64,000 bases of DNA from Candidatus Methylomirabilota bacterium. GTDB lineage: Bacteria > Methylomirabilota > Methylomirabilia > Rokubacteriales > CSP1-6. The notes beneath the pieces were generated by a model. It searched no databases. It worked only from the letters and a program-made list of their open reading frames with translations, and had not been told where the DNA came from. Positions 1 through 64,000 of the stretch are shown piece after piece; the stretch's first letter is position 1; every line of letters begins with the position of its first letter. The DNA lies in contig JBKPAK010000096.1 in NCBI GenBank assembly GCA_046726415.1, positions 27,523-91,522 on the forward strand. The letters are read 5' to 3'. The translations under genes were made by a program, and so were the position numbers.

Positions 1-11
1 CTCGCCCGCCT

Positions 12-106
12 GGGCCCCGCCGCGATCACCGCATGCGATTCATCTCCGGGGCGACGTGTGTCGGGACGACCGGTCGCCCGCCCGACGGGCCCCGCCGCGA
101 TCACCG
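12..106. repeat. 20-bp exact direct repeat GGGCCCCGCCGCGATCACCG (12-31 and 87-106)
   Basis: Read directly; both copies are also preceded by TCGCCCGCC. Confidence 0.8.
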
Positions 107-136
107 GCTTAGCCATGCCCGCCCGCCGGCCCAATC

Positions 137-165
137 TTGACACTATTTAGTTTGAATGATGGAGT
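137..165 (+). promoter_or_regulatory. Putative sigma70 promoter (TTGACA-17 bp-TGGAGT with upstream TG)
   Basis: Perfect -35 at 137-142 in an AT-rich patch; the -10 match is weak. Confidence 0.45.
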
Positions 166-203
166 GGGCCGCGATCATCAGATGTCCTTTTCGGGGGGTA
201 CAG

Positions 204-1346
204 ATGAAGATCACTGCCGTCAGGACGTTCATCGTCGATCCCGGTTTGCACAAGCGTTGGCTCTTCGTCAAGGTCGAGACTGACCAGGGTTTCCACGGCT
301 GGGGCGAGTGCTATACGCAGCTCGACCGAGACCGCGCCATCGAGACGCACGTCCGGGAGCTGGGGCGCTACCTGACCGGTCGCAGCCCGTTCGCCATCAA
401 GCACTTCACCTACGTGGCCTACACCGACTTCGCTACCAAGCGCGGGGCCATGGATCTCTACTGCGCCATCAGTGGCCTCGAGCAGGCGCTGTGGGACATC
501 GCCGGGAAGGCCGCCGGCCAGCCGGTCTACAATCTTCTGGGTGGCGCCTTCCGCACCAAGGTCCGGGTGTACGCAAACGGTTGGGCGAGCGGGCGAGATC
601 CGGGTCTGGTCGCCGAACAGGCGCTGGCCGTTGTGAAGAAGGGCTTTACGGCCCTCAAGTTCGACCCATTTCCAGGCCCCTGGCGCGCCTATATCGACCG
701 CCGCGATGAACAGCTCGCCGTGGAGCAGGTGAGAGCCGTGCGCGAGGCCGTAGGCCCCGACATAGACGTCCTGGTGGAAGTTCACCGTCGACTGGCGCCC
801 ATGAACGCGATTCGAGTGGCCAGGCTGCTGGAGCCGTACGCCCCCTTCTGGTACGAGGAGCCGGTGTCGGTACGGGATCTGGGCGGGCTCCTGGAGGTGA
901 AGCGCGCCATCAATTTGCCGGTGGTAACAGGTGAGGAAATTTACACCAAGACGGAGTTTCGGGAGGTCATCACTCGGCGCGCTGCCGACATCCTCAACCC
1001 GGATGTGTGCAGCTGCGGTGGAATCTTGGAACTGCGCGAGATCGCCGCCATGGCGGAATCCCACCACATCGCCGTGTCGCCACACAACTACAACAGCACG
1101 ACACTGGGGCTGGCGGCCACCCTTCACGCCGCCGCGGGAGTGCCCAATTTCCTGATCACCGAGTACTTCGTGAACTTCGAAGAGCTGGGGCGCGAGATCG
1201 CGCGCCCGGCCTTCCAGGTCGATGACAGCGCGATCAGACTGCCCACGACCCCAGGGCTCGGCATCGATCTCGACGAGGAAGCGCTGGCACAGCATCCCTA
1301 CCGCGAGCGCCCACCCCGACCCTTGCGCCGACCTGATGACGAGTGA
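204..1346 (+). CDS. Mandelate racemase/enolase-superfamily dehydratase (galactonate dehydratase-like)
   Basis: MKITAVRTF start after a G-rich RBS; motifs GWGE, ALWDIAGK, KFDPF, EVH, EEP, GEE and PGLG. Confidence 0.9.
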   Translation: MKITAVRTFIVDPGLHKRWLFVKVETDQGFHGWGECYTQLDRDRAIETHVRELGRYLTGRSPFAIKHFTYVAYTDFATKRGAMDLYCAISGLEQALWDIAGKAAGQPVYNLLGGAFRTKVRVYANGWASGRDPGLVAEQALAVVKKGFTALKFDPFPGPWRAYIDRRDEQLAVEQVRAVREAVGPDIDVLVEVHRRLAPMNAIRVARLLEPYAPFWYEEPVSVRDLGGLLEVKRAINLPVVTGEEIYTKTEFREVITRRAADILNPDVCSCGGILELREIAAMAESHHIAVSPHNYNSTTLGLAATLHAAAGVPNFLITEYFVNFEELGREIARPAFQVDDSAIRLPTTPGLGIDLDEEALAQHPYRERPPRPLRRPDDE

Positions 1347-1380
1347 AATGCCCTGCGAAAAGGGGAGCGCCACGATTCGC

Positions 1381-1400
1381 CGCGGCGCTCCGAGCGCCGG
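1381..1400. repeat. Hairpin repeat CGCGGCGCTCCGAGCGCCGG, copy 1
   Basis: 19/20 identical to 2561-2580. Confidence 0.75.
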
Positions 1401-1467
1401 AGTAACGGGGCGCGGCCAGCGCCCGCGCGGTGCAGGGGCTTGGGCCTGCTGTCGAGGCCCCTATTTT

Positions 1468-2514
1468 CTAGGCGCCTGGGCCGCGCTCCATGGAATAGGG
1501 CTGCCAGCGCATGAGGCCCGATTTCTCCAACACCGAGGGATTCACGCAGGCCCTTGGCCATCGCCCACTCAACACCAGGGCGATCTCTTGACCGACGCGC
1601 CGGAGCCGCGCCGGGTCAAAGCGCGCGGAGGCGGAGGCCACGTGAGCCGTCAGGATGACGTTGTCCATGCGCAGCAGGGCATTGTCGGCCGCCGGCGGCT
1701 CCTGCTCTAGAACGTCCAGGCCCGCGCCGGCGATCCAGCCTTCCCTCAGGGCTCGGATGAGCGCCGCCTCGTCCACCGTCGGACCGCGACTGGTGTTGAT
1801 GAAGAGGGCTTCCGGCTTCATCATCCGGAAGTGCTCGTCCGTCAGCAGATGATGGGCCTCCGTCGTCGCCGGAGCGTGCATGGAGACGATGTCGGAGCGG
1901 CGTAGCAAGTCGGGCAGCGCCACCGGCTCGACACCATACGGGCTCATCACCAGTTCCTCGACGTAGGGGTCGTAGGCCAGCATGTGCACGCCGAACGGCC
2001 GCGCCCTGAGGGCCACGGCGCGGGCGACGTGCCCGAAGGCAATGAACCCGAGGGTCTGGCCCATCAGCCGGGGATACTGCAAGAGCATGGGCCGCCCCTC
2101 GCGCCAGCGACCATCCCTGACCAACCGATCCTGGACGACCAGCCGGCGGAAGGTGGCCAGGATCAGCATCATGGCGTGGTCGGCCACTTCCTCGATGAAC
2201 GTATCTGGGACATTGGTGACGGGAATTCCTCGCGCGGTGGCGGCCGCCACGTCGACGGAATCGACGCCCACGCTGCCCAGAGAGATGACCTTGCAGCGCT
2301 CGAGCCCGTCGATGATGCGCTTGGTGATGCGGCGCCCCTTGGCGTAGAGGGCGTCGGCGTCGCGGCTGGCGCGGCCGAAATCCTCCTCCGAAGCGGCGTC
2401 GATCTCGACGATCTCCGCTCCGATGGACCCCAGGGCCTCCATCTCGAGCTTGTAGCCCGCGCCTGGCACGCTGAAGCTGGCCCCGACCGGCGTGACGACC
2501 TTGAACTTTGCCAC
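1468..2514 (-). CDS. D-isomer-specific 2-hydroxyacid dehydrogenase (SerA/CtBP-like)
   Basis: GTG start with GGAGG RBS; motifs VGVDSVD, FGHVA (degenerate NAD-binding loop), INTSRG, LDVLEQEP and AHVA. Confidence 0.9.
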   Translation of the reverse strand: MAKFKVVTPVGASFSVPGAGYKLEMEALGSIGAEIVEIDAASEEDFGRASRDADALYAKGRRITKRIIDGLERCKVISLGSVGVDSVDVAAATARGIPVTNVPDTFIEEVADHAMMLILATFRRLVVQDRLVRDGRWREGRPMLLQYPRLMGQTLGFIAFGHVARAVALRARPFGVHMLAYDPYVEELVMSPYGVEPVALPDLLRRSDIVSMHAPATTEAHHLLTDEHFRMMKPEALFINTSRGPTVDEAALIRALREGWIAGAGLDVLEQEPPAADNALLRMDNVILTAHVASASARFDPARLRRVGQEIALVLSGRWPRACVNPSVLEKSGLMRWQPYSMERGPGA

Positions 2515-2560
2515 GTTCCACCTCCTTGGGCTTGACCCTGCCCGCATACGGTACTACGTC

Positions 2561-2580
2561 CGCGGCGCTTCGAGCGCCGG
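2561..2580. repeat. Hairpin repeat CGCGGCGCTTCGAGCGCCGG, copy 2
   Basis: 19/20 identical to 1381-1400. Confidence 0.75.
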
Positions 2581-2656
2581 AACGGGATGTGAAGCGGATC
2601 CATGGGCCAGGGCGCCCGTGTGGCCGACACGTATCTCCAACAAGGCCGTGGGATGG

Positions 2657-2685
2657 TTGACAAAACGAACGCGAGTTTCTACTGT
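2657..2685 (+). promoter_or_regulatory. Putative sigma70 promoter of the ABC operon (TTGACA-17 bp-TACTGT)
   Basis: Consensus -35 with canonical spacing, about 45 nt upstream of the start codon. Confidence 0.65.
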
Positions 2686-2731
2686 GCGCCCACGATCCCG
2701 CGAGGCCACCCTCACTGCGGAGGGAAACACG

Positions 2732-3931
2732 ATGATTCTCCCGTCGACGATGCGGTACCTCGCTGGCCTCCTCGCGCTCACCCTCGTCGGCGACACCATG
2801 GCCGCCCCCTCGGGCAAGCCCATCCGGATCGGCAGCACGTTGGCTCTGACCGGCCCGCTCGCCCAGACGGCTCTTCTGCACAAGATCGCGGGGGAGATCT
2901 ACGTCGAGGAGCTCAATCGCGGCCAGGGCCTGCTCGGCCGCCCCGTGGAATGGATCATCCTCGATGACCAGTCGAAGCCGGACCTCGCGCGGAGCCTCTA
3001 CGAGAAGCTCATCACCGTCGACAAGGTTGACCTGGTCATGGGACCCTACGCCACCAGCGCAATCCTGGCCGCCATCGGCGTCGCCCAGCGCTACCAGAAG
3101 ATCCTGATCCACAACTCGTTCGGGATGCCGCATCTGGCGAAGTACGACATGCACATCCCCGTGAATCCCTTCGGACCCGAGCCGAACAAGACGATTCCCG
3201 CGACGGTCTTCGACGCGCTGGCCGCCACGGCCAGCCCCCCCAAGACGGTCGCCGTTGTCACCAGCAAGTTTCCCTCGGCCCAGTTCATCTCGGCCGGGGC
3301 GCGGGACGTGGCCATCCAGCGCGGGCTCAAGGTTGTGCTATTCCTCGAGTACGAGTTCGGGACTCGCGACTACGGCCCCATCGCCGCCCGCGTGAAGGAC
3401 GCTAACCCCGACTTCCTGTGGGTGGGCTCGCTCGGTCTCGACAGCAACCAACTGCTCGAGGCCATGAGGAAGCTCGACTACATGCCGCCGCGGCATCTGC
3501 ACCTGTTCCCGGCGCCCGGACCGCTGGCGACCGCGCCCGACGGCAAGCTGGCGATCTCGACGACGGACTTCGAGGAGCACCCGCCGTTCACCGGCAATCC
3601 GGGGGCGGCGCGCCTGATACCACTTTTCCACGAGCGCGCCACCAAGGCCGGGGTGCCGTACATCCGGGTCGATGGACAGGCGGCGAACGAGTTCGCGGCC
3701 TGGCAAGTGCTGGAGGCGGCGGTGACCGCCACCAAGAGCCTCGACGACAAGGCGCTGACCGAATGGCTGCGGAAGAATCGGGTCGACACGATCATCGGCC
3801 GGCTCCGGTTCGATGGTCCGAACAACTTCGGCGATGACCTCACCAAGGTGAAGCAGGTGCAGGAGAGCAAGTGGGTCGTGGTGTGGCCGAAGGAGTACGC
3901 GGCGCCGGGCATGCGGTTGCTGCCCCCCTGA
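2732..3931 (+). CDS. Branched-chain amino acid (HAAT) ABC transporter substrate-binding protein
   Basis: Signal peptide; motifs PIRIG..ALTGP, GLLGRPVE, DDQSKP and DKVDLVMGPY; GGAGG RBS. Confidence 0.9.
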   Translation: MILPSTMRYLAGLLALTLVGDTMAAPSGKPIRIGSTLALTGPLAQTALLHKIAGEIYVEELNRGQGLLGRPVEWIILDDQSKPDLARSLYEKLITVDKVDLVMGPYATSAILAAIGVAQRYQKILIHNSFGMPHLAKYDMHIPVNPFGPEPNKTIPATVFDALAATASPPKTVAVVTSKFPSAQFISAGARDVAIQRGLKVVLFLEYEFGTRDYGPIAARVKDANPDFLWVGSLGLDSNQLLEAMRKLDYMPPRHLHLFPAPGPLATAPDGKLAISTTDFEEHPPFTGNPGAARLIPLFHERATKAGVPYIRVDGQAANEFAAWQVLEAAVTATKSLDDKALTEWLRKNRVDTIIGRLRFDGPNNFGDDLTKVKQVQESKWVVVWPKEYAAPGMRLLPP

Positions 3932-3947
3932 TCCCCAGGGCTGAGCC

Positions 3948-4799
3948 GTGCCGAGCCTGACCCTCCTCGGGCAGTCGGTGATCTCGGGCCTTCTGACGGG
4001 AGGCCTTTATGGCCTCCTCGCCCTCGGCCTGAGCCTGAGCTGGGGTCTGTTGCGCCTGGTCAACCTCGGCCACTTCGCGCTCGCCTTCCTTGGGGCCTAC
4101 CTGACATACCAGTTCGGCACCGCATGGCACCTCGATGCGTGGCTATCGGTGCTCATGATCGTGCCCCTCTTCTTTGGCCTCGGGGTGGGGCTCCATCTCG
4201 TCTTCGTGCGCTTCGGGGTGACGGAGTTCACCTCGCTGCTCGTCACCTTCGGCGTCACCGTCATCCTGGAATCGATCATCCAGTGGATCTGGACGGCCGA
4301 CTTCAGGCGTTACGAGACCGCGTACGGGACCGCGTCGACACGCATCGGGCCCCTGTTCATTCCCACTCTCGAGCTTCTGGCGTGCCTGACGGCCGCGGCG
4401 TTGGCCCTGGCCACGTGGACCTGGCTGCGGTTCACATACGTGGGAAAGGCTTTGCGGGCTGCCGCCGAGGACCCGGCGATCGCGGCGGCCTTCGGGGTCA
4501 ACCATCGCGCCCAAGCCCTCCTTCTGTCTGGGGTGAGTGCGGCGTATGCCGGCGTGGCCGGTAGCTACATCGCGCTGATCTCCACGCTTGCCCCCTCGCA
4601 GATCTGGGCCTGGCTCGGGGTGGTGTTCGCGGTGGTGATTATCGGTCGCCTCGGCAATCCGGTGGGCGCGCTCCTAGCCGGGCTTCTCATCGGGGTGAGC
4701 GAGTCGGTCACCATGGCGGTCGTCACCCCGGCCTGGGCGCCGCTCGTCTCCTTCTCGGTCCTCATCGGGCTCCTGGTGCTGCGCCCCGGGCGGGTGTGA
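3948..4799 (+). CDS. livH: HAAT ABC transporter permease (LivH-like)
   Basis: GLLTGGLYGLLALGLSL, VNLGH and GKALRAAAEDP motifs; hydrophobic. Confidence 0.88.
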   Translation: MPSLTLLGQSVISGLLTGGLYGLLALGLSLSWGLLRLVNLGHFALAFLGAYLTYQFGTAWHLDAWLSVLMIVPLFFGLGVGLHLVFVRFGVTEFTSLLVTFGVTVILESIIQWIWTADFRRYETAYGTASTRIGPLFIPTLELLACLTAAALALATWTWLRFTYVGKALRAAAEDPAIAAAFGVNHRAQALLLSGVSAAYAGVAGSYIALISTLAPSQIWAWLGVVFAVVIIGRLGNPVGALLAGLLIGVSESVTMAVVTPAWAPLVSFSVLIGLLVLRPGRV

Positions 4800-6577
4800 G
4801 CCGCGAACAGCGTCGGGTGGCCGCCGCCCTGTTGGCGGCGGGCATCGCGCTCGCCCTGCTCCCCGCCGTGGGGCTGCCGGCCTTCTACGAGTCGTTCCTG
4901 TACCTCGTCTTCCACTGGATCGCGCTGGCCACGAGCTGGAGCATCCTGAGCGGCTACGCGGGATATTTCAGCTTCGCCCACGGCGCTTTTTTCGGAGCCG
5001 GGATGTACACGACGGCGACCCTCGCGGCGAGCTACGGGGTGCCGTTTCTCTGGACGTTGCCGGTAGCCGCGGCGGTGGCCGCGCTGCTGGCCGCGGGCAT
5101 CGGTGCCGTCGTGTTCCGGGTGAAGCGGCTGCGCGGCGAGCTGTTCGGCCTGTTGACGCTCGCCGTGGGGTTTGTCCTGGCCACCGTCGTCCTCAACACG
5201 CGGATCGACGGCGGGCCGGGGGTGTACTTGATCAGCGTGGCCATACCCAAGCTGGTCGGATCGCCCACGGGGACGTTCTACCTTCTTGGTCTGGCGCTGG
5301 CGATCGGGGCTCTGGCCACCGCGTACGTCATTACGCGCGCCCGGCTCGGACTGGGGCTCTTCGCCATCCACGACGACGAGGACGTCGCCGAGGTCAAGGG
5401 GGTACCGACGTTTCGCTACAAGCTGCTGGCCTTCGTGATCTCTGCCGGTATCGCCGGTGCGGCGGGTGGGATTCAGGCGGTGTACGTTGGATACGTCACG
5501 GTCGGCGAGACGTTCTCGATCACCGTCCCCCTCTACGTGGTGCTCATGAGCATCCTTGGCGGAGCACGGCATTGGCTGGGCCCCGCCGTCGGCGCGGCGA
5601 TCATCACCGCATCGCTCTATGCGTTCACCGCCGGCGAGTCGGCCGTCCTCGGGCGCGCGGTCGTCGCCTTCGCCTTGATCCTCGTCATCCTCCTCCTGCC
5701 CGATGGAGTGGTGCCGGCGCTCCTCCGGCGATGGCGCAGGTGGGCGCCGCCGGCCGTGGAAGCCGTGGGGGCGACGGTTGCCCCGTCCCCGACCGTCGCA
5801 CTTTCTGGGGGTGATGGCCCCACCCTCCCCGCCGATAGATCAGCCCCCTCGCACGTGCTCGAGTGCCGGGACGTATGGAAGGCTTTCGGCGGGATCCAGG
5901 CACTCCGTGGCGTGAGCCTCTCCGTCGCCGAGGGCGAGATCGTCGGCTTGGTCGGCCCCAACGGCTCGGGCAAGACCACGCTGATCAACATCATCAGCGG
6001 ACACGATCGGGCTGATCGCGGCCGGATCGCGCTCGGCGACGCGGTGCTGTCCACGCGTCCCGCGCACCAAATCGCTGGGCTCGGGGTCGCCCGCACCTAC
6101 CAGATTCCGCGCCCCTTCGGGCACTTGACTGCGGCCGAGAACGTGGCTCTGGCCGCCACGTTCGGAGCGGGGCGATGTTCGGCCCGTGAGGCGCGGGCGG
6201 AGGCACGTGACTGGCTCGAGTTCACTGGCCTCGGCCGGCGCGCGCCCGCGCGGCCCGACGAGCTGAACCTCCACGAGCGGAAGTTTCTGGAGCTGGCCCG
6301 AGCGCTAGCCGCCCGACCCCGCCTGATCCTGCTCGATGAGGTGTTGTCGGGTCTCAACCCGGGCGAGATCGCCAGCGCGATCGCGCTGATCCGGGGGATC
6401 AGCAAGCGTGGGGCGACCATCCTCTTCGTGGAGCACGTGATCCGGGCGGTGCTCGAGCTGTCCGACCGGGTCGTGGTGTTGAACGAGGGTGAGGTGATCG
6501 CGAGCGGCACGCCGCACGAGGCCATGCGCGACCCGCACGTGATCCGGGTGTACCTCGGGACATCGCATGCTGCTTGA
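4796..6577 (+). CDS. Fused HAAT permease (LivM-like) and ATP-binding domain (LivG-like)
   Basis: N-terminal GYAGYFSFAHGAFFG permease, Pro/Ala linker, then Walker A GPNGSGKT, Walker B LILLDE and C-terminal VYLG. Confidence 0.9.
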   Translation: MSREQRRVAAALLAAGIALALLPAVGLPAFYESFLYLVFHWIALATSWSILSGYAGYFSFAHGAFFGAGMYTTATLAASYGVPFLWTLPVAAAVAALLAAGIGAVVFRVKRLRGELFGLLTLAVGFVLATVVLNTRIDGGPGVYLISVAIPKLVGSPTGTFYLLGLALAIGALATAYVITRARLGLGLFAIHDDEDVAEVKGVPTFRYKLLAFVISAGIAGAAGGIQAVYVGYVTVGETFSITVPLYVVLMSILGGARHWLGPAVGAAIITASLYAFTAGESAVLGRAVVAFALILVILLLPDGVVPALLRRWRRWAPPAVEAVGATVAPSPTVALSGGDGPTLPADRSAPSHVLECRDVWKAFGGIQALRGVSLSVAEGEIVGLVGPNGSGKTTLINIISGHDRADRGRIALGDAVLSTRPAHQIAGLGVARTYQIPRPFGHLTAAENVALAATFGAGRCSAREARAEARDWLEFTGLGRRAPARPDELNLHERKFLELARALAARPRLILLDEVLSGLNPGEIASAIALIRGISKRGATILFVEHVIRAVLELSDRVVVLNEGEVIASGTPHEAMRDPHVIRVYLGTSHAA

Positions 6578-7289
6578 GGCGCGGCACCTCGCCATCGCCT
6601 ATGGCGATGCCCCAGCCGTCTGGGACGCCTCGCTCGAGGTCGACGACGGCGAGGTGGTGTCGGTCATCGGCCCCAACGGGGCCGGCAAGAGCACGCTGAT
6701 CAACACGGTCGCCGGCCTGCTCCGCCGCCGCTCCGGGGAGTTGCGCTTCGCCGGCGTCGATCTGGGAACAGTGCCTGCCCATCTCGTGTGCCGGCGGGGG
6801 ATCGCCCTGGTGCCCGAAGGTCGGCGGCTGTTCAGCCGCATGTCGGTCGAAGAAAACCTCGACATGGGCTGCTATCGCGGGGCGGCCCGTGCCGCTCGGG
6901 CCGAGACCATCGACCGCGTGTACGGTCTCTTTCCCATCCTGCGCGAGCGGCGGCGCCAGATCGCCGGCTCGCTGTCCGGTGGCCAGCAGCAGATGGTGGC
7001 GATCGGACGTGCCCTCATGGCGCGGCCGCGTCTGCTCCTGCTGGACGAGCCGTCGCTCGGGCTGGCCCCCGCGGTGACCGATCAGATGTTCGATACCATC
7101 CGCTCGATCCACCGCGAAGGCGTGGCCATCCTGCTCGTCGAGCAGAACGTCGCCAAGGCCCTCGAGATCGCCGACCACGCCTACGTCCTCGAGGAGGGTC
7201 GCACCATCGCCGCGGGCCCTCCGTCAGTCCTCCTGGAGCAGTCGCACATCCAGGAGGCCTATCTTGGCCTGCGCGAAACGCCGTGTTGA
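6567..7289 (+). CDS. livF: HAAT ABC transporter ATP-binding protein (LivF-like)
   Basis: [33 protein letters not shown] and AYLG. Confidence 0.92.
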
Positions 7290-7351
7290 GGTAGTGTGAG
7301 CCGCAGAACGACGCGGGGTCGGGCGGGGAGCGCGTCGGGGCAGACGCCGTT

Positions 7352-7423
7352 CGAGCGCCGGCTTTGCCGGCGCCATCGTTGTTCTGGGGGATGCTCGAAG
7401 GGGGCCGTCGAGGCCCCCTTCGA
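7352..7423. repeat. Composite REP-like element with two hairpins (GCGCCGGC-TTT-GCCGGCGC and TCGAAGGGGGCC-GTCGA-GGCCCCCTTCGA)
   Basis: Perfect 8-bp and 12-bp inverted repeats; a diverged full copy lies at 26076-26144 and partial copies elsewhere. Confidence 0.8.
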
Positions 7424-7446
7424 TTGAAGGCGGGAGGAACGCGTTC

Positions 7447-9774
7447 ATGGGGCAGTTCGGGATTGGACAGGCCATATCGCGCTTCGAGGATCCCCGTCTG
7501 CTCCGGGGGGGCGGCCGGTACATCGACGACGTGAACCTCCCCGGACAGGCTCACGCCGTCGTCGTGCGATCGATGCACGCTCACGCGAACATCCGGTCCG
7601 TCAATGCCGCAGCGGCCCTGTGCGCTCCGGGCGTCATCGCGGTCTTCACCGGGGCCGACGTTGCCCGCGACGGTCTGGGCACGATGCAGATGACGCTCAA
7701 TCGAAAGCGTCCGGATGGCTCACCGATGTTCGCGCGGCCCCACCGCGGCCTGACCGCGGAGCGCGCGCGCTACGTGGGCGATCCCCTCGCCCTGGTCGTG
7801 GCGGAGACGGTCGCTCAGGCCCAAGATGCCGCGGAGCAGGTCGACATCGACTACGAGCCCCTGCCGTCGGTGACCTCGACGGCGGAGGCCCTGGGCGGCG
7901 CCCCCGTCTGGGACGAGTGTCCCGACAACATCTCCAACATCTTCGAGGCCGGCGACAAGACGGCCGCGGAGGCCGCCTTTGCCCGCGCCGATCGCGTGGT
8001 GCGGCGCCGCTATGTCATCAGCCGGGTGCATGCGCAGTACATGGAACCCCGCGGCGCCCTTGGCGTCTACGATCCCGGGGAGGATCGCTACACGCTCTAC
8101 GCGGACGTTCAGTATCCTCACCGCGTCCGGAACGCGCTGGCCACGAACATCTTCAAGATTGCCGAACACCAGATCCGGGTGATCGCCGGTGATGTCGGGG
8201 GCGGCTTCGGGACCAAGGGCTGGCAGTACCCCGAGCATCGGCTCGTGCTCTGGGCGGCCCGGAAGCTCGGGCGGCCCGTGAAGTGGAGTTGCGAGCGCCG
8301 CGATGCGATCCCCGCCGACGAGCACGCCCGCGACAACGTGAGCGAGGCGGAGTTGGCCCTCGATGCCGAGGGCCGCTTCCTCGGCCTTCGCGTGCGGACC
8401 CTCGCCAATGTCGGCGCCTACGTGTCGTCGGATCGGAATCTTCTGGCCACCTTCAGCAACGTGTTCACCCTGGTCGGGGTCTATGCAATCCCGGCCGCCC
8501 ACGTGCACGTGACGAGTGTCCTGACCAACACTAACTCCACCGCCCCCTACCGCGGGGCGGGCCGGCCCGAGGCCACGTACGTCATCGAACGGCTCATCGA
8601 CGATGCCGCCCTCGAACTTGGCCGCGATCGCCTGGAGCTGCGACAGAAGAACGTGATCCCGTCCTCGGCCATGCCATACCGGACGCCACTCGGCATGACG
8701 TACGACTGCGGGGACTTCGCGAAGAATATGGAGGACGCGCTGAAGCTCGCCGACGTGGCGAGCTTTGCCGCCCGGCGGGAAGATGCCAAAGCGCGCGGCC
8801 GGCTGCGCGGCCTGGGCATTGTCAACCCCATCGAGCGAGCCGCCTCGCCCGGACCGGAGTTCGCGGAAATTCGCTTTGCCCCGAGTGGGAGCGCAACCCT
8901 GTTCATGGGCACGAAGAATCAGGGTCAGGGGCATGAAACGACGTTCAAGCAGATCCTCCACGAGCGGCTCGGCCTCGATCCTCGCGAGGTCCGCTACATC
9001 GACGGGGACACCGAGCGTGTCGGCTTCGGGATGGGCAGCATGGGCTCCCGCTCGACGGTCATTGGCGGAACCGCCGTCTGCGTCGCGGCCGACAAAGTGA
9101 TCGCCAAGGGAAAGAAGATCGCAGCCAAGCTGATGGAGGCCGCGGAGGGGGACATCGTTTTTTCCGACGGTCGCTTCACGGTGGCCGGAACCGATCGGGC
9201 AGTCGCCCTCAAGGAGGTGGCGCGCGCGGCCTTCCAACCCGGTCAGCTCCCGCCGGGGGTCGAGCCGGGCTTCTACGAGACCGGCACGTTCGCCCCGAAG
9301 CAGGACACGTGGCCCAACGGATGCCACGTCTGCGAGGTGGAGATCGACCCCGACACTGGGACGGTGGCGCTGGTTAACTACGTGGTCGTCGACGACGTGG
9401 GGACCGTCATCAACCCGCTGACCTTGAAAGGCCAGATCCATGGAGGCGTCGCGCAGGGAGTGGGCCAGGCCCTCATGGAGCAGGTGGTGTACGAGCGGGA
9501 ATCGGGCCAGCTCCTGACCGCATCCTTCATGGATTATGCGATGCCCCGCGCCGACAACCTGCCCGACATGGTGATCGCCAGCAATCCTGTTCCTACCAAG
9601 CTCAATCCGCTCGGCGCCAAGGGAGCCGGCGAGGCGGGGACAGTGGGGGCGCTACCGGTCGTGATCAACGCGGTAGTCGACGCGCTGGCACCGTTCGGCG
9701 TGCGGGACTTCGACATGCCGGCGACGAGTGAGCGCGTGTGGCAGGCGATCCAGGCCGCGCGCGCCACGAAATAG
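7447..9774 (+). CDS. Xanthine dehydrogenase-family molybdopterin-binding (large) subunit
   Basis: RFEDPRLLRG, VGGGFGTK, PYRGAGRPEA, QGQGHET, GQIHGG and KGAGEAG. Confidence 0.93.
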   Translation: MGQFGIGQAISRFEDPRLLRGGGRYIDDVNLPGQAHAVVVRSMHAHANIRSVNAAAALCAPGVIAVFTGADVARDGLGTMQMTLNRKRPDGSPMFARPHRGLTAERARYVGDPLALVVAETVAQAQDAAEQVDIDYEPLPSVTSTAEALGGAPVWDECPDNISNIFEAGDKTAAEAAFARADRVVRRRYVISRVHAQYMEPRGALGVYDPGEDRYTLYADVQYPHRVRNALATNIFKIAEHQIRVIAGDVGGGFGTKGWQYPEHRLVLWAARKLGRPVKWSCERRDAIPADEHARDNVSEAELALDAEGRFLGLRVRTLANVGAYVSSDRNLLATFSNVFTLVGVYAIPAAHVHVTSVLTNTNSTAPYRGAGRPEATYVIERLIDDAALELGRDRLELRQKNVIPSSAMPYRTPLGMTYDCGDFAKNMEDALKLADVASFAARREDAKARGRLRGLGIVNPIERAASPGPEFAEIRFAPSGSATLFMGTKNQGQGHETTFKQILHERLGLDPREVRYIDGDTERVGFGMGSMGSRSTVIGGTAVCVAADKVIAKGKKIAAKLMEAAEGDIVFSDGRFTVAGTDRAVALKEVARAAFQPGQLPPGVEPGFYETGTFAPKQDTWPNGCHVCEVEIDPDTGTVALVNYVVVDDVGTVINPLTLKGQIHGGVAQGVGQALMEQVVYERESGQLLTASFMDYAMPRADNLPDMVIASNPVPTKLNPLGAKGAGEAGTVGALPVVINAVVDALAPFGVRDFDMPATSERVWQAIQAARATK

Positions 9775-9828
9775 GCGAACGTCGGACAATCGAGGGACGT
9801 CACGGCGTCGCCGGGCGGCCTCAGCGAT

Positions 9829-9857
9829 GGGAGGCCCTGTCGAGGCCCCCTTCTCGA
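9829..9857. repeat. Partial REP-like hairpin (GGGAGGCCCTGTCGAGGCCCCCTTC)
   Basis: Shares GTCGAGGCCCCCTTC with the element at 7407-7421. Confidence 0.6.
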
Positions 9858-9868
9858 TAGGAGAACCT

Positions 9869-10462
9869 GTGCGGAAGACGCTCGACGACGCGGGACTCGA
9901 CCTGCTTTTCCGGAAGGCGCGGACGCAGAACGGCTGGCTCGACACGCCGGTGACGGATGAGCAGCTCGAGGCGATCTACGAGATCATGCGGCTCGGGCCG
10001 ACGAGCGCGAACTCGTGTCCGGCCCGGATCGTCTTTCTGAGAACGCCAGAGGCGAAGGCGCGGCTGCTGCCAGCCCTGAGCCCGGGCAACGTCGACAAGA
10101 CCAAGGCGGCGTCGGTCACCGCCCTCATCGGGTACGACCTGCGCTTCTACGAGCGGCTGCCGAAGCTCTTCCCCCACCGGCCGGAGATGAAGGACCCATT
10201 CGCCGCGAACCCGCGACTGGCCGAGACGACGGCGTTCCGCAACGGCACCCTTCAGGGGGCGTACTTCATGATCGCGGCCCGTGCGGTCGGCCTCGACGTG
10301 GGAGGCATGTCGGGCTTCGACAACGGCAAGGTCGACGCTGAGTTTTTCCCCGACGGACGCGTCAAGTCGAACTTCCTCTGTAACGTCGGCCAGGGCGATC
10401 CCTCGAAGATCCTTCCGCGCCTGCCCCGCCTCGAGTTCGACGAGGCGTGCACCCTGCTGTGA
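9869..10462 (+). CDS. Nitroreductase family, RutE-like malonic semialdehyde reductase
   Basis: GTG start after AGGAG; motifs LFRKARTQNGW, GPTSANSCPAR, FRNGTLQGAY, GGMSGFD and LPRLEFDEAC. Confidence 0.88.
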   Translation: MRKTLDDAGLDLLFRKARTQNGWLDTPVTDEQLEAIYEIMRLGPTSANSCPARIVFLRTPEAKARLLPALSPGNVDKTKAASVTALIGYDLRFYERLPKLFPHRPEMKDPFAANPRLAETTAFRNGTLQGAYFMIAARAVGLDVGGMSGFDNGKVDAEFFPDGRVKSNFLCNVGQGDPSKILPRLPRLEFDEACTLL

Positions 10463-11481
10463 TGGACCTCGGGATCTTCGACCATCTCGACCGGCGAGAA
10501 GGAGAACCGCTGGACGAGTTCTACGAGAGCCGCCTGCGCCTGCTGGCGAAATACGACGCGGCGGGATTCTCCGCCTATCACCTGGCCGAGCATCACGCCA
10601 CCCCGCTCGGACTGGCCCCGGTGCCCGGCATTTTCCTCGCCGCCGCCACTCAGCGGACCCGCCACATCCGCCTGGGGCCTTGCGTGTACTGCCTGCCGCT
10701 CTACGATCCGCTCCGGCTGATCGAGGAGATCTGCATGCTCGACCATCTCTCGCGTGGCCGCTTCGACTTTGGGGTGGGGCGGGGGATCGTCCCCTACGAG
10801 ATGGCCTACTTCAACCTGCACCACCTCGAGACCGAGGAGATCTATCGGGAGGCCCTGGAGGTCATTCTGCAGGGGCTGACCAGCGATGTTCTCGACCATC
10901 GCGGTGCGCGCTACACCTATCGGAAGGTGCCAATGATCCTCCGGCCCTTCCAGCAGCCACATCCGCCGCTCTGGTACGGCCTCGGTCACCTGGCCGGCGC
11001 GGAGTGGGCGGCGACGAACAACGTGCACGTCATCACCAATCACCCAGCCGAGGGCGCGAGACCGCTGTTCGAACGCTATCGCGAGGTTTGGCAGCGCAAG
11101 CAGGGCAGGCAGCCGATGCCCAAGCTCGGGCTTGGCCGGCACGTCGTGGTCGCACCGACCGACGCGCAGGCCGAAGCGCTGGCCCGCCCGAACTACGCCG
11201 TGTGGTATGCGAATCTCACCAAGCTGTGGCGCGACTTCGGCGCCATCCCCATCCGCTTCGCTCGCGACTTCGACGAGGCCCGCCAGCGAGGCATCGCCAT
11301 CGCGGGGACCCCGGCCCGGGTACGCGAGGAGATCGAGCACCAGGTGGCCGCCAGCGGATGCACCTACTTCGTCGTGCGGCTGATGTTCGCCAACATGACC
11401 GAGGCCGAGGCGGTGGGGTCGATCGACCTATTTACCGCCGAGGTGATGCCGCACCTGGCCGTGGTCGCTCCCCGCGCCTGA
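10462..11481 (+). CDS. LLM-class flavin-dependent oxidoreductase (luciferase-like)
   Basis: AEHH, IRLG, LDHLSRGRFDFGVGRG and QQPHPP; TGATG coupling with the upstream gene. Confidence 0.9.
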   Translation: MDLGIFDHLDRREGEPLDEFYESRLRLLAKYDAAGFSAYHLAEHHATPLGLAPVPGIFLAAATQRTRHIRLGPCVYCLPLYDPLRLIEEICMLDHLSRGRFDFGVGRGIVPYEMAYFNLHHLETEEIYREALEVILQGLTSDVLDHRGARYTYRKVPMILRPFQQPHPPLWYGLGHLAGAEWAATNNVHVITNHPAEGARPLFERYREVWQRKQGRQPMPKLGLGRHVVVAPTDAQAEALARPNYAVWYANLTKLWRDFGAIPIRFARDFDEARQRGIAIAGTPARVREEIEHQVAASGCTYFVVRLMFANMTEAEAVGSIDLFTAEVMPHLAVVAPRA

Positions 11482-11500
11482 GCTTGCGCGGGCCCCTGGA

Positions 11501-12586
11501 TCAGGCGCCCCAGACCAGGCGCGCCGTCTCGGCGACCCGCAGGAGCTTGGCGCGCTGCTCCTCTGGCGTGATGCGGTTGCCGGCCATCGTCGAGGCGAAG
11601 CCGCACTGCGGGCTCAGGGCGAGGCGCTCACGGGGCATGAAGGTCGAAGCCTGGTCGATGCGGCGGCGGAGCTCGTGGACGGACTCCAGGCGCGGCTTCT
11701 TGGTCGTCACCAGTCCGAGCACCACCATCCGGTCTTCGGGCATGGTTCGCAGAGGTTCGAACCCGCCCGAACGCTCGTCGTCGTACTCCAGGAGAAAGCG
11801 CTGGAAGTGGCTCCGGCTGAAGACGCGCGCGATGGGCCCGTAACCACCACTCGCATAGAACAGCGACTGGTTGTTGCCGCGACAGATGTGCAGCCCAAAG
11901 GTGACGCCGGGATGACCGTGGATGACCGTGTTGTCCATCTCGATGCAGGCGTCGATCAAGCGGTCGGGGTCGCTGCCGCGCTGGCGGTAGCCGTCGCGCA
12001 GGGTGGGGTCGAGGAGGGCGGCGTACTGGGGCGCGTCGATCTGGATGTAAGTGCAGCCGAGTCGGACCAGCTCGCCGACCTCCCGCCGTGTGAAGTCCAC
12101 CACGTCGGCCAGGTAGGCATCGCGCGTCGGATAGGCGCTCCGGGACCTCTCGGGATCGTAGTACGCCGCCGCCTGCTGGGTGCTGATGAGCGTCACCTTG
12201 ACCGGGCGGGTGGTGCGCGCGCGGAGGTACACGAACTCCTCCGCGCACATGCCGCGTCGCCAGCGTAGCTTCTCCACGACCACCGGCCGCTTGAAGACAA
12301 GGTTCTCGCCCTGTTCCCCGCGGAACGGGATGGCCCAGCCGCCGAACTTGTCAAATCCCTCCAGTGCCTCGACCAGATGACCGAAGAAGGCGTAGCGGCG
12401 CATCTCGCCATCGGTGACCACATCGAGGCCGGCCTCCTCCTGAAGGACCACCGCCTCGTCCACCGCGCGGTCCTCGAGGCGCTTGAACTCATCCGAGGCG
12501 AGACGGGCGGCCTCGTGGGCCTCGCGAGCCTCCACGAGGAACGGCGGGCGAAGCAGGCTTCCCACGACATCGCTGCGAATCGTCAT
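11501..12586 (-). CDS. Cobalamin-independent methionine synthase C-terminal-only family (MetE-like, YxjH type)
   Basis: VVGSLLRP, VTDGEMRR, IQIDAP, HICRGN, LEYD and LSPQCGFAS; GAGGT RBS before ATG 12586. Confidence 0.9.
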   Translation of the reverse strand: MTIRSDVVGSLLRPPFLVEAREAHEAARLASDEFKRLEDRAVDEAVVLQEEAGLDVVTDGEMRRYAFFGHLVEALEGFDKFGGWAIPFRGEQGENLVFKRPVVVEKLRWRRGMCAEEFVYLRARTTRPVKVTLISTQQAAAYYDPERSRSAYPTRDAYLADVVDFTRREVGELVRLGCTYIQIDAPQYAALLDPTLRDGYRQRGSDPDRLIDACIEMDNTVIHGHPGVTFGLHICRGNNQSLFYASGGYGPIARVFSRSHFQRFLLEYDDERSGGFEPLRTMPEDRMVVLGLVTTKKPRLESVHELRRRIDQASTFMPRERLALSPQCGFASTMAGNRITPEEQRAKLLRVAETARLVWGA

Positions 12587-12609
12587 GCGGCACCTCAAAC
12601 GAGGATGGG

Positions 12610-12719
12610 CGCGCGCGCCCTCCTCAACGAGTCGCCGGGCATAGACCCGCCCGATCCTCATCGCGCCACCGGTCACGATGGCCACTCCGCCTTGGAGCTC
12701 GTGGGCTCGGCGGGCTCAT
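12610..12719 (-). pseudogene. N-terminal remnant of an SDR oxidoreductase
   Basis: VAIVTGGAMRIGRVYARRLVEEGAR is only the first Rossmann strand/helix; it is out of frame with the ATG at 12719 and the rest of the gene is absent. Confidence 0.7.
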
Positions 12720-13772
12720 GGCTTCTTGCAGATGACGTTGAGAAGCGCCTGCCGCCGTTCCTGGCGCACGGCGCGGAGCGCGCGCCGAAGGGCCCCGGAG
12801 AGCGCGGCCGGATCGTCCACCCGCTCGCCGTAGCCGCCGCTGGCCTGGCAAATCAGCTCATAGTCCGGCGAGGGGTCCAGATCGCTCAGCGGCATCGTAT
12901 TCGTGCGCGCCGCCCAGCCCTGGGGGGCGTGCGAGCGCACCGAGCGCTTCACGGCGTGCCACGCTCGGTTGTTGAACACCACGAAGAGCACGAGAAGATC
13001 GCTGGCCCGCGACACGAAGTGGGCGGCGGTCGGGGCTCCGAAGATGTCGGCACCGTCGCCCACGGTGCAGATCACCGTCTGATCGGACGCGGCCAGTTTG
13101 GCCCCCAGTGCGGCGCCCAGACCCCAGCCGAGGCCGCTCGAGGCCGGCGCCGCGAAGTAGTGGCCGGGTCGCCGGATGCACGTCTGCGCGGTGTGGAGAT
13201 CGTATTCGTTCACGACGATGGTCTCGTCGTCGAGAACGTCGCCGATGCAGCGCGACAGCCAGAGCCACGCACGCGATGGACAGCGCGCGGTCGACCACGC
13301 TCTCGAGCTGGGCGAAGTTTCGCAGCTCGTAGTCCCACTTCACCCACTCGCGAAACATCGTCGCCTGGTCGAAGGACTCCTGGGTCCAGTGGATCTGGCG
13401 ATCGCGAGCTCCGGGCAGCGCGCCCTCGGTGAGGGGAGTGCGGCCGGCCGTCATGAGGATCGGCACGTTGGCGCGCGCCGCGTTGATGATGCTCCCCAGC
13501 GCATTCGCGCCGCCCACGATGACATGCACCATCACCGCCTGAGGCCGGCGGGTGACCATGGTACAGCCGTGGGCCATGGCGACAGCCGGCACCTCATGCG
13601 GTACCGTGATCGGGCGGGGCCGCACATGCCCTTCGGCGAAACGCTTGGCGTAGGCCTCGATGAGGGGCGCGAAGTCGGTGCCGGCGTTGGCGAAGAGGTA
13701 GTCGACGCCACGAGCGGCCAGAAGCTCGAGATACGCCTCGGCCGTGCTCTCGATGCTGATGCGCTTGGCCAT
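12716..13772 (-). pseudogene. Thiamine-pyrophosphate-dependent enzyme (acetolactate synthase/decarboxylase-like) with central deletion and frameshift
   Basis: The N-terminal PYR domain (ANAGTDF, VPHE) joins the C-terminal PP domain (GLGWG, GDG..NN) in another frame near 13270; the middle domain is missing. Confidence 0.82.
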
Positions 13773-13938
13773 GATCGGTCTCCAGGCCTGGTCATGGTCT
13801 CTCTCCAGTTGGGTTTCTCCCCAGGCCATGCCCGCACGCTCTCCGAAGTCCTGTCGTCGGGAGGTGCGAGCGCTAGCCTACCGCTGCCGGGTGATCCGGT
13901 TCAAGGATCGGGCGGCCGCCTGATGTAGAGTAAGCGGC

Positions 13939-14685
13939 GTGACGACCGGGCGGATGCGCGGAGGCTTCAATCAGTACGGCTTCACCGTGGGGATCCTCAT
14001 GCTGGACACGCGGTTCCCTCGGATCGCGGGGGACATGGGCAACGCCACGACCTTTCCATTCCCTGTGCGCTATCACCGCGTGACGGGCGCCGCCCCGGAC
14101 CTGGTGGTGCGGCGGGGCGCAGCGGCGCTGCTGCCGGCGTTCCTCGCCGGCGCCAAGGCCCTCGAGCAAGAGGGCGTGGGAGCCATCACCACCAACTGCG
14201 GTTTCCTGGCGAAGTTCCAGCGCGAGCTGAGTGCCGCGGTCGCGATTCCGGTGTTCACGTCCAGCTTGCTCCTCGTGCCGCTCGTCCATCGGATGCTGGC
14301 CCCCGGCCGGCGGGTGGGCATCATGACCGTCGACGCCTCGAGTCTGACGGCCGAGCACTTCGCCGGCGCCGGCATCGGCAGCGACATTCCCACCGCGGTG
14401 ACCGGGCTCGAGACCGAGAAGGAGTTCACGCGGGTCTTGCTCGACGATGAGCTGGTGCTGGACGTGGACCGCGCCCGGACCGAGCACATCGCGGTGGCCC
14501 GACGCCTCGTCGCCGAGTTCCCCGACGTCGGCGCGATTGTGCTCGAATGCACCAACATGCCGCCGTACACGGCCGACATCCAGCGCGAAACCGGGCTTCC
14601 GACCTTCGACATCGTGTCACTCGTGACGATGGTGCACGGAGCGCTGATGGCCAGCCTCGCGCCCCGGCCGGCTCAGCGCGTTTAA
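13939..14685 (+). CDS. Aspartate/glutamate racemase family protein
   Basis: GILMLDTRFPR, ITTNCGF and IVLECTNMPP (two-Cys racemase motifs); TAGAGT lies 7 nt upstream of the GTG. Confidence 0.87.
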   Translation: MTTGRMRGGFNQYGFTVGILMLDTRFPRIAGDMGNATTFPFPVRYHRVTGAAPDLVVRRGAAALLPAFLAGAKALEQEGVGAITTNCGFLAKFQRELSAAVAIPVFTSSLLLVPLVHRMLAPGRRVGIMTVDASSLTAEHFAGAGIGSDIPTAVTGLETEKEFTRVLLDDELVLDVDRARTEHIAVARRLVAEFPDVGAIVLECTNMPPYTADIQRETGLPTFDIVSLVTMVHGALMASLAPRPAQRV

Positions 14686-14699
14686 AGACCCGCTTCGCC

Positions 14700-15263
14700 A
14701 TGGCCACCATCGAGACCGCGCGACTCCTGCTGCGCCCCTTTGCCCGCGACGATGCCGTCGAGCATGCTCGCATCTATGCGAAGCCCGAGGTGACCCAATT
14801 CCTGGCCGGTGGTCCCTTCCTCGGCGAGGTGGCTGCCCAGCGCTCGCGCGCGGCGCTCGAGCTCTTCGTAAACCATTGGAAGGAGCATGGCTTCGGGGTG
14901 TGGGCGGTGCTCGACAAGCCAACCGGCGCGCTGATCGGACAGTGCGGGCTCAAGTACCTGCCCGATCTCCCAGACGTCGAGATCCTGTACGCCTTCGACA
15001 CGCCATACTGGGGCCAGGGGCTCGCGACCGAGGCAGGAGAGGCGGCCCTTCGCCACGGCTTTGAGGTCGCACGGCTGAAGCGCATTGTGGCCGTGGCGAA
15101 GCCGGAGCATCGCGCATCGCATCGGGTGATGGAGAAGCTCGGCATGGGCTACGAGGGCCTCGTGGAGGTGTACGGCGGGATCCACGCCGTACTCTATGCC
15201 ATCTCGCGCGAAGCGTTCCGGAGCCGCGTGACCAGGGGCTCGTCGGCGGGCGGGAAGGCGTAG
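14700..15263 (+). CDS. RimJ/RimL-type GNAT acetyltransferase
   Basis: IETARLLLRPF, IGQCGL, YWGQGLATEA and SHRVMEKLGM. Confidence 0.88.
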   Translation: MATIETARLLLRPFARDDAVEHARIYAKPEVTQFLAGGPFLGEVAAQRSRAALELFVNHWKEHGFGVWAVLDKPTGALIGQCGLKYLPDLPDVEILYAFDTPYWGQGLATEAGEAALRHGFEVARLKRIVAVAKPEHRASHRVMEKLGMGYEGLVEVYGGIHAVLYAISREAFRSRVTRGSSAGGKA

Positions 15264-15598
15264 TCGCCGAGGCGCTCGGGCGGTACCCACGCCACTTCTT
15301 GGGCCTCCCGCGGTTCAACCCTCCCCGCCTCGAGCCGGCAACGAAAGAAGTGCAAGACGACAGTTTTCTCTGGATACGCCCAATGAATGGTCTCGAGCTC
15401 CTCTCCGACGCTGAAGATCGCCGACAGCTCCTCCGCAAGTTCGCGGCGCAGGCAGGCGTCCAGACTCTCGCCTCTCTCGCGCTTGCCACCGGGGAATTCC
15501 CACAATCCTGCGAGATGTGTTCCGTGGGGGCGCCGGGTGATGAGGTAGCGGCCCGCTTCATCCTGGATCACGGCGGCGGCCACCTCGATGAGGGGCAT
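15194..15598 (-). CDS. mutT: MutT-like Nudix hydrolase
   Basis: GLWEFPGGK..GES...RELAEEL Nudix box and FPPAD; its 3' end overlaps the convergent GNAT gene by 70 bp. Confidence 0.82.
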   Translation of the reverse strand: MPLIEVAAAVIQDEAGRYLITRRPHGTHLAGLWEFPGGKRERGESLDACLRRELAEELSAIFSVGEELETIHWAYPEKTVVLHFFRCRLEAGRVEPREAQEVAWVPPERLGDYAFPPADEPLVTRLRNASREMA

Positions 15599-15605
15599 GA
15601 GTGTT

Positions 15606-16265
15606 TCACCTCAGCGGGTAGCTGACGCAGATCCGTCTGAGCGGACAGGCGCCGCACCGAGGCCGGCGCGGCGTACACCAGGTGGCGCCGAAGTCCATCA
15701 ACGCCTGGTTGAAGTCATAGCCGCGACCCCGCGGAACCAGCGCGGCGGCCAAATCCCAAAGAGGGCGGTCGCCGCGGAGGCGGGCGAGTCGTCGGGCGCC
15801 GACGAAGACCCGGCCCAGGACGCGACGCACGTTGGTGTCGAGAATCGGCTCGTCGCAGCCGTAAGCAAAGGAAAGGATGGCGGCGGCGGTATAGCGGCCC
15901 ACACCGGGGAGGCGCCGGAGTCCCAGCGCGTCGTTGGGAAGACGGCCTCGGTAGTGGGCCAGCGTCTCCCGCGCAATCGTGTGCAGCCGCACCGGCCGGA
16001 TGTTGTAACCGAGCGGATACCAGAGGCGGCACACCTCGTCGACCTGGGCCGCGGCGAGGCTCGCGAGCGTCGGAAACCGCCGGAGAAACTCGCGATACTT
16101 GGGTAGGACGCGGTCGACTTGCGTCTGCTGTAACATGATCTCCGAAACCAGGATGCGGTAGGGATGGCGCGTCCGTCGCCAGGGAAGATTCCGCCCGTGG
16201 TCGGCGTACCACGCGAGCAGCCGGCGCTGAAAGGCGCGGATCGTTCGCGGGTCGGGCGGACGCAC
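15606..16265 (-). CDS. mutY: A/G-specific adenine glycosylase, catalytic domain only
   Basis: LPWR, VSEIMLQQT, LPGVGRYTA (HhH), DTNVRR and CTPRRPRCGACPLRRIC (Fe-S); no C-terminal domain. Confidence 0.88.
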   Translation of the reverse strand: MRPPDPRTIRAFQRRLLAWYADHGRNLPWRRTRHPYRILVSEIMLQQTQVDRVLPKYREFLRRFPTLASLAAAQVDEVCRLWYPLGYNIRPVRLHTIARETLAHYRGRLPNDALGLRRLPGVGRYTAAAILSFAYGCDEPILDTNVRRVLGRVFVGARRLARLRGDRPLWDLAAALVPRGRGYDFNQALMDFGATWCTPRRPRCGACPLRRICVSYPLR

Positions 16266-16305
16266 CGGAGCGGAGTCTATCACGCCGCTCAGGTAGAATG
16301 ACGCC

Positions 16306-17376
16306 ATGTCAAACCGGCTCCCGCTTCACGACCTCCACGTGGCTGCGGGCGCGATCCTCGAAGAGCGCGACGGATGGACGCGACCGCGTTCATATGGCGA
16401 TCCCGCCGAGGAGTACGCGACCGTCCGCCGCGCCGTAGGACTGATCGATCGGGGCGATCTCGGCGCGCTGAGGGTGACTGGGCGCGATCGCGCGGCCTTC
16501 CTTCACGCGATGCTCAGCAACGACATCACGTCGCTCCCCGTCGGCCAGGGGTGTCGCGCCACGCTGCTCGACATCCACGGCAAGGTGCAGGTGATCCTGG
16601 TGATCCTGGTGGGGGAGGAAGAAATCCTGGCCCTGACACCTCCCGGCATGGCGGCCTCGACCCTGGAGATGCTCGATCGGTACCTGTTCTCGGAGAAGGC
16701 CTATTTGAAGGATGCGACGGCGGAGACGGCCACTCTCGTGGTCGCGGGCCCCGAGGCGCCGGCCACCCTGAACCGGCTCGGGGCCACGCTCCCGGCCGAC
16801 GCGATATGGTCGGAGCTGAAGACGTCCATCGACGGCGTCGAAACGCGGCTCGTCCGGGGAGGCATCGAGACCGGCGAGGTCGAATTCTGGCTCATCGCCG
16901 CCGCGGTCGACGCTCCGCGCCTCTGGCAGGAGCTGACCTCAGCGGGGGCTCGCCCAGTGGGGATCGCCGCCCACGAGTCGCTGCGCCTCGAGGCAGGGAC
17001 AGCCGTCTATGGTCGCGACATCGACGGCAGCGTGCTCTTGTCGGAGATTCCGCTCGCCGAGCTCGTCTCGTCCACCAAGGGCTGCTATATCGGCCAGGAG
17101 GTCGTGGTGAGGATTCGAGATCGCGGTCACGTGAATCGCCACCTCCGTGGTTTGCTGCTCGACGGCGACGCGGTGCCGGAGGCCGGGGCCCGGGTGCACG
17201 TCGGCGAGACGGAGGTCGGCAAGGTGACGAGCGCGGCGTGGTCGTACGGCCTCGGGCGTGCGATTGCTCTGGCTTTTGTCCGGCGTCAGCACGCCGAACC
17301 AGGAACGGCAGTGGCAGTCAGCGCTGGGGATGGCCGGGTGACGGCCACGGTGAGCGCGCTGCCCTTCGCGCGCTAG
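16306..17376 (+). CDS. ygfZ: Folate-binding YgfZ/GcvT-family protein
   Basis: KGCYIGQE signature, [10 protein letters not shown] and RLEAG. Confidence 0.85.
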
Positions 17377-17383
17377 GGCGATC

Positions 17384-19396
17384 ATGGCCTCCAACCGGCT
17401 CGCCCGCGAAACGAGTCCCTACCTCCTTCAGCACGCGCACAATCCAGTCGATTGGTATCCGTGGGGTGAGGAGGCCCTGGCCCGGGCTCGTGCCGAGGAC
17501 AAGCCGATCCTGTTGTCCGTCGGCTACTCGGCCTGCCACTGGTGCCACGTTATGGAGCACGAGTCCTTCGAGAATCCGGACATCGCCGCGGTTATGAACC
17601 GCTACTTCGTCAACGTGAAGGTCGACCGCGAGGAGCGCCCGGACGTGGACCACATCTACATGCAGGCGGTACAGTCCCTCACCGGGCGTGGCGGTTGGCC
17701 GATGACGGTGTTTCTCGCGCCGGACGGTACCCCGTTCTACGGAGGGACGTACTTTCCTCCCACCGATCGCCACGGACTGCCCGGCCTCCCGCGCCTGCTC
17801 GAGGGCATCGCCGAGGCCTGGAGGAACCGACGCGGCGAGGTGATCGAGGCGGGGCGCCGGATCTCCGAGCATCTGGGGCAGTCCGAGCGCCTGCGCGGCT
17901 CCGTGCAGCTGCTCACCGACGACGTTCTCTTCGCAGCGTTCCAGTCGCTCTCCGGACAGTTCGATGACGCCCAGGGCGGGCTCGGCGGCGCGCCCAAGTT
18001 TCCGCAGCCGATGATCTGGGACTTCGTGCTCCGAATGTGGACGCGCACAGGCAACCCGCGCGCGCGCCAGATGGTGACCACGACCCTGACCCGCATGGCC
18101 CGCGGCGGGATGTACGATCAGCTCGGTGGCGGCTTCGCGCGGTATTCCGTGGACGAGCACTGGTTGGTCCCACACTTCGAGAAGATGCTCTACGACAACG
18201 CGCAGCTCGCGTCGCTTTACCTGGCCGGATGGCTAGCCTTCGCCGACCCGGAATATCGCCGCATCACCGAGGAGACCCTCGACTACATCCTGCGAGAGAT
18301 GACGGATCCCGCGGGAGGCTTCTACTCGGCCCAGGACGCCGACTCCGAAGGGCACGAGGGCAAATTCTTCGTGTGGACGGAGGAGGAAATCCGGTCACTT
18401 CTGCCGCCGCCGGACGCGGAAGCCGCGCTGCGCTACTGGGGCGTCGACCGCGGCCCCAACTTCGAAGGCAAAAACATTCTCTTCGTGGCCGAGGAGCCGG
18501 CGCCCGAGCAAATCGCCGCCGCGCGCCGGCAACTCTTCGACGCGCGCGAACGTCGCGTGCACCCCGGGCGTGACGACAAGGTACTGGCCTCCTGGAACGG
18601 GCTGGCTTGCCGCGCGTTCGCCGAGGCGGGCCGGGCGCTGGGGCGCGCCGACTACGTGGCGGCCGCCGTGCGCAACGCCAATTTCGTGCTCACCGCGATG
18701 CGCAGTGGTGGTCGCCTGCAGCGAACCTGGAAGGGCGGAGAGGCCAAGCTCAACGGCTATCTCGAGGACCACGCCATGGTGGCGCTGGCGCTCGTCGCCG
18801 TGTACGAAGCCACCTTCGAGCGCCGCTGGCTCGACGAGGCCCGAGCGCTCGCCGACGTCATGCTGGCGCTCTTCTGGGACGATGCTATCGAAGGGTTCTA
18901 CGACACGGGAAAGGATCATGAGGCGCTCATCGTGCGACCTCGAAATCTCTACGACAATGCTGTCCCGTGCGGCAGCTCCGTGGCCATCGAGGCGCTGCTT
19001 CGCCTGGCCCTGCTCTTGGGCGAGCCACGCTACGAGGACAACGCCGTCAAGGCGCTCCGCCCCATGGCCGATCTCATGTCGCGCTACGGCGCCGGATTCG
19101 GCCGTTTCCTCGGCGCCCTCGACTTTCACCTGGGACCCGTCGTGGAGGTGGCGCTGATCGCGGCGCCCCAAGGTGGCTGGTCGCCGCTGGCCGAGGAAGT
19201 CTTCGGGCGTTACCTTCCGAACCGCGCCGTGGTCGGCGCAGTGGAAGGGGATCGGAAAACCGCGGCCGGCATTCCGTTGCTGGAAGGACGCGGAACGCTG
19301 GATGGTCGGGTCACGGGCTACGTCTGCCGTAACTACGCCTGCCAACTCCCCACCACCGAGCCAGGCGTCCTCGGGAGTCAGCTAGACGCCGGCTAG
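17384..19396 (+). CDS. Thioredoxin-domain DUF255/YyaL-like protein
   Basis: [33 protein letters not shown] and [10 protein letters not shown]. Confidence 0.92.
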
Positions 19397-19420
19397 AATC
19401 CTCGGCGGTCAGCTAGACGC
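19368..19420. repeat. 22-bp duplication of the gene's 3' end (19368-19389 / 19399-19420)
   Basis: TCCTCGGGAGTCAGCTAGACGC versus TCCTCGGCGGTCAGCTAGACGC, 20/22 identical. Confidence 0.8.
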
Positions 19421-19507
19421 GAGCGAGGATCGTGGGGCGCCAGGGGGGGTTGGAGACCTGAGCTGGGCCCCAATCTCGATGGCCGCGCCGCCGTCGACGC
19501 GGGGTGG

Positions 19508-20725
19508 TCAGCGATAGGCGCAGGGCGGAACGACTGTCTTGAACGGTGCCTGGGTGAGGTGCCCTCCCGGAGGGAACAGTCGGAGCTGCTCGGGAGCGGG
19601 TTGTGATGCCAGGCGCCGCCCGCGAAGCGTGAGGAAGAACGCAGCGCGCACCGTGTCGACGCCGAGCCCCTTCAGATCGTCAATGCCGCGCAAGTTGACC
19701 CAGCGTCGCTCCGTCAAGAGCGTCCGGGCCGCCCGCGGTCCGACCCCGGGCACTCTCAGCAAGAGCTCGTACGGCGCGCCGCTGATCTCCACGGGGAAGA
19801 CCTCGGGGTGACGGAGTGCCCACGCCGTCTTGGGATCGCGCTCGAGAGCGAGGTTTCCATCGGCCTCGAACACGAGGTCGTCGTAGCGAAAGCCGTAGTG
19901 CCGGAGCAAATGCTCCGCCTGGTAGAGCCTGAGTTCGCGAATGGGCGGTGTCGGCGGCCGTCCTTCCATCGGCGTTCCCACGACAGGCTGGAAGGCGCTG
20001 AAGTGGGCGTGATGCAGCAGTCGCTGGCCTTCGAGCCGCGCGACGAGGCTGAGGATGTCCCGGTCGCGCTCGCCGGCGGCGCCCACGACGAACTGCGTGG
20101 TCGTGCCAGCCGATCGCACGCGCGCCGGGTGAGGATTGAGGCCACTCTCGAGCGAGAGCCGGCCGGCGAGCTCCAGAGCCGGCAGCAGATCGCCAGTGAA
20201 ATCCTTGTCGCGTGACAGCGTCCGGACGTAGCTGTCGGCCGGGCCTTCGAGATTGACGGACACGCGATTGGCCAACGCGCATGCGGCCTCGACCTGGGTG
20301 CGCTCGGCCCCGGGGAGAATCTTGAGGTGGACATAGCCGCGAAAGCGGTGGCGCCGCCGCAGCACTTCGACCGTCGCCAGCATGCGGTCCATCGCCCGGT
20401 AGGGCCGGCCGGGAACGCCGGAGGTGAGGAAGAGGCCGTGGGCGACGCCTCCTCGATGAAGCTCCATGAACGCCGCCGCGATCTCTTCGGCAGCGAGGGC
20501 GGTTCGCCTCACCTTGCCGCCGCAATACGTCGGGCAGTAACCACACGAAAGGGAGCACGCGTTGGTCTGCATGACCCGCATCAAGGTCGTGCTCCCTCGC
20601 CCGGGCACTCGGACCTTGGTGACGCCCACCGGACTGGATGGTGCATTCACCGCATTCGGGACACCGTGCTCCCGGTCAGGAAGGGCCGCCTCAGTGAGGA
20701 AGGTCACGCGTTGGCGCCGGTCCAT
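19508..20725 (-). CDS. Putative DNA modification/repair radical SAM protein with HhH motif (TIGR03916-like)
   Basis: CSLSCGYC, GLFLTSG, GYVHLK, SVNLE, RLYQAEHLLR, DPKTAWAL and LLRVPGVG. Confidence 0.85.
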   Translation of the reverse strand: MDRRQRVTFLTEAALPDREHGVPNAVNAPSSPVGVTKVRVPGRGSTTLMRVMQTNACSLSCGYCPTYCGGKVRRTALAAEEIAAAFMELHRGGVAHGLFLTSGVPGRPYRAMDRMLATVEVLRRRHRFRGYVHLKILPGAERTQVEAACALANRVSVNLEGPADSYVRTLSRDKDFTGDLLPALELAGRLSLESGLNPHPARVRSAGTTTQFVVGAAGERDRDILSLVARLEGQRLLHHAHFSAFQPVVGTPMEGRPPTPPIRELRLYQAEHLLRHYGFRYDDLVFEADGNLALERDPKTAWALRHPEVFPVEISGAPYELLLRVPGVGPRAARTLLTERRWVNLRGIDDLKGLGVDTVRAAFFLTLRGRRLASQPAPEQLRLFPPGGHLTQAPFKTVVPPCAYR

Positions 20726-20731
20726 GCGGTA

Positions 20732-20763
20732 TATACTAAACATAAGACGAGTATAGATGTCAA
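20732..20763 (-). promoter_or_regulatory. Promoter (TTGACA ... TTTAGT/TAGTAT) overlapped by the palindrome TATACT-N12-AGTATA
   Basis: AT-rich island; -35 at 20763-20758; TAGTAT ends 7 nt before ATG 20725; no Shine-Dalgarno. Confidence 0.7.
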
Positions 20764-20850
20764 GAGGCCGTGGTGCGTCGGGGGATTGTCCCGCGTCGCC
20801 ACCGCAGTAAGCTGGTCGCGCGGTAAGTCGACAGCCAGGAGACGATAGCT

Positions 20851-22794
20851 ATGTCCGAGCGCAGCGAGATCATCTGGCGACCGACGGCGTCCTTCGCCGC
20901 GAAGACGCGGATCGCGACCTTCATGGGCAAGCTGGACGTGGTCTCCCTGGCTGACCTGCAGCGCCGTTCGGTCGAGGATCCCGAGTGGTACTGGCGGGCG
21001 GTCAACGACGAATTCGCCCTGCACTGGACCAAGCCGTTTCGCCGCGTGCTGGACACCTCGCGGGGCATCGCCTGGCCGCGCTGGTTCGAAGGGGGGGAGT
21101 TCAACTTCGCGGTGAACTGTCTCGATCGCAACCTCGAGGCTGGCCGCGGCGGCAAGACGGCGCTCGTCTGGGAAGACGACGCCGGTGCGACGCGAATGCT
21201 CACCTACTCGGAGCTCGCCCGGGAGACCTCGCGGCTGGCCCATGGGCTTCGCCGCCTGGGCGTGAGCGTCGGCGACCGCGTCGGGGTTTTCCTTCCAATG
21301 TGCCCGGAGGCGGTGATCGCCACGCTCGCCATCGCGCGCATTGGCGCTATCTACACGCCGTGCTTCTCCGGCTACGGCGCTCAGGCCGTGGCGTCGCGCC
21401 TGCAAGATTGCGAAGCGAAGGTCCTGATCACGGCTGACAGCTTCCAGCGGCGCGGTCAGGTGGTGCGCATGAAGCAAACCGCCGATGCGGCCGCCGACGC
21501 ATCGCCGTCCGTGCGCCACGTGGTGGTCGTCCGCCGCCAAGGTCACGACGTGCCGTGGATTGAGCGGCGCGACCTCTGGTGGGAGGAGGTCATGGCGGCG
21601 AACGGTGGACAAGGGCCCGCGGAGGCGACGCCCCCCGACGCCCCGCTCCTCATCATTTACACGTCGGGCACGACTGGACGTCCGAAGGGCGCCGTCCTCA
21701 CGCACGCTGGGTTCGCCATCAAGACGGCACACGACTTCGCGTTCGTCATGGACATGCGCGAGAGCGATCGGCTCTTCTGGCTGACCGATCTGGGTTGGCT
21801 CATGGGGCCGATGTTGATCGCGGCGGCGCTGCTGCACGGAGCCACCGCGGTGCTCTTCGAAGGCGTGCCCGACTATCCCCGGCCCGATCGGCTGTGGAAC
21901 CTCGCGGATCGACACCGCATCACGGTGATGGGACTGTCGCCGACGGCCGTGCGCGCTCTGATGCCGCACGGGGCCGACTGGCCACGCCGTCACGATCTCA
22001 GTCGCCTGCGGATCTTCGGGTCCACCGGCGAGCCCTGGAATCCGGAGCCCTATCGCTGGCTCTTCGAGACGGTGGGGCAGGGCCGCGTGCCGATCATGAA
22101 TTACTCGGGCGGCACCGAGATTTCTGGAGGCATCATCGCCTCGTTCCCCAGTATGCCCCTCAAGCCCTGCTCGTTCACCGGCCCGATTCCCGGCATGGCC
22201 GCCGAGGTCTTCGGCGACGAGGGGAAGCCCGTGCGCGAGGAGGTTGGCGAGCTGGTCATCACGCGCCCCTGGCCTGGCATGACCGCCGGGTTCTGGAAGG
22301 ATCCAGACCGGTACGAGCAGACGTACTGGTCGCGCTGGCCCGACGTCTGGGTGCATGGCGACTGGGCCTACGTGGACGGCGACGGCTTCTGGTTCGTCCA
22401 GGGTCGGTCGGACGACACCCTGAAGATCGCCGGCAAGCGCCTGGGACCGGCCGAAGTGGAGTCCGTGCTGGTCGGGCACGAGGCAGTGGCGGAGGCGGCG
22501 ACGATCGGCGTTCCGCACGAGGTCAAGGGGGAGGCCATCGTCTGCTTCGCTGTGCTCAAGCCTGGCCAGGGGCCCTCGGAGCCGCTACGAGCGGAGCTGT
22601 CGGAACGCGTGGCCCGGCAGATGGGCAAGGCCCTCAAGCCGGAGCGCGTCCTCTTTGCGCGCGAGCTGCCGAAGACGCGCAGCGCCAAGATCATGCGCCG
22701 TGTGATCCGCGCCACGTATCTCGGCCGAGAAGCGGGCGACCTCTCCTCGCTCGAGAACCCGGGCGCGGTCCAGGCCATCGCAGACGCCGTCTAG
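20851..22794 (+). CDS. AMP-forming acetyl/acyl-CoA synthetase
   Basis: YTSGTTGRPKG, STGEPW, GRSDD and PKTRSAKIMRR. Confidence 0.92.
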   Translation: MSERSEIIWRPTASFAAKTRIATFMGKLDVVSLADLQRRSVEDPEWYWRAVNDEFALHWTKPFRRVLDTSRGIAWPRWFEGGEFNFAVNCLDRNLEAGRGGKTALVWEDDAGATRMLTYSELARETSRLAHGLRRLGVSVGDRVGVFLPMCPEAVIATLAIARIGAIYTPCFSGYGAQAVASRLQDCEAKVLITADSFQRRGQVVRMKQTADAAADASPSVRHVVVVRRQGHDVPWIERRDLWWEEVMAANGGQGPAEATPPDAPLLIIYTSGTTGRPKGAVLTHAGFAIKTAHDFAFVMDMRESDRLFWLTDLGWLMGPMLIAAALLHGATAVLFEGVPDYPRPDRLWNLADRHRITVMGLSPTAVRALMPHGADWPRRHDLSRLRIFGSTGEPWNPEPYRWLFETVGQGRVPIMNYSGGTEISGGIIASFPSMPLKPCSFTGPIPGMAAEVFGDEGKPVREEVGELVITRPWPGMTAGFWKDPDRYEQTYWSRWPDVWVHGDWAYVDGDGFWFVQGRSDDTLKIAGKRLGPAEVESVLVGHEAVAEAATIGVPHEVKGEAIVCFAVLKPGQGPSEPLRAELSERVARQMGKALKPERVLFARELPKTRSAKIMRRVIRATYLGREAGDLSSLENPGAVQAIADAV

Positions 22795-22814
22795 GGTATA
22801 TACTGCGTTCGACG

Positions 22815-22897
22815 CCGTGGGGGGAGGTTTCCTGAGAACCGGGTGCGGCCCGGGACCCCTCGAACCTGCTCTGGGTAATGCCAGCGAAGGGAACACG
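22815..22897 (+). ncRNA. TPP riboswitch aptamer
   Basis: GGGG...CTGAGA...ACCC.TCGAACCTG.TCTGGGTAATGCCAGCGAAGGGAA consensus directly upstream of thiS-thiG-thiE; TATACT -10 at 22799-22804. Confidence 0.93.
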
Positions 22898-22912
22898 ACG
22901 CCGGGAAGGTTG

Positions 22913-22947
22913 ACGGCCGCGCCCGAGGGCAGCGGCCGTTTTGTTTT
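22913..22947 (+). terminator. Intrinsic terminator of the riboswitch expression platform
   Basis: ACGGCCGC...GCGGCCGT stem followed by TTTGTTTT. Confidence 0.85.
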
Positions 22948-22992
22948 CGGGGCGGCCCGGTGAGATCAACGTTGTGGACGGAGCAGCGACGA

Positions 22993-23196
22993 ATGCGGAT
23001 CACGGTCAACGGAAAGGGCATGGAGGTGAGCGACGGGCTCAGCGTGGAAGCCCTCCTCGCCGAACTGGGAGTGCCGCGCCAGTACACGGCGGTGGCCGTG
23101 AACCGCGACATCACGCCCAAGAGCACCTACGGCTGCACACACCTCACCGAGGGCGATCGCGTGGAGATCGTGCGTCCGATGGGCGGCGGCGCATAA
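22993..23196 (+). CDS. thiS: Sulfur carrier protein ThiS
   Basis: MRITVNG, AVAVN and EGDRVEIV; ends GGGA. Confidence 0.92.
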
Positions 23197-23249
23197 GCGT
23201 CGAGGAACGGCGCCGCACCGTGGCGCGGCGACCAAGCAGGAGACAGAAC

Positions 23250-24029
23250 ATGCACGACACGAACCTGACCTTGGGAAGCAAGGAGTTCAGCTCGCGCCTC
23301 ATCGTGGGCACCGGGAAGTACTCGACGAACAAACTGATGCGCGAGGCCATCGAGGCGTCCGGGGCCGAGATTGTGACAGTGGCCGTCCGGCGCGTCAACC
23401 TGTCCGGTGGCGAGTCGCTGCTCGACTACGTCGATCCCCAGCGCTACACCCTGCTGCCGAACACCGCCGGCTGCTACACGGCAGACGAGGCCATCCGCAC
23501 GGCCTATCTGGCGCGGGAGGCCGGGCTCGGCGAGCTGGTGAAGCTCGAGGTCATCGGCGATGCGCGCACGCTCTTCCCGGACACGGTCGGCCTGCTCGAA
23601 GCCACCCGCACGCTCGTGAAGGACGGCTTCACCGTCATGCCCTACACGAATGATGATCCCGTCATGGCCAAGCGGCTCGAAGACGCCGGGGCCGCTGTCG
23701 TGATGCCACTGGGCGCTCCCATCGGCTCGGGCCTCGGCATCCGCAATCCGTACAACATCAAGATCATCCTGGAGACGGTTTCCGTCCCGGTGATCGTCGA
23801 TGCCGGAGTGGGGACGGCCTCGGACGCGGCTATCGCCATGGAACTGGGTTGCGACGGCGTGCTCATGAACACGGCCATCGCCAGCTCCAGCGATCCGGTG
23901 GCGATGGCGCGAGCCATGAAGCTCGCCGTCGAGGCGGGGCGTCTGGCCTTCCGGGCGGGACGCATGAGCAAGAAGCTCTACGCGACGGCGTCGTCGCCCC
24001 TGGAGGGCGTCCCCGATTGGACGAGCTGA
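23250..24029 (+). CDS. thiG: Thiazole synthase
   Basis: [34 protein letters not shown] and VDAGVG; AGGAG RBS. Confidence 0.96.
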
Positions 24030-24643
24030 GACTCGTCCTCGTCACCGATCGCCACCAGACCCGCGGCCGCGATCTGGTGCGCCTCGTCGGTGACTGCGTG
24101 GTGGCGGGACTTCCCGCCGTCCAGGTCCGCGAAAAGGACCTCGGCGCGCTCGAGGTGGCCGCGCTGTGTCGTCAGCTGCTCGCGGCCATCACCCCGGCCC
24201 GCTGCCTGTTCGTGGTCAACGACCGCGTCGACGTCGCCCTCGCCGTGGGCGCCGGCGGTGTCCAGCGGACCTCGACCTCACTGCCGGTCAGCGACATTCG
24301 CGGTATCGTCAAGAACGGCATGCTGATCGGCGCGTCCGTTCATTCGCTCGAGGAATCGATCGAGGCGGAAGCCGCCGGCGCCGACTGGGTGACGTTCGGG
24401 CCGGTGTACGATACGCCGTCCAAGCGCGCCTACGGCGCACCGCAGGGGCTCGGGGCGCTCGGGCGCGTGGCGAGGGCCGTACGCATCCCCGTGATCGCCA
24501 TCGGCGGAATCACGCCCGAGCGGGTCGAAGAAGTCAGAGGCGCGGGCGCGCGTGGCGTAGCCGTCATCTCCGCGATTCTTGCCGCGGAGTCTCCCGCTTC
24601 GGCGGTGCGCGCTTTCCGCGAGGCTCTCGACCGGCCACGGTGA
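24017..24643 (+). CDS. thiE: Thiamine-phosphate synthase
   Basis: [28 protein letters not shown] and AIGGI; TTG start inferred. Confidence 0.88.
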
Positions 24644-24721
24644 TGAACGACTGGATAGCCCCGCCGGGTTTCGTTGACCGTTCGAAAGCTTTCTCCACCG
24701 TTGTCTCACGAGGCGACGCTC

Positions 24722-26053
24722 ATGACGAGAGACGAGATCAAGCGCGACGTATTCCGGGCCATCGACCGCCGGGCTGAGGAAGTCATCGTTCTCGGCGAGA
24801 CGATCCGCCGACATCCCGAGCTGGGCTTCAAGGAAGTGAGGACCGCGCGCCTGGTCGAGGAGACCTTGGGCCGACTCGGCCTGAGCCCCAAGGCCGGCCT
24901 CGCCCTCACCGGCGTGCGCGCCGATTTGCCCGGCCGAGACCACGAAGGGCCGACCTTCGCCGTGCTGGGGGAGCTGGACGCATTAGTGGTGTCTGGACAC
25001 CCCGAGGCGGACGCGCAGACCGGCGCCGCGCATGCGTGCGGCCACAACGCCCAAGTGGCCGGCCTGCTGGGGGCGGCCATGGGACTCGTGGACGCCAAGG
25101 CCTTCGAGCATCTGACCGGGCGCGTCGTTTTCTTCGCGGTGCCCGCCGAGGAGTACGGCGATATTGCGTGGCGGGTGGACCAGGCGCGCAAGGGCGCTCT
25201 CGAGTTCCTCGGAGGCAAGCCCGAGTTGCTGCGCCTCGGGCACTTCGACGACGTCGACCTCGCCATGATGATTCATCTCACGTCGCGCCCCGAAGACGGG
25301 CGGGCGGGCGTGCCGACCTCGAACAACGGCTGTATCGTCAAAACGGTGCGCTACGTCGGACAGGCGGCTCACGCCGGAGGCGCGCCTCACCTCGGGGTCA
25401 ATGCGCTCTACGCGGCGACCATCGGGCTGAGCGCCATCAACGCCATCCGCGAAACCTTCCGCGACGAGGACACGATCCGCGTGCACCCGATCGTCACCCA
25501 CGGCGGTTCCCAGGTCAATGTGATCCCGGGCGAGGTGCGGATCGAGACCTACGTGCGCGGACGGAGTGTCGAGGCGATCCTCGATGCCGAGCGCAAAGTC
25601 GATCGCGCGTTCAAGGCGGGGGCGCTGGCCCTGGGCGCCAAGGTGGAGATCGAGACGCTCCCAGGTTATCTCCCCATGCAGTGCGATCCGACCATGGCTC
25701 GCTACTTCCGCGAGACGGCGGTCGGCCTCGTCGGCGAGGAACACTACCGGCAAGTCAGCCACCGGACCGGTTCCACTGACATGGGCGATCTCAGCCAGAT
25801 CATGCCGATCCTGCACCCTTACATGGGAGGGGCCACCGGATCCGGACACGGTGCGGACTTCGCGATCGTCGACAAAACACTCGCCTACGTGGTGATGGCG
25901 AAGGCGCTAGCCGCGATGGCGGTGGACATGCTGGCCGATGGGGCGCGCGGTGCCCGTGACGTGCTCGCCCAGGCTCGGCCTCCTATGACGCGCGAGAGCT
26001 ACCTCGCGTTCCAGCGGGGCCTGGCGCGCCGCGAGGCGTACTCTGGCTCGTGA
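24722..26053 (+). CDS. M20 family amidohydrolase
   Basis: HPELGFKE, ELDAL, HACGH, PAEE and GSTDMG. Confidence 0.9.
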   Translation: MTRDEIKRDVFRAIDRRAEEVIVLGETIRRHPELGFKEVRTARLVEETLGRLGLSPKAGLALTGVRADLPGRDHEGPTFAVLGELDALVVSGHPEADAQTGAAHACGHNAQVAGLLGAAMGLVDAKAFEHLTGRVVFFAVPAEEYGDIAWRVDQARKGALEFLGGKPELLRLGHFDDVDLAMMIHLTSRPEDGRAGVPTSNNGCIVKTVRYVGQAAHAGGAPHLGVNALYAATIGLSAINAIRETFRDEDTIRVHPIVTHGGSQVNVIPGEVRIETYVRGRSVEAILDAERKVDRAFKAGALALGAKVEIETLPGYLPMQCDPTMARYFRETAVGLVGEEHYRQVSHRTGSTDMGDLSQIMPILHPYMGGATGSGHGADFAIVDKTLAYVVMAKALAAMAVDMLADGARGARDVLAQARPPMTRESYLAFQRGLARREAYSGS

Positions 26054-26075
26054 CGTGTCGTAGCACCCTCCCACG

Positions 26076-26144
26076 CGAGCGCCGGCTCCGCCGGAGCAAT
26101 CCGTTCCGGGGAACGCTCGGGGGGGGCGGTCGCGGCTCCTCCGA
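26076..26144. repeat. Diverged copy of the composite REP-like element
   Basis: CGAGCGCCGGCTCCGCCGGAGCAAT...GCTCGGGGGGGGCGGTCGCGGCTCCTCCGA aligns end to end with 7352-7423. Confidence 0.7.
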
Positions 26145-26248
26145 TGACCGGGGAGCGTGGCGGATGGCGGAGCGGCTCCGAGTTCCCCGAGGCGTGCCGA
26201 GCGCGGGGGCCTTGGCGGGCCATGTCGGGGGCCGCCCTTGCTGAAGCC

Positions 26249-27052
26249 ATGTACGGTGAGACGGGCGTAGACTTTCCCCGGCGCATCGTCTGCCTCACCG
26301 CTGACGCGACCGAGATCGCGTTTGGCGTCGGGGCGGGGGAGCGGGTGGTCGGCGTCCCCGGCATGGCCCGGCGGCCGGAGGGCGCCCGCGCGCGCGCACG
26401 GGTGGGTGGCTTCACGACGTTCCGCCTCGATCGCATCCTGGCTCTGGAGCCCGATCTCGTGCTGGCATTCTCCGATCTCCAGCGCGCGGTCGTGTCCGAC
26501 CTGATCGGCGCCGGCGTCAACGTGCTCTGTACCAACCCACGGTCATTCGACGAGGTCCTCCGCGCCATCCTGCTCATCGGTGGCGCGGTGGGTTGCGAGC
26601 AGGGGGCCCGCGCCATTGTTGGGGACATGACCGACGAAGCGCGTCAGATTCGCGAATACGTGAGCGGCTGGCCCGATCGACCGCGCGTCTATTTCGAAGA
26701 GTGGCCCGATCCGCTGATCGTCGGCATCCGATGGGTCTCAGAGCTGATCGAGATGGCAGGGGGTCGCGACGTTTTCGCGGAGCTCCGGGGCGAGCCATCG
26801 GCGACGGGACGGCGGATCGCCCCCGAGGAGGTCGTGCGGCGCGATCCCGAGATCATCCTGGCGTCCTGGTGCGGTAAGCCGGTGGATATCCCCGCGATCG
26901 CGAGCCGTCCGGGATGGAGTGCCGTCACCGCCGTTCGCGGCCGTCAGATCCACGAGTTGGACGGCGCCGATGTCCTCGCTCCCGGGCCCTCGCTCACGCT
27001 CGGTCTGCGCCGCATTCACGAGATCATCCAGGCGTATCAGGCGCACCGCTGA
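26249..27052 (+). CDS. BtuF/helical-backbone substrate-binding-fold protein without signal peptide
   Basis: PRRIVCL, ILALEPDLVL, PRVYFEEW, SWCGK and APGP; start is approximate. Confidence 0.8.
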   Translation: MYGETGVDFPRRIVCLTADATEIAFGVGAGERVVGVPGMARRPEGARARARVGGFTTFRLDRILALEPDLVLAFSDLQRAVVSDLIGAGVNVLCTNPRSFDEVLRAILLIGGAVGCEQGARAIVGDMTDEARQIREYVSGWPDRPRVYFEEWPDPLIVGIRWVSELIEMAGGRDVFAELRGEPSATGRRIAPEEVVRRDPEIILASWCGKPVDIPAIASRPGWSAVTAVRGRQIHELDGADVLAPGPSLTLGLRRIHEIIQAYQAHR

Positions 27053-27101
27053 GGCCGATTCGCCCGATCCAGGCGCATCGCTGAGGCCGACTCGCCCGAT
27101 C
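27038..27101. repeat. 32-bp tandem duplication spanning the stop codon
   Basis: CAGGCGCACCGCTGAGGCCGATTCGCCCGATC versus CAGGCGCATCGCTGAGGCCGACTCGCCCGATC, 30/32 identical. Confidence 0.85.
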
Positions 27102-27202
27102 GCGCGGAGGTACAATGATCTGAGCCCTCCGCAAAAGTTGGGGACTCGGTATGGGTCGCGCTAGCATTGGGACCCGCCGCACAATCCCGGGGAGCCTGGT
27201 GA

Positions 27203-28648
27203 ATGACTGATCTTGCCCGCCAGCGTCCTGAGAGCTTCTTCTCGGATCGTTTCAACGTCACGGCCGCGCTCATGGACCGACTGCTCGGTTCGTCCCTCCG
27301 GGGCCGGGTCGATGACGCGGACATCTACCTCGAGTATCGTGTCAACGAAGAGCTGGTACTAGAAGAAGGCACAGTCAAAAAGGCCGCTCGGCATGTAGGT
27401 CAGGGAGCGGGCGTCCGGGCCCAGGCCGGTGTCCGGACGGGGTTTGCGCACACCGATGACATTTCGATCGGCAACCTCGAGGAGGCGGCGCGCCAAGCGA
27501 GGGCCATCGCCGACCACCCCTCCACCACTTCGGTGGTGGCCATCCCGGGCGGGCGCCCACACAATCTGTACGAGCTGAGCGAGTCACCGACTGTGACCGA
27601 TCTGGCCCGCAAGCTGACTTTGCTCCGCTCGGTCGATGCCGCGGCGCGGGCCGCCGATCCTCGCGTCAAGCAAGTCATCGCCACCCTGGCCAGCGAGGAG
27701 CTGGTGGTCCTCATGGCCACCGCGGCGGGTTGGACCGTGGGTGATGTTCGTCCGCTCACCCGCCTGAACGTAACGGTCATCGCCGAGGAGAACGGCAAGC
27801 GCGAGATCGGAACCTACGGGGGAGGTGGGCGCGTGGCCTTCGACTTCTTCCTGGATGAAGAGCGCTGGCACCGCTTTGCCCTCGAGGCCGCCCGGCAGGC
27901 GGTCCTGAAACTGGCTGCGATCGACGCCCCGGCGGGCACCATGACCGTCGTCCTCGGGCCGGGCTGGCCGGGCATCCTGCTCCACGAAGCGGTGGGACAC
28001 GGACTTGAGGGGGACTTCAATCGCAAGGGCACGTCCGCCTTCGCCGGCCGACTCGGCCAGAAAGTCGCCTCCGAGCTGGTGACCGTCGTCGACGATGGGA
28101 CGATTGCCAACCGCCGGGGCTCGCTCAACGTCGACGACGAGGGAACGCCCACCGGGCGCACCGTGCTCATCGACAGAGGGGTGCTCACCGGCTACATGCA
28201 GGACCGGCTCAACGCGCGCCTCATGGGCATGGCGCCCACCGGCAACGGACGGCGCGAGTCCTTCGCGCATCCCCCGATGCCGCGGATGACCAACACGTTC
28301 ATGCTGGCCGGCGACGACGATCCGACGGACATCATCCGCTCCGTCGGACAGGGGCTATACGCCGTGGCCTTTGGCGGGGGCCAGGTGGACATCACCAGCG
28401 GCAGGTTCGTCTTCTCGGCGAGCGAGGCCTACTTGATCGAAGGCGGACGCGTGACGGCTCCTGTCAAGGGAGCCACCCTGATTGGCAACGGTCCGGAGGC
28501 GCTCACCAGGGTGACGCGGGTCGGGCGCGATCTCAGGCTCGATGAGGGAGTGGGTACGTGCGGTAAGGAGGGGCAGTCGGTGCCCGTTGGGGTGGGCTTG
28601 CCTACCATTCGCGTCGACGGCATGACCGTCGGCGGGACTTCGGTCTGA
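27203..28648 (+). CDS. tldD: Metalloprotease TldD
   Basis: GWPGILLHEAVGHGLEGDFNRK, PRMTNT and TCGKEGQ. Confidence 0.95.
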   Translation: MTDLARQRPESFFSDRFNVTAALMDRLLGSSLRGRVDDADIYLEYRVNEELVLEEGTVKKAARHVGQGAGVRAQAGVRTGFAHTDDISIGNLEEAARQARAIADHPSTTSVVAIPGGRPHNLYELSESPTVTDLARKLTLLRSVDAAARAADPRVKQVIATLASEELVVLMATAAGWTVGDVRPLTRLNVTVIAEENGKREIGTYGGGGRVAFDFFLDEERWHRFALEAARQAVLKLAAIDAPAGTMTVVLGPGWPGILLHEAVGHGLEGDFNRKGTSAFAGRLGQKVASELVTVVDDGTIANRRGSLNVDDEGTPTGRTVLIDRGVLTGYMQDRLNARLMGMAPTGNGRRESFAHPPMPRMTNTFMLAGDDDPTDIIRSVGQGLYAVAFGGGQVDITSGRFVFSASEAYLIEGGRVTAPVKGATLIGNGPEALTRVTRVGRDLRLDEGVGTCGKEGQSVPVGVGLPTIRVDGMTVGGTSV

Positions 28649-28650
28649 GG

Positions 28651-29988
28651 ATGCGCGAGGATCTGCTCGCCGAGGTCCTCCGTCGAGCGCGTGCGCGAGG
28701 GGCCACCGCCGCCGATGGGTACTTGATCGAGGAGCGGCACTTCAGCGCGTCGGTGCGTCTGGGCGAAGTCGAGACGGTGACTCACGCGCGAGATCAGCGC
28801 CTGTCCCTGCGGGTCTTCGTGGGGCTCGCCTCGGCCGCCTCATCGACGTCCGATCTGTCGCCCCAGTCGCTCGAACGCGTGGTGGACGAGGCCACGGCGC
28901 TGGCCAAGATCACCGCCGAGGACCCCCACGCGGGTCTGCCCGATCCAGCCGAACTGATCGAGCACGTGCCGGATCTCGACTTGGAGGATGTGGCCGGGGA
29001 CTCCACGAGCCCAGAGGACAAGATCGCCATCGCCCGGGAGGCCGAGGCGGCCGCTCTCGCAAGCGATCCACGCATCACGAACTCGGAGGGGGCCGAGTAT
29101 GGCGACCGCCGCGCGCGCTTCGCCTACGCCACCTCGCACGGATTCGCCCGCGCGTACGCCACCTCCAGCTTCACCATCAGTGTGGCGCCGGTGGCGGCGG
29201 CCAACGGCGAGATGCAGCGCGACTACTGGTGGTCCACCGCGCGCAAGCGCGCCTGCCTCGAAGATCCGGCTTCGGTCGGGCGCACCGCGGCCGCGCGCGC
29301 CGTGCGGCGTCTCGGGTCGCGGAAGATCAGCACCACCGAAGTCCCCGTCATCTTCGACCCCGAGAATGCCGCCAGCCTGATCCGAGCACTGGCCGGCGCG
29401 GCCAGTGGACCGAGCCTCTATCGACGCGCCTCCTTTCTCCTCGATCGGCTGGGGACCACGATCGCGGCACCGCGAGTCACCGTCGTCGACGACGGCCTCA
29501 TCCCTGGCGCCCTCGGTTCGCGGCCATTCGACGGCGAAGGACTGGCCACCCGCCGAACGGTGCTGGTGCGGGAGGGAGTGCTGGAGTCCTACCTGCTCGA
29601 CAGTTACAGCGCGCGCAAGCTCGGGCTGACGTCGACGCACCACGCCGTCCGCGACGGCAGCGGCGTCACCGTGGCCACGACGAACCTCATGCTGCTGGCG
29701 GGACCGTCCACGCCGGCCGAGTTGATCGCCTCGGTGAAGCGCGGCCTGTACGTGACGGAGCTGATCGGCTTCGGCGTCAATGCCGTGACGGGCGACTACT
29801 CGCGCGGCGCGGTCGGTCTCTGGATCGAGAACGGCGAGTTGACCCATCCGGTCGAGGAAGTAACCGTGGCCGGCAACCTGCTGGAGATGTTCACGCGGAT
29901 CGAAGGCATTGGCAACGACCTGACCCTGCGTGACCGCACCGCCGCGCCGACGGTCCTCATCGGGCGCATGGTGGTGGCCGGGAACTGA
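28651..29988 (+). CDS. pmbA: TldE/PmbA protein
   Basis: Follows tldD; motifs ITNSEGA, MQRDYW, FDGEG and TGDYSRG; no HExxH. Confidence 0.92.
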   Translation: MREDLLAEVLRRARARGATAADGYLIEERHFSASVRLGEVETVTHARDQRLSLRVFVGLASAASSTSDLSPQSLERVVDEATALAKITAEDPHAGLPDPAELIEHVPDLDLEDVAGDSTSPEDKIAIAREAEAAALASDPRITNSEGAEYGDRRARFAYATSHGFARAYATSSFTISVAPVAAANGEMQRDYWWSTARKRACLEDPASVGRTAAARAVRRLGSRKISTTEVPVIFDPENAASLIRALAGAASGPSLYRRASFLLDRLGTTIAAPRVTVVDDGLIPGALGSRPFDGEGLATRRTVLVREGVLESYLLDSYSARKLGLTSTHHAVRDGSGVTVATTNLMLLAGPSTPAELIASVKRGLYVTELIGFGVNAVTGDYSRGAVGLWIENGELTHPVEEVTVAGNLLEMFTRIEGIGNDLTLRDRTAAPTVLIGRMVVAGN

Positions 29989-30002
29989 ATCGGGAGCCGC
30001 GC

Positions 30003-30788
30003 ATGCTCATCGATAGCCATTGTCACCTGCACGCCGCTGCCTATCCCGACGCCCGCGAGGCGGTCCGCGTCGCGCTGACATATAACGTCTGGGGCATCGT
30101 GGCCGTGGGGTGCGATCCCGCCACTAACGACAAGACCCTGAGGGCGGCGAGAGCCATGCCCAAGGCGATCTGGGCGTGCCTGGGGTTCCATCCGGACTGG
30201 AATCAGCTCACCGACCACGATCTGGATCGAGTGGAGGCGCAGGTGCGCGAGCACCGCGGGCATGTCGTCGCTCTCGGCGAAATCGGCTTGCCATGGTACT
30301 CGCTTGAGGGCGATGCCGATGCGACCACGCGGATGGCCAAGGGGCGTACCCATCTCAACCGCCTCCTGGGCATCGCTGCCGACTGGGATCTCCCGGTCGT
30401 TCTCCACGCGCCGCACGCCGCCGCCGCAGACGCGTTGGAAGCGCTGAAGCGGCACCGGATCGAGCACGCCGTGTTCCACTGGCACAAGGCCCCCGAGGGC
30501 GTCACCCGCGCCATCGTGGAGGCTGGCTACTTCGTATCGGTGACGCCGGAGGTCGTGTACCGCGAGCGCGATCGCCTCATGGTCGACGCCGTGCCTCTGG
30601 ACTCACTCGTGGTGGAGAGCGACGGCCCCTGGGCCTACCAGGGAGAGTTCGAGGGGCTGCCGTCGGGACCGTGGCTGGTCAGCCGGGTGGCGGAAGAGAT
30701 CGCCAAGCTGAAGCGGTTGCCGGTCGACGACGTCATGTTTCGCCTCTCGGAGAACACCTGCCAGCTCTTCGGTCTGCCCTGGGTCTGA
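30003..30788 (+). CDS. TatD-family hydrolase
   Basis: IDSHCH, GFHP, GEIGL, VLH, FHW and ESDGP. Confidence 0.9.
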   Translation: MLIDSHCHLHAAAYPDAREAVRVALTYNVWGIVAVGCDPATNDKTLRAARAMPKAIWACLGFHPDWNQLTDHDLDRVEAQVREHRGHVVALGEIGLPWYSLEGDADATTRMAKGRTHLNRLLGIAADWDLPVVLHAPHAAAADALEALKRHRIEHAVFHWHKAPEGVTRAIVEAGYFVSVTPEVVYRERDRLMVDAVPLDSLVVESDGPWAYQGEFEGLPSGPWLVSRVAEEIAKLKRLPVDDVMFRLSENTCQLFGLPWV

Positions 30789-30824
30789 GCGGGCGCCACG
30801 CGTTCGGCCTGCCCTGGGTCTGAG
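30768..30824. repeat. 22-bp duplication of the tatD 3' end including the stop (30768-30789 / 30803-30824)
   Basis: TTCGGTCTGCCCTGGGTCTGAG versus TTCGGCCTGCCCTGGGTCTGAG, 21/22 identical. Confidence 0.85.
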
Positions 30825-30965
30825 GAGCGCAATGCCGTTTGGATTCCGGCCGCGCCCGCCCGCTGACCCCGCACCTTCGGGCCGACGCATCCTTCGGTCG
30901 GAGTGCCGAACTCCTCAGTGCCGGTGCTGCCCTGGCGGTTGAAAGCGGTGGCCGCCACACTCCAC

Positions 30966-31766
30966 TCAGCTGACGGCGCCTGCCGCCGCGGCAATCGCGA
31001 TGACCCCGGCCAGGGCTAGGCGATAGATCACGAACGGCAGCAGTGACCGGGTGCGCAGGTAGTTCACCAGGAACCACACCGCGCACCAACCGCTGGCGAA
31101 GGCCACCAGCACCGCCACCAGCAGCGGCCCTCCGTCGCCGGGTGCCACGCCCTGGCGCAGGAGCTGGAGCATCTTGAATCCTCCGGCGGCAGCGGTGATC
31201 GGAATGCTGAGCAGGAACGCGTAGCGGGCGGCGGTGGTCCGGTCGAGCCCCGTGAAGAGCCCGGTGGTGATGGTGATTCCCGAGCGCGAGGTGCCGGGAA
31301 TCAACGCCAGAGCCTGGGCGCAGCCGATGGTGAATCCCTGCATCCACGCGAGCCGCTCGAGCGGCTCGCCACCCGCCGGTGGCGCCGCCCGCGCTCGTCG
31401 GTCGGCCGCCCCCATGACGATTCCCCAGCCCGCCGTGGTGATGGCGATCACCAAGGCTGAACGCACGTGCGTCTCGATCCACTTCCCGAATAACAGTCCG
31501 GCCAGGCCGGCGGGAACCGTGGTGACCGCGATCATCAGGGCCAACCGCCGCGACAGCGTGCCGGCCAGCAGCGCCCGCAGCTCACCTCGGAAGTAGGCGA
31601 GCAGCGCGGCCAAGGTACCCAGGTGGGTGACGGCGTCGAACGCGAGGCCCTGGTCGGGCCAGCCGAAGACCAGCGGGACCAGGATCAGGTGACCTGAGGA
31701 AGAGACCGGGAGAAACTCCGTCAGACCCTGGACCAGCCCCAGGACGATGCTCTGGCGGTAGCTCAC
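30966..31766 (-). CDS. uppP: Undecaprenyl-diphosphate phosphatase
   Basis: QGLTEFLPVSSSGH, PGTSRSG and FVIYR. Confidence 0.95.
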   Translation of the reverse strand: MSYRQSIVLGLVQGLTEFLPVSSSGHLILVPLVFGWPDQGLAFDAVTHLGTLAALLAYFRGELRALLAGTLSRRLALMIAVTTVPAGLAGLLFGKWIETHVRSALVIAITTAGWGIVMGAADRRARAAPPAGGEPLERLAWMQGFTIGCAQALALIPGTSRSGITITTGLFTGLDRTTAARYAFLLSIPITAAAGGFKMLQLLRQGVAPGDGGPLLVAVLVAFASGWCAVWFLVNYLRTRSLLPFVIYRLALAGVIAIAAAAGAVS

Positions 31767-32596
31767 CCGACGATGTCCTCGCCGCCGTCCACGCCGATGA
31801 TGTTTCCGGTCATCCAGGCGGTGTCCGGGTGGGCGAGAACGACGAGAGCACGGGCGACGTCAGCGGGCTTGGTCATGCGCCCCTGAGGGTTGCGGCGCTG
31901 CGCTTGGGCGGCAATCGACTCGTACCCGGGAATCTTCTGGGCGGCGGGGGTGGCGGTGACGCCCGCGCGAATGGCGTTGGCGGTGATCCCGAGCGGAGCC
32001 AGTTCGGCGGCGAGCTGTCGGACATGCGACTCCAGGGCCGCTTTGGCCGCTGACACCGGGCCGTAGTGGGGAAGGACCCGCGCGCCTCCGGAAGACGTCA
32101 TGGCATACACCCGCCCGCCGCGCGTCATGAGCCCGCGGGCCACCAACTCCTGGGTCCAGTAGACGAGGCTGTGCGCCATCACGTCGAGGGTCATGTCCAT
32201 CTGCGCCGCGTTGACTGCATCCTTCATGGGATCGGCGATGTAGAGCTTGAGGGTCCCAAAGGCCAGGGAGTGAAGAAGGACGCGAACGCGTCCTCGCTCA
32301 CCGCGTTCCTCGAGAACGCGGTCCATGGCGGCCACCGCCTCGGCGCGCTTGTCGGCGTCGGCCGCATTGATGTTGAAGAAGACCGCCTGGCGCCCGAGGT
32401 CGCGAATTTCGGCGGCGATGCGTTCGGCATTGGGGAGCGTGGCTTTGCGATCGAGGTGAACGCCGAAGATGTGGAGGCCGGCTCGCGCCAGGGCCACGCT
32501 GGCCGCCTCACCGAAACCCGAGGAGGCGCCCAGGATCAGCGCCCAACCCCTCAGGCAGATGGGGTCGCTCCAGTCAGCGGTGAGGTCGTCAGTCAC
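31763..32596 (-). CDS. SDR oxidoreductase, enoyl-ACP reductase (FabL/FabI-like)
   Basis: ILGASSGFG, HSLAFG, YGPVSAAKAALE (Yx6K) and NAIRAG; GTG start inferred. Confidence 0.8.
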   Translation of the reverse strand: MTDDLTADWSDPICLRGWALILGASSGFGEAASVALARAGLHIFGVHLDRKATLPNAERIAAEIRDLGRQAVFFNINAADADKRAEAVAAMDRVLEERGERGRVRVLLHSLAFGTLKLYIADPMKDAVNAAQMDMTLDVMAHSLVYWTQELVARGLMTRGGRVYAMTSSGGARVLPHYGPVSAAKAALESHVRQLAAELAPLGITANAIRAGVTATPAAQKIPGYESIAAQAQRRNPQGRMTKPADVARALVVLAHPDTAWMTGNIIGVDGGEDIVG

Positions 32597-32668
32597 GGGA
32601 CGGCATTCTAGCATCGGCCAGGGCGAGACCGCCGCGCCGGCCCTGAAGCTGATAGAATTCGGGAAGCG

Positions 32669-33397
32669 ATGCCGCAGCTCGCGGGAATCATCCTTGTCGG
32701 CAATGAGATCCTCTCCGGCAAGGTTACCGACGTCAACGCCGCCTACCTCTGTCGCGAGTTGCGCGGTCTCGGGGTCGACGTGCGACGCATCAGCGTGATC
32801 CCGGACGACGTGGACGAGATCGCCCGCGAGGTGGCGGCCTTCAGCGGCGCCTTCGATGTGGTCTTTACCTCGGGGGGTGTCGGTCCGACCCATGACGATG
32901 TGACCATCGAGGGCGTGGCCCGCGCCATGGGCGTTCGCGTGACGCGCCATCCGGCCTTGGTGGCCATGCTGGGGCGCTACTACCAAGGCGTGCTGGCCGA
33001 GCCTCACCTCAAGATGGCGGAAGTCCCCGAGGGTGCCGAGTTGTTGGCCGATGGGAACGTGCGGTTCCCAACCATCCTCATGCGCAACGTGTACGTCCTG
33101 CCCGGGGTACCCGAGATTTTCCGCCAGAAGTTCGAGGCCTTGCGCGACCGCTTTCGCGATCAGCCGTTTCATCTGCGCCAGGTCTTCGTGCGCGTCGGCG
33201 AGGGTACCTTGGCGCCGTACCTGAACGATCTCCTGGTGGCCTTCCCGTCTCTGCTGCTGGGATCCTATCCCGAGTTTTCGAATCCGGAATACCGGGTCAA
33301 GGTCACCCTGGAGTCGCGTGATCCCACCTATCTGGAGGGCGCGCTGGCCGTGCTGCTCGAGCGCCTGCCGGAGAACGCCATCGTCCGCGTCGGCTAA
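32669..33397 (+). CDS. CinA-like molybdopterin-binding-domain protein (competence/damage-inducible family)
   Basis: VGNEILSG, TSGGVGPTHDD, LPGVP and GSYP. Confidence 0.88.
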   Translation: MPQLAGIILVGNEILSGKVTDVNAAYLCRELRGLGVDVRRISVIPDDVDEIAREVAAFSGAFDVVFTSGGVGPTHDDVTIEGVARAMGVRVTRHPALVAMLGRYYQGVLAEPHLKMAEVPEGAELLADGNVRFPTILMRNVYVLPGVPEIFRQKFEALRDRFRDQPFHLRQVFVRVGEGTLAPYLNDLLVAFPSLLLGSYPEFSNPEYRVKVTLESRDPTYLEGALAVLLERLPENAIVRVG

Positions 33398-33442
33398 GGA
33401 CATGAGAGGCCCGAGATCGCCGCACGCCCTTTCCGCGGCCGG

Positions 33443-33844
33443 CTATTCCGGCCGAGGAGCGAGGATGTGAGAGGCATGGTGCAGGATGAGCCGCCATCCG
33501 CCGGCGCGCTGCTCGAACGCATTGGTGGCGAGCACCGAGGTCACGGCAATGCGCCCGGCCACGCCCGACAGGATGTTCTCCCGGCAGGTCACCACGGCGA
33601 GGTCGGGCGTGGCCACCACCCGTACGTCGGAGATGGTGAAGCGCATCTCCTCGGTGCTGGCGAAGATCGCACCCCAGGAGTCGCGCACGGCCGCCCAGCC
33701 CTGCAACAGCGGCCAGCCCGGATGCACGCAGGTGACGTGCTCGCCGTGCGCCCACACCGCGTCCATCAGGTCGAGGTCGAGCGCCTCGAACGCTCGGTAG
33801 AACCGGGCATTAGCCGCCTCCACCTCGCGGGGGAGATCACTCAC
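33443..33844 (-). CDS. SnoaL/NTF2-like protein
   Basis: ANARFYRAF, CVHPGW, ATNAF and WRLILHHAS. Confidence 0.85.
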   Translation of the reverse strand: MSDLPREVEAANARFYRAFEALDLDLMDAVWAHGEHVTCVHPGWPLLQGWAAVRDSWGAIFASTEEMRFTISDVRVVATPDLAVVTCRENILSGVAGRIAVTSVLATNAFEQRAGGWRLILHHASHILAPRPE

Positions 33845-33983
33845 CGATGAAGCGTTGGCGCACCGCCCGCGGCGAGGACGTCGTTTGCGTCGGGCCGCGG
33901 GACGTCACCGCGCGGGGGGAGCTGATGTCCGTCAGCGCGCAGCGCCACTGGTCCGCCACGACGCGAATGGTACCATCCGGATC

Positions 33984-34922
33984 ATGTTGGCCATCGAGAT
34001 CCGCGACGTGGTCAAGACCTTTCGCATGGGTTGGCTGGGGCGCCGGGCCACCCCTGCCCTGCGGGGTGTTTCCCTTGACGTGCAACGCGGAAGCATCTTC
34101 GGGCTGCTCGGGCCGAACGGCGCCGGGAAGACCACGCTCCTCTCGATCCTCGCCACCCTCCTCGAACCAGACGGAGGCGTGGTGAGGATACTGGGACACG
34201 ACACGCGCCGCGAGGCGGCCCTCGTCCGGCGGCGCCTCAACATGGCCAGCGGCAATGCGTCGTTCGTGTGGAGCATGCGGGTGGGGGAGATCGTCGCGTT
34301 CTACGGACGCCTCTACGGCCTTACCGGCGCCGTGCTGCGCACGCGCGTGGACTCGCTCCTGGAATTGTGCGAGCTGGCCACCTACCGTCACGTCGCTTAC
34401 CATGAGCTGTCCACGGGACTCAAGCAGCGACTGGCTCTGGCCAAGGCCTTGGTGAACGAGCCGGAGTTGCTGTTCCTGGACGAGCCGACGCTTGGCCTGG
34501 ATCCCGATGTCTCGGTCCGGATCCGCGGGCGCGTCGCCGCGCTGCGGCGGGAGCGGGCCATGACCATCGTGCTCACCACCCACTACATGCGGGAGGCCGA
34601 GGAGCTGTGCGACGAGATCGCCTTCATCAAGCGCGGGCAGATCCTGGCCCGCGGCACGGCCGACGACCTGAAGCGACAGATCCGCATCGGCGACGTCATC
34701 GCGTTCCGTCTCGAGCCCTCGCGGCGCGTTGCCGCGCTCGGGGGCCTGCCCGGAGTGCTGCGCTGTGAGGTGAGCGATGGCTGGCTCACCTGCACCGTGG
34801 ACACGGCGGAGAAGCGGCTGCCCGAACTGCTTCGCCTGTTCCACGAGGAGGGGACGATCGTCCGTGACCTCCAGGTGCGGGAGCCGGAGCTGGAGGAGGT
34901 GTTCGTTGAGCTGGCGCGGTGA
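33984..34922 (+). CDS. ABC-2 type exporter ATP-binding protein
   Basis: GPNGAGKT, LSTGLKQ, LDEPTLGLD and TTHYM. Confidence 0.9.
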   Translation: MLAIEIRDVVKTFRMGWLGRRATPALRGVSLDVQRGSIFGLLGPNGAGKTTLLSILATLLEPDGGVVRILGHDTRREAALVRRRLNMASGNASFVWSMRVGEIVAFYGRLYGLTGAVLRTRVDSLLELCELATYRHVAYHELSTGLKQRLALAKALVNEPELLFLDEPTLGLDPDVSVRIRGRVAALRRERAMTIVLTTHYMREAEELCDEIAFIKRGQILARGTADDLKRQIRIGDVIAFRLEPSRRVAALGGLPGVLRCEVSDGWLTCTVDTAEKRLPELLRLFHEEGTIVRDLQVREPELEEVFVELAR

Positions 34923-35700
34923 GCTGGTGGCCATCTGGGCCTTTGCCCTGCGCAACTTGTTGATGGCCTCGCGGAATATCTTCTTCGTGTTCGAGCTCGC
35001 CTTCTGGCCCGTGGTGGGCGTGCTGTCCATCGGCCTCATGTCCCGCTTCCTCACGTTGAACGAGGCCGAGGCCGCCTTCGTACTCACCGGGACCATCGCG
35101 CTGTCCACCGTGCAGGTCTGTCAGCTCGACGTGGCCTATGCCGTGCTCTTCGACGTGTGGAGCAAGTCCATGAAGCATCAGTTCCTGGCGCCCATCGGGG
35201 TCCGCCACCTCACCACGGGATCGTGGCTCATCGGGGTGCTGCGAGGGATCCTCGTGTTTGCCCTGTTGGCCGGCCTGGCCCACGCCGCGTTCGGCTTCGA
35301 CGCGCTCCGGGGTGGCCCGATGGCCCTGGGCATCTTTCTCCTCGGCTGTTTCCTGACCGCCTGGATCATCGGCGTGGCCGTATGCTCGCTGGTGATACTC
35401 TTCGGAACCCGCGCGGAGACCACGGCCTGGGCGAGCGTCAATTTTGTCCTCGTCCTCGCCGGCATCTACTACCCGGTCTCCGTCCTGCCGGCCCCGATCG
35501 TGCCGGTGTCGGCCGCCATTCCCCTGACGCACTTCCTGGATGCGTACCGCGCACACTTCGGCTTTCCGGCGGCTGACGGCTGGCCGGTGGCCACCGGGCT
35601 CGCCCTGTCTGGAATCTATCTCGGCCTGAGCCACTGGGGTTTCGTGGCCGCCGTCCGCCGTACGCGGCGCTCCGGACTCCTGTTGAGGATGTCGGAGTAG
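34906..35700 (+). CDS. ABC-2 type permease
   Basis: About six hydrophobic segments and GIYYPVSVLP..PLTH; TTG start after GGAGG. Confidence 0.85.
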   Translation: MSWRGELVAIWAFALRNLLMASRNIFFVFELAFWPVVGVLSIGLMSRFLTLNEAEAAFVLTGTIALSTVQVCQLDVAYAVLFDVWSKSMKHQFLAPIGVRHLTTGSWLIGVLRGILVFALLAGLAHAAFGFDALRGGPMALGIFLLGCFLTAWIIGVAVCSLVILFGTRAETTAWASVNFVLVLAGIYYPVSVLPAPIVPVSAAIPLTHFLDAYRAHFGFPAADGWPVATGLALSGIYLGLSHWGFVAAVRRTRRSGLLLRMSE

Positions 35701-35757
35701 GGACGATGGATGGGCTGGCACGCCGTGACTGTCCGAGGATACGTGACGACGGCGAAC

Positions 35758-36201
35758 ATGCCGGACACCGCTCGCGTCGATCCGCACGGCACTTTACGGG
35801 AGGCCTCCGCGCTGACGGACCATCGCCTGCTGCTACTTGTTGAGGACGAGCCCGACGTCGCGGCCTTCCTCCGCGACCTGTTCGAGCTTGACGGCTGGAC
35901 GGTGGAGATCGTTGCCCACGGGCGCGATGCCCTGGCCCGCCTCCGGGAGTGCGAGTATCGCGTCATCGTGAGCGACCTCGTCATGCCGGAGCTCGACGGG
36001 GCCGCTCTGTACCGCGAGGTCGCCCGCTGGCGGCCGGAGCTGCTGCCCCGCTTTATCTTCATCTCGGGCTTCGCGGATACCGAGACGGCCGACTTCATCC
36101 GCCAGACCCGCGCCCCGATGATTTCGAAGCCCTTCCGCTTTGACGAGATCCGGACGGCCATCACGGAAGTCCTGGGATCGGTTCCCCCGGCGATCAGCTG
36201 A
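35758..36201 (+). CDS. Single-domain response regulator
   Basis: LVEDE, SDLVMPELDG, ISG and SKPF; start uncertain. Confidence 0.87.
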   Translation: MPDTARVDPHGTLREASALTDHRLLLLVEDEPDVAAFLRDLFELDGWTVEIVAHGRDALARLRECEYRVIVSDLVMPELDGAALYREVARWRPELLPRFIFISGFADTETADFIRQTRAPMISKPFRFDEIRTAITEVLGSVPPAIS

Positions 36202-36207
36202 GGTCAC

Positions 36208-36921
36208 ATGGACGAGTATCTGTATCGCGAGCTGCTGGAGGGGTCGATCGAGGGAGTGTACATCCTCGATGAGGCGGGCGTGATCCGCACCGTGAACCAG
36301 GCGATGGCCGACCTGTTCGGTTACGGGCCCGGCGAGCTGATCGGCCAGCCGGGCACCATTCTCGTGGCGTCCCCTGAACGAGAGCAACTCTCGCGCTACT
36401 ATGAGGCCCGCTTGCGGGGCGAACACGCGCCGCGCCGGCATGCCTTCGAGGCGGTTCGCAAAGACGGCTCACACTTGTGGATCGAGAGCCTGGTGTCCAT
36501 CATCTCCTGGGAGGGGGGGCCCGCGGTCCTGGCGACCTTCCTCGATGTGACCCAGCGCAGCCGGGCCGAGGAGGCCGAGCGGCGCGCGGAGGCCTTGCGC
36601 TCGGTCGCGCAACTCGCCAGCGCCACCGCGCACGAGATCAACAATCCGCTCGCCGTCATCATGGGCAACTGCGAGCTGCTGGCTCGCGAGGTCGGGCCGC
36701 GCAGTCAGCGGCGCGTGCAGACGATGCTGGCGGCGGTGGAGCGGATTCGAAAGATCGTGCTCCACATGTCCCACATTACGCGTCTGGAAATGACGTACCA
36801 GTCGCCGAATCTTCCCGTCATGCTGGATTTGCAGAAGTCCAGCGGCGCGGCGGGTGGCGGTGACTCAGGCAACCCCGTGGCGCGCCCACGGCCTCGCTTG
36901 GAGAGTGGTCCAGGTGCCTGA
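36208..36921 (+). CDS. PAS + HisKA protein lacking a HATPase domain
   Basis: PAS motifs (VNQA..LFGY, RKDGS, DVT) and H-box AHEINNPL; ends without N/G1/F/G2 boxes. Confidence 0.82.
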   Translation: MDEYLYRELLEGSIEGVYILDEAGVIRTVNQAMADLFGYGPGELIGQPGTILVASPEREQLSRYYEARLRGEHAPRRHAFEAVRKDGSHLWIESLVSIISWEGGPAVLATFLDVTQRSRAEEAERRAEALRSVAQLASATAHEINNPLAVIMGNCELLAREVGPRSQRRVQTMLAAVERIRKIVLHMSHITRLEMTYQSPNLPVMLDLQKSSGAAGGGDSGNPVARPRPRLESGPGA

Positions 36922-36941
36922 GATCGTCATGGGCCTGGCGA

Positions 36942-37503
36942 TCAGCGATCGAGGAATTTCTTCACGCTGAGGGCGATGCCTGAGCGGATCGAGGCCGTGT
37001 TTCGCATGGAGACCGCGGGGATCGCCTGACTCGCCGAAGCCGGTGATCGCCAAACGCTTGAGGGCAGCCGGGTTCGCCGAGCACCTCGGCCACCGCGCGG
37101 CCCGGATCTCCTGAGATCGAATGGTCCTCCACCGTCACCACACGCCCGGTCCGGCCCGCGCAGCGAAGCAGCATCTCTTCGTCGAGCGGTGGCGCACGCC
37201 GTCGAGCCCGTTGGCCCGCTCTCGCTTCGTCTCCAACTCGTCGGCGGGCTGGATGATCGAAATGTTCGGCAAGGCCCGCAAGCCGGCCATGCCTCTAAGC
37301 CCATCTGGCTGTACCCATCCTCGCCGATGGCGATGCCCGCGTGCGACCCGACGATCCGCTCGTCTCCCACCCCCAGCTCGAGGAGAGCTTCTCCCAATGC
37401 GCTCGCCTGGCGGCGTCCCGCCTCAAATGGGCGTCCCAGTCGGCCTCCGCCACGCCGAGGATCTCGCGGGCGTTCTCCATGAACGACACCCCTTTGCCCT
37501 TGA
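36942..37503 (-). pseudogene. Relic of split transketolase genes (end of N-subunit plus fragments of C-subunit)
   Basis: KGKGVSFMEN, GEALLELG, SHAGIAIGEDGYSQMGLE, VVTVEDHS and FGESG blocks occur in different frames with long gaps missing. Confidence 0.8.
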
Positions 37504-38392
37504 GGCGGCCGAGCCGTCCGAGGAAGGGGGTATTCGATGCGTAGAAGGCTCCCGATCGGCAGGCCGGGGCCAAGAGAGTGTTGACCAGGTCGGCCACCGG
37601 CTGTGGCCCCAGGATCACGGTATAGTCGCCGGTCGGCACCCGCTCGCCCTCAATGCCGCCGATGGCGCTCAAGGCCGCTTCGACGCCCGCCTCGTCCGTG
37701 AAGTGATCGAGTCGCGTTCCCACGGAGCACGCCGAGCCCTTGGCGTCGCGCGCTTCGACCATGGCGGTGGTGAAGGCAGACATGAGAGTCGACTCGTCGG
37801 TCTGGACGGCGGGCAGACCAGTCGAGATGACAGCCATGCGCTCCTGGAGGATTCGGACATCGCCCCCGAGAATGAGACCCAGGCGAACCAGCCCCTCCTC
37901 GCTGCCGGCCAACTCCGCCAGTCGGGCCGATGTCAGGAATGTCCTCAGCGCCCCGCGAACGATCGTCCACCCCGCATCGACCAGCCGCTCGTCAGAGAGG
38001 CTCATGAGGGCGCGGTCGTGGTATGCGCTGAGGGTTCGAGTCTCGCCAGTCGGTCGGGGGAGCGAGACGAACTGGGGATCGGCGACAGCCGCCATGCGCG
38101 CCCGGGCGAGCGCTCGGCGGGCCGCCTCCACTCCGAGGTCGCCGGCCGCGCTCCCGAACCCGAGGCGCGGCCCGTCGCCATGATCGAACAGTGCTTGAAG
38201 TCCCAGTCCATGGCCCACTGTGGACTTCGGTTCCTCCACACCGTTGCAGGGGACGTGCGAGGTGTAACAGAGACGGCTCAACAAGTGGCCGTTGGCGGAG
38301 GCGAATACTTCTACCTCGCGCACATCCGGAGCGGCCCGCGCGAGATCGAATGCCGTCTGCGCGGCCTGCGCCAACGCACTCACCGAGACCAT
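37504..38392 (-). pseudogene. TldE/PmbA-like gene, 3'-truncated and fused in frame to the transketolase relic
   Basis: EVEVFAS, LGFGS, PTGDYTVILGPQPVADL and TPFLGRLG, then an abrupt switch to KGKGVSFMEN. Confidence 0.72.
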
Positions 38393-38399
38393 ATCGGCG

Positions 38400-38822
38400 T
38401 CAGCGTGCCCCGTCGGCCTTGGCGGAGGTGCCCACGAGCGGATAGCCCTTGGCCTGCCAGCCGGGAAGCCCCTCGTCGAGGACGCGCTGGTTGCGCCAAC
38501 CCATCTCGTAGAGCACGTTGCTGGCTCCCCGAGCCAGTGCATGCGGGCAGGTTCAATAGAGGATGACGAGCCCGATACGCGGGATCTCCTTGGCCCGCTG
38601 TCGGATGTTCCGCAGGGGAATCGACCGCGCCCCGGCAATGTGCAGGGCGTCGTACTCCGGCGGCGTGCGGACGTCGATGATGGCGACGGATTGCTTGCTA
38701 TCGATGGCCTTCTTCAGCTCGTCGACCGAGACGTAGCTCACGGGAAGATCGGGCGGGGCCGCTGGCGAGGCACCCACGAGCAGAACTCCGGCGACCGCCA
38801 CGGCGATCAGGGACAGGCGCAT
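38400..38822 (-). CDS. Exported rhodanese-domain protein with in-frame UGA at the catalytic position (candidate selenoprotein, UxC motif), 140 aa
   Basis: Signal peptide, IIDVR, HIAGA, then VILY-TGA(38555-38553)-TCPHALARGASNVLYEMGWRNQRVLDEGLPGWQAKGYP... to the stop at 38402-38400. Confidence 0.8.
38513..38540 (-). promoter_or_regulatory. Candidate bacterial SECIS hairpin GCA-CUGGCU-CGGGG-AGCCAG-CAACG-UGC
   Basis: Perfect 6-bp stem starting 15 nt after the UGA; G-rich apical loop about 22 nt after the UGA. Confidence 0.65.
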
Positions 38823-38827
38823 GCCGG

Positions 38828-39909
38828 TCAGCTGCCGATCACGCGAGCGTGGCTGCGCAGGGTAGGTCCGCCATTGCCGAGCTTGCGAGACTGCAAGGGT
38901 TGACCCGTCCCGCAATTGGGAATCGGAAAGAGGCGGAAGTCAGCGCCCACCGCGTCGACGTTCAGCAAAAAGGTGCGGCTGTCCGCAGTCATCCCGCCAT
39001 CGCGGAAGAGCTGGCCGAGCTCGCCATTCCGGATCTCGTACACGCCTCGCGTGGAAATCCGGAAGTTCTCGCGGCTCTCGGCAATCGATGGGATGCGATG
39101 ACCCGCAAGGTAGTACCCTCGCTCGACCTCCTTGAGGATCTCAGGAGCTGGCCGCTCGCCCCCGGCGAAGACCGTGGTGGACATACGGACCAGTGGCACC
39201 AGCGCCGCGTCGACCGCCTGGCAATGGCCTTTCGGCTCGCCGCCTGGCTCACGCCGCCGGACACGGCCACCACCGCGGCGAACCCCTGGGTGAGGGCAAA
39301 CGCCTGGTCGAGCACCGCGCTTTCCGTGGAAACGAAAAGTTCCCGCGAGAGCTGTGTCGACGTGGAGAGGTAGCTGTGCGCGATACGCGTGTCCAGCGTC
39401 GCGACGTCGCGGGCGACCTCCAGGGTGTTGCGGGTCATGCGGTCCAGAGTCACGCTGCGGGGATCGAGCTCGTAGACGGCGGGCACCGTGTCGCGCCGAA
39501 CGTCCACCGAGTGCAGGCGCGTATCGGCGAGGGCGAAGCCAAGCGCGCCGAACTTCTCCCGCGTCGTGGCCTTCATCTCGCCGTTGATCGCGGCGCGTCG
39601 ATGGGCCTGGGCGATGGCGTCCCTGACCACGCGGGCCACCTTCTCGGTGTCGGCGGCGCCCAGGCTCACTCCGACATGGCCCGGGGCAATCGCACGATCG
39701 CCGGCCAGCACGCGAACGCCGAGGGCGAGGCGCGCCTCCACCCCCGAGGCGCGGCTGGCCCCGTTCACCGCGGAGGCCCATCGCCCTTCCGTAATCTCGA
39801 CGCGCACGTCGGCGTGGGCGAGGCGGGGAAGTCGACGCGCATCTGCGACGAGGTCGGGAAGGACGATGGCGAGCGCGTCGATCAGCTCAACGCTGACGCG
39901 GTCGGTCAT
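38828..39909 (-). pseudogene. TldD-like gene with central deletion and frameshift
   Basis: N-terminal part (ADVRVE, LGVRVLAG) joins near 39240, in another frame, to the C-terminal part (PLVRMSTT, NCGTGQP, GNGGP); no HExxGH. Confidence 0.78.
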
Positions 39910-41114
39910 GTCGCCGGGCCAGAGAACGGTTCCACCAGGATCAGTTCCCCGGGCATCACGTCGCCCCGTTCTTCCTCGAGCACGATCAGACAGTTGCCGG
40001 CGACCATCGAGGAGAGGATGCCGGATCCCTGGGGACCCGTGGTGCGAACCTGCCAGCCATCACCGCTCCACGTCAGCACGCCGCGCTTGAACTCCCGGCG
40101 TCCCCTCTTTTTGCGCATCTCCTCAGCGGCCCGCGCCGGGTAGAGGTCGGGGAAGAGGCGACTCCGCCCGAGCAGTTTGTAAAGGGACGGGCGCACGAAC
40201 AGCAGGAAAGTCAGCATTGAGGCGACGGGGTTGCCCGGGAGGCCGAAGAAGTTGGCCTGTCCGAGGCGCCCCACGGCAAGGGGGCGTCCGGGCTGCATGG
40301 CCACCTGCCAGAAGTCAATGCCGCCGATCTCGGCGAGCACGTCCTTGACGAGGTCGTGCGCGCCGACCGAAACGCCGCCCGAGGTAATCACGAGGTCGGC
40401 CATGTCCGCCGCCTCCAGGAGACGGGCCCGCAGCTCCTCGCGGCGATCGGGCACGATGCCGAGATCGGTGACAGCGCCCCCGCACTGCTCGACGGAGGCG
40501 CGGAGCGTGAAGCGGTTGGCGTCGTAGATCTGTCCCGGCTTTCGCGGGGTGCCGGGCTCGGCCACCTCGTCGCCCGTCGACAGGAGCGCGACGCGCGGTC
40601 GCGTGTGGACGGCCACCTGGCAGAGTCCCAGCGAGGCGATCAGTCCGAGTTCCTGAGGGCGGAGGACGGAACCGGCGTCGATGATGGCGTCCCCGCTCGA
40701 CACGTCCTCGCCTCGACGTCGCACGTTGACTCCTCGCGCGAGCGGACCGATGCGCACGTGGTCGCCGACGCGCTCCACGACTTCCTGAGCATAGACGGTA
40801 CCGGCGCCGGCCGGCACTGGCGCCCCCGTCATGATGCGAACGGCGCAGCCGGGCGCCAGCGCTCCGTCGAAGACGGCGCCGGCGGGTAGATCAGCGACGA
40901 CGGCGAGATCGCGCGTGCCCCCTCGTGGAATATCGTCGTCGCATACTGCGTAACCATCGACCGCGGAGTTGTCGGCCGGAGGGACATCGAACGGGGCGCG
41001 CACCCGCTGGGCCAGCACGCGTCCGAGGGCGGCGCGAAGGGGAATGATCTCGTTCGGCGTGACGGTGGCAATGGACGCAAGAATCTGATTTTGAGCGTCC
41101 GTCACGGAAATCAT
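39906..41114 (-). CDS. moeA: Molybdopterin molybdotransferase
   Basis: NSAVDGYA, RIMTGAP, STGDE, SGGVSVG, LPGNP and QGSGILSS. Confidence 0.95.
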   Translation of the reverse strand: MISVTDAQNQILASIATVTPNEIIPLRAALGRVLAQRVRAPFDVPPADNSAVDGYAVCDDDIPRGGTRDLAVVADLPAGAVFDGALAPGCAVRIMTGAPVPAGAGTVYAQEVVERVGDHVRIGPLARGVNVRRRGEDVSSGDAIIDAGSVLRPQELGLIASLGLCQVAVHTRPRVALLSTGDEVAEPGTPRKPGQIYDANRFTLRASVEQCGGAVTDLGIVPDRREELRARLLEAADMADLVITSGGVSVGAHDLVKDVLAEIGGIDFWQVAMQPGRPLAVGRLGQANFFGLPGNPVASMLTFLLFVRPSLYKLLGRSRLFPDLYPARAAEEMRKKRGRREFKRGVLTWSGDGWQVRTTGPQGSGILSSMVAGNCLIVLEEERGDVMPGELILVEPFSGPAT

Positions 41115-41132
41115 GGCCGTATTATACCCGCC
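41115..41132. promoter_or_regulatory. Bidirectional leaderless promoter with overlapping -10 elements (TATAAT on minus, TATTAT on plus)
   Basis: 18-bp gap between divergent ATGs; the -10 elements lie 6 and 7 nt from the respective ATG; no Shine-Dalgarno. Confidence 0.7.
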
Positions 41133-41612
41133 ATGGATGAGGCGCGACCGGCCGGCTTCTGGATCCGCGCGGTGGCCGCGCTCGCGGATTTTGCGATCTT
41201 CTTCCTCGTCCAGGTTTCGTTCGGCTCGGTGGCGGCCACCACCGTGGGACCCAACGTCGAGGACCTCGACGCGTTCCTTCCGTTGGTGTGGACCTTCACC
41301 CTGGTATTTGCGGGTACGTACACCACCGTGCTGCATGCGCGCGGGAGCGGTCAGACCATCGGCAAGCTGTTGGTCGGGGTGCGCGTGACGAGCGTCGACG
41401 GCGGCCTGCTTCCCGTCGGCGCGGCGCTCCTGAGATTCGTCGGCTACTTCGCCTCGCTGGCGAGCTTCGCCGTGGGGTTTGCCATGGCGGGATTGCGGCG
41501 TGACAAGCGGGCACTTCACGATCTCCTCGCGGGTAGTCGTGTCGAATACGTGGCCCGCGTTCTAGGCCCGGCGCCCAGCCCCGAGGCGGCCCCGCCTCGG
41601 ACCACCGAATGA
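41133..41612 (+). CDS. RDD family membrane protein
   Basis: AGFWIRAVAALAD, GQTIGK and KRALHDLLAGS. Confidence 0.88.
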   Translation: MDEARPAGFWIRAVAALADFAIFFLVQVSFGSVAATTVGPNVEDLDAFLPLVWTFTLVFAGTYTTVLHARGSGQTIGKLLVGVRVTSVDGGLLPVGAALLRFVGYFASLASFAVGFAMAGLRRDKRALHDLLAGSRVEYVARVLGPAPSPEAAPPRTTE

Positions 41613-42187
41613 TCGCGCCGCCGTTGCCGCCCCTGCGACTGCGCAATCAGCTGGCCGACGCCATTCTGGCGGCGTTGCACGATCCGGAGGCGCGCCGGAC
41701 CCTGGCCAGGGTCGCCTGGGACGACGAGGTCGCCGGTCGCTGGCTCGCCCCCGACGAGTCCGTCCACCTCGGAGTGATCCGGGCCCGTGCCCAGCACGCG
41801 AGCGCGGCCCTCGCGGCGGCGCCCCTGCACTCGTCGTCGAGGAATCTCCAAGCGGCGCTCGATGCGGCCGCCCTCCTGTTCGATGCGGGTCTCTTCTTCG
41901 AGACCCATGAGGTGCTCGAGCCCCACTGGCGCCAGGCGTCCGGTGAGACGCGGGAGGCGCTGCAGGGACTGATCCAGATTGCCGTTGGCTATCAGCATTG
42001 GGTGAACCGAAATGCGAAGGGCGCTCGTACTTTGCTCGCCGAGGGAGTGGCACGCGTGACGGGCCGTCGCCTGCGGGGCATCGGCCTCGATGAGTTTGGC
42101 GAGGCCGTGGCCGAAGCGAACCGTCAGGCGGCGGGTGGGGTTTCGCCCGTCGTTCCGCCGTTCCCCCGGTTTCAGCGGGCGCCTTAG
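41609..42187 (+). CDS. DUF309 domain protein
   Basis: FFETHEVLEPHW, LQGLIQIAVG and GARTLL. Confidence 0.8.
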   Translation: MIAPPLPPLRLRNQLADAILAALHDPEARRTLARVAWDDEVAGRWLAPDESVHLGVIRARAQHASAALAAAPLHSSSRNLQAALDAAALLFDAGLFFETHEVLEPHWRQASGETREALQGLIQIAVGYQHWVNRNAKGARTLLAEGVARVTGRRLRGIGLDEFGEAVAEANRQAAGGVSPVVPPFPRFQRAP

Positions 42188-42369
42188 TGACGCGCGGCCG
42201 CGGAGGCATCGACCTCGCTCCGCGTCGGCCGCTGCGCCAAGTGGCGCGGCTGACCCTGTGCAGGGGGCTGCGGTCTCGGCCCGGATCTCCTACCTGACGG
42301 GCAGTTGTATTGCGGCGGAGGGCCACGCCAGAGGGTGTATCCCTGAGTCGGCAGCCCGCGAAGGCACCT

Positions 42370-42399
42370 TGACATGCGTTACTTCCTGTCACTAATCTT
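42370..42399 (+). promoter_or_regulatory. Putative sigma70 promoter (TTGACA-18 bp-TAATCT)
   Basis: Consensus -35 and a plausible -10 about 60 nt upstream of the RRM gene. Confidence 0.6.
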
Positions 42400-42461
42400 G
42401 GGCACGTTTCGAAGCAGGGTCCCAGGCCACCCCGGGCAGTCAGGGCGAGGAGGATCGAGAA

Positions 42462-42794
42462 ATGGCCTCAAAGCTCTTCGTCGGTAACCTGTCGTTCCAG
42501 GCCACAGAGGAAGATCTTCGGGAGCTGTTCCAGCAATCGGGTACCGTCGAGAGCGTCCGGATCATCACCGACCAGTTCACGGGCCGGCCCCGTGGCTTCG
42601 GATTCGTCGAGATGGCCACCAAGGAAGAGGCCACCAAGGCGATCGAGATGCTGAATGGTCGGTTGTTCCGGGACCGGAATCTTGTAGTCGACGAAGCCCG
42701 GCCGCAGCCGCAGCGGGGCAGCGGTGGAGGCACCCGTGACCGTGGTCCCCGGCCCGGGGGCCCCGGCGGGTCGGGCGGGGGCTGGCGCCGCTAG
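42462..42794 (+). CDS. RRM-domain RNA-binding protein with Gly-rich tail
   Basis: RNP2 LFVGNL and RNP1 RGFGFVEM; GAGGAGG RBS. Confidence 0.95.
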   Translation: MASKLFVGNLSFQATEEDLRELFQQSGTVESVRIITDQFTGRPRGFGFVEMATKEEATKAIEMLNGRLFRDRNLVVDEARPQPQRGSGGGTRDRGPRPGGPGGSGGGWRR

Positions 42795-42811
42795 AGGATT
42801 GCTCCGGCCAA

Positions 42812-42830
42812 CTGCCCCTCGAAGGGGCAG
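42812..42830. terminator. Hairpin between convergent genes (CTGCCCCT-CGA-AGGGGCAG)
   Basis: Perfect 8-bp stem, but no U-tract. Confidence 0.45.
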
Positions 42831-42847
42831 CGATCCCAACTGCACCG

Positions 42848-45121
42848 CTAGCTGGCCGGTGCGGTCCCGTCGGCATTCGGGAACAGCTCGAGCTGCATCG
42901 AGCCCGGCGGCGTCGGCGGCTCGACGTACGGCCGGAGACCCTCGAACTCCGTGAGGGGACGAAAGCGCGCCCAGGCTTCGAGAACCTTCGTCTGGTAGTA
43001 CTCGGTGTTCTCGTCAGGTTGATCTGCACTCCAGAGGCTCGCCAGCCTGGCCGATTCGGCGACGGATGGATTCGACCCGCGTCCGGCCACGTAGTACGTG
43101 ACCTGATCGCCCGGCAACAGCGTCCGCCCGGACGCCGCGGCCACCTCGTACGCCGCTGAGGGGTTGCGAAGTCCGGCCCGCACGCGCTCCCGATACGTGT
43201 CGAGCGGATCCTGCAGCGTCTCCGTGCGCGCGAAGAGGCGGACGTGGACGCGATGCATCGCGAAGTCATCGAGCCAGCGATCCACCACGGTTTTGACGTC
43301 GGCCGGGCGCCCGGCCAGCAGTAAGCGGACGATTTCCTCGATGAGTTGGCGCACAAACGGCTCCAAGCCGCGAGAGCGGAGGGCTGATCCCTTCAGGGTG
43401 AGGCGCCCGCGCTCGTCGAGCAGGGCGTAGGTTTTCATCTTGTAGCTGAGCATGGCCGCGTAGCGGCCGGCCAGCTCGAGCTGGATGCTCGGCGGCAGGC
43501 CCTCGGTGACCCGGGCCAGCAAGCGCTCCTCGGCGTCGGGTCGGTCGTCGGGCGGGGGGACGAAATACACGCCGTCGGTGTCCAGCTCCAACGCCGAGGC
43601 GCCGGCCCCTTCCAATTGCTCGAGCACGCGTGTGATGATGCGTCGTCCTTCCGCCGTCACCCGGTCGGCTGCGGCAAAGTCGTTCCAGTGTCCCCGCCCG
43701 AAGGCCAGGTAGCCGTAAAAGGCGTTGATCAAGATCTTGAACGCCTGCTGGAGCGCGCCTAGGTGCGCCCGCTCCTGCGCATCCCCCGCGTCGCGCAGCC
43801 GGCGCTTGGCGCGCAGTCGGAAATCGGTCAGGGCCTGCAGGAGCTGCGGAAACGCGCCCAACGAGTCCGCGGCTGGACCCACCTTCTCGGCCAGCATGAT
43901 CGACGGGTAGAGCGACGTCACGTCGACGTGCCACACCGGCCTCGCCACACCCTGCTGCAGGATGGCGGTGTGGCCGCCGCCCACTGGGCCTGGCGGTCCG
44001 GGCAAGGGAACGGCGCGTTGCCGGCGCAGATACTCGCGGAGGAGCAGCGCGTCGATCTTGGCGGCGGCTCCCCGCAGGACGGTGGTCTGAAGATCGAACG
44101 GCACGAGCTGCGCCTGGGCGAAATAGGGTGGAGACAGAATCGCGGAGAGCGACAAGGCTTCCAGCGCGTCGTCCCCGGCGTACGCCATGAGGTCGTCGGG
44201 CGCTTCGCGGAACGCGCGTGGAATGTTCGACGCCTCGAGGTAGGTGCGGTCGGGCGCAGCGACTCCGAAGTGCCGAGCCAGATCCTTGAGCCCGAAGCCA
44301 GGCAGATCGCGAGCGCCCGCGTCGTGGAGCTGCGCGAGGAGATAGGTATCGATGATGTGCCGGCCGGGAATCGCGTAGCGGCGGTAGCCGATCGTGCGCT
44401 CGGCGATGGAGAGCTGGGAGACACGGCTCCGTATGACCTCACCTCCGCGTCCCCAGGCGAGTGGGACTCCATGGAGCCGGGCCCGCGTCTCGAGGTATTC
44501 CAGGTCAAAGCGGAAGATGTTGTGTCCCTCCACCAGGTCGGGATCGCGTTCGCGGATGAGACGAGAGCACCCTTCGATGAGGGCAGGCTCCGACAGGCGG
44601 TCTCCCCGCAACACGTGGCGAAATCCAGTGGTGTCGGCCAAGGCGATGGCGATGATGCGATCGCCGGCGCGCGCGGCGCTGGGGAACTCGAAACCCTCCG
44701 TGGTCAGTACCTCGATGTCGAGCGAGAGCCGCCGAAGGTCGCGGTAAGCCATCCCGCCGAAGGAGGTGTAGCCCGTGGCGAGAAAGAACTCGTGGATCGG
44801 GTCGGCGGCGAACCAGTGCGGGACTGCGCGGGCCCGTTCGCGAGCGGCCAGCGCGCTACCCCACGAATCGAAGCGGGCCAGCTGGGCCAGGTCTCCGGGA
44901 CCCTCCAGCGCGACGATCTCGACGAGCCCCTCGGCGCTGCGCAGGACGGCGGCATCGGCTACGAGGAGGAACGGTGCGAAGGGCGTCGCCTCCACGATCA
45001 TATGTGAGCCCTGACGGCGGTAGAGACGTATGGTCCGTCCGCCGGGATCGAGCGTGCACGCGAGCAGGCCGGGGACCGGCTCCGCGCCGAGAAGACGCGG
45101 CGCTTCGTCGGCGGCGAGCAC
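42848..45121 (-). CDS. Family B DNA polymerase with 3'-5' exonuclease domain
   Basis: ExoI LDIE, ExoII GHNIFRFD, ExoIII YAGDD; motif A DVTSLYPSIM, motif B KILINAFYGYL, motif C DTDG. Confidence 0.92.
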   Translation of the reverse strand: MLAADEAPRLLGAEPVPGLLACTLDPGGRTIRLYRRQGSHMIVEATPFAPFLLVADAAVLRSAEGLVEIVALEGPGDLAQLARFDSWGSALAARERARAVPHWFAADPIHEFFLATGYTSFGGMAYRDLRRLSLDIEVLTTEGFEFPSAARAGDRIIAIALADTTGFRHVLRGDRLSEPALIEGCSRLIRERDPDLVEGHNIFRFDLEYLETRARLHGVPLAWGRGGEVIRSRVSQLSIAERTIGYRRYAIPGRHIIDTYLLAQLHDAGARDLPGFGLKDLARHFGVAAPDRTYLEASNIPRAFREAPDDLMAYAGDDALEALSLSAILSPPYFAQAQLVPFDLQTTVLRGAAAKIDALLLREYLRRQRAVPLPGPPGPVGGGHTAILQQGVARPVWHVDVTSLYPSIMLAEKVGPAADSLGAFPQLLQALTDFRLRAKRRLRDAGDAQERAHLGALQQAFKILINAFYGYLAFGRGHWNDFAAADRVTAEGRRIITRVLEQLEGAGASALELDTDGVYFVPPPDDRPDAEERLLARVTEGLPPSIQLELAGRYAAMLSYKMKTYALLDERGRLTLKGSALRSRGLEPFVRQLIEEIVRLLLAGRPADVKTVVDRWLDDFAMHRVHVRLFARTETLQDPLDTYRERVRAGLRNPSAAYEVAAASGRTLLPGDQVTYYVAGRGSNPSVAESARLASLWSADQPDENTEYYQTKVLEAWARFRPLTEFEGLRPYVEPPTPPGSMQLELFPNADGTAPAS

Positions 45122-45124
45122 GGG

Positions 45125-45173
45125 TCAGTTGAGCGTGCCCAGTGATCCGGGCACGATCAGTTGAGCGTCCCCA
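45125..45173. repeat. 17-bp duplication of the TPR gene 3' end including the stop (45125-45141 / 45157-45173)
   Basis: TCAGTTGAGCGTGCCCA versus TCAGTTGAGCGTCCCCA; GCACG lies just before both copies. Confidence 0.8.
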
Positions 45174-45648
45174 ACTGGCGGTGAAGCTCGCGGACCTGCC
45201 GGCGGGCGCCGACGTGACCAGGCTCGATGTCGAGGACCGCCTTCAGCTCGCGGATGGCCGCGTGGAGCCTGTGCTGGAGGATATGAACGCGAGCGAGGTT
45301 GAGATGAGGAAAGTGTCGCGGCTCGTAGCGCGGCGCGCGCTTCGCCCGTTCCAGCCATGGGATCGCTTCGTCCGGCCGCCCTAGCTCGATGAGGTAGGCG
45401 CCGATATCGTTGTAGGGATTGCCGAAGTCGGGATCCACCGCGATGGCGATCCGGCACTGGGCGATGGCGTCTTCCAGGCTGCCCTGGGCGCTCAGCGCCC
45501 AACCCAGAAAGGTGTGCGCCTCCGCGGTGGGCTGTGCCGCGATTGACTTGCGGTACAGCTCGACGGCCTCGTCCAGCCGCTGTTCCATCTGCGCCTGGTA
45601 GCCAAGCTCGAAGAACCGGCGGGCGTCGGCCGACGCGTGCTCCAGCAC
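45157..45648 (-). CDS. Tetratricopeptide repeat protein
   Basis: AEAHTFLGW, AIAVDPDFGNPYNDIGAYL and HLNLA helical repeats. Confidence 0.88.
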   Translation of the reverse strand: MLEHASADARRFFELGYQAQMEQRLDEAVELYRKSIAAQPTAEAHTFLGWALSAQGSLEDAIAQCRIAIAVDPDFGNPYNDIGAYLIELGRPDEAIPWLERAKRAPRYEPRHFPHLNLARVHILQHRLHAAIRELKAVLDIEPGHVGARRQVRELHRQLGTLN

Positions 45649-45772
45649 CTATGCGCTCGCCGCGCGGCTGGCGCCCCGATGCGTGTCGAGATTGGCCAAG
45701 TCCAAGTCGATGTCGGTCTTGGTCTCCACTGCGGTCGGATATTACGCCCGCTTGCGGTATATTCTCAAACGC

Positions 45773-46654
45773 ATGCTGCACCCTGCCGGCCCCATTCTTC
45801 TCGCCACCCTCCTCGCGACCGGCTGTGCGACGTCGCACACGAGCGCGGTGCCCGATCTCGCTCGGAACGCGGAGCGCGTTGCGTTCCTCAATGCCTCTCC
45901 GAACGCCGCGCGCCAGATTCCGGCGAGCCTGTACCACCCATCCGGTCAAGGTCCATTCCCCGCCGTGGTGCTCCTCCATGGCTGCCACGGCGTTTCGGAA
46001 TCCAACCACTCCTGGGCGCGCTGGCTGCGCGAGCACGGGTACGTCGCCCTCGTGGTCGATAGCTGGGGAGCCCGAGGAATCGATGACGGATGCGCGGCCG
46101 ACCAGCCCGACGTGCCCAACACCGAGCGATTCGACGATGCCGTGGGGGCCCTGCGCTTCCTGCAAGCGCTGGCGCAGGTTGATCCAGGGCGCATCGGCGC
46201 CATGGGATGGTCGAACGGTGGCGTGTTCGCCATGGCGGTGATCAATGGGCCCAGTCTCGAGCGTGCCCGGCGTCGAGGCCTCGCGATGCCCGAGCCGGGC
46301 TATCAAGCCTCGGTCGCGCTGTATCCCGGCGGCTGTGAGTCGCTGACGCGCGAGTATGTGGTCAAGCCGTTGCTGCTTCTCATCGGGGAGGCGGATGACT
46401 GGACGCTGGCCGCCACGTGTCGAAAGATGGTCGAGGACATGCGCTCACGGGGCGCGCCGGCCGAGCTCGTGCTTTACCCCGGTGCCTACCACTACTTCGA
46501 TGTGGAAGGGCAGGCCAAGACACTCCTGGCCGACGTGGGGAACGAGAACCGTCCGGGGGGCGCCGGCGCCACCGTGGCCTTCGATGCGGCGGCCAACCGT
46601 GACGCCCATCGGCGCATCGAGCAGTTCCTGATCACCTATCTCGGGCGGCGCTGA
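45773..46654 (+). CDS. Dienelactone hydrolase family alpha/beta-hydrolase, probable lipoprotein
   Basis: LATGC lipobox, LHGCHG, GWSNGG, GEADDW and YPGAYHYFD. Confidence 0.87.
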   Translation: MLHPAGPILLATLLATGCATSHTSAVPDLARNAERVAFLNASPNAARQIPASLYHPSGQGPFPAVVLLHGCHGVSESNHSWARWLREHGYVALVVDSWGARGIDDGCAADQPDVPNTERFDDAVGALRFLQALAQVDPGRIGAMGWSNGGVFAMAVINGPSLERARRRGLAMPEPGYQASVALYPGGCESLTREYVVKPLLLLIGEADDWTLAATCRKMVEDMRSRGAPAELVLYPGAYHYFDVEGQAKTLLADVGNENRPGGAGATVAFDAAANRDAHRRIEQFLITYLGRR

Positions 46655-46655
46655 C

Positions 46656-47561
46656 GTGGACGCCTCCGTCGAGCTGGTCCGGCATCTCACCGAATGCGTC
46701 GTCAATGTCCAGGCAACGGTCGCCCGCGACCACAGGTCGGTGCCGATCCTGGGCACCGAGCGGATGGGGAGCGGGGTGGTGGTCGATCCGGGCGGCCTCA
46801 TCCTCACCGTCAACTACGTCATCATGGGCGGACACACGGTCCAGGTGTCGTTTCTGCGCGGGCGGCGAGTGCGGGCGGAGATTGTGGCCCAGGACTTCGA
46901 GGTGGGCTTGGCCCTCCTGCGCATCAAGCGGCAGGGGCTCACGTCGGCGCCGCTCCGGCCGGAGCGCGATCTGGAGCGCGGCGATCCGGTGGTGGCCATT
47001 GGAGCCACCGGAACCCAGGAGAGAAGAGTGGCGGGGGGCCTGGTCACCTATCTGGGGGAGTTCGAGGCGCACTGGGAGTACCTGCTCGAGAAGGGCATCA
47101 TCTCCAACGCGCCCAACCCGGGCTTCGGTGGCGGCGGGCTGTTCACCCTGTCAGGCCGCCTGGTCGGCATCGTCTCCCTGAACCTGAACGAGCTGATCCG
47201 GAACTCGCTCTCGATTCCGGCCGAGCACTATCACGAGCATGAGCGAGAACTACTTCGCTTCGGACGCGTGGTGAGTCGACCGCCGCGCGCCTGGCTGGGT
47301 GTGTTCGCCCACGCCATCGAGGAGGGCATCGTGGTGGTCGGGGTGGTGCCCGACGGACCCGGCGATCGCGGCGGACTGCGCGAGGGCGACCTCATCGTCT
47401 CACTCAACGCCGAGAAGCTGGACAGCCGACGCGATCTCTACCTCTCGTTGTGGCGCCATGCGCCGGGAGACCATCTGACCCTCGAAGTCATGCGAGAGAG
47501 CGTTCTCCGTCGCGTCCAGGTGACTGGGGGTGACCGGGGGGATTTTTTCCGCCAGCCCTGA
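46656..47561 (+). CDS. HtrA-like trypsin + PDZ protein with degenerate catalytic triad
   Basis: GSGVVV, LTVNYVI (His position is Tyr), NPGFGGG (Ser position is Gly) and a PDZ domain (AWLGV..GDLIV). Confidence 0.82.
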   Translation: MDASVELVRHLTECVVNVQATVARDHRSVPILGTERMGSGVVVDPGGLILTVNYVIMGGHTVQVSFLRGRRVRAEIVAQDFEVGLALLRIKRQGLTSAPLRPERDLERGDPVVAIGATGTQERRVAGGLVTYLGEFEAHWEYLLEKGIISNAPNPGFGGGGLFTLSGRLVGIVSLNLNELIRNSLSIPAEHYHEHERELLRFGRVVSRPPRAWLGVFAHAIEEGIVVVGVVPDGPGDRGGLREGDLIVSLNAEKLDSRRDLYLSLWRHAPGDHLTLEVMRESVLRRVQVTGGDRGDFFRQP

Positions 47562-47583
47562 CGGCCGGGGAAGCGGGACGCCC

Positions 47584-47967
47584 GTGGATCTCGGATTGAA
47601 GGGGAGTCGCGCTGGTGATGGCAGCCAGCAAGGGGATGGGCGAGGCATGCGCGTTGGGACTGGCCGCTGAGGGGCTCACGTCGTCATGGGCGCGCCCTGT
47701 CGGAGGAACTCGGCCGCGAAACATCACTATCCAAAACGCGCTGTGTCCAGGCACGATCATGACTGACCGCTTTCTCGGCGGCGCCGCCCGGGCCGGACTC
47801 CCACCCGACGAGTATGCGCGGCGCGCGGACGCCGACGGTCCCCTGCAGCGGATCGGCACTCCAGAGGAGTTCGCTAATGTGGCCGTCTTCCTCGCCTCCG
47901 AGCCGCGTGGCACGTCACCGGGATGGCGCTCTCGATCGACGGGAGGCTCGTGCGCGCCAACGTGTAG
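47584..47967 (+). pseudogene. Collapsed SDR oxidoreductase
   Basis: VDLGLKG, AASKGMG, NALCPG, RIGTPEEFA and VTGMALSIDG blocks with frameshifts; the central part including YxxxK is missing. Confidence 0.8.
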
Positions 47968-47976
47968 CCGACGGCC

Positions 47977-48777
47977 GTGCTGAGGGACATCCGCGGCGCC
48001 TTCTCCCGCTTTCTCGCCGCCGACGGCTTTTTCCTCAGCGCCGGTCTGGCCTTCTTTTTCCTGGTCACCCTCATCCCGCTGGTGCTCATCGGCGTGTCGA
48101 TGGTGGGGTTCGTCCTCTCCAGCCGGCAGGCCGAGGAAGTGGTCATCGGCCAGCTCGCTCGCAATTTCCCGGTGTACAAGCGGGAGATCGCGCTGACCTT
48201 GCGGCGCATTGTGGAGACGCGCCGAGTTTCCGGCGCGCTCGGCATGGTCACCTTGCTCTTCTTCGCCACGCCGCTGTTCTCGGCGTCCCGCCTGGTCCTC
48301 GATCGCATCATCGGGGTGCGCGGTGGCGGGAGCTTCCTCCGCCGCGTCTTCGTCGACATGGGGCTCGTGCTCGCGCTGTGCGTGCTCCTCTTCCTGGCCA
48401 CAGTGGTGACGTGGATCTATCAATGGTTGCTCGTGTTCGTTCTGCAGCCGGCCGGGATGCCGACCGACTGGATGAATGCCGCCAGCACCGCGCTCAGCGT
48501 GGCCTTCGCGGTCGGCCTGTTCTATCTCGCCTACCGCTATGTGCCCCATCACCGCATCCGACCACGCGCGGCCTTCATCGGCGCGCTCAGCGGCGCTCTC
48601 CTCTGGGAAGTGGCCAAGCAGCTCTTCCGGCTCTATATCCGCGGGGTCGGCGTGTACGACCAGATCTACGGCACCCTGGGCGTGCTGGTGGCGTGCGTGA
48701 TGTTCGTATACTACTCGGCCATCGTCTTCACCTTCGGCGGCGCGTACGCGGCCGCGCTCGACAGCCGCCGGCGATAG
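47977..48777 (+). CDS. YihY/virulence factor BrkB family membrane protein
   Basis: SAGLAFF, YRYVP, LWEVAK and IYGTLG. Confidence 0.88.
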   Translation: MLRDIRGAFSRFLAADGFFLSAGLAFFFLVTLIPLVLIGVSMVGFVLSSRQAEEVVIGQLARNFPVYKREIALTLRRIVETRRVSGALGMVTLLFFATPLFSASRLVLDRIIGVRGGGSFLRRVFVDMGLVLALCVLLFLATVVTWIYQWLLVFVLQPAGMPTDWMNAASTALSVAFAVGLFYLAYRYVPHHRIRPRAAFIGALSGALLWEVAKQLFRLYIRGVGVYDQIYGTLGVLVACVMFVYYSAIVFTFGGAYAAALDSRRR

Positions 48778-48948
48778 TCGCCTGAATTGCGTCGGGGAGG
48801 ACACCGCTCCTCCCGGCGGCCCGACCGGACGGCGGGTGCTCGTTGGCGTGAGCAGCGGCGAATCCGCCGGACTGGCCGTACGGCTGCCTCCGGGAGGGAG
48901 TGTGCTAAGGTGGCGGGCGCTTCGCATCAACGTCGGGGGGATCTCTCC

Positions 48949-49860
48949 ATGATGCTGAAGGGCAAGGTGGCGGTAGTCACCGGAGCGGGCCGAGGGATCG
49001 GGCGCGAGATCGCGTTGCTCATGGCGCGTCAGGGCGCCCGCGTGGTCGTCAACGACTACGGCGGCACGGCGGCGGGACTCGATGCCTCCACCACGCCGGC
49101 CGATGAGGTGGTCGCCGAAATCGGGGCGGCCAGCGGGCAGGGGGTTCCCAACTATGATTCTGTGGCCAGCATGGAGGGAGGTCGGCGCATTGTGCAGATG
49201 GCGCTGGATGCCTTCGGCCGGGTCGACATTCTGGTGAACAATGCCGGCATCCTCCGCGACCGCATGATCTTCAATATGAGCGAGGAGGAGTGGGACTCCG
49301 TCATCGACACGCATCTCAAAGGCAGTTTCGCGGTCACCCGCGCGGCGACCCCGCACATGCGCGAGCAGAGGTCGGGACGCATCATCAACATGACGTCCAC
49401 CTCCGGACTGGTCGGCAACATCGGCCAGGCCAACTACGCGGCGGCCAAGCTCGGCATCGTGGGACTGACCAAGGCCACCGCGCTCGACATGGCCCGGTAC
49501 AACGTCACCGCCAACTGCATCTCGCCGTTCGCGTGGACGCGTATGATCGGCACCATTCCCACCGAGACGGAGACGGAGCGCGTGCGGGTGGAGAAGATCA
49601 AGAAGATGTCGCCCGCTCACATCGCGCCGGTGGCCGCCTGGCTGGCCAGCGATGCCGCCAAGGACGTGTCCGGCCAGGTGTTTGGGGTGCGCGGCAAGGA
49701 GATCATGCTGTTCGGTCACATGCGCCCGCTCCTCCGAATCCACCACCACGAGGGCTGGACGGTGGAGCGGCTGGCCGAGATCGTTCCCGGCACGCTCCAG
49801 CATCACTTCGTCCCGCTGGAGACATCTGCGCAGTACTTCAACTACGACCCCTTGGTCTGA
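48949..49860 (+). CDS. SDR oxidoreductase (hydroxyacyl-CoA dehydrogenase-like)
   Basis: TGAGRGIG, VVVND, NNAGILRD and GQANYAAAK. Confidence 0.92.
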   Translation: MMLKGKVAVVTGAGRGIGREIALLMARQGARVVVNDYGGTAAGLDASTTPADEVVAEIGAASGQGVPNYDSVASMEGGRRIVQMALDAFGRVDILVNNAGILRDRMIFNMSEEEWDSVIDTHLKGSFAVTRAATPHMREQRSGRIINMTSTSGLVGNIGQANYAAAKLGIVGLTKATALDMARYNVTANCISPFAWTRMIGTIPTETETERVRVEKIKKMSPAHIAPVAAWLASDAAKDVSGQVFGVRGKEIMLFGHMRPLLRIHHHEGWTVERLAEIVPGTLQHHFVPLETSAQYFNYDPLV

Positions 49861-51830
49861 CTCGCAGCACGCGAGGCGCGCCACCGCGCGCCCAGCCAGG
49901 CCAACCACACCAGGGCGCCCACACCGGAGACCGCAAGCCCAGTCTTCTCCGCCCACGCCGGCCGGTAGGTGAGCTCGACCGGGCGCTCGGCGACGGCCAG
50001 CCTCACCTCCAGCTCACCCAGCCGTCCCTCACGAGTGGCCAGCGCCCGGCCGCCCTGCGCGGCCCGCCAGAGCGGATAGTAGGCGATGCGGGCCGATGTC
50101 CACTCTCCCGGTTGGCCCGCGAGCGTCACTCGCCACTGCCCCGGTGACTGCTGACGCGCCACCGGTGGCGGCACGCGGCGCACGTAGAGCAGGAAGGGCG
50201 GCGAGGGGGCGTACGGCTCGAACTGGGAGTTGGCCGTCATGGCGTCCCGCGCCGCGAGGTCTTCGTCGAAGACCACGACGGCGGAGATTCCCAGGCGATC
50301 CGCGATGTCGTTGAAAGTCGCCGCGTCGAGATTCGCGAAGCGGCGGCCGAACAGCTGATGTCCGTCGAGCTGCTCGGCCAGCGCCGTGATCGCGCCTCGA
50401 CCTGCATCGCCGCGGTACAGGAACGCGGCGATGGGCGAGGGATGAGTGAAGGTTCCGTGAATGATCGAGCGGCCGGAGGCGAGCGGCGCCAGAGCCAGGA
50501 CGTGACTGTGCGGGCGATACCACGCGGTGCCGTAGGCCAGAGGGACGCTGGAGCGGGTGATGAGAATGTGGCCGTCTGGTGTGCTGCCGAGAATCGCCCA
50601 CAGCGCCTCGAGTCGGAAGCCGCGCTCGAGGACGTCGTAGGTTGGCCAGTCGCCACGATTGGGCCACAACGTCAAGGTCCGGCCCGGCCACGCGAGCAGG
50701 ATCAGGAGGACGACCACAGCGAGGGCGGCCAGGGGGGCAGGCACCCCTCGCGCGACCGCTTGCCGATCGATCAGTTGAGCGGCCCCGATTCCCGCGGCGA
50801 GCACGAGGGCCATCCACCCGCCGTCGGCGATCCGGTCGGCGGGAAGCCAGCGGAGTCCCAGGGGTTCGACGATGAGCGCGTCGGCCGCGATGGCCAGCGC
50901 CATGAGCCACGGCACACGCGCGACAACGGCAGCGGTGCGAGGACTGGGGCCCGCGTCAGGGCGGCAGGCAAGCACGGCCAAGGCGATGAGGGTCAGGGGG
51001 AGTGGGCGGGCGAGTGCGGACCCCGCCCCCTCGATCAGGGTGCCCCAGGCCAGAGCCCGTGCGTGTCCGAGGTGCGCGATGAGCGGCAGGCACCAGAAGC
51101 CGATCAACGCCGCGGAGAGACCGAGAACCAGCCACGCGGCTCGCACCCGCGCCCCGCGATGCTCGTGTCCCTCGAGGGCCGCCGCGAAGACGATGACGAC
51201 GGCGGTCGGAAGGTGGGCCGGGTGTGTGATCGCCAGCGCGGCGATCAGCAGGGGCACGGGCGGAGGGGCGGCACGGTCACGCTCGATCCAGCGCGCGAGG
51301 GTCAGAAACAGGAGCGGGATGAGGGCCCAACCGAGGCGCGCCGCCACCATTCCCCAGCGAACGCCGGCTTCGACGCCGCTGGGCACTCCGGCGGACAGGG
51401 TCAGCGCGACGAACGCGCCCGGAAGAGCGTACCAGCCGTTGCCCGTCACGCGGGCGAGGAGCGCGAACGCCGTCACGCCCGGCGCGAGATACGCGATCCA
51501 CAGGAAGGTCTGGTATGCCACGGGAACAGACGCGAGACCCGACGAAATATGGTGCATCGCCGCGGCCGCGTAGGCGAAGCCCGGCGGGTAGAACTGCAAC
51601 TCCGGGTATCCTGCCCACCAGCCGGCATTCCACGCCCAGGGGGTGAACCCGTTTCGCACCACATGCCACACGCGATAGAGCTGCCCGGGATGGTCGTCGA
51701 AGGCCAAGGGGGACGACAGGCCGAGGGCGACCGCGGCAAAGGCGATGGCGTAGGCGAGCAGCAGGGCCAGAGGCGCCAGGACCGCGGCGCGCGCAGCCCA
51801 GGTGTGACCGACGAGAGTCCGGTGTCGCAT
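49842..51830 (-). CDS. Polytopic membrane protein, GT-C/YfhO-like glycosyltransferase candidate
   Basis: TM1 followed by DDHP..W..GWWAGYPELQFYPP, many TM segments, and C-terminal YYPLWRA..VELTYR. Confidence 0.6.
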   Translation of the reverse strand: MRHRTLVGHTWAARAAVLAPLALLLAYAIAFAAVALGLSSPLAFDDHPGQLYRVWHVVRNGFTPWAWNAGWWAGYPELQFYPPGFAYAAAAMHHISSGLASVPVAYQTFLWIAYLAPGVTAFALLARVTGNGWYALPGAFVALTLSAGVPSGVEAGVRWGMVAARLGWALIPLLFLTLARWIERDRAAPPPVPLLIAALAITHPAHLPTAVVIVFAAALEGHEHRGARVRAAWLVLGLSAALIGFWCLPLIAHLGHARALAWGTLIEGAGSALARPLPLTLIALAVLACRPDAGPSPRTAAVVARVPWLMALAIAADALIVEPLGLRWLPADRIADGGWMALVLAAGIGAAQLIDRQAVARGVPAPLAALAVVVLLILLAWPGRTLTLWPNRGDWPTYDVLERGFRLEALWAILGSTPDGHILITRSSVPLAYGTAWYRPHSHVLALAPLASGRSIIHGTFTHPSPIAAFLYRGDAGRGAITALAEQLDGHQLFGRRFANLDAATFNDIADRLGISAVVVFDEDLAARDAMTANSQFEPYAPSPPFLLYVRRVPPPVARQQSPGQWRVTLAGQPGEWTSARIAYYPLWRAAQGGRALATREGRLGELEVRLAVAERPVELTYRPAWAEKTGLAVSGVGALVWLAWLGARWRASRAASQTKGS

Positions 51831-51937
51831 TGACTTGGCGCGAGGTTCGATGGTAAGTAGCGACAATATCGTGCTGTCGGTGCTGTGCCAAATTCGGGGC
51901 TCAAATCCCCTACCGATGGAGACGAGGAGGAATGCTG

Positions 51938-52216
51938 ATGCCCGTGCTCGTGCGTATTCCCACGCCGCTCCGCACTCTCACCGGAGGAAACGCCGAGGTC
52001 CATGCTAAGGGCGATACGGTGACCGACTTGGTCGACGATCTCGCCCGGCAGTTTCCCGGCCTGAGGGAGCGGCTCGTCGACGACCATGGAGCGATCCGAC
52101 GGTTCATCAACGTCTACCTCAACGAGGAGGACATTCGATTCCTTCAGGGTGCAGATACGACCCTGAAAGACGGCGACCAGGTCTCGATCGTGCCCGCCAT
52201 CGCGGGAGGTTGCTGA
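51938..52216 (+). CDS. MoaD/CysO-family ubiquitin-like sulfur carrier
   Basis: VRIPTPLR, FINVYLNEEDIR and PAIAGGC; GAGGAGG RBS (alternative start 51932). Confidence 0.9.
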   Translation: MPVLVRIPTPLRTLTGGNAEVHAKGDTVTDLVDDLARQFPGLRERLVDDHGAIRRFINVYLNEEDIRFLQGADTTLKDGDQVSIVPAIAGGC

Positions 52217-52310
52217 CCTCCAGCCGGGCCATCGCTCGCTGACGGGGCGGGCGATCACTCCCCGAGATCGCGCCGCCTCCATCTGGCAGGCGGCCCTGAC
52301 GGCCGGCGCC

Positions 52311-53561
52311 GTGGCCCCTCTGATGCGGACAGCTCTTCGGCGCCGCGGTGCCGTCCTCCAGTGCGCTGATCGATGTCTCGATCTCGACCGCGTCGATCGC
52401 ATCTTTGTCCTGGGTTGCGGCAAGGCGGGCGCGGCCATGGCGCAGGTGGTGGAGGAAATCCTCGGTGACCGAATCAGCGCCGGTCTGGTTGTCGTCAAGG
52501 ACGGTCACCTGGCGCCCACGCGAATCGTCTCCATCGTAGAGGCAGGGCACCCCGTGCCTGATGCCCGCGGTGAGCGGGCCGCTGGCGGGCTGCTGGCGCT
52601 GGCCACGAGCGCGGGAGAGCGCGACCTCGTGCTCTTGTTGGTCTCGGGAGGAGGCTCAGCACTCACTCCGGCTCCCGCTTCGCCGGTGACGCTGGCCGAG
52701 AAGCAGGCGGTGACGAGGGCTCTGTTGGAAGCGGGCGCCACGATCGGAGAGCTGAATGCCGTGCGCAAGCACCTCTCGCGCTTGAAGGGAGGACAGCTGG
52801 CCCGGACCGCGGCACCGGCGGCCGTTCTAACGCTCGTGCTCTCGGACGTGATCGGAGATCCGCTGGACGTCATCGCCTCCGGTCCCACCGCGCCGGACCC
52901 GACGACGTTTGGACGGGCCCTGGACGTCCTTCGCGAGCGAGGCGTCCTGGCGGCCGCGCCGGCGACGGTGCGCGAACGACTGACGGCGGGAGCCCGGGGC
53001 GCCATCGCGGAAACGCCAAAGCCGGGTGATCCGCTGTTCAGACGGGTGGCCAACGCTGTCATCGGCAACAACGCGCTGATCGCCACGGCCGCGGTGGAGC
53101 GGGCACGGGCGCTTGGCTATCGCCCGCAGCTCCTGACGCGCGAGCTCCAGGGTGAGGCCCGCAGTGTCGCTCGCCAGCTCGTGGAGCTGGCGAGGTCGCT
53201 TCCCCCTCCCGCGTGCGTGATCGCCAGCGGCGAGACGACGGTCACCGTGCGCGGCCGCGGTCGAGGCGGGCGCTGTCAGGAGTTCGCCCTGGCGGCGGCG
53301 CTCCTCGTCGAGAGTGAGCCGGGGATCACCGTGCTGGCCGCGGGCACCGACGGTACCGATGGTCCGACTGACGCCGCCGGCGCCATCGTCGACGGCTCGA
53401 CTGTCGAGCGCGCCCGTCGAGCCGGCCTCGACGCCAGAGTCGCGCTCGACGACAATGACGCCTACCACGTGCTGCGCGCGACCGGCGATCTCATCGTCTC
53501 CGGGCCCACCAACACGAACCTGCTCGATCTCTACGCGGTGCTGCGCGACGCTGCACGCTGA
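52311..53561 (+). CDS. Glycerate 2-kinase (MOFRL/TtuD family)
   Basis: GKAGAAM, GHPVPD, SGGGSAL, SDVIGD, GETTV, GTDGTDG and TNTN; the true start may lie about 70 nt upstream (e.g. CTG 52239). Confidence 0.88.
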   Translation: MAPLMRTALRRRGAVLQCADRCLDLDRVDRIFVLGCGKAGAAMAQVVEEILGDRISAGLVVVKDGHLAPTRIVSIVEAGHPVPDARGERAAGGLLALATSAGERDLVLLLVSGGGSALTPAPASPVTLAEKQAVTRALLEAGATIGELNAVRKHLSRLKGGQLARTAAPAAVLTLVLSDVIGDPLDVIASGPTAPDPTTFGRALDVLRERGVLAAAPATVRERLTAGARGAIAETPKPGDPLFRRVANAVIGNNALIATAAVERARALGYRPQLLTRELQGEARSVARQLVELARSLPPPACVIASGETTVTVRGRGRGGRCQEFALAAALLVESEPGITVLAAGTDGTDGPTDAAGAIVDGSTVERARRAGLDARVALDDNDAYHVLRATGDLIVSGPTNTNLLDLYAVLRDAAR

Positions 53562-53686
53562 ATGAGCGAACCGCTCTAAGTGATCGAAAACGCGGGAGCG
53601 CTCCCCACTTCCACACATTCTTATCCACGGGCCGAACACAATTTCGGTGGAAAACCCGCCGCCGAGCGCCGTGCTATTCTGACGCC

Positions 53687-54724
53687 GTGTGGTCGGTCGA
53701 TCTCCTCGGTCTCCTCCCTTCCGAACTTGAGAGCCTGGTCGTCGAGCTGGGGCACTCGCCGTTTCGCGGTCGACAGCTCGCGCGGTGGATGTATCGGAAG
53801 GGCGTGGTCGATCTCGCCGCGATGACCGATCTCCCGAAAGAGTTCCGGATCGAACTCGCCGACCGCGCGACCGTCGCGCCGCCGCAGATCGAGCGCACGA
53901 CCTCGTCTCTGGACGGCAGCCGCAAGCTCGTCCTTCGTTTGTCGGACGAGGCCCTCATCAGTGCCGTTCTGATGCCGGACGACGATCGGCTTACGCTGTG
54001 CCTGTCCACCCAGGTGGGCTGCGGGTTCCGGTGCGCCTTCTGTCTGACCGGGACGATGGGCGTTGAGCGGAATCTGACCGCTGGTGAAATCGTGGGACAG
54101 CTCCTCGTGGCCAACTCGCTGGCGCCGGCCGACCAGCGGGTGACCCACATGGTCTTCATGGGAATGGGCGAGCCGCTTGCGAATCTCGGCTCAGTGGTCA
54201 AGGCGATCCGGATCTTCACAGATCCGCGGCTGGGATTCGGCTATTCGCCCCGCCGGATCACCGTCTCGACGGTCGGACTGGTAAGTGGGATCGACAAGTT
54301 GGGAAGCGAGCGCCTTGGTGTCAATCTAGCCATCTCGCTGCACGCCGCGCGCGACGAGGTCCGTTCGCGGCTCATGCCCGTGAACAAAGCCTGGAGCTTA
54401 GGGGCTCTCATGAGCGCCGTGCGCCGGTATCCGCTCGCCGCGCGGCAGCAGGTGTTCTTCGAGTATGTGTTGCTGGACGGCGTCAACGATGCTGTGGAGG
54501 ATGCCGATCGCCTGGCGCAACTGCTGCGCGGCGTTCCCGCTAAAGTGAACCTGATTCCCTTCAACGACTGGGCGGGCTCCGGCTTTCGGCGGCCGCCGCT
54601 GGCCCGCATCCTCGCGTTTCAGTCGGTACTCCTGAAAGTCGGCGTTACCACGACCGTGCGCTGGAGCAAGGGAGAGGACATCGGCGCGGCGTGCGGCCAG
54701 TTGCGCGAAGCCGTCCCAGCCTGA
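53687..54724 (+). CDS. rlmN: Dual-specificity RNA methyltransferase RlmN
   Basis: STQVGCGFRCAFC, MGMGEP, SLHA and AACGQL. Confidence 0.95.
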   Translation: MWSVDLLGLLPSELESLVVELGHSPFRGRQLARWMYRKGVVDLAAMTDLPKEFRIELADRATVAPPQIERTTSSLDGSRKLVLRLSDEALISAVLMPDDDRLTLCLSTQVGCGFRCAFCLTGTMGVERNLTAGEIVGQLLVANSLAPADQRVTHMVFMGMGEPLANLGSVVKAIRIFTDPRLGFGYSPRRITVSTVGLVSGIDKLGSERLGVNLAISLHAARDEVRSRLMPVNKAWSLGALMSAVRRYPLAARQQVFFEYVLLDGVNDAVEDADRLAQLLRGVPAKVNLIPFNDWAGSGFRRPPLARILAFQSVLLKVGVTTTVRWSKGEDIGAACGQLREAVPA

Positions 54725-56031
54725 TGCCGACCGTCGCCTTTGCCACCCTCGGCTGCCGGCTGAACCAGGTCGACACGCAGTCCCTTCAGGGGGCCCTGGA
54801 GGCCAGCGGCTTTCGCGCGGTCTCCGACGCCGAGGCGGCCGATGTCGTCGTGGTCAACACGTGCACGGTTACCGCCCGGGCCGAGGCGTCCGATCGCCAG
54901 ATGATTCGACGACTGGCCCGCGCCCACCCGAAGGCGCGCCTCGTGGTGACGGGGTGTTGGGCTCAGACTGATCCGGAACGGGTGGCGGCGATGGCCGACG
55001 TGGACCTGGTCGTCGGCAACAGCGACAAGCACCGGCTGCCGGACCTCCTGCAGCTGCTGCTCACTGGCGGAGTGGCCGATCGGCTCCAGGTGCGGGATGT
55101 CGCTCGACTGCGGGCGATTCCCGCGATGCCTCTCGCCCGGCCGGCGGGACGCTCGCGCGCCTTCCTCAAGGTCCAGGAGGGCTGCCGGCATCGCTGCGCC
55201 TTCTGTATCGTGCCTCGGGCCCGGGGGGCGAGCCGCAGCCACGAGCTGAAGGTCGTCCTGGACCAGGCGCGCCTGCTCGCGGAATCGGGGCATCTTGAAA
55301 TCACCCTGACCGGCGTGGATCTCGGAAGCTATGGCGCTGATCTCAGGCCCCGGACATCACTCGCGGCGCTGTTGGAGGAGATGATCGGCATCCCCGGCCT
55401 TCACTGGATCCGGCTTTCGTCCGTGCTTCCCGCCTATTTCACGCCGGAGCTGCTGGACCTCGTGGCTCGCTCCCCGATCATCGCGCCTCATTTCCACATT
55501 CCCCTCCAGAGCGGCAGTGACCGCGTGTTGCGCCGGATGCGGCGTCCGTATACCGCGGCTCTGTACGCGCAACTCGTGAAGCAGCTCGCCAGATCCCGGC
55601 CCGGCCTTGGCCTTGGTGCCGACGTGATCGCGGGCCATCCCGGCGAGACCGAGGCTGATTTCGCCGACACCATGGCACTCGTGGAGGAGTTGCCCTTTTC
55701 ATACCTGCACGTTTTCCCGTACTCCGACCGACCCGGGACTGAAGCGGCACTGATGGACGGCCACGCAGACGAGCGCGTCATCCGGCGCCGAAGTCGGCGC
55801 CTGCGCGATCTCGGGCGCCGGAAGAACCGCGCCTTTCGCGAAGGCTTGGTGGGGACGGCCCAGGAGCTGCTCGTGCTGGAAACGCGCGACCCAACGGACC
55901 ACCTGGTCGGGCTCACCGGGAACTACGTCGAGGTCGCCTTCGCGGGTGACGATGCCCTGAAGCGCTCGCGGCAAATGGTCCGGATCATGGCGGTCCATGG
56001 CGATGCGACCTTGGGGGAGATGCTGAGATGA
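54724..56031 (+). CDS. mtaB: tRNA t6A37 methylthiotransferase
   Basis: TLGCRLNQ, NTCTVT, GCRHRCAFC and HVFPYS.RPGT. Confidence 0.9.
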   Translation: MPTVAFATLGCRLNQVDTQSLQGALEASGFRAVSDAEAADVVVVNTCTVTARAEASDRQMIRRLARAHPKARLVVTGCWAQTDPERVAAMADVDLVVGNSDKHRLPDLLQLLLTGGVADRLQVRDVARLRAIPAMPLARPAGRSRAFLKVQEGCRHRCAFCIVPRARGASRSHELKVVLDQARLLAESGHLEITLTGVDLGSYGADLRPRTSLAALLEEMIGIPGLHWIRLSSVLPAYFTPELLDLVARSPIIAPHFHIPLQSGSDRVLRRMRRPYTAALYAQLVKQLARSRPGLGLGADVIAGHPGETEADFADTMALVEELPFSYLHVFPYSDRPGTEAALMDGHADERVIRRRSRRLRDLGRRKNRAFREGLVGTAQELLVLETRDPTDHLVGLTGNYVEVAFAGDDALKRSRQMVRIMAVHGDATLGEMLR

Positions 56032-56942
56032 CGGGCGCCATTGGCATCATCGGCGGCAGCGGACTCTACGAGTTGCCGGGCCTCACCGACATGCGCTGGC
56101 GGCGGGTCCGCACCCCGTTTGGCGACCCATCGGATGAGTACTGCGTGGGCCAGCTCGGCGATCGGCCCGTCATCTTTCTTCCGCGGCATGGGCGCGGGCA
56201 TCGGCTGATGCCCAGCGAGCTGAACTTCCGCGCCAATATCTGGGGCCTGAAATCGCTGGGTGTGGAGTGTGTGCTCTCCGTGTCGGCGGTGGGCAGCATG
56301 CACGAGGAGATCCATCCTCTCGACCTGGTGATCCCCGATCAGTTCTTCGACCACACCAAACGACGGGTGTCGACGTTCTTCGGTGACGGCATCGTGGCGC
56401 ACGTGGGCATGGCCGAGCCGGTGTGCGGCCAGGTGGCGGATGGGCTCGAGAAGGCCGCGCGGGAGACGGGAGCGACGGTCCATCGCGGCGGCACCTACCT
56501 CTGTATGGAGGGGCCCCAGTTCTCCACCAAGGGCGAGTCCCGGATCTACCGGCGCTGGGGCGTGGACGTGATCGGGATGACCAACATGCCGGAGGCCAAA
56601 CTGGCCCGGGAGGCGGAGCTATGCTACGCCACCCTCGCCCTGGTCACCGACTACGACGTGTGGCACGACACCCACGAGAGCGTCACCGTGGAGACGGTGG
56701 TGCAGAATCTTCAGAGGAATGTGGCCACGGCCAAAGACGTGATCCGGCGCGTGGTCCCCACGCTCCCCACCACGCGCACGTGCGAGTGCCCGACGCTCCT
56801 CAAGATGGCCGTTATCACCAATCCCTCGGCCTTCCCGCTTGCCGCGCGGCGGCGCCTCGATCTCCTGATCGGGAAGTACTTCCCCTCGGAACAGCGTGGG
56901 CGGGCCCCGCGGAAGGCCCGCCCGCGATCGCGTCGTGGGTGA
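56028..56942 (+). CDS. mtnP: S-methyl-5'-thioadenosine phosphorylase
   Basis: IIGGSGLY, TPFGDPS, RHGRGH, EGPQFST and VTDYD. Confidence 0.93.
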   Translation: MTGAIGIIGGSGLYELPGLTDMRWRRVRTPFGDPSDEYCVGQLGDRPVIFLPRHGRGHRLMPSELNFRANIWGLKSLGVECVLSVSAVGSMHEEIHPLDLVIPDQFFDHTKRRVSTFFGDGIVAHVGMAEPVCGQVADGLEKAARETGATVHRGGTYLCMEGPQFSTKGESRIYRRWGVDVIGMTNMPEAKLAREAELCYATLALVTDYDVWHDTHESVTVETVVQNLQRNVATAKDVIRRVVPTLPTTRTCECPTLLKMAVITNPSAFPLAARRRLDLLIGKYFPSEQRGRAPRKARPRSRRG

Positions 56943-57858
56943 CGTCCTCGTCGTCGGCTCGGTCGCCCTCGACTCGGTGGCGACGCCGTTCGGCAAGGTC
57001 GAGGACGCTCTCGGCGGCTCGGCCACCTACTTTTCGTACGCGGCCAGCTTCTTTGCCCCCGTGCGCCTGGTGGCCGCGGTGGGAGGCGACTTCCCGGAGG
57101 CGCACGTTCGATTGTTGCGAGACAGGGGCATCGACGTGGCCGGGCTCCAGCGAGACCCCGGCGGCCGCACGTTCCGCTGGGCGGGTGCCTACGGCTTCGA
57201 CCTGAACGAGGCGAAGACCCTGGATACGCAGCTCAACGTGTTCGCGACCTTCCAGCCTGAACTGCCCGACGACCTCCGCCGTGTGCCCTATCTGTTCCTG
57301 GCCAACATCGATCCGGATCTACAGCTCGGAGTGCTCAGCCAGATGGCGGCCCGTCCGCGGCTCGTGGCGCTCGACACGATGAACTTCTGGATCCAGGGCA
57401 AGCGCGACGCGCTGCGCCGTGTCCTGGCCGAGGTCGACGTCATCACCATCAACGACGCGGAAGCGCGGCAGCTGGCGGGCGAGCCAAATCTGATCAAAGC
57501 CGCCCGCGCCATCGCCGGCATGGGGCCGCGCGCCGTCGTGGTGAAGCGGGGGGAGTACGGCGCGCTGATGCTCACCGCGGACGCCTTCTTTGCCGCGCCG
57601 GCCTATCCATTGGAGAGCGTGTTCGACCCCACCGGTGCCGGCGACACCTTCGCCGGCGGTTTCATGGGCTACCTGGCCTCGCGGGACGCGACCGACCCCG
57701 CGACCATGCGGCGCGCCATCGTATACGGTTCTGTACTGGCCTCGTTCGCCGTTGAGGACTTCTCCCTGAACCGACTGGTCCGGCTCCAGCGGGAGGAGAT
57801 CACTGCGCGGGTGGCGGCCTTGCACGACTTGACGCGGGTCGACGACGCCAGTGGCTGA
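56935..57858 (+). CDS. PfkB-family carbohydrate/nucleoside kinase
   Basis: VGSVALD, GGSA, DTMNFWI and DPTGAGDTFAGG. Confidence 0.9.
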   Translation: MGDVLVVGSVALDSVATPFGKVEDALGGSATYFSYAASFFAPVRLVAAVGGDFPEAHVRLLRDRGIDVAGLQRDPGGRTFRWAGAYGFDLNEAKTLDTQLNVFATFQPELPDDLRRVPYLFLANIDPDLQLGVLSQMAARPRLVALDTMNFWIQGKRDALRRVLAEVDVITINDAEARQLAGEPNLIKAARAIAGMGPRAVVVKRGEYGALMLTADAFFAAPAYPLESVFDPTGAGDTFAGGFMGYLASRDATDPATMRRAIVYGSVLASFAVEDFSLNRLVRLQREEITARVAALHDLTRVDDASG

Positions 57859-57973
57859 GGCGAGCAGTCCCGGCGGCGGAGGCCGTTGACACGCCTGGAG
57901 CAGGCGGCTTACCCTCTGTGACGCTACGATCGCCCAGTGCCGCAAAACCTCGCAGGATTCTGGAGGACGAGCC

Positions 57974-58447
57974 GTGAAATTGCCAGTCAAGATGACCATC
58001 AACGGTCAGACCGTGAGTCACGAGGTCGAGCCACGACTGCTGCTGGTGCACTACATTCGCGAGACGGTCGGGCTCACCGGCACCCACGTCGGATGCGACA
58101 CCAGCCAGTGCGGCGCCTGCACGATCGAGATGAATGGGCAGGCCGTGAAAGCCTGCAACCTGTTCACCGTGCAGGCCGACGGCGCCACCATCACCACGAT
58201 CGAGGGGCTCGCCAAGAACGGCGACCTGCATCCCATCCAGCAAGGATTCTGGGAGAAGCACGGTCTGCAGTGTGGCTTCTGCACTCCCGGGATGATTCTG
58301 GCGGCCAAGCAGTTGCTTGAACGCTATCCCAAGCCTACGGAGGAGCAAATCCGCCACCAGCTCGAGGGCAACCTGTGCCGCTGCACCGGCTACCACAATA
58401 TCGTCAAGGCCATCCAATGGGCGGCTGAGCACATGGCCGCCAAGTAG
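57974..58447 (+). CDS. coxS: 2Fe-2S small subunit of a Mo-hydroxylase (CoxS-like)
   Basis: [18 protein letters not shown] and NLCRCTGY. Confidence 0.92.
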
Positions 58448-58456
58448 GGGGACGCC

Positions 58457-60847
58457 ATGGCAACGGCGACGGTCTACGGCCAGGCCATCAAGCGCCGCGA
58501 AGACCCGCGCTTCATCACCGGGCGAGGGCAGTACGTCGACGACGTCAAGCTCACCGGGCTGACCTATGCCGCCTTCGTGCGGAGTCCGCACGCGCACGCG
58601 CGCATCCGCCGGATCGATGTCGCCCCCGCCAAGGCCCATGCTGGCGTGGTGGCTGTCTTCACCGGTACAGACATGGTCGGGGTCAACTCGTTGCCGTGCG
58701 GCTGGGATCTCCGAAGAGACAAGAACATCCCGGGGGTCGTTCAGGATCTGATCATGCCTCCACACATGCCGCTCGCCTCGGATGAGGCGCGACATGTCGG
58801 TGATCCCGTGGCGATCGTGATCGCCGACAGTCAGGCAGCGGCCCTCGATGCCGCCGAGAGAGTTATGGTCGACTGGGAACCGCTGCCCGCGGTCACCAGC
58901 ACCGAAGGGGCGACCCAGTCCGGTCAGCCCCTGGTGCATGCGTCGGTTCCCGGCAATGTGGCGTTCAAGTGGCAAATCGGCGATCGCACCGCTACCGAGG
59001 CGGCGTTCGCGGCGGCGCCGGTGAAGGTCAAGAAGCGGATCGTCAATCAGCGGCTGGTGGCCAACGCCATGGAGCCGCGGGCCTGCGTGGCCCGATTCGA
59101 CGAGGCGACCGGTGAGCTGACGTTGTGGGTGACTTCACAGAATCCCCACGTGCACCGGTTACTCATGGCCGCCTTCGTGCTGGGGATTCCCGAGCACAAG
59201 ATGCGGGTGATCGCACCGGACGTCGGCGGCGGCTTTGGTTCGAAGATCTTCGTCTACAACGAAGAGGTGGTCGTGTCATGGGCCGCCCGGCAGGTGAAGC
59301 GCCCGGTCCGCTGGACGGCCTCGCGTCGGGAAGCCTACCTGACCGACGCGCACGGTCGCGACCACGTGACCGACGCCGAGATCGCCCTGTCGAGGGATGG
59401 CAAGATCCTCGGCCTACGCGTCAAGACCACCGCCAACCTCGGCGCCTATCTGTCGACCTTTGCCCCCGCCATCCCGACCTTTCTGTACGGGACGCTCCTC
59501 AACGGCGTCTATGCCATCGGGGCCATCCACTGCGAGGTCACCGGCGTCTTCACCCACACCACGGCCGTCGATGCCTATCGCGGCGCCGGGCGGCCCGAGG
59601 CCGCGTACGTTCTGGAGCGGATGGTCGACGCCGGTGCCCTGGCTCTCAAGATGGACGTGGCGGAGATCCGGAAGAAGAACTTCATCCCGAAGTTCTCGGG
59701 CGCTTTTCAGACGTTGGTGGCGGTTGCCTACGACAGCGGGGACTACGCGGCGGCCTTCGACAAGCTCCTCGAGATCTTCGACTACCGGAAGTTCCGCGCG
59801 GAGCAAGTGGAAGCGCGCAAGCAAGGACGTCTACTCGGTGTGGGGTTCTCTACCTACATCGAGGCATGCTCGATCGCGCCCTCCAAAGTGGTCGGCGCGC
59901 TGGGGGCGGGCGCCGGCCTCTACGAGTCGGGTGTCGTGCGCGTCCATCCAACCGGGAAGGTGTCGGTCTTTACGGGGTCGCATTCCCACGGGCAGGGCCA
60001 CGAGACCACCTTCTCGCAGCTCGTCGCGTCGGAACTCGGCCTGCCCATGGACGATGTGGACATCATCCACGGCGACACCGGGGCGATCGCGTTCGGAATG
60101 GGGACCTACGGCAGCCGTTCGGCGTCCGTAGGCGGTACGGCTATCCTCATGTCCCTGAACAAGATCAAGGAGAAGAGCAAGAAAATCGCCGCCCATCTGC
60201 TCGAGGCCTCCCCGGCGGACATCGAGTTCAGCGGGGGTCAGTTCTCGGTGAAGGGCGCTCCGGGCAAGTCCATTGGCTTCGCCCAGGTCGCGCTCACCGC
60301 GTACGTGCCACACAACTATCCGGACGGCCTCGAGCCCGGACTCGACGAGACGAGCTTCTACGACCCCTCGAACTTCTGTTTCCCGTTCGGTGCGCACGCC
60401 TGCGTGGTGGAGGTCGAACCCGAGACGGGGCAGGTGAAGATCCGGCGCTACGTGGCCGTCGACGACGTGGGGAACGTGATCAATCCAATGATCGTGGATG
60501 GCATGGTGCACGGGGGCATCGCGCAAGGCGTGGGGCAAGCGCTGTGGGAAGGCGCTCGCTACGACGAGGACTCGGGTCAGCTCGTCACGGGCAGCATGAT
60601 GGACTACGCGCTGCCCAAGGCCGATCAGCTTCCGTCCTACGAGACGGCGCGGACGGTGACGCCGACACCCGTCAACCCGCTCGGCATCAAGGGCGCCGGC
60701 GAGACCGGGACCATCGCCGCCACGCCGGCCGTCGTCAACGCCGTGGTCGATGCCTTGTCAGGCATGGGAGTGGATCACATCGAGGCCATGCCGCTCACGC
60801 CCGAGCGGGTATGGAAGACCATCCAGGCCGCCAAGGCCGGTCGATAG
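58457..60847 (+). CDS. coxL: Form II CoxL-like molybdoprotein large subunit
   Basis: AYRGAGRPEA (form II motif), GGGFGSK, HGQGHET and KGAGETG. Confidence 0.88.
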   Translation: MATATVYGQAIKRREDPRFITGRGQYVDDVKLTGLTYAAFVRSPHAHARIRRIDVAPAKAHAGVVAVFTGTDMVGVNSLPCGWDLRRDKNIPGVVQDLIMPPHMPLASDEARHVGDPVAIVIADSQAAALDAAERVMVDWEPLPAVTSTEGATQSGQPLVHASVPGNVAFKWQIGDRTATEAAFAAAPVKVKKRIVNQRLVANAMEPRACVARFDEATGELTLWVTSQNPHVHRLLMAAFVLGIPEHKMRVIAPDVGGGFGSKIFVYNEEVVVSWAARQVKRPVRWTASRREAYLTDAHGRDHVTDAEIALSRDGKILGLRVKTTANLGAYLSTFAPAIPTFLYGTLLNGVYAIGAIHCEVTGVFTHTTAVDAYRGAGRPEAAYVLERMVDAGALALKMDVAEIRKKNFIPKFSGAFQTLVAVAYDSGDYAAAFDKLLEIFDYRKFRAEQVEARKQGRLLGVGFSTYIEACSIAPSKVVGALGAGAGLYESGVVRVHPTGKVSVFTGSHSHGQGHETTFSQLVASELGLPMDDVDIIHGDTGAIAFGMGTYGSRSASVGGTAILMSLNKIKEKSKKIAAHLLEASPADIEFSGGQFSVKGAPGKSIGFAQVALTAYVPHNYPDGLEPGLDETSFYDPSNFCFPFGAHACVVEVEPETGQVKIRRYVAVDDVGNVINPMIVDGMVHGGIAQGVGQALWEGARYDEDSGQLVTGSMMDYALPKADQLPSYETARTVTPTPVNPLGIKGAGETGTIAATPAVVNAVVDALSGMGVDHIEAMPLTPERVWKTIQAAKAGR

Positions 60848-60856
60848 GAGCTCGCC

Positions 60857-61729
60857 ATGTATCCAGCCGCGTTCGAGTACCACTCGCCCACCAGCCTTCA
60901 GGACGCTCTGGGTCTGCTGACCAGGCTTAAGGACGACGCCAAGCTTCTGGCGGGTGGGCACAGCCTGATCCCGATGATGAAGCTGCGGCTCGCTCAACCC
61001 AAGCACCTGATCGACCTGCGGAAGGTGCCCGGCCTGAGCGGCATCAAGGACGAGGGGAGTACTCTGGTCATCGGCGCCATGACCACGCACTACCAGGTGG
61101 AATCCTCGGCGCTCGTGAAGTCGAAGGGTCCGGTGCTATCTGAGGTAGGCGGAATTATCGGCGACCCCCAGGTTCGGAATCTCGGAACGGTCGGAGGCTC
61201 ACTGGCCCACGCCGACCCCGCCGCTGACTGGCCGGCCGCCATGATTGCCCTGGGCGCGGAGTTCGTGTGCCAGGGGCCCTCCGGACGCCGCACGGTGAAG
61301 GTGGACGATTGGTTCCAGGGCCTCATGGCCACCGCGGTCCGGGAAGACGAAATCCTCGTCGAGGTTCGCGTGCCCGTGTTGCCTGCCGGCAGTGGCGCCG
61401 CCTACATGAAGTTTCCCCATCCAGCTTCACGTTTTGCGGTGGTCGGCGTGTGTGCCGCCGTGACGTTGGACCCAAGGGGCGCGTGCACCAAGGCCGGCAT
61501 TGGCGTGACCGGGGCTGGCATCAAGGCGGTTCGCGCCAAGGGCGTGGAGGCTGGCCTCGTCGGCAAGACACTCGACGCGGCGACGATCGAGGCCGCGGCG
61601 CAGAAGGCGGCGGATGGCGTCGACGTCCAGGCCGACCTGCAGGGCTCCGTCGAGTACAAGGCGCACCTCTGCCGGGTCTTCGCCCGCCGCGCCATCGAAG
61701 CCGCTGTCAAGCGCGCTAAGGGGCAATAG
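60857..61729 (+). CDS. coxM: FAD-binding medium subunit (CoxM-like)
   Basis: LAGGHSLIP, QVRNLGTVGGS and ADPAAD. Confidence 0.9.
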   Translation: MYPAAFEYHSPTSLQDALGLLTRLKDDAKLLAGGHSLIPMMKLRLAQPKHLIDLRKVPGLSGIKDEGSTLVIGAMTTHYQVESSALVKSKGPVLSEVGGIIGDPQVRNLGTVGGSLAHADPAADWPAAMIALGAEFVCQGPSGRRTVKVDDWFQGLMATAVREDEILVEVRVPVLPAGSGAAYMKFPHPASRFAVVGVCAAVTLDPRGACTKAGIGVTGAGIKAVRAKGVEAGLVGKTLDAATIEAAAQKAADGVDVQADLQGSVEYKAHLCRVFARRAIEAAVKRAKGQ

Positions 61730-61753
61730 CGACCTCACGGCTACTATTGACAT

Positions 61754-61873
61754 GGAGGGGCGCGACGCCCCCTCCAAACCTCCCCGGTGCAGCCGTGAGC
61801 AACGACCCCCCTCCAAACCTCCCCGGTGCAGCCGTGAGCAACGACCCTCCTCCAAACCTCCCCGGTGCAGCCG
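61754..61873. repeat. REP-like hairpin followed by a 39-bp tandem repeat (about 2.7 units)
   Basis: Hairpin GGAGGGGCGCGACGCCCCCTCC; CTCCAAACCTCCCCGGTGCAGCCG occurs at 61772, 61811 and 61850. Confidence 0.9.
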
Positions 61874-61931
61874 CGGGCTACCCCCTCAGCCCTGCCAGGA
61901 CAGCCGTGCTCCCTCCGACCTCGCACAGCAC

Positions 61932-62501
61932 ATGATCGTGGGCTTGGTCCTGGCGGCTGGTCTGGCCCGACGCATGGGCCGTCAGAAGCTCCTCCTCGAC
62001 CTTCGCGGTAAGCCCGTCGTCCGGTGGAGCGTCGAATCCATACTGTCCCACGTCGACGACGTCGTGGTCGTGACCGGCCACGAGGCGGAGGGTGTCCAGG
62101 CAGCCCTGAGCGGGCTGCGCGTCCGCTTCGTCGAGAATCCCAATCCGGAGGCGGGGCAAGGCAGCTCCATCGCGGTCGGCGCCGCCGCGCTGCCCGGATC
62201 AGCGCGCGCCGTAGTCATCGCCCTGGGGGATCAGCCTCGGTTGCCTACCGATGTGGTCCCCGCGCTCGTGGAGACCTTTGCGCGAGGGGGCGCGGCGATC
62301 GTGGTGCCCGTCTATCGTGGGACGCAGGGAACTCCGGTTCTCTTCGGCACCGAGGTCTTTCCGGAGTTGCGCGCCCTGTCCGGGGATGGCGGGGCGCGAT
62401 CGGTCGTACGCGCTCGCCCCGACCGCGTCCGGGAGATCGCCTTCGAGCTGCCGATGCCCGACGACGTGGATACGCCGGAGGATTACGCGCGGCTCATGTA
62501 A
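61932..62501 (+). CDS. Molybdenum cofactor cytidylyltransferase-like nucleotidyltransferase (MocA-like)
   Basis: LAAGLARRMG..KLL, GQGSSI, LGDQP and DVDTPEDY. Confidence 0.87.
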   Translation: MIVGLVLAAGLARRMGRQKLLLDLRGKPVVRWSVESILSHVDDVVVVTGHEAEGVQAALSGLRVRFVENPNPEAGQGSSIAVGAAALPGSARAVVIALGDQPRLPTDVVPALVETFARGGAAIVVPVYRGTQGTPVLFGTEVFPELRALSGDGGARSVVRARPDRVREIAFELPMPDDVDTPEDYARLM

Positions 62502-62512
62502 AATCGGACGAT

Positions 62513-63403
62513 ATGCGCGACGAGATCAGGAAGATCCAGGATTCGATGGAGGGCGCCGAGTACGTCACCGATGCGCCCGTGGCGACCTCGGTGCATCTGG
62601 CCATGAGCTTGCGGAAGCCCCTGCTCATCGAGGGGCATGCGGGCGTCGGCAAGACCGAGGTCGCCAAGGTGATGGCGCGGATGCTGGGGACGAACCTCAT
62701 CCGGCTGCAGTGCTACGAAGGGCTCGACGCGGCCACCGCCCTCTATGAGTGGAACTATCAAAAGCAGCTCCTGCACATCAAGCTGAACGAGGGTGGTCAG
62801 CGCTCGGCCGGTGACACGGAGCACGAGATCTTTTCCGAGGACTTCCTGCTGCGGCGGCCCCTCCTCCAGGCCATCACCCAGAACGCGCAGTCGCCAGTGC
62901 TGCTGGTGGATGAGGTCGACCGCGCCGACGAGGAGTTCGAGGCCTTCATGCTGGAGGTCTTTTCGGACTGGCAGGTGACGATCCCGGAGATCGGCACCAT
63001 TCGCGCCACCCACCCCCCGCACGTCATCCTCACCTCCAACCGGACGCGAGAACTGTCCGATGCGCTGCGCCGCCGCTGCCTCTATCTCTGGATCGACTAC
63101 CCGAGCTTCGACAAAGAGCTGCGCATCGTGGAGCGGAAGGTGCCCGGCATCAACACCCGCCTGGCCGCTCAGGTCGCCCGGTTCATGGAGTCGCTGAGAA
63201 CCCTTCGACTGGCCAAAGTACCGGGAGTGGCGGAGACGCTGGACTGGGCCCAGGCGCTCGCCGGACTGCACGCCGACCATCTCGACGAAGAGCTCGTGGC
63301 CGAGACGCTGGGGTGCCTCCTCAAGGACGCCGACGACATTCGGCGGTTCAAGGCCGAGGTTTCCAAGAACGGACTGACGGCTCTTCTCTCCGTCCAGGGC
63401 TGA
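62513..63403 (+). CDS. MoxR-family AAA+ ATPase (CoxD-like)
   Basis: EGHAGVGKT, RLQCYEG, LVDEVD, SNRTRE and DALRRRC. Confidence 0.92.
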   Translation: MRDEIRKIQDSMEGAEYVTDAPVATSVHLAMSLRKPLLIEGHAGVGKTEVAKVMARMLGTNLIRLQCYEGLDAATALYEWNYQKQLLHIKLNEGGQRSAGDTEHEIFSEDFLLRRPLLQAITQNAQSPVLLVDEVDRADEEFEAFMLEVFSDWQVTIPEIGTIRATHPPHVILTSNRTRELSDALRRRCLYLWIDYPSFDKELRIVERKVPGINTRLAAQVARFMESLRTLRLAKVPGVAETLDWAQALAGLHADHLDEELVAETLGCLLKDADDIRRFKAEVSKNGLTALLSVQG

Positions 63404-64000
63404 TGCCCCCGAGGGACCTGGGGGCGGCCGTCGTGCGCTTCGGGGCCATGCTCCGTCAGCAGGGCCTACCCATCACCTTGATCCAGGTGACGGACGCCGT
63501 CCGCGCCCTCGATCACCTCGACGTCACCGATCGCGCAGAGCTGGCCCTCGGGCTGCGCAGCGTCCTCGTCGGTCGGCCCGAGGATTTTCCCGCCTTTGAC
63601 CGCTGCTTCGAATGGTTCTGGCGACTCCAAGGGGAGGACGAGCAGGCCCTGCCAGGGCTCCTCAGCATGTCTCCCGAGACAGGACAGGACGGAGGATCGA
63701 CGTCGGAGGGGACCACTCGGCAGGAGAGTCCATCCCTCGACGCATGGGGCGATGATCCGGGAGAGGATGGAGATGACCCCCTCGGCGTTCCCAGCGTCTC
63801 CGACCGCGACGCGGTGATGACCCGAGACTTCTCCACCTTCTCGGCGGATCAGCTCGACGAGGTGTTTCGGCTCACCGTGATGATTGCCCGCCGGCTGGCC
63901 CGGCGAATCAGCCGCCGTCGGCGTCCAATGCGGCGGAAGGGTCGGGTGGATCTGCGGCGGACCCTCCGGGCGAACCTGACCAAGGGCGACATCATCGACC
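63403..64000 (+). CDS. VWA-domain CoxE-like protein, truncated by the window end
   Basis: TGATG coupling to the MoxR gene; VVRFGAMLRQQGL, FDRCFEWFW, RDFS and GRVDLRRTLR; frame open to the window edge. Confidence 0.8.
   Translation, partial: MPPRDLGAAVVRFGAMLRQQGLPITLIQVTDAVRALDHLDVTDRAELALGLRSVLVGRPEDFPAFDRCFEWFWRLQGEDEQALPGLLSMSPETGQDGGSTSEGTTRQESPSLDAWGDDPGEDGDDPLGVPSVSDRDAVMTRDFSTFSADQLDEVFRLTVMIARRLARRISRRRRPMRRKGRVDLRRTLRANLTKGDIID

Follow-up and report, generated by a model that had tools for sequence, protein, structure and literature searches.

The window, by which we mean the whole stretch of 64,000 nucleotides that was analysed, carries on its minus strand a short rhodanese gene with an in-frame TGA, preceded by a moeA-like and a tldD-like gene and followed by a pmbA-like gene. 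The features of the locus are the following.

38400-38822, minus strand: rhodanese gene, probably encoding a selenoprotein, with its ATG at 38822, 140 codons and a terminal TGA at 38400-38402
38757-38822, minus strand: predicted signal peptide, about codons 1-22, with M-R, a hydrophobic core and S-P-A before A-P-P, as read from the sequence
38448-38729, minus strand: rhodanese homology domain, residues 32-125 (Pfam PF00581, E 6.2e-16)
38553-38555, minus strand: in-frame TGA at codon 90, read as selenocysteine (Sec, U) at the catalytic position, Y-U-T-C-P-H
38521-38537, minus strand: SECIS-like hairpin, beginning 15 nt past the UGA, whose 7-bp stem (CUGGCUC/GAGCCAG) closes a GGG loop
39906-41519, minus strand: moeA-like gene, an open reading frame that heads the run moeA, tldD-like, Sec-rhodanese, pmbA-like
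38828-39909, minus strand: tldD-like gene, upstream and damaged, traced by tblastn with the intact protein of a relative (G002)
37472-38392, minus strand: pmbA-like gene, downstream, with residues 1-308 of about 519 recognisable

The frame reported by the ORF finder closed after ..GLVILY at the TGA in 38553-38555. When this codon was taken as U, translation continued as U-T-C-P-H-A-L-A-R-G-A-S.. over 50 further codons (91-140), including the C-terminal signature VLDEGLPGWQAKGYP, and the extended gene ended 7 bases (38393-38399) before the next one, whose ATG lies at 38392; on retranslation, both the read-through and the spacing agreed with what the earlier note had described. Orthologs share with the window gene both its length and its start at M-R... 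The Pfam Rhodanese model PF00581 scored 59.1 bits, its cut-off being 22.2, along profile positions 1-102 of 102, and because this match to residues 32-125 covers the whole profile, the rhodanese domain straddles the TGA. The proposal that the TGA occupies the position of the rhodanese catalytic Cys was borne out by HMMER alignments to the solved rhodaneses 3tp9 and 6mxv, where the TGA column is matched by the catalytic Cys located after the central beta-strand (aligned segments ..VYC-RTGGRS and ..YC-GGGFRS, respectively). An AF2 model computed from 21 family sequences had a mean pLDDT of 85.8, with values of 87-97 for residues 31-130, and placed a strand at residues 85-89 immediately before U90, as in the rhodanese alpha/beta fold; the top Foldseek neighbours of this model were all rhodanese domains (for 3tp9, E 2.8e-9 and TM 0.71). 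A second Cys is invariant two residues past the Sec position (Y-U-x-C-P-H).

The first line of evidence on the nature of this TGA came from relatives. The read-through protein was searched against 61 related genomes and, among the best 42 matches (E up to 1e-24), 39 had an in-frame TGA and 3 had none. All 20 loci retrieved within the taxonomic family of the window's genome (L034 among them, which belongs to the unpublished genome G011) presented TGA at the same column, followed by the near-invariant sequences C-P-H-A-L-[AS]-R-G-A-S and V-L-D-E-G-L-P-G-W. In the sister family, where the Sec motif is the variant Y-U-A-C-P-H-H-L-A-S-L-A-Y, nine of 13 loci had TGA at this column and four had Cys, the latter being two TGC orthologs (L044 and L045) and two more distant Cys paralogs. 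A pattern scan taking one genome per species yielded 80 loci, and the codon at the same column was TGA in 78 of them and TGC in 2; these three sets share some genomes. The TGA loci span many genera and two families, and their carriers are metagenome-assembled genomes (MAGs) labelled Candidatus Rokubacteria, Rokuibacteriota or Methylomirabilota, with five loci of the second type found in MAGs labelled Binatia, Acidiferrales, Proteobacteria and Entotheonellaceae. In a large protein database, 52 of the 54 homologs were truncated at about 89 residues, as had been anticipated for standard annotation, and the only two that matched beyond the Sec column (P0003 and P0004) were full-length Cys forms, with Y-C-T-C-P-H and Y-C-A-C-P-H. 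The pairing of TGA and Cys at one column across independent genomes, which the earlier note had suggested looking for, is thus a property of the family, and it excludes a nonsense mutation private to this sequence. A genome-wide code in which TGA is a sense codon was considered and rejected, since TGA is still the terminal stop in 18 of 20 family genes. The related locus L118 has an additional in-frame TAG 3' of the Sec codon.

The second line of evidence came from the codons located 3' of the TGA, whose conservation had also been put forward as a check. In 73 distinct sequences, on which all codon statistics are based, the residues encoded after the TGA are fixed, while the third codon positions are free: E117 is encoded by GAG in 37 cases and by GAA in 36, L119 by five different codons and G118 by four. 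Considering 21 sequences, 27 columns are invariant, 16 of them after codon 90, and the window copy retains all 27. The codons that follow the TGA are under selection at the protein level, in the same frame as those that precede it.

Synonymous sites are much less free in the hairpin. Bacterial SECIS elements are stem-loops situated shortly downstream of the UGA, with an apical loop that contains G, and the element at 38521-38537, which in the window copy is lengthened by a weaker lower stem of 5 bp to 38513-38544, has this form. The hairpin was read from the alignment and then tested by pair counts and codon statistics. Its family consensus, of 17 nt, is CUGGC(C/U)C-G(G/U)G-G(G/A)GCCAG. In 14 sequences, 92.9% of the cells were paired, compared to 20-58% when the partner strand was slid; pair 27-33 was CG in 11 sequences, UA in two and UG in one, the window carrying the compensated U-A pair, which it has in common with a relative of the same genus. 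Covariation in this set is thin, as only one of the seven pairs changes on both sides, and pair 25-35 is mismatched in five of the 14 sequences. When the 67 nt that follow the UGA were folded as a single sequence, their stability did not significantly exceed that of shuffled sequences (z -1.54; 16 of 200 shuffles reached it), and RNAalifold on the 14 sequences returned an unconvincing consensus that did not include the hairpin. Codon usage is the stronger evidence for the hairpin. Leu96 is CTG in 65 of 69 sequences, Gly99 GGG in 70 of 72, Ala100 GCC in 72 of 73 and Ser101 AGC in 73 of 73, so that the synonymous entropy of the stem codons is 0-0.38 bits, compared to 0.9-1.8 bits for the other invariant four- and sixfold degenerate codons of the gene, and the one free base of the hairpin is the centre of its loop (CGG in 52 sequences, CGT in 19). 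In this regard, the gene offers a clean case of a SECIS within a coding region, the constraint on which is directly visible in its frozen synonymous sites. At this place, members of the sister family have another hairpin (GGCCA-GUU/GUC-UGGCC). The Cys ortholog L044 from that family keeps the peptide H-H-L-A-S-L-A-Y but encodes it with different codons and has lost the hairpin, and the same holds for L045, whose peptide differs by one Ala-to-Ser change. GC hairpins also occur after the UGAs of two other genes of the window's genome, selD and a second rhodanese, and start 13-15 nt downstream.

The absence of any sel gene from the 64-kb window, already pointed out in the earlier note, was confirmed, and the genes are located elsewhere in the genome. 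This genome, a Candidatus Rokubacteria (Methylomirabilota) MAG (7.6 Mb in 352 contigs, 98% complete), contains all four components that were looked for, each over its curated cut-off: a tRNA-Sec (71 bits, for a gathering score of 47, called by ARAGORN as SeC with anticodon tca), selB (374 bits) and selA (592 bits), which lie side by side on one contig, within 4.3 kb, and a Sec-containing selD (336 bits), which carries an in-frame TGA of its own. Among the 61 relatives, selA was above cut-off in 55. Of the six in which it was not, G025 and G028 hold selB at a contig edge, G013 holds a tRNA-Sec and G040 presented no rhodanese match either. The other two are G009, whose completeness by markers is 98%, and G011; both have the TGA form of the rhodanese and showed neither selA nor any selB or tRNA-Sec over cut-off. 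Since the three genes occupy only 4.3 kb in the window's own genome, one assembly gap could explain each of these absences.

The recoding signature, the fold and the position of the Sec codon are established by these observations. Taken as a whole, the pairing at the TGA column, the selection downstream of it and the presence of the machinery support the earlier proposal of a Sec-dependent rhodanese instead of a truncated reading frame, and we consider it probable (about 0.88), judging from the sequences, that this is a working selenoprotein gene in which codon 90, a UGA, is translated as Sec. An in-CDS hairpin acting with SelB is the standard bacterial SECIS mechanism. By this route, the UGA at codon 90 of the mRNA would specify selenocysteine, the GC-rich hairpin that begins 15 nt further on, still within the coding sequence, would recruit SelB carrying Sec-tRNA(Sec), and the products of selC, selA, selB and selD would be supplied from elsewhere in the genome. 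The predicted product is a precursor of 140 residues, with a mature form of about 12.5 kDa, in which a Sec-type signal peptide at the N-terminus is followed by a single rhodanese domain whose catalytic Cys would be replaced by Sec. U90 would act as the nucleophile, either accepting sulfane sulfur or undergoing oxidation, and C92 would resolve it by means of a selenenyl-sulfide bond. The protein could thereby surpass its Cys relatives in reactivity, whether in sulfur transfer or in thiol redox chemistry. Contigs from two soil metagenome runs cover the gene and are identical to the window at 38553-38555, the changes in the covering contigs being confined to the signal-peptide region and codon 31; the contigs from runs X1 and X3 fall outside the gene.

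As for the location of the protein, the N-terminus presents one Arg, about 15 hydrophobic residues and A/S-P-A before A-P-P (in relatives, ..GAAPA followed by APP..). These are the features of a typical signal peptide, as had been proposed, and they are conserved among relatives; in the AF2 model, residues 1-20 have low confidence (pLDDT 54). The protein is thus predicted to be exported, so that its domain would work outside the cytoplasm. Tat export was considered and is less likely than Sec-type export, because an M-R-R start is limited to some orthologs and the window copy begins with M-R-L.

By analogy with characterized rhodaneses, the Se-S pair would serve sulfur-transfer or redox chemistry, and the choice between both is where the most substantial alternative arises, namely that the U-x-C pair constitutes an envelope thiol-disulfide (selenenyl-sulfide) oxidoreductase and not a carrier of sulfane sulfur. 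We regard this as possible but do not favour it. Candidate roles would be those of a DsbA-like partner of VKOR, of a factor in copper-protein maturation or of a reductase of oxyanions (arsenate or selenite). An Arg of the catalytic loop is fixed only in the Sec forms, whose hairpin includes its codon, and P0003 and P0004 have Q or V in its place; the Cys forms therefore lack a conserved anion-binding Arg, and, as no Arg is common to Sec and Cys forms, the loop is not the textbook thiosulfate-binding one, which leaves room for a thiol-redox role. In the accessible text of PMC4138195, which cites Chng 2012, disulfide formation can be driven by the oxidised Cys of PspE, a periplasmic rhodanese from E. 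coli. Genomic context points in the same direction in part of the family: in three of the five loci from MAGs with labels other than Rokubacteria or Methylomirabilota (the three are labelled Binatia or Acidiferrales), the gene, of the second type, is preceded on the same strand by SCO1/SenC and VKOR, and a Fur-family regulator lies 3' of the rhodanese in the sister family. However, contexts vary by clade, and the spacing C-x-C is unusual among oxidoreductases. At this locus and its close counterparts, the neighbours are of another kind and apparently cytoplasmic, a tldD-like gene being directly upstream in 70 of 73 loci and a pmbA-like gene directly downstream in 65, with less than 150 nt of DNA left in five of the eight loci where the latter was missed. 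Read by eye, the N-termini of the tldD-like and pmbA-like proteins show no signal peptide.

In relatives, moeA, the tldD-like gene, the Sec-rhodanese and the pmbA-like gene form a tight run on the same strand, the last three abutting within a few bases. The syntenic moeA of G002, scanned in place of the moeA-like frame of the window, matches MoeA_N, MoCF_biosynth and MoeA_C, and the intact pmbA-like gene of G002 encodes 519 residues and matches PF19289. The decay of the neighbouring genes that the earlier note had perceived was confirmed by tblastn with the intact proteins of this relative. The tldD-like gene, intact in relatives, has lost residues about 200-361 (approximately 160 codons) and changes frame at about 39238-39244, and the pmbA-like gene matches only up to residue 308. 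Since both flanking genes, so closely joined to the rhodanese in relatives, are damaged, the expression of the window copy is uncertain. It might be reasoned that the family is a genuine selenoprotein family and the window copy an outgoing remnant of a broken operon, perhaps untranscribed or uncoupled, and the existence of several structural variants among the run contigs, in 37079-38014 and at 39244, could be taken in its favour. We deem this quite unlikely, as the rhodanese gene itself is intact, with no invariant column lost, and so is its hairpin, including the compensated pair. Furthermore, a contig of run X2 bridges the tldD deletion junction, and one from run X4, whose rhodanese gene is near-identical, departs from the window precisely at 39244, so that the deletion may be strain-specific or the result of an assembly collapse. 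The first 30 letters of the X4 contig past 39244 resemble, when read by eye, the missing part of tldD.

It is very improbable that the TGA simply terminates translation, yielding an exported fragment of 89 residues, with the conservation downstream due to a separate peptide or RNA element. This is how gene callers treat the codon, hence the preponderance of database homologs of about that length, and G009 and G011 have the TGA form in assemblies where no Sec machinery was found. However, an 89-residue product would be devoid of the catalytic loop and of the last helix-strand-helix of the fold, the pattern of the 50 downstream codons is that of coding sequence in an unchanged frame, the downstream part has no conserved start codon or ribosome-binding site of its own (sequences read by eye), and the Cys forms are continuous proteins. 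Finally, the caveat of the earlier note that a one-off TGC-to-TGA mutation in a decaying region might have left a pseudogene, for which the damaged neighbouring genes of this genome might speak, is excluded for the family and has next to no probability here, given that TGA is the rule (78 of 80 loci, in many genera and two families) and that the matched hairpin is limited to the TGA forms.

If the selenoprotein reading is taken as the working one, the position of the protein among known rhodaneses can be considered. Rhodanese forms with Sec are catalogued as computationally predicted selenoproteins in the accessible portions of PMC13188914, PMC1088965 and PMC1976440. The first of these, a 2026 review, lists in the available part five forms (UxxS, UxxG, CxU, UxxG and UxxxxU), and U-x-C is absent from these five; the portion of PMC1976440 at hand describes a UxU form in an Olavius symbiont. 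The same part of the review attributes to Deng et al. 2026 the prediction of 63 selenoproteins in a Methylomirabilota MAG. The deep-Sep paper (PMC12013277) does not mention rhodanese, and in the accessible text of PMC5877670 the Geobacter rhodanese ExtH is not presented as a selenoprotein. No U-x-C rhodanese was found in the literature searched, although the supplements of Deng et al. 2026 and of Haft and Tolstoy 2025 could list one, and a search combining Rokubacteria and selenocysteine returned nothing relevant, as judged from its list of hits. U-x-C would thus be a sixth pattern beside the catalogued rhodanese selenoproteins. Because 52 of the 54 homologs are cut at the Sec codon, a conserved and probably exported selenoprotein of a phylum widespread in soil and groundwater has been invisible to annotation, and the family is also missed by the curated model set. 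The understanding of selenocysteine decoding as such is not changed by it.

The best-scoring curated family is NF041203 ('rhodanese_LYCAU'), which corresponds to the 'rhodanese-like form 3, CxU' of the part of PMC13188914 available. It also comprises a small single rhodanese domain with Y-C-x-C-P in which one Cys is Sec, but, according to the same excerpt, the Sec is on the other Cys (C-x-U, in L-Y-C-A-U), whereas the window protein is U-x-C (U-T-C). The window protein scored 46.3 bits with this model, under its cut-off of 115 bits, and is not a member; as the Cys forms of the family too reach only 47-50 bits, both constitute separate families. Rhodanese-like forms 1, 2 and 4 (UxxS, UxxG) and the UxU form have Sec in the rhodanese domain as well, and they are set apart here by the motif descriptions given in the excerpts consulted. 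With E. coli PspE (PDB 2jtq, E 1.1e-5), which is periplasmic according to the available text of PMC4138195, the window protein shares a small, single rhodanese domain that is exported in PspE and predicted to be so here, the difference being that PspE has one Cys and no Sec, instead of U-x-C. The scores with the PspE models NF007627 (32.2 bits, cut-off 102) and TIGR02981 (27.2 bits, cut-off 126.3) place the window protein outside that family.

A further comparison is offered by the second Sec-rhodanese of the same genome, encoded on contig C308, which is 34% identical to the window protein over 107 residues and also remains under the cut-off of NF041203 (89.4 bits). Its motif is Y-C-T-U-P, aligned column for column as L-Y-C-T-C-P, with an in-frame TGA and a hairpin at the same spacing, but its Sec occupies the +2 and not the catalytic position. 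The presence of U-x-C and C-x-U in one genome provides a natural pair for asking which Cys does the chemistry. A joint reading may be outlined, which we find speculative and rather unlikely as a whole, in which rhodaneses with Y-C-x-C-P are a redox module that admits Sec at either position and the U-x-C form is an envelope selenenyl-sulfide oxidoreductase. If true, abundant soil Rokubacteria would have in it a selenium-dependent equivalent of DsbA or PspE, wired to VKOR and SCO1 in some lineages and, in the present one, to a TldD/PmbA protease pair, perhaps for the maturation or detoxification of a product containing sulfur or selenium. The C308 protein differs from that of the window also in its architecture, its rhodanese domain being fused behind a multi-pass membrane part that, by reading, is DedA-like.

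The gene for the selenophosphate synthetase, selD, was located on another contig (C223) of the genome to which the window belongs:

C223 11994-12938 (1501-2445 of fetched locus L019), plus strand: selD, with an in-frame TGA.

This TGA lies in the context S-C-A-G-U-A-S-K and is followed by an 8-bp hairpin that starts 13 nt downstream of it, a combination which indicates that the selenophosphate synthetase of this organism is itself a selenoprotein.

The same genome carries a second candidate for a rhodanese selenoprotein:

C308 ~24410-24736 (1447-1866 of fetched locus L138), minus strand: rhodanese selenoprotein candidate, with an in-frame TGA.

In this case, the TGA is found two residues past the catalytic Cys, and the rhodanese domain (motif Y-C-T-U-P) is fused to a multi-pass membrane part, which by reading appears DedA-like. 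When compared with NF041203, the NCBIfam model for a rhodanese with Sec at the second position of the pair (C-x-U), the candidate scored 89.4 bits, below the cut-off of 115 bits. A search of related genomes revealed a comparable match, with one TGA inside an open frame of 330-390 aa, in many relatives.

The second type of Sec-rhodanese displays the motif Y-U-A/S-C-P-H-H-L-A-S-L-A-Y (loci L132, L133 and L136, and L044-L054 of the sister-family set). It is preceded by SCO1/SenC and VKOR genes in three MAGs whose titles name Binatia or Acidiferrales. In the sister Rokubacteria family a Fur-family regulator is encoded ~70 nt downstream and, in several genomes, another TGA-bearing rhodanese match occurs 5-9 kb away. 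One related locus (L118) presents an additional in-frame TAG, 16 codons past the Sec codon (D-I-L-Y-stop), so that either this copy of the gene is broken or the MAG contains a sequencing error at this point.

Both genes flanking the Sec-rhodanese in the window are damaged:

38828-39909, minus strand: tldD-like gene, with an internal deletion of ~160 codons.
37472-38392, minus strand: pmbA-like gene, with its last ~200 codons lost.

These flanking genes are undamaged in 18 of the 19 loci from relatives, and contigs from public soil runs exhibit alternative joints (37079 to 38014 and 37175 to 37401) as well as a branch point at 39244. Two further features were observed in the window:

36942-37400, minus strand: short ORFs in several frames, flanked by what is left of the pmbA-like gene and by a PAS/HisKA gene.
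27839-29913, plus strand: a second, more distant TldD/PmbA-family gene pair.

The former, which include IIQPADELET and VVTVEDHSI, look on visual inspection of the listed ORFs like pieces of the C-terminal part of a transketolase. The latter, situated ~9 kb away, shares 26-32% identity with the proteins of G002, a relative in which both tldD-like and pmbA-like genes are intact.
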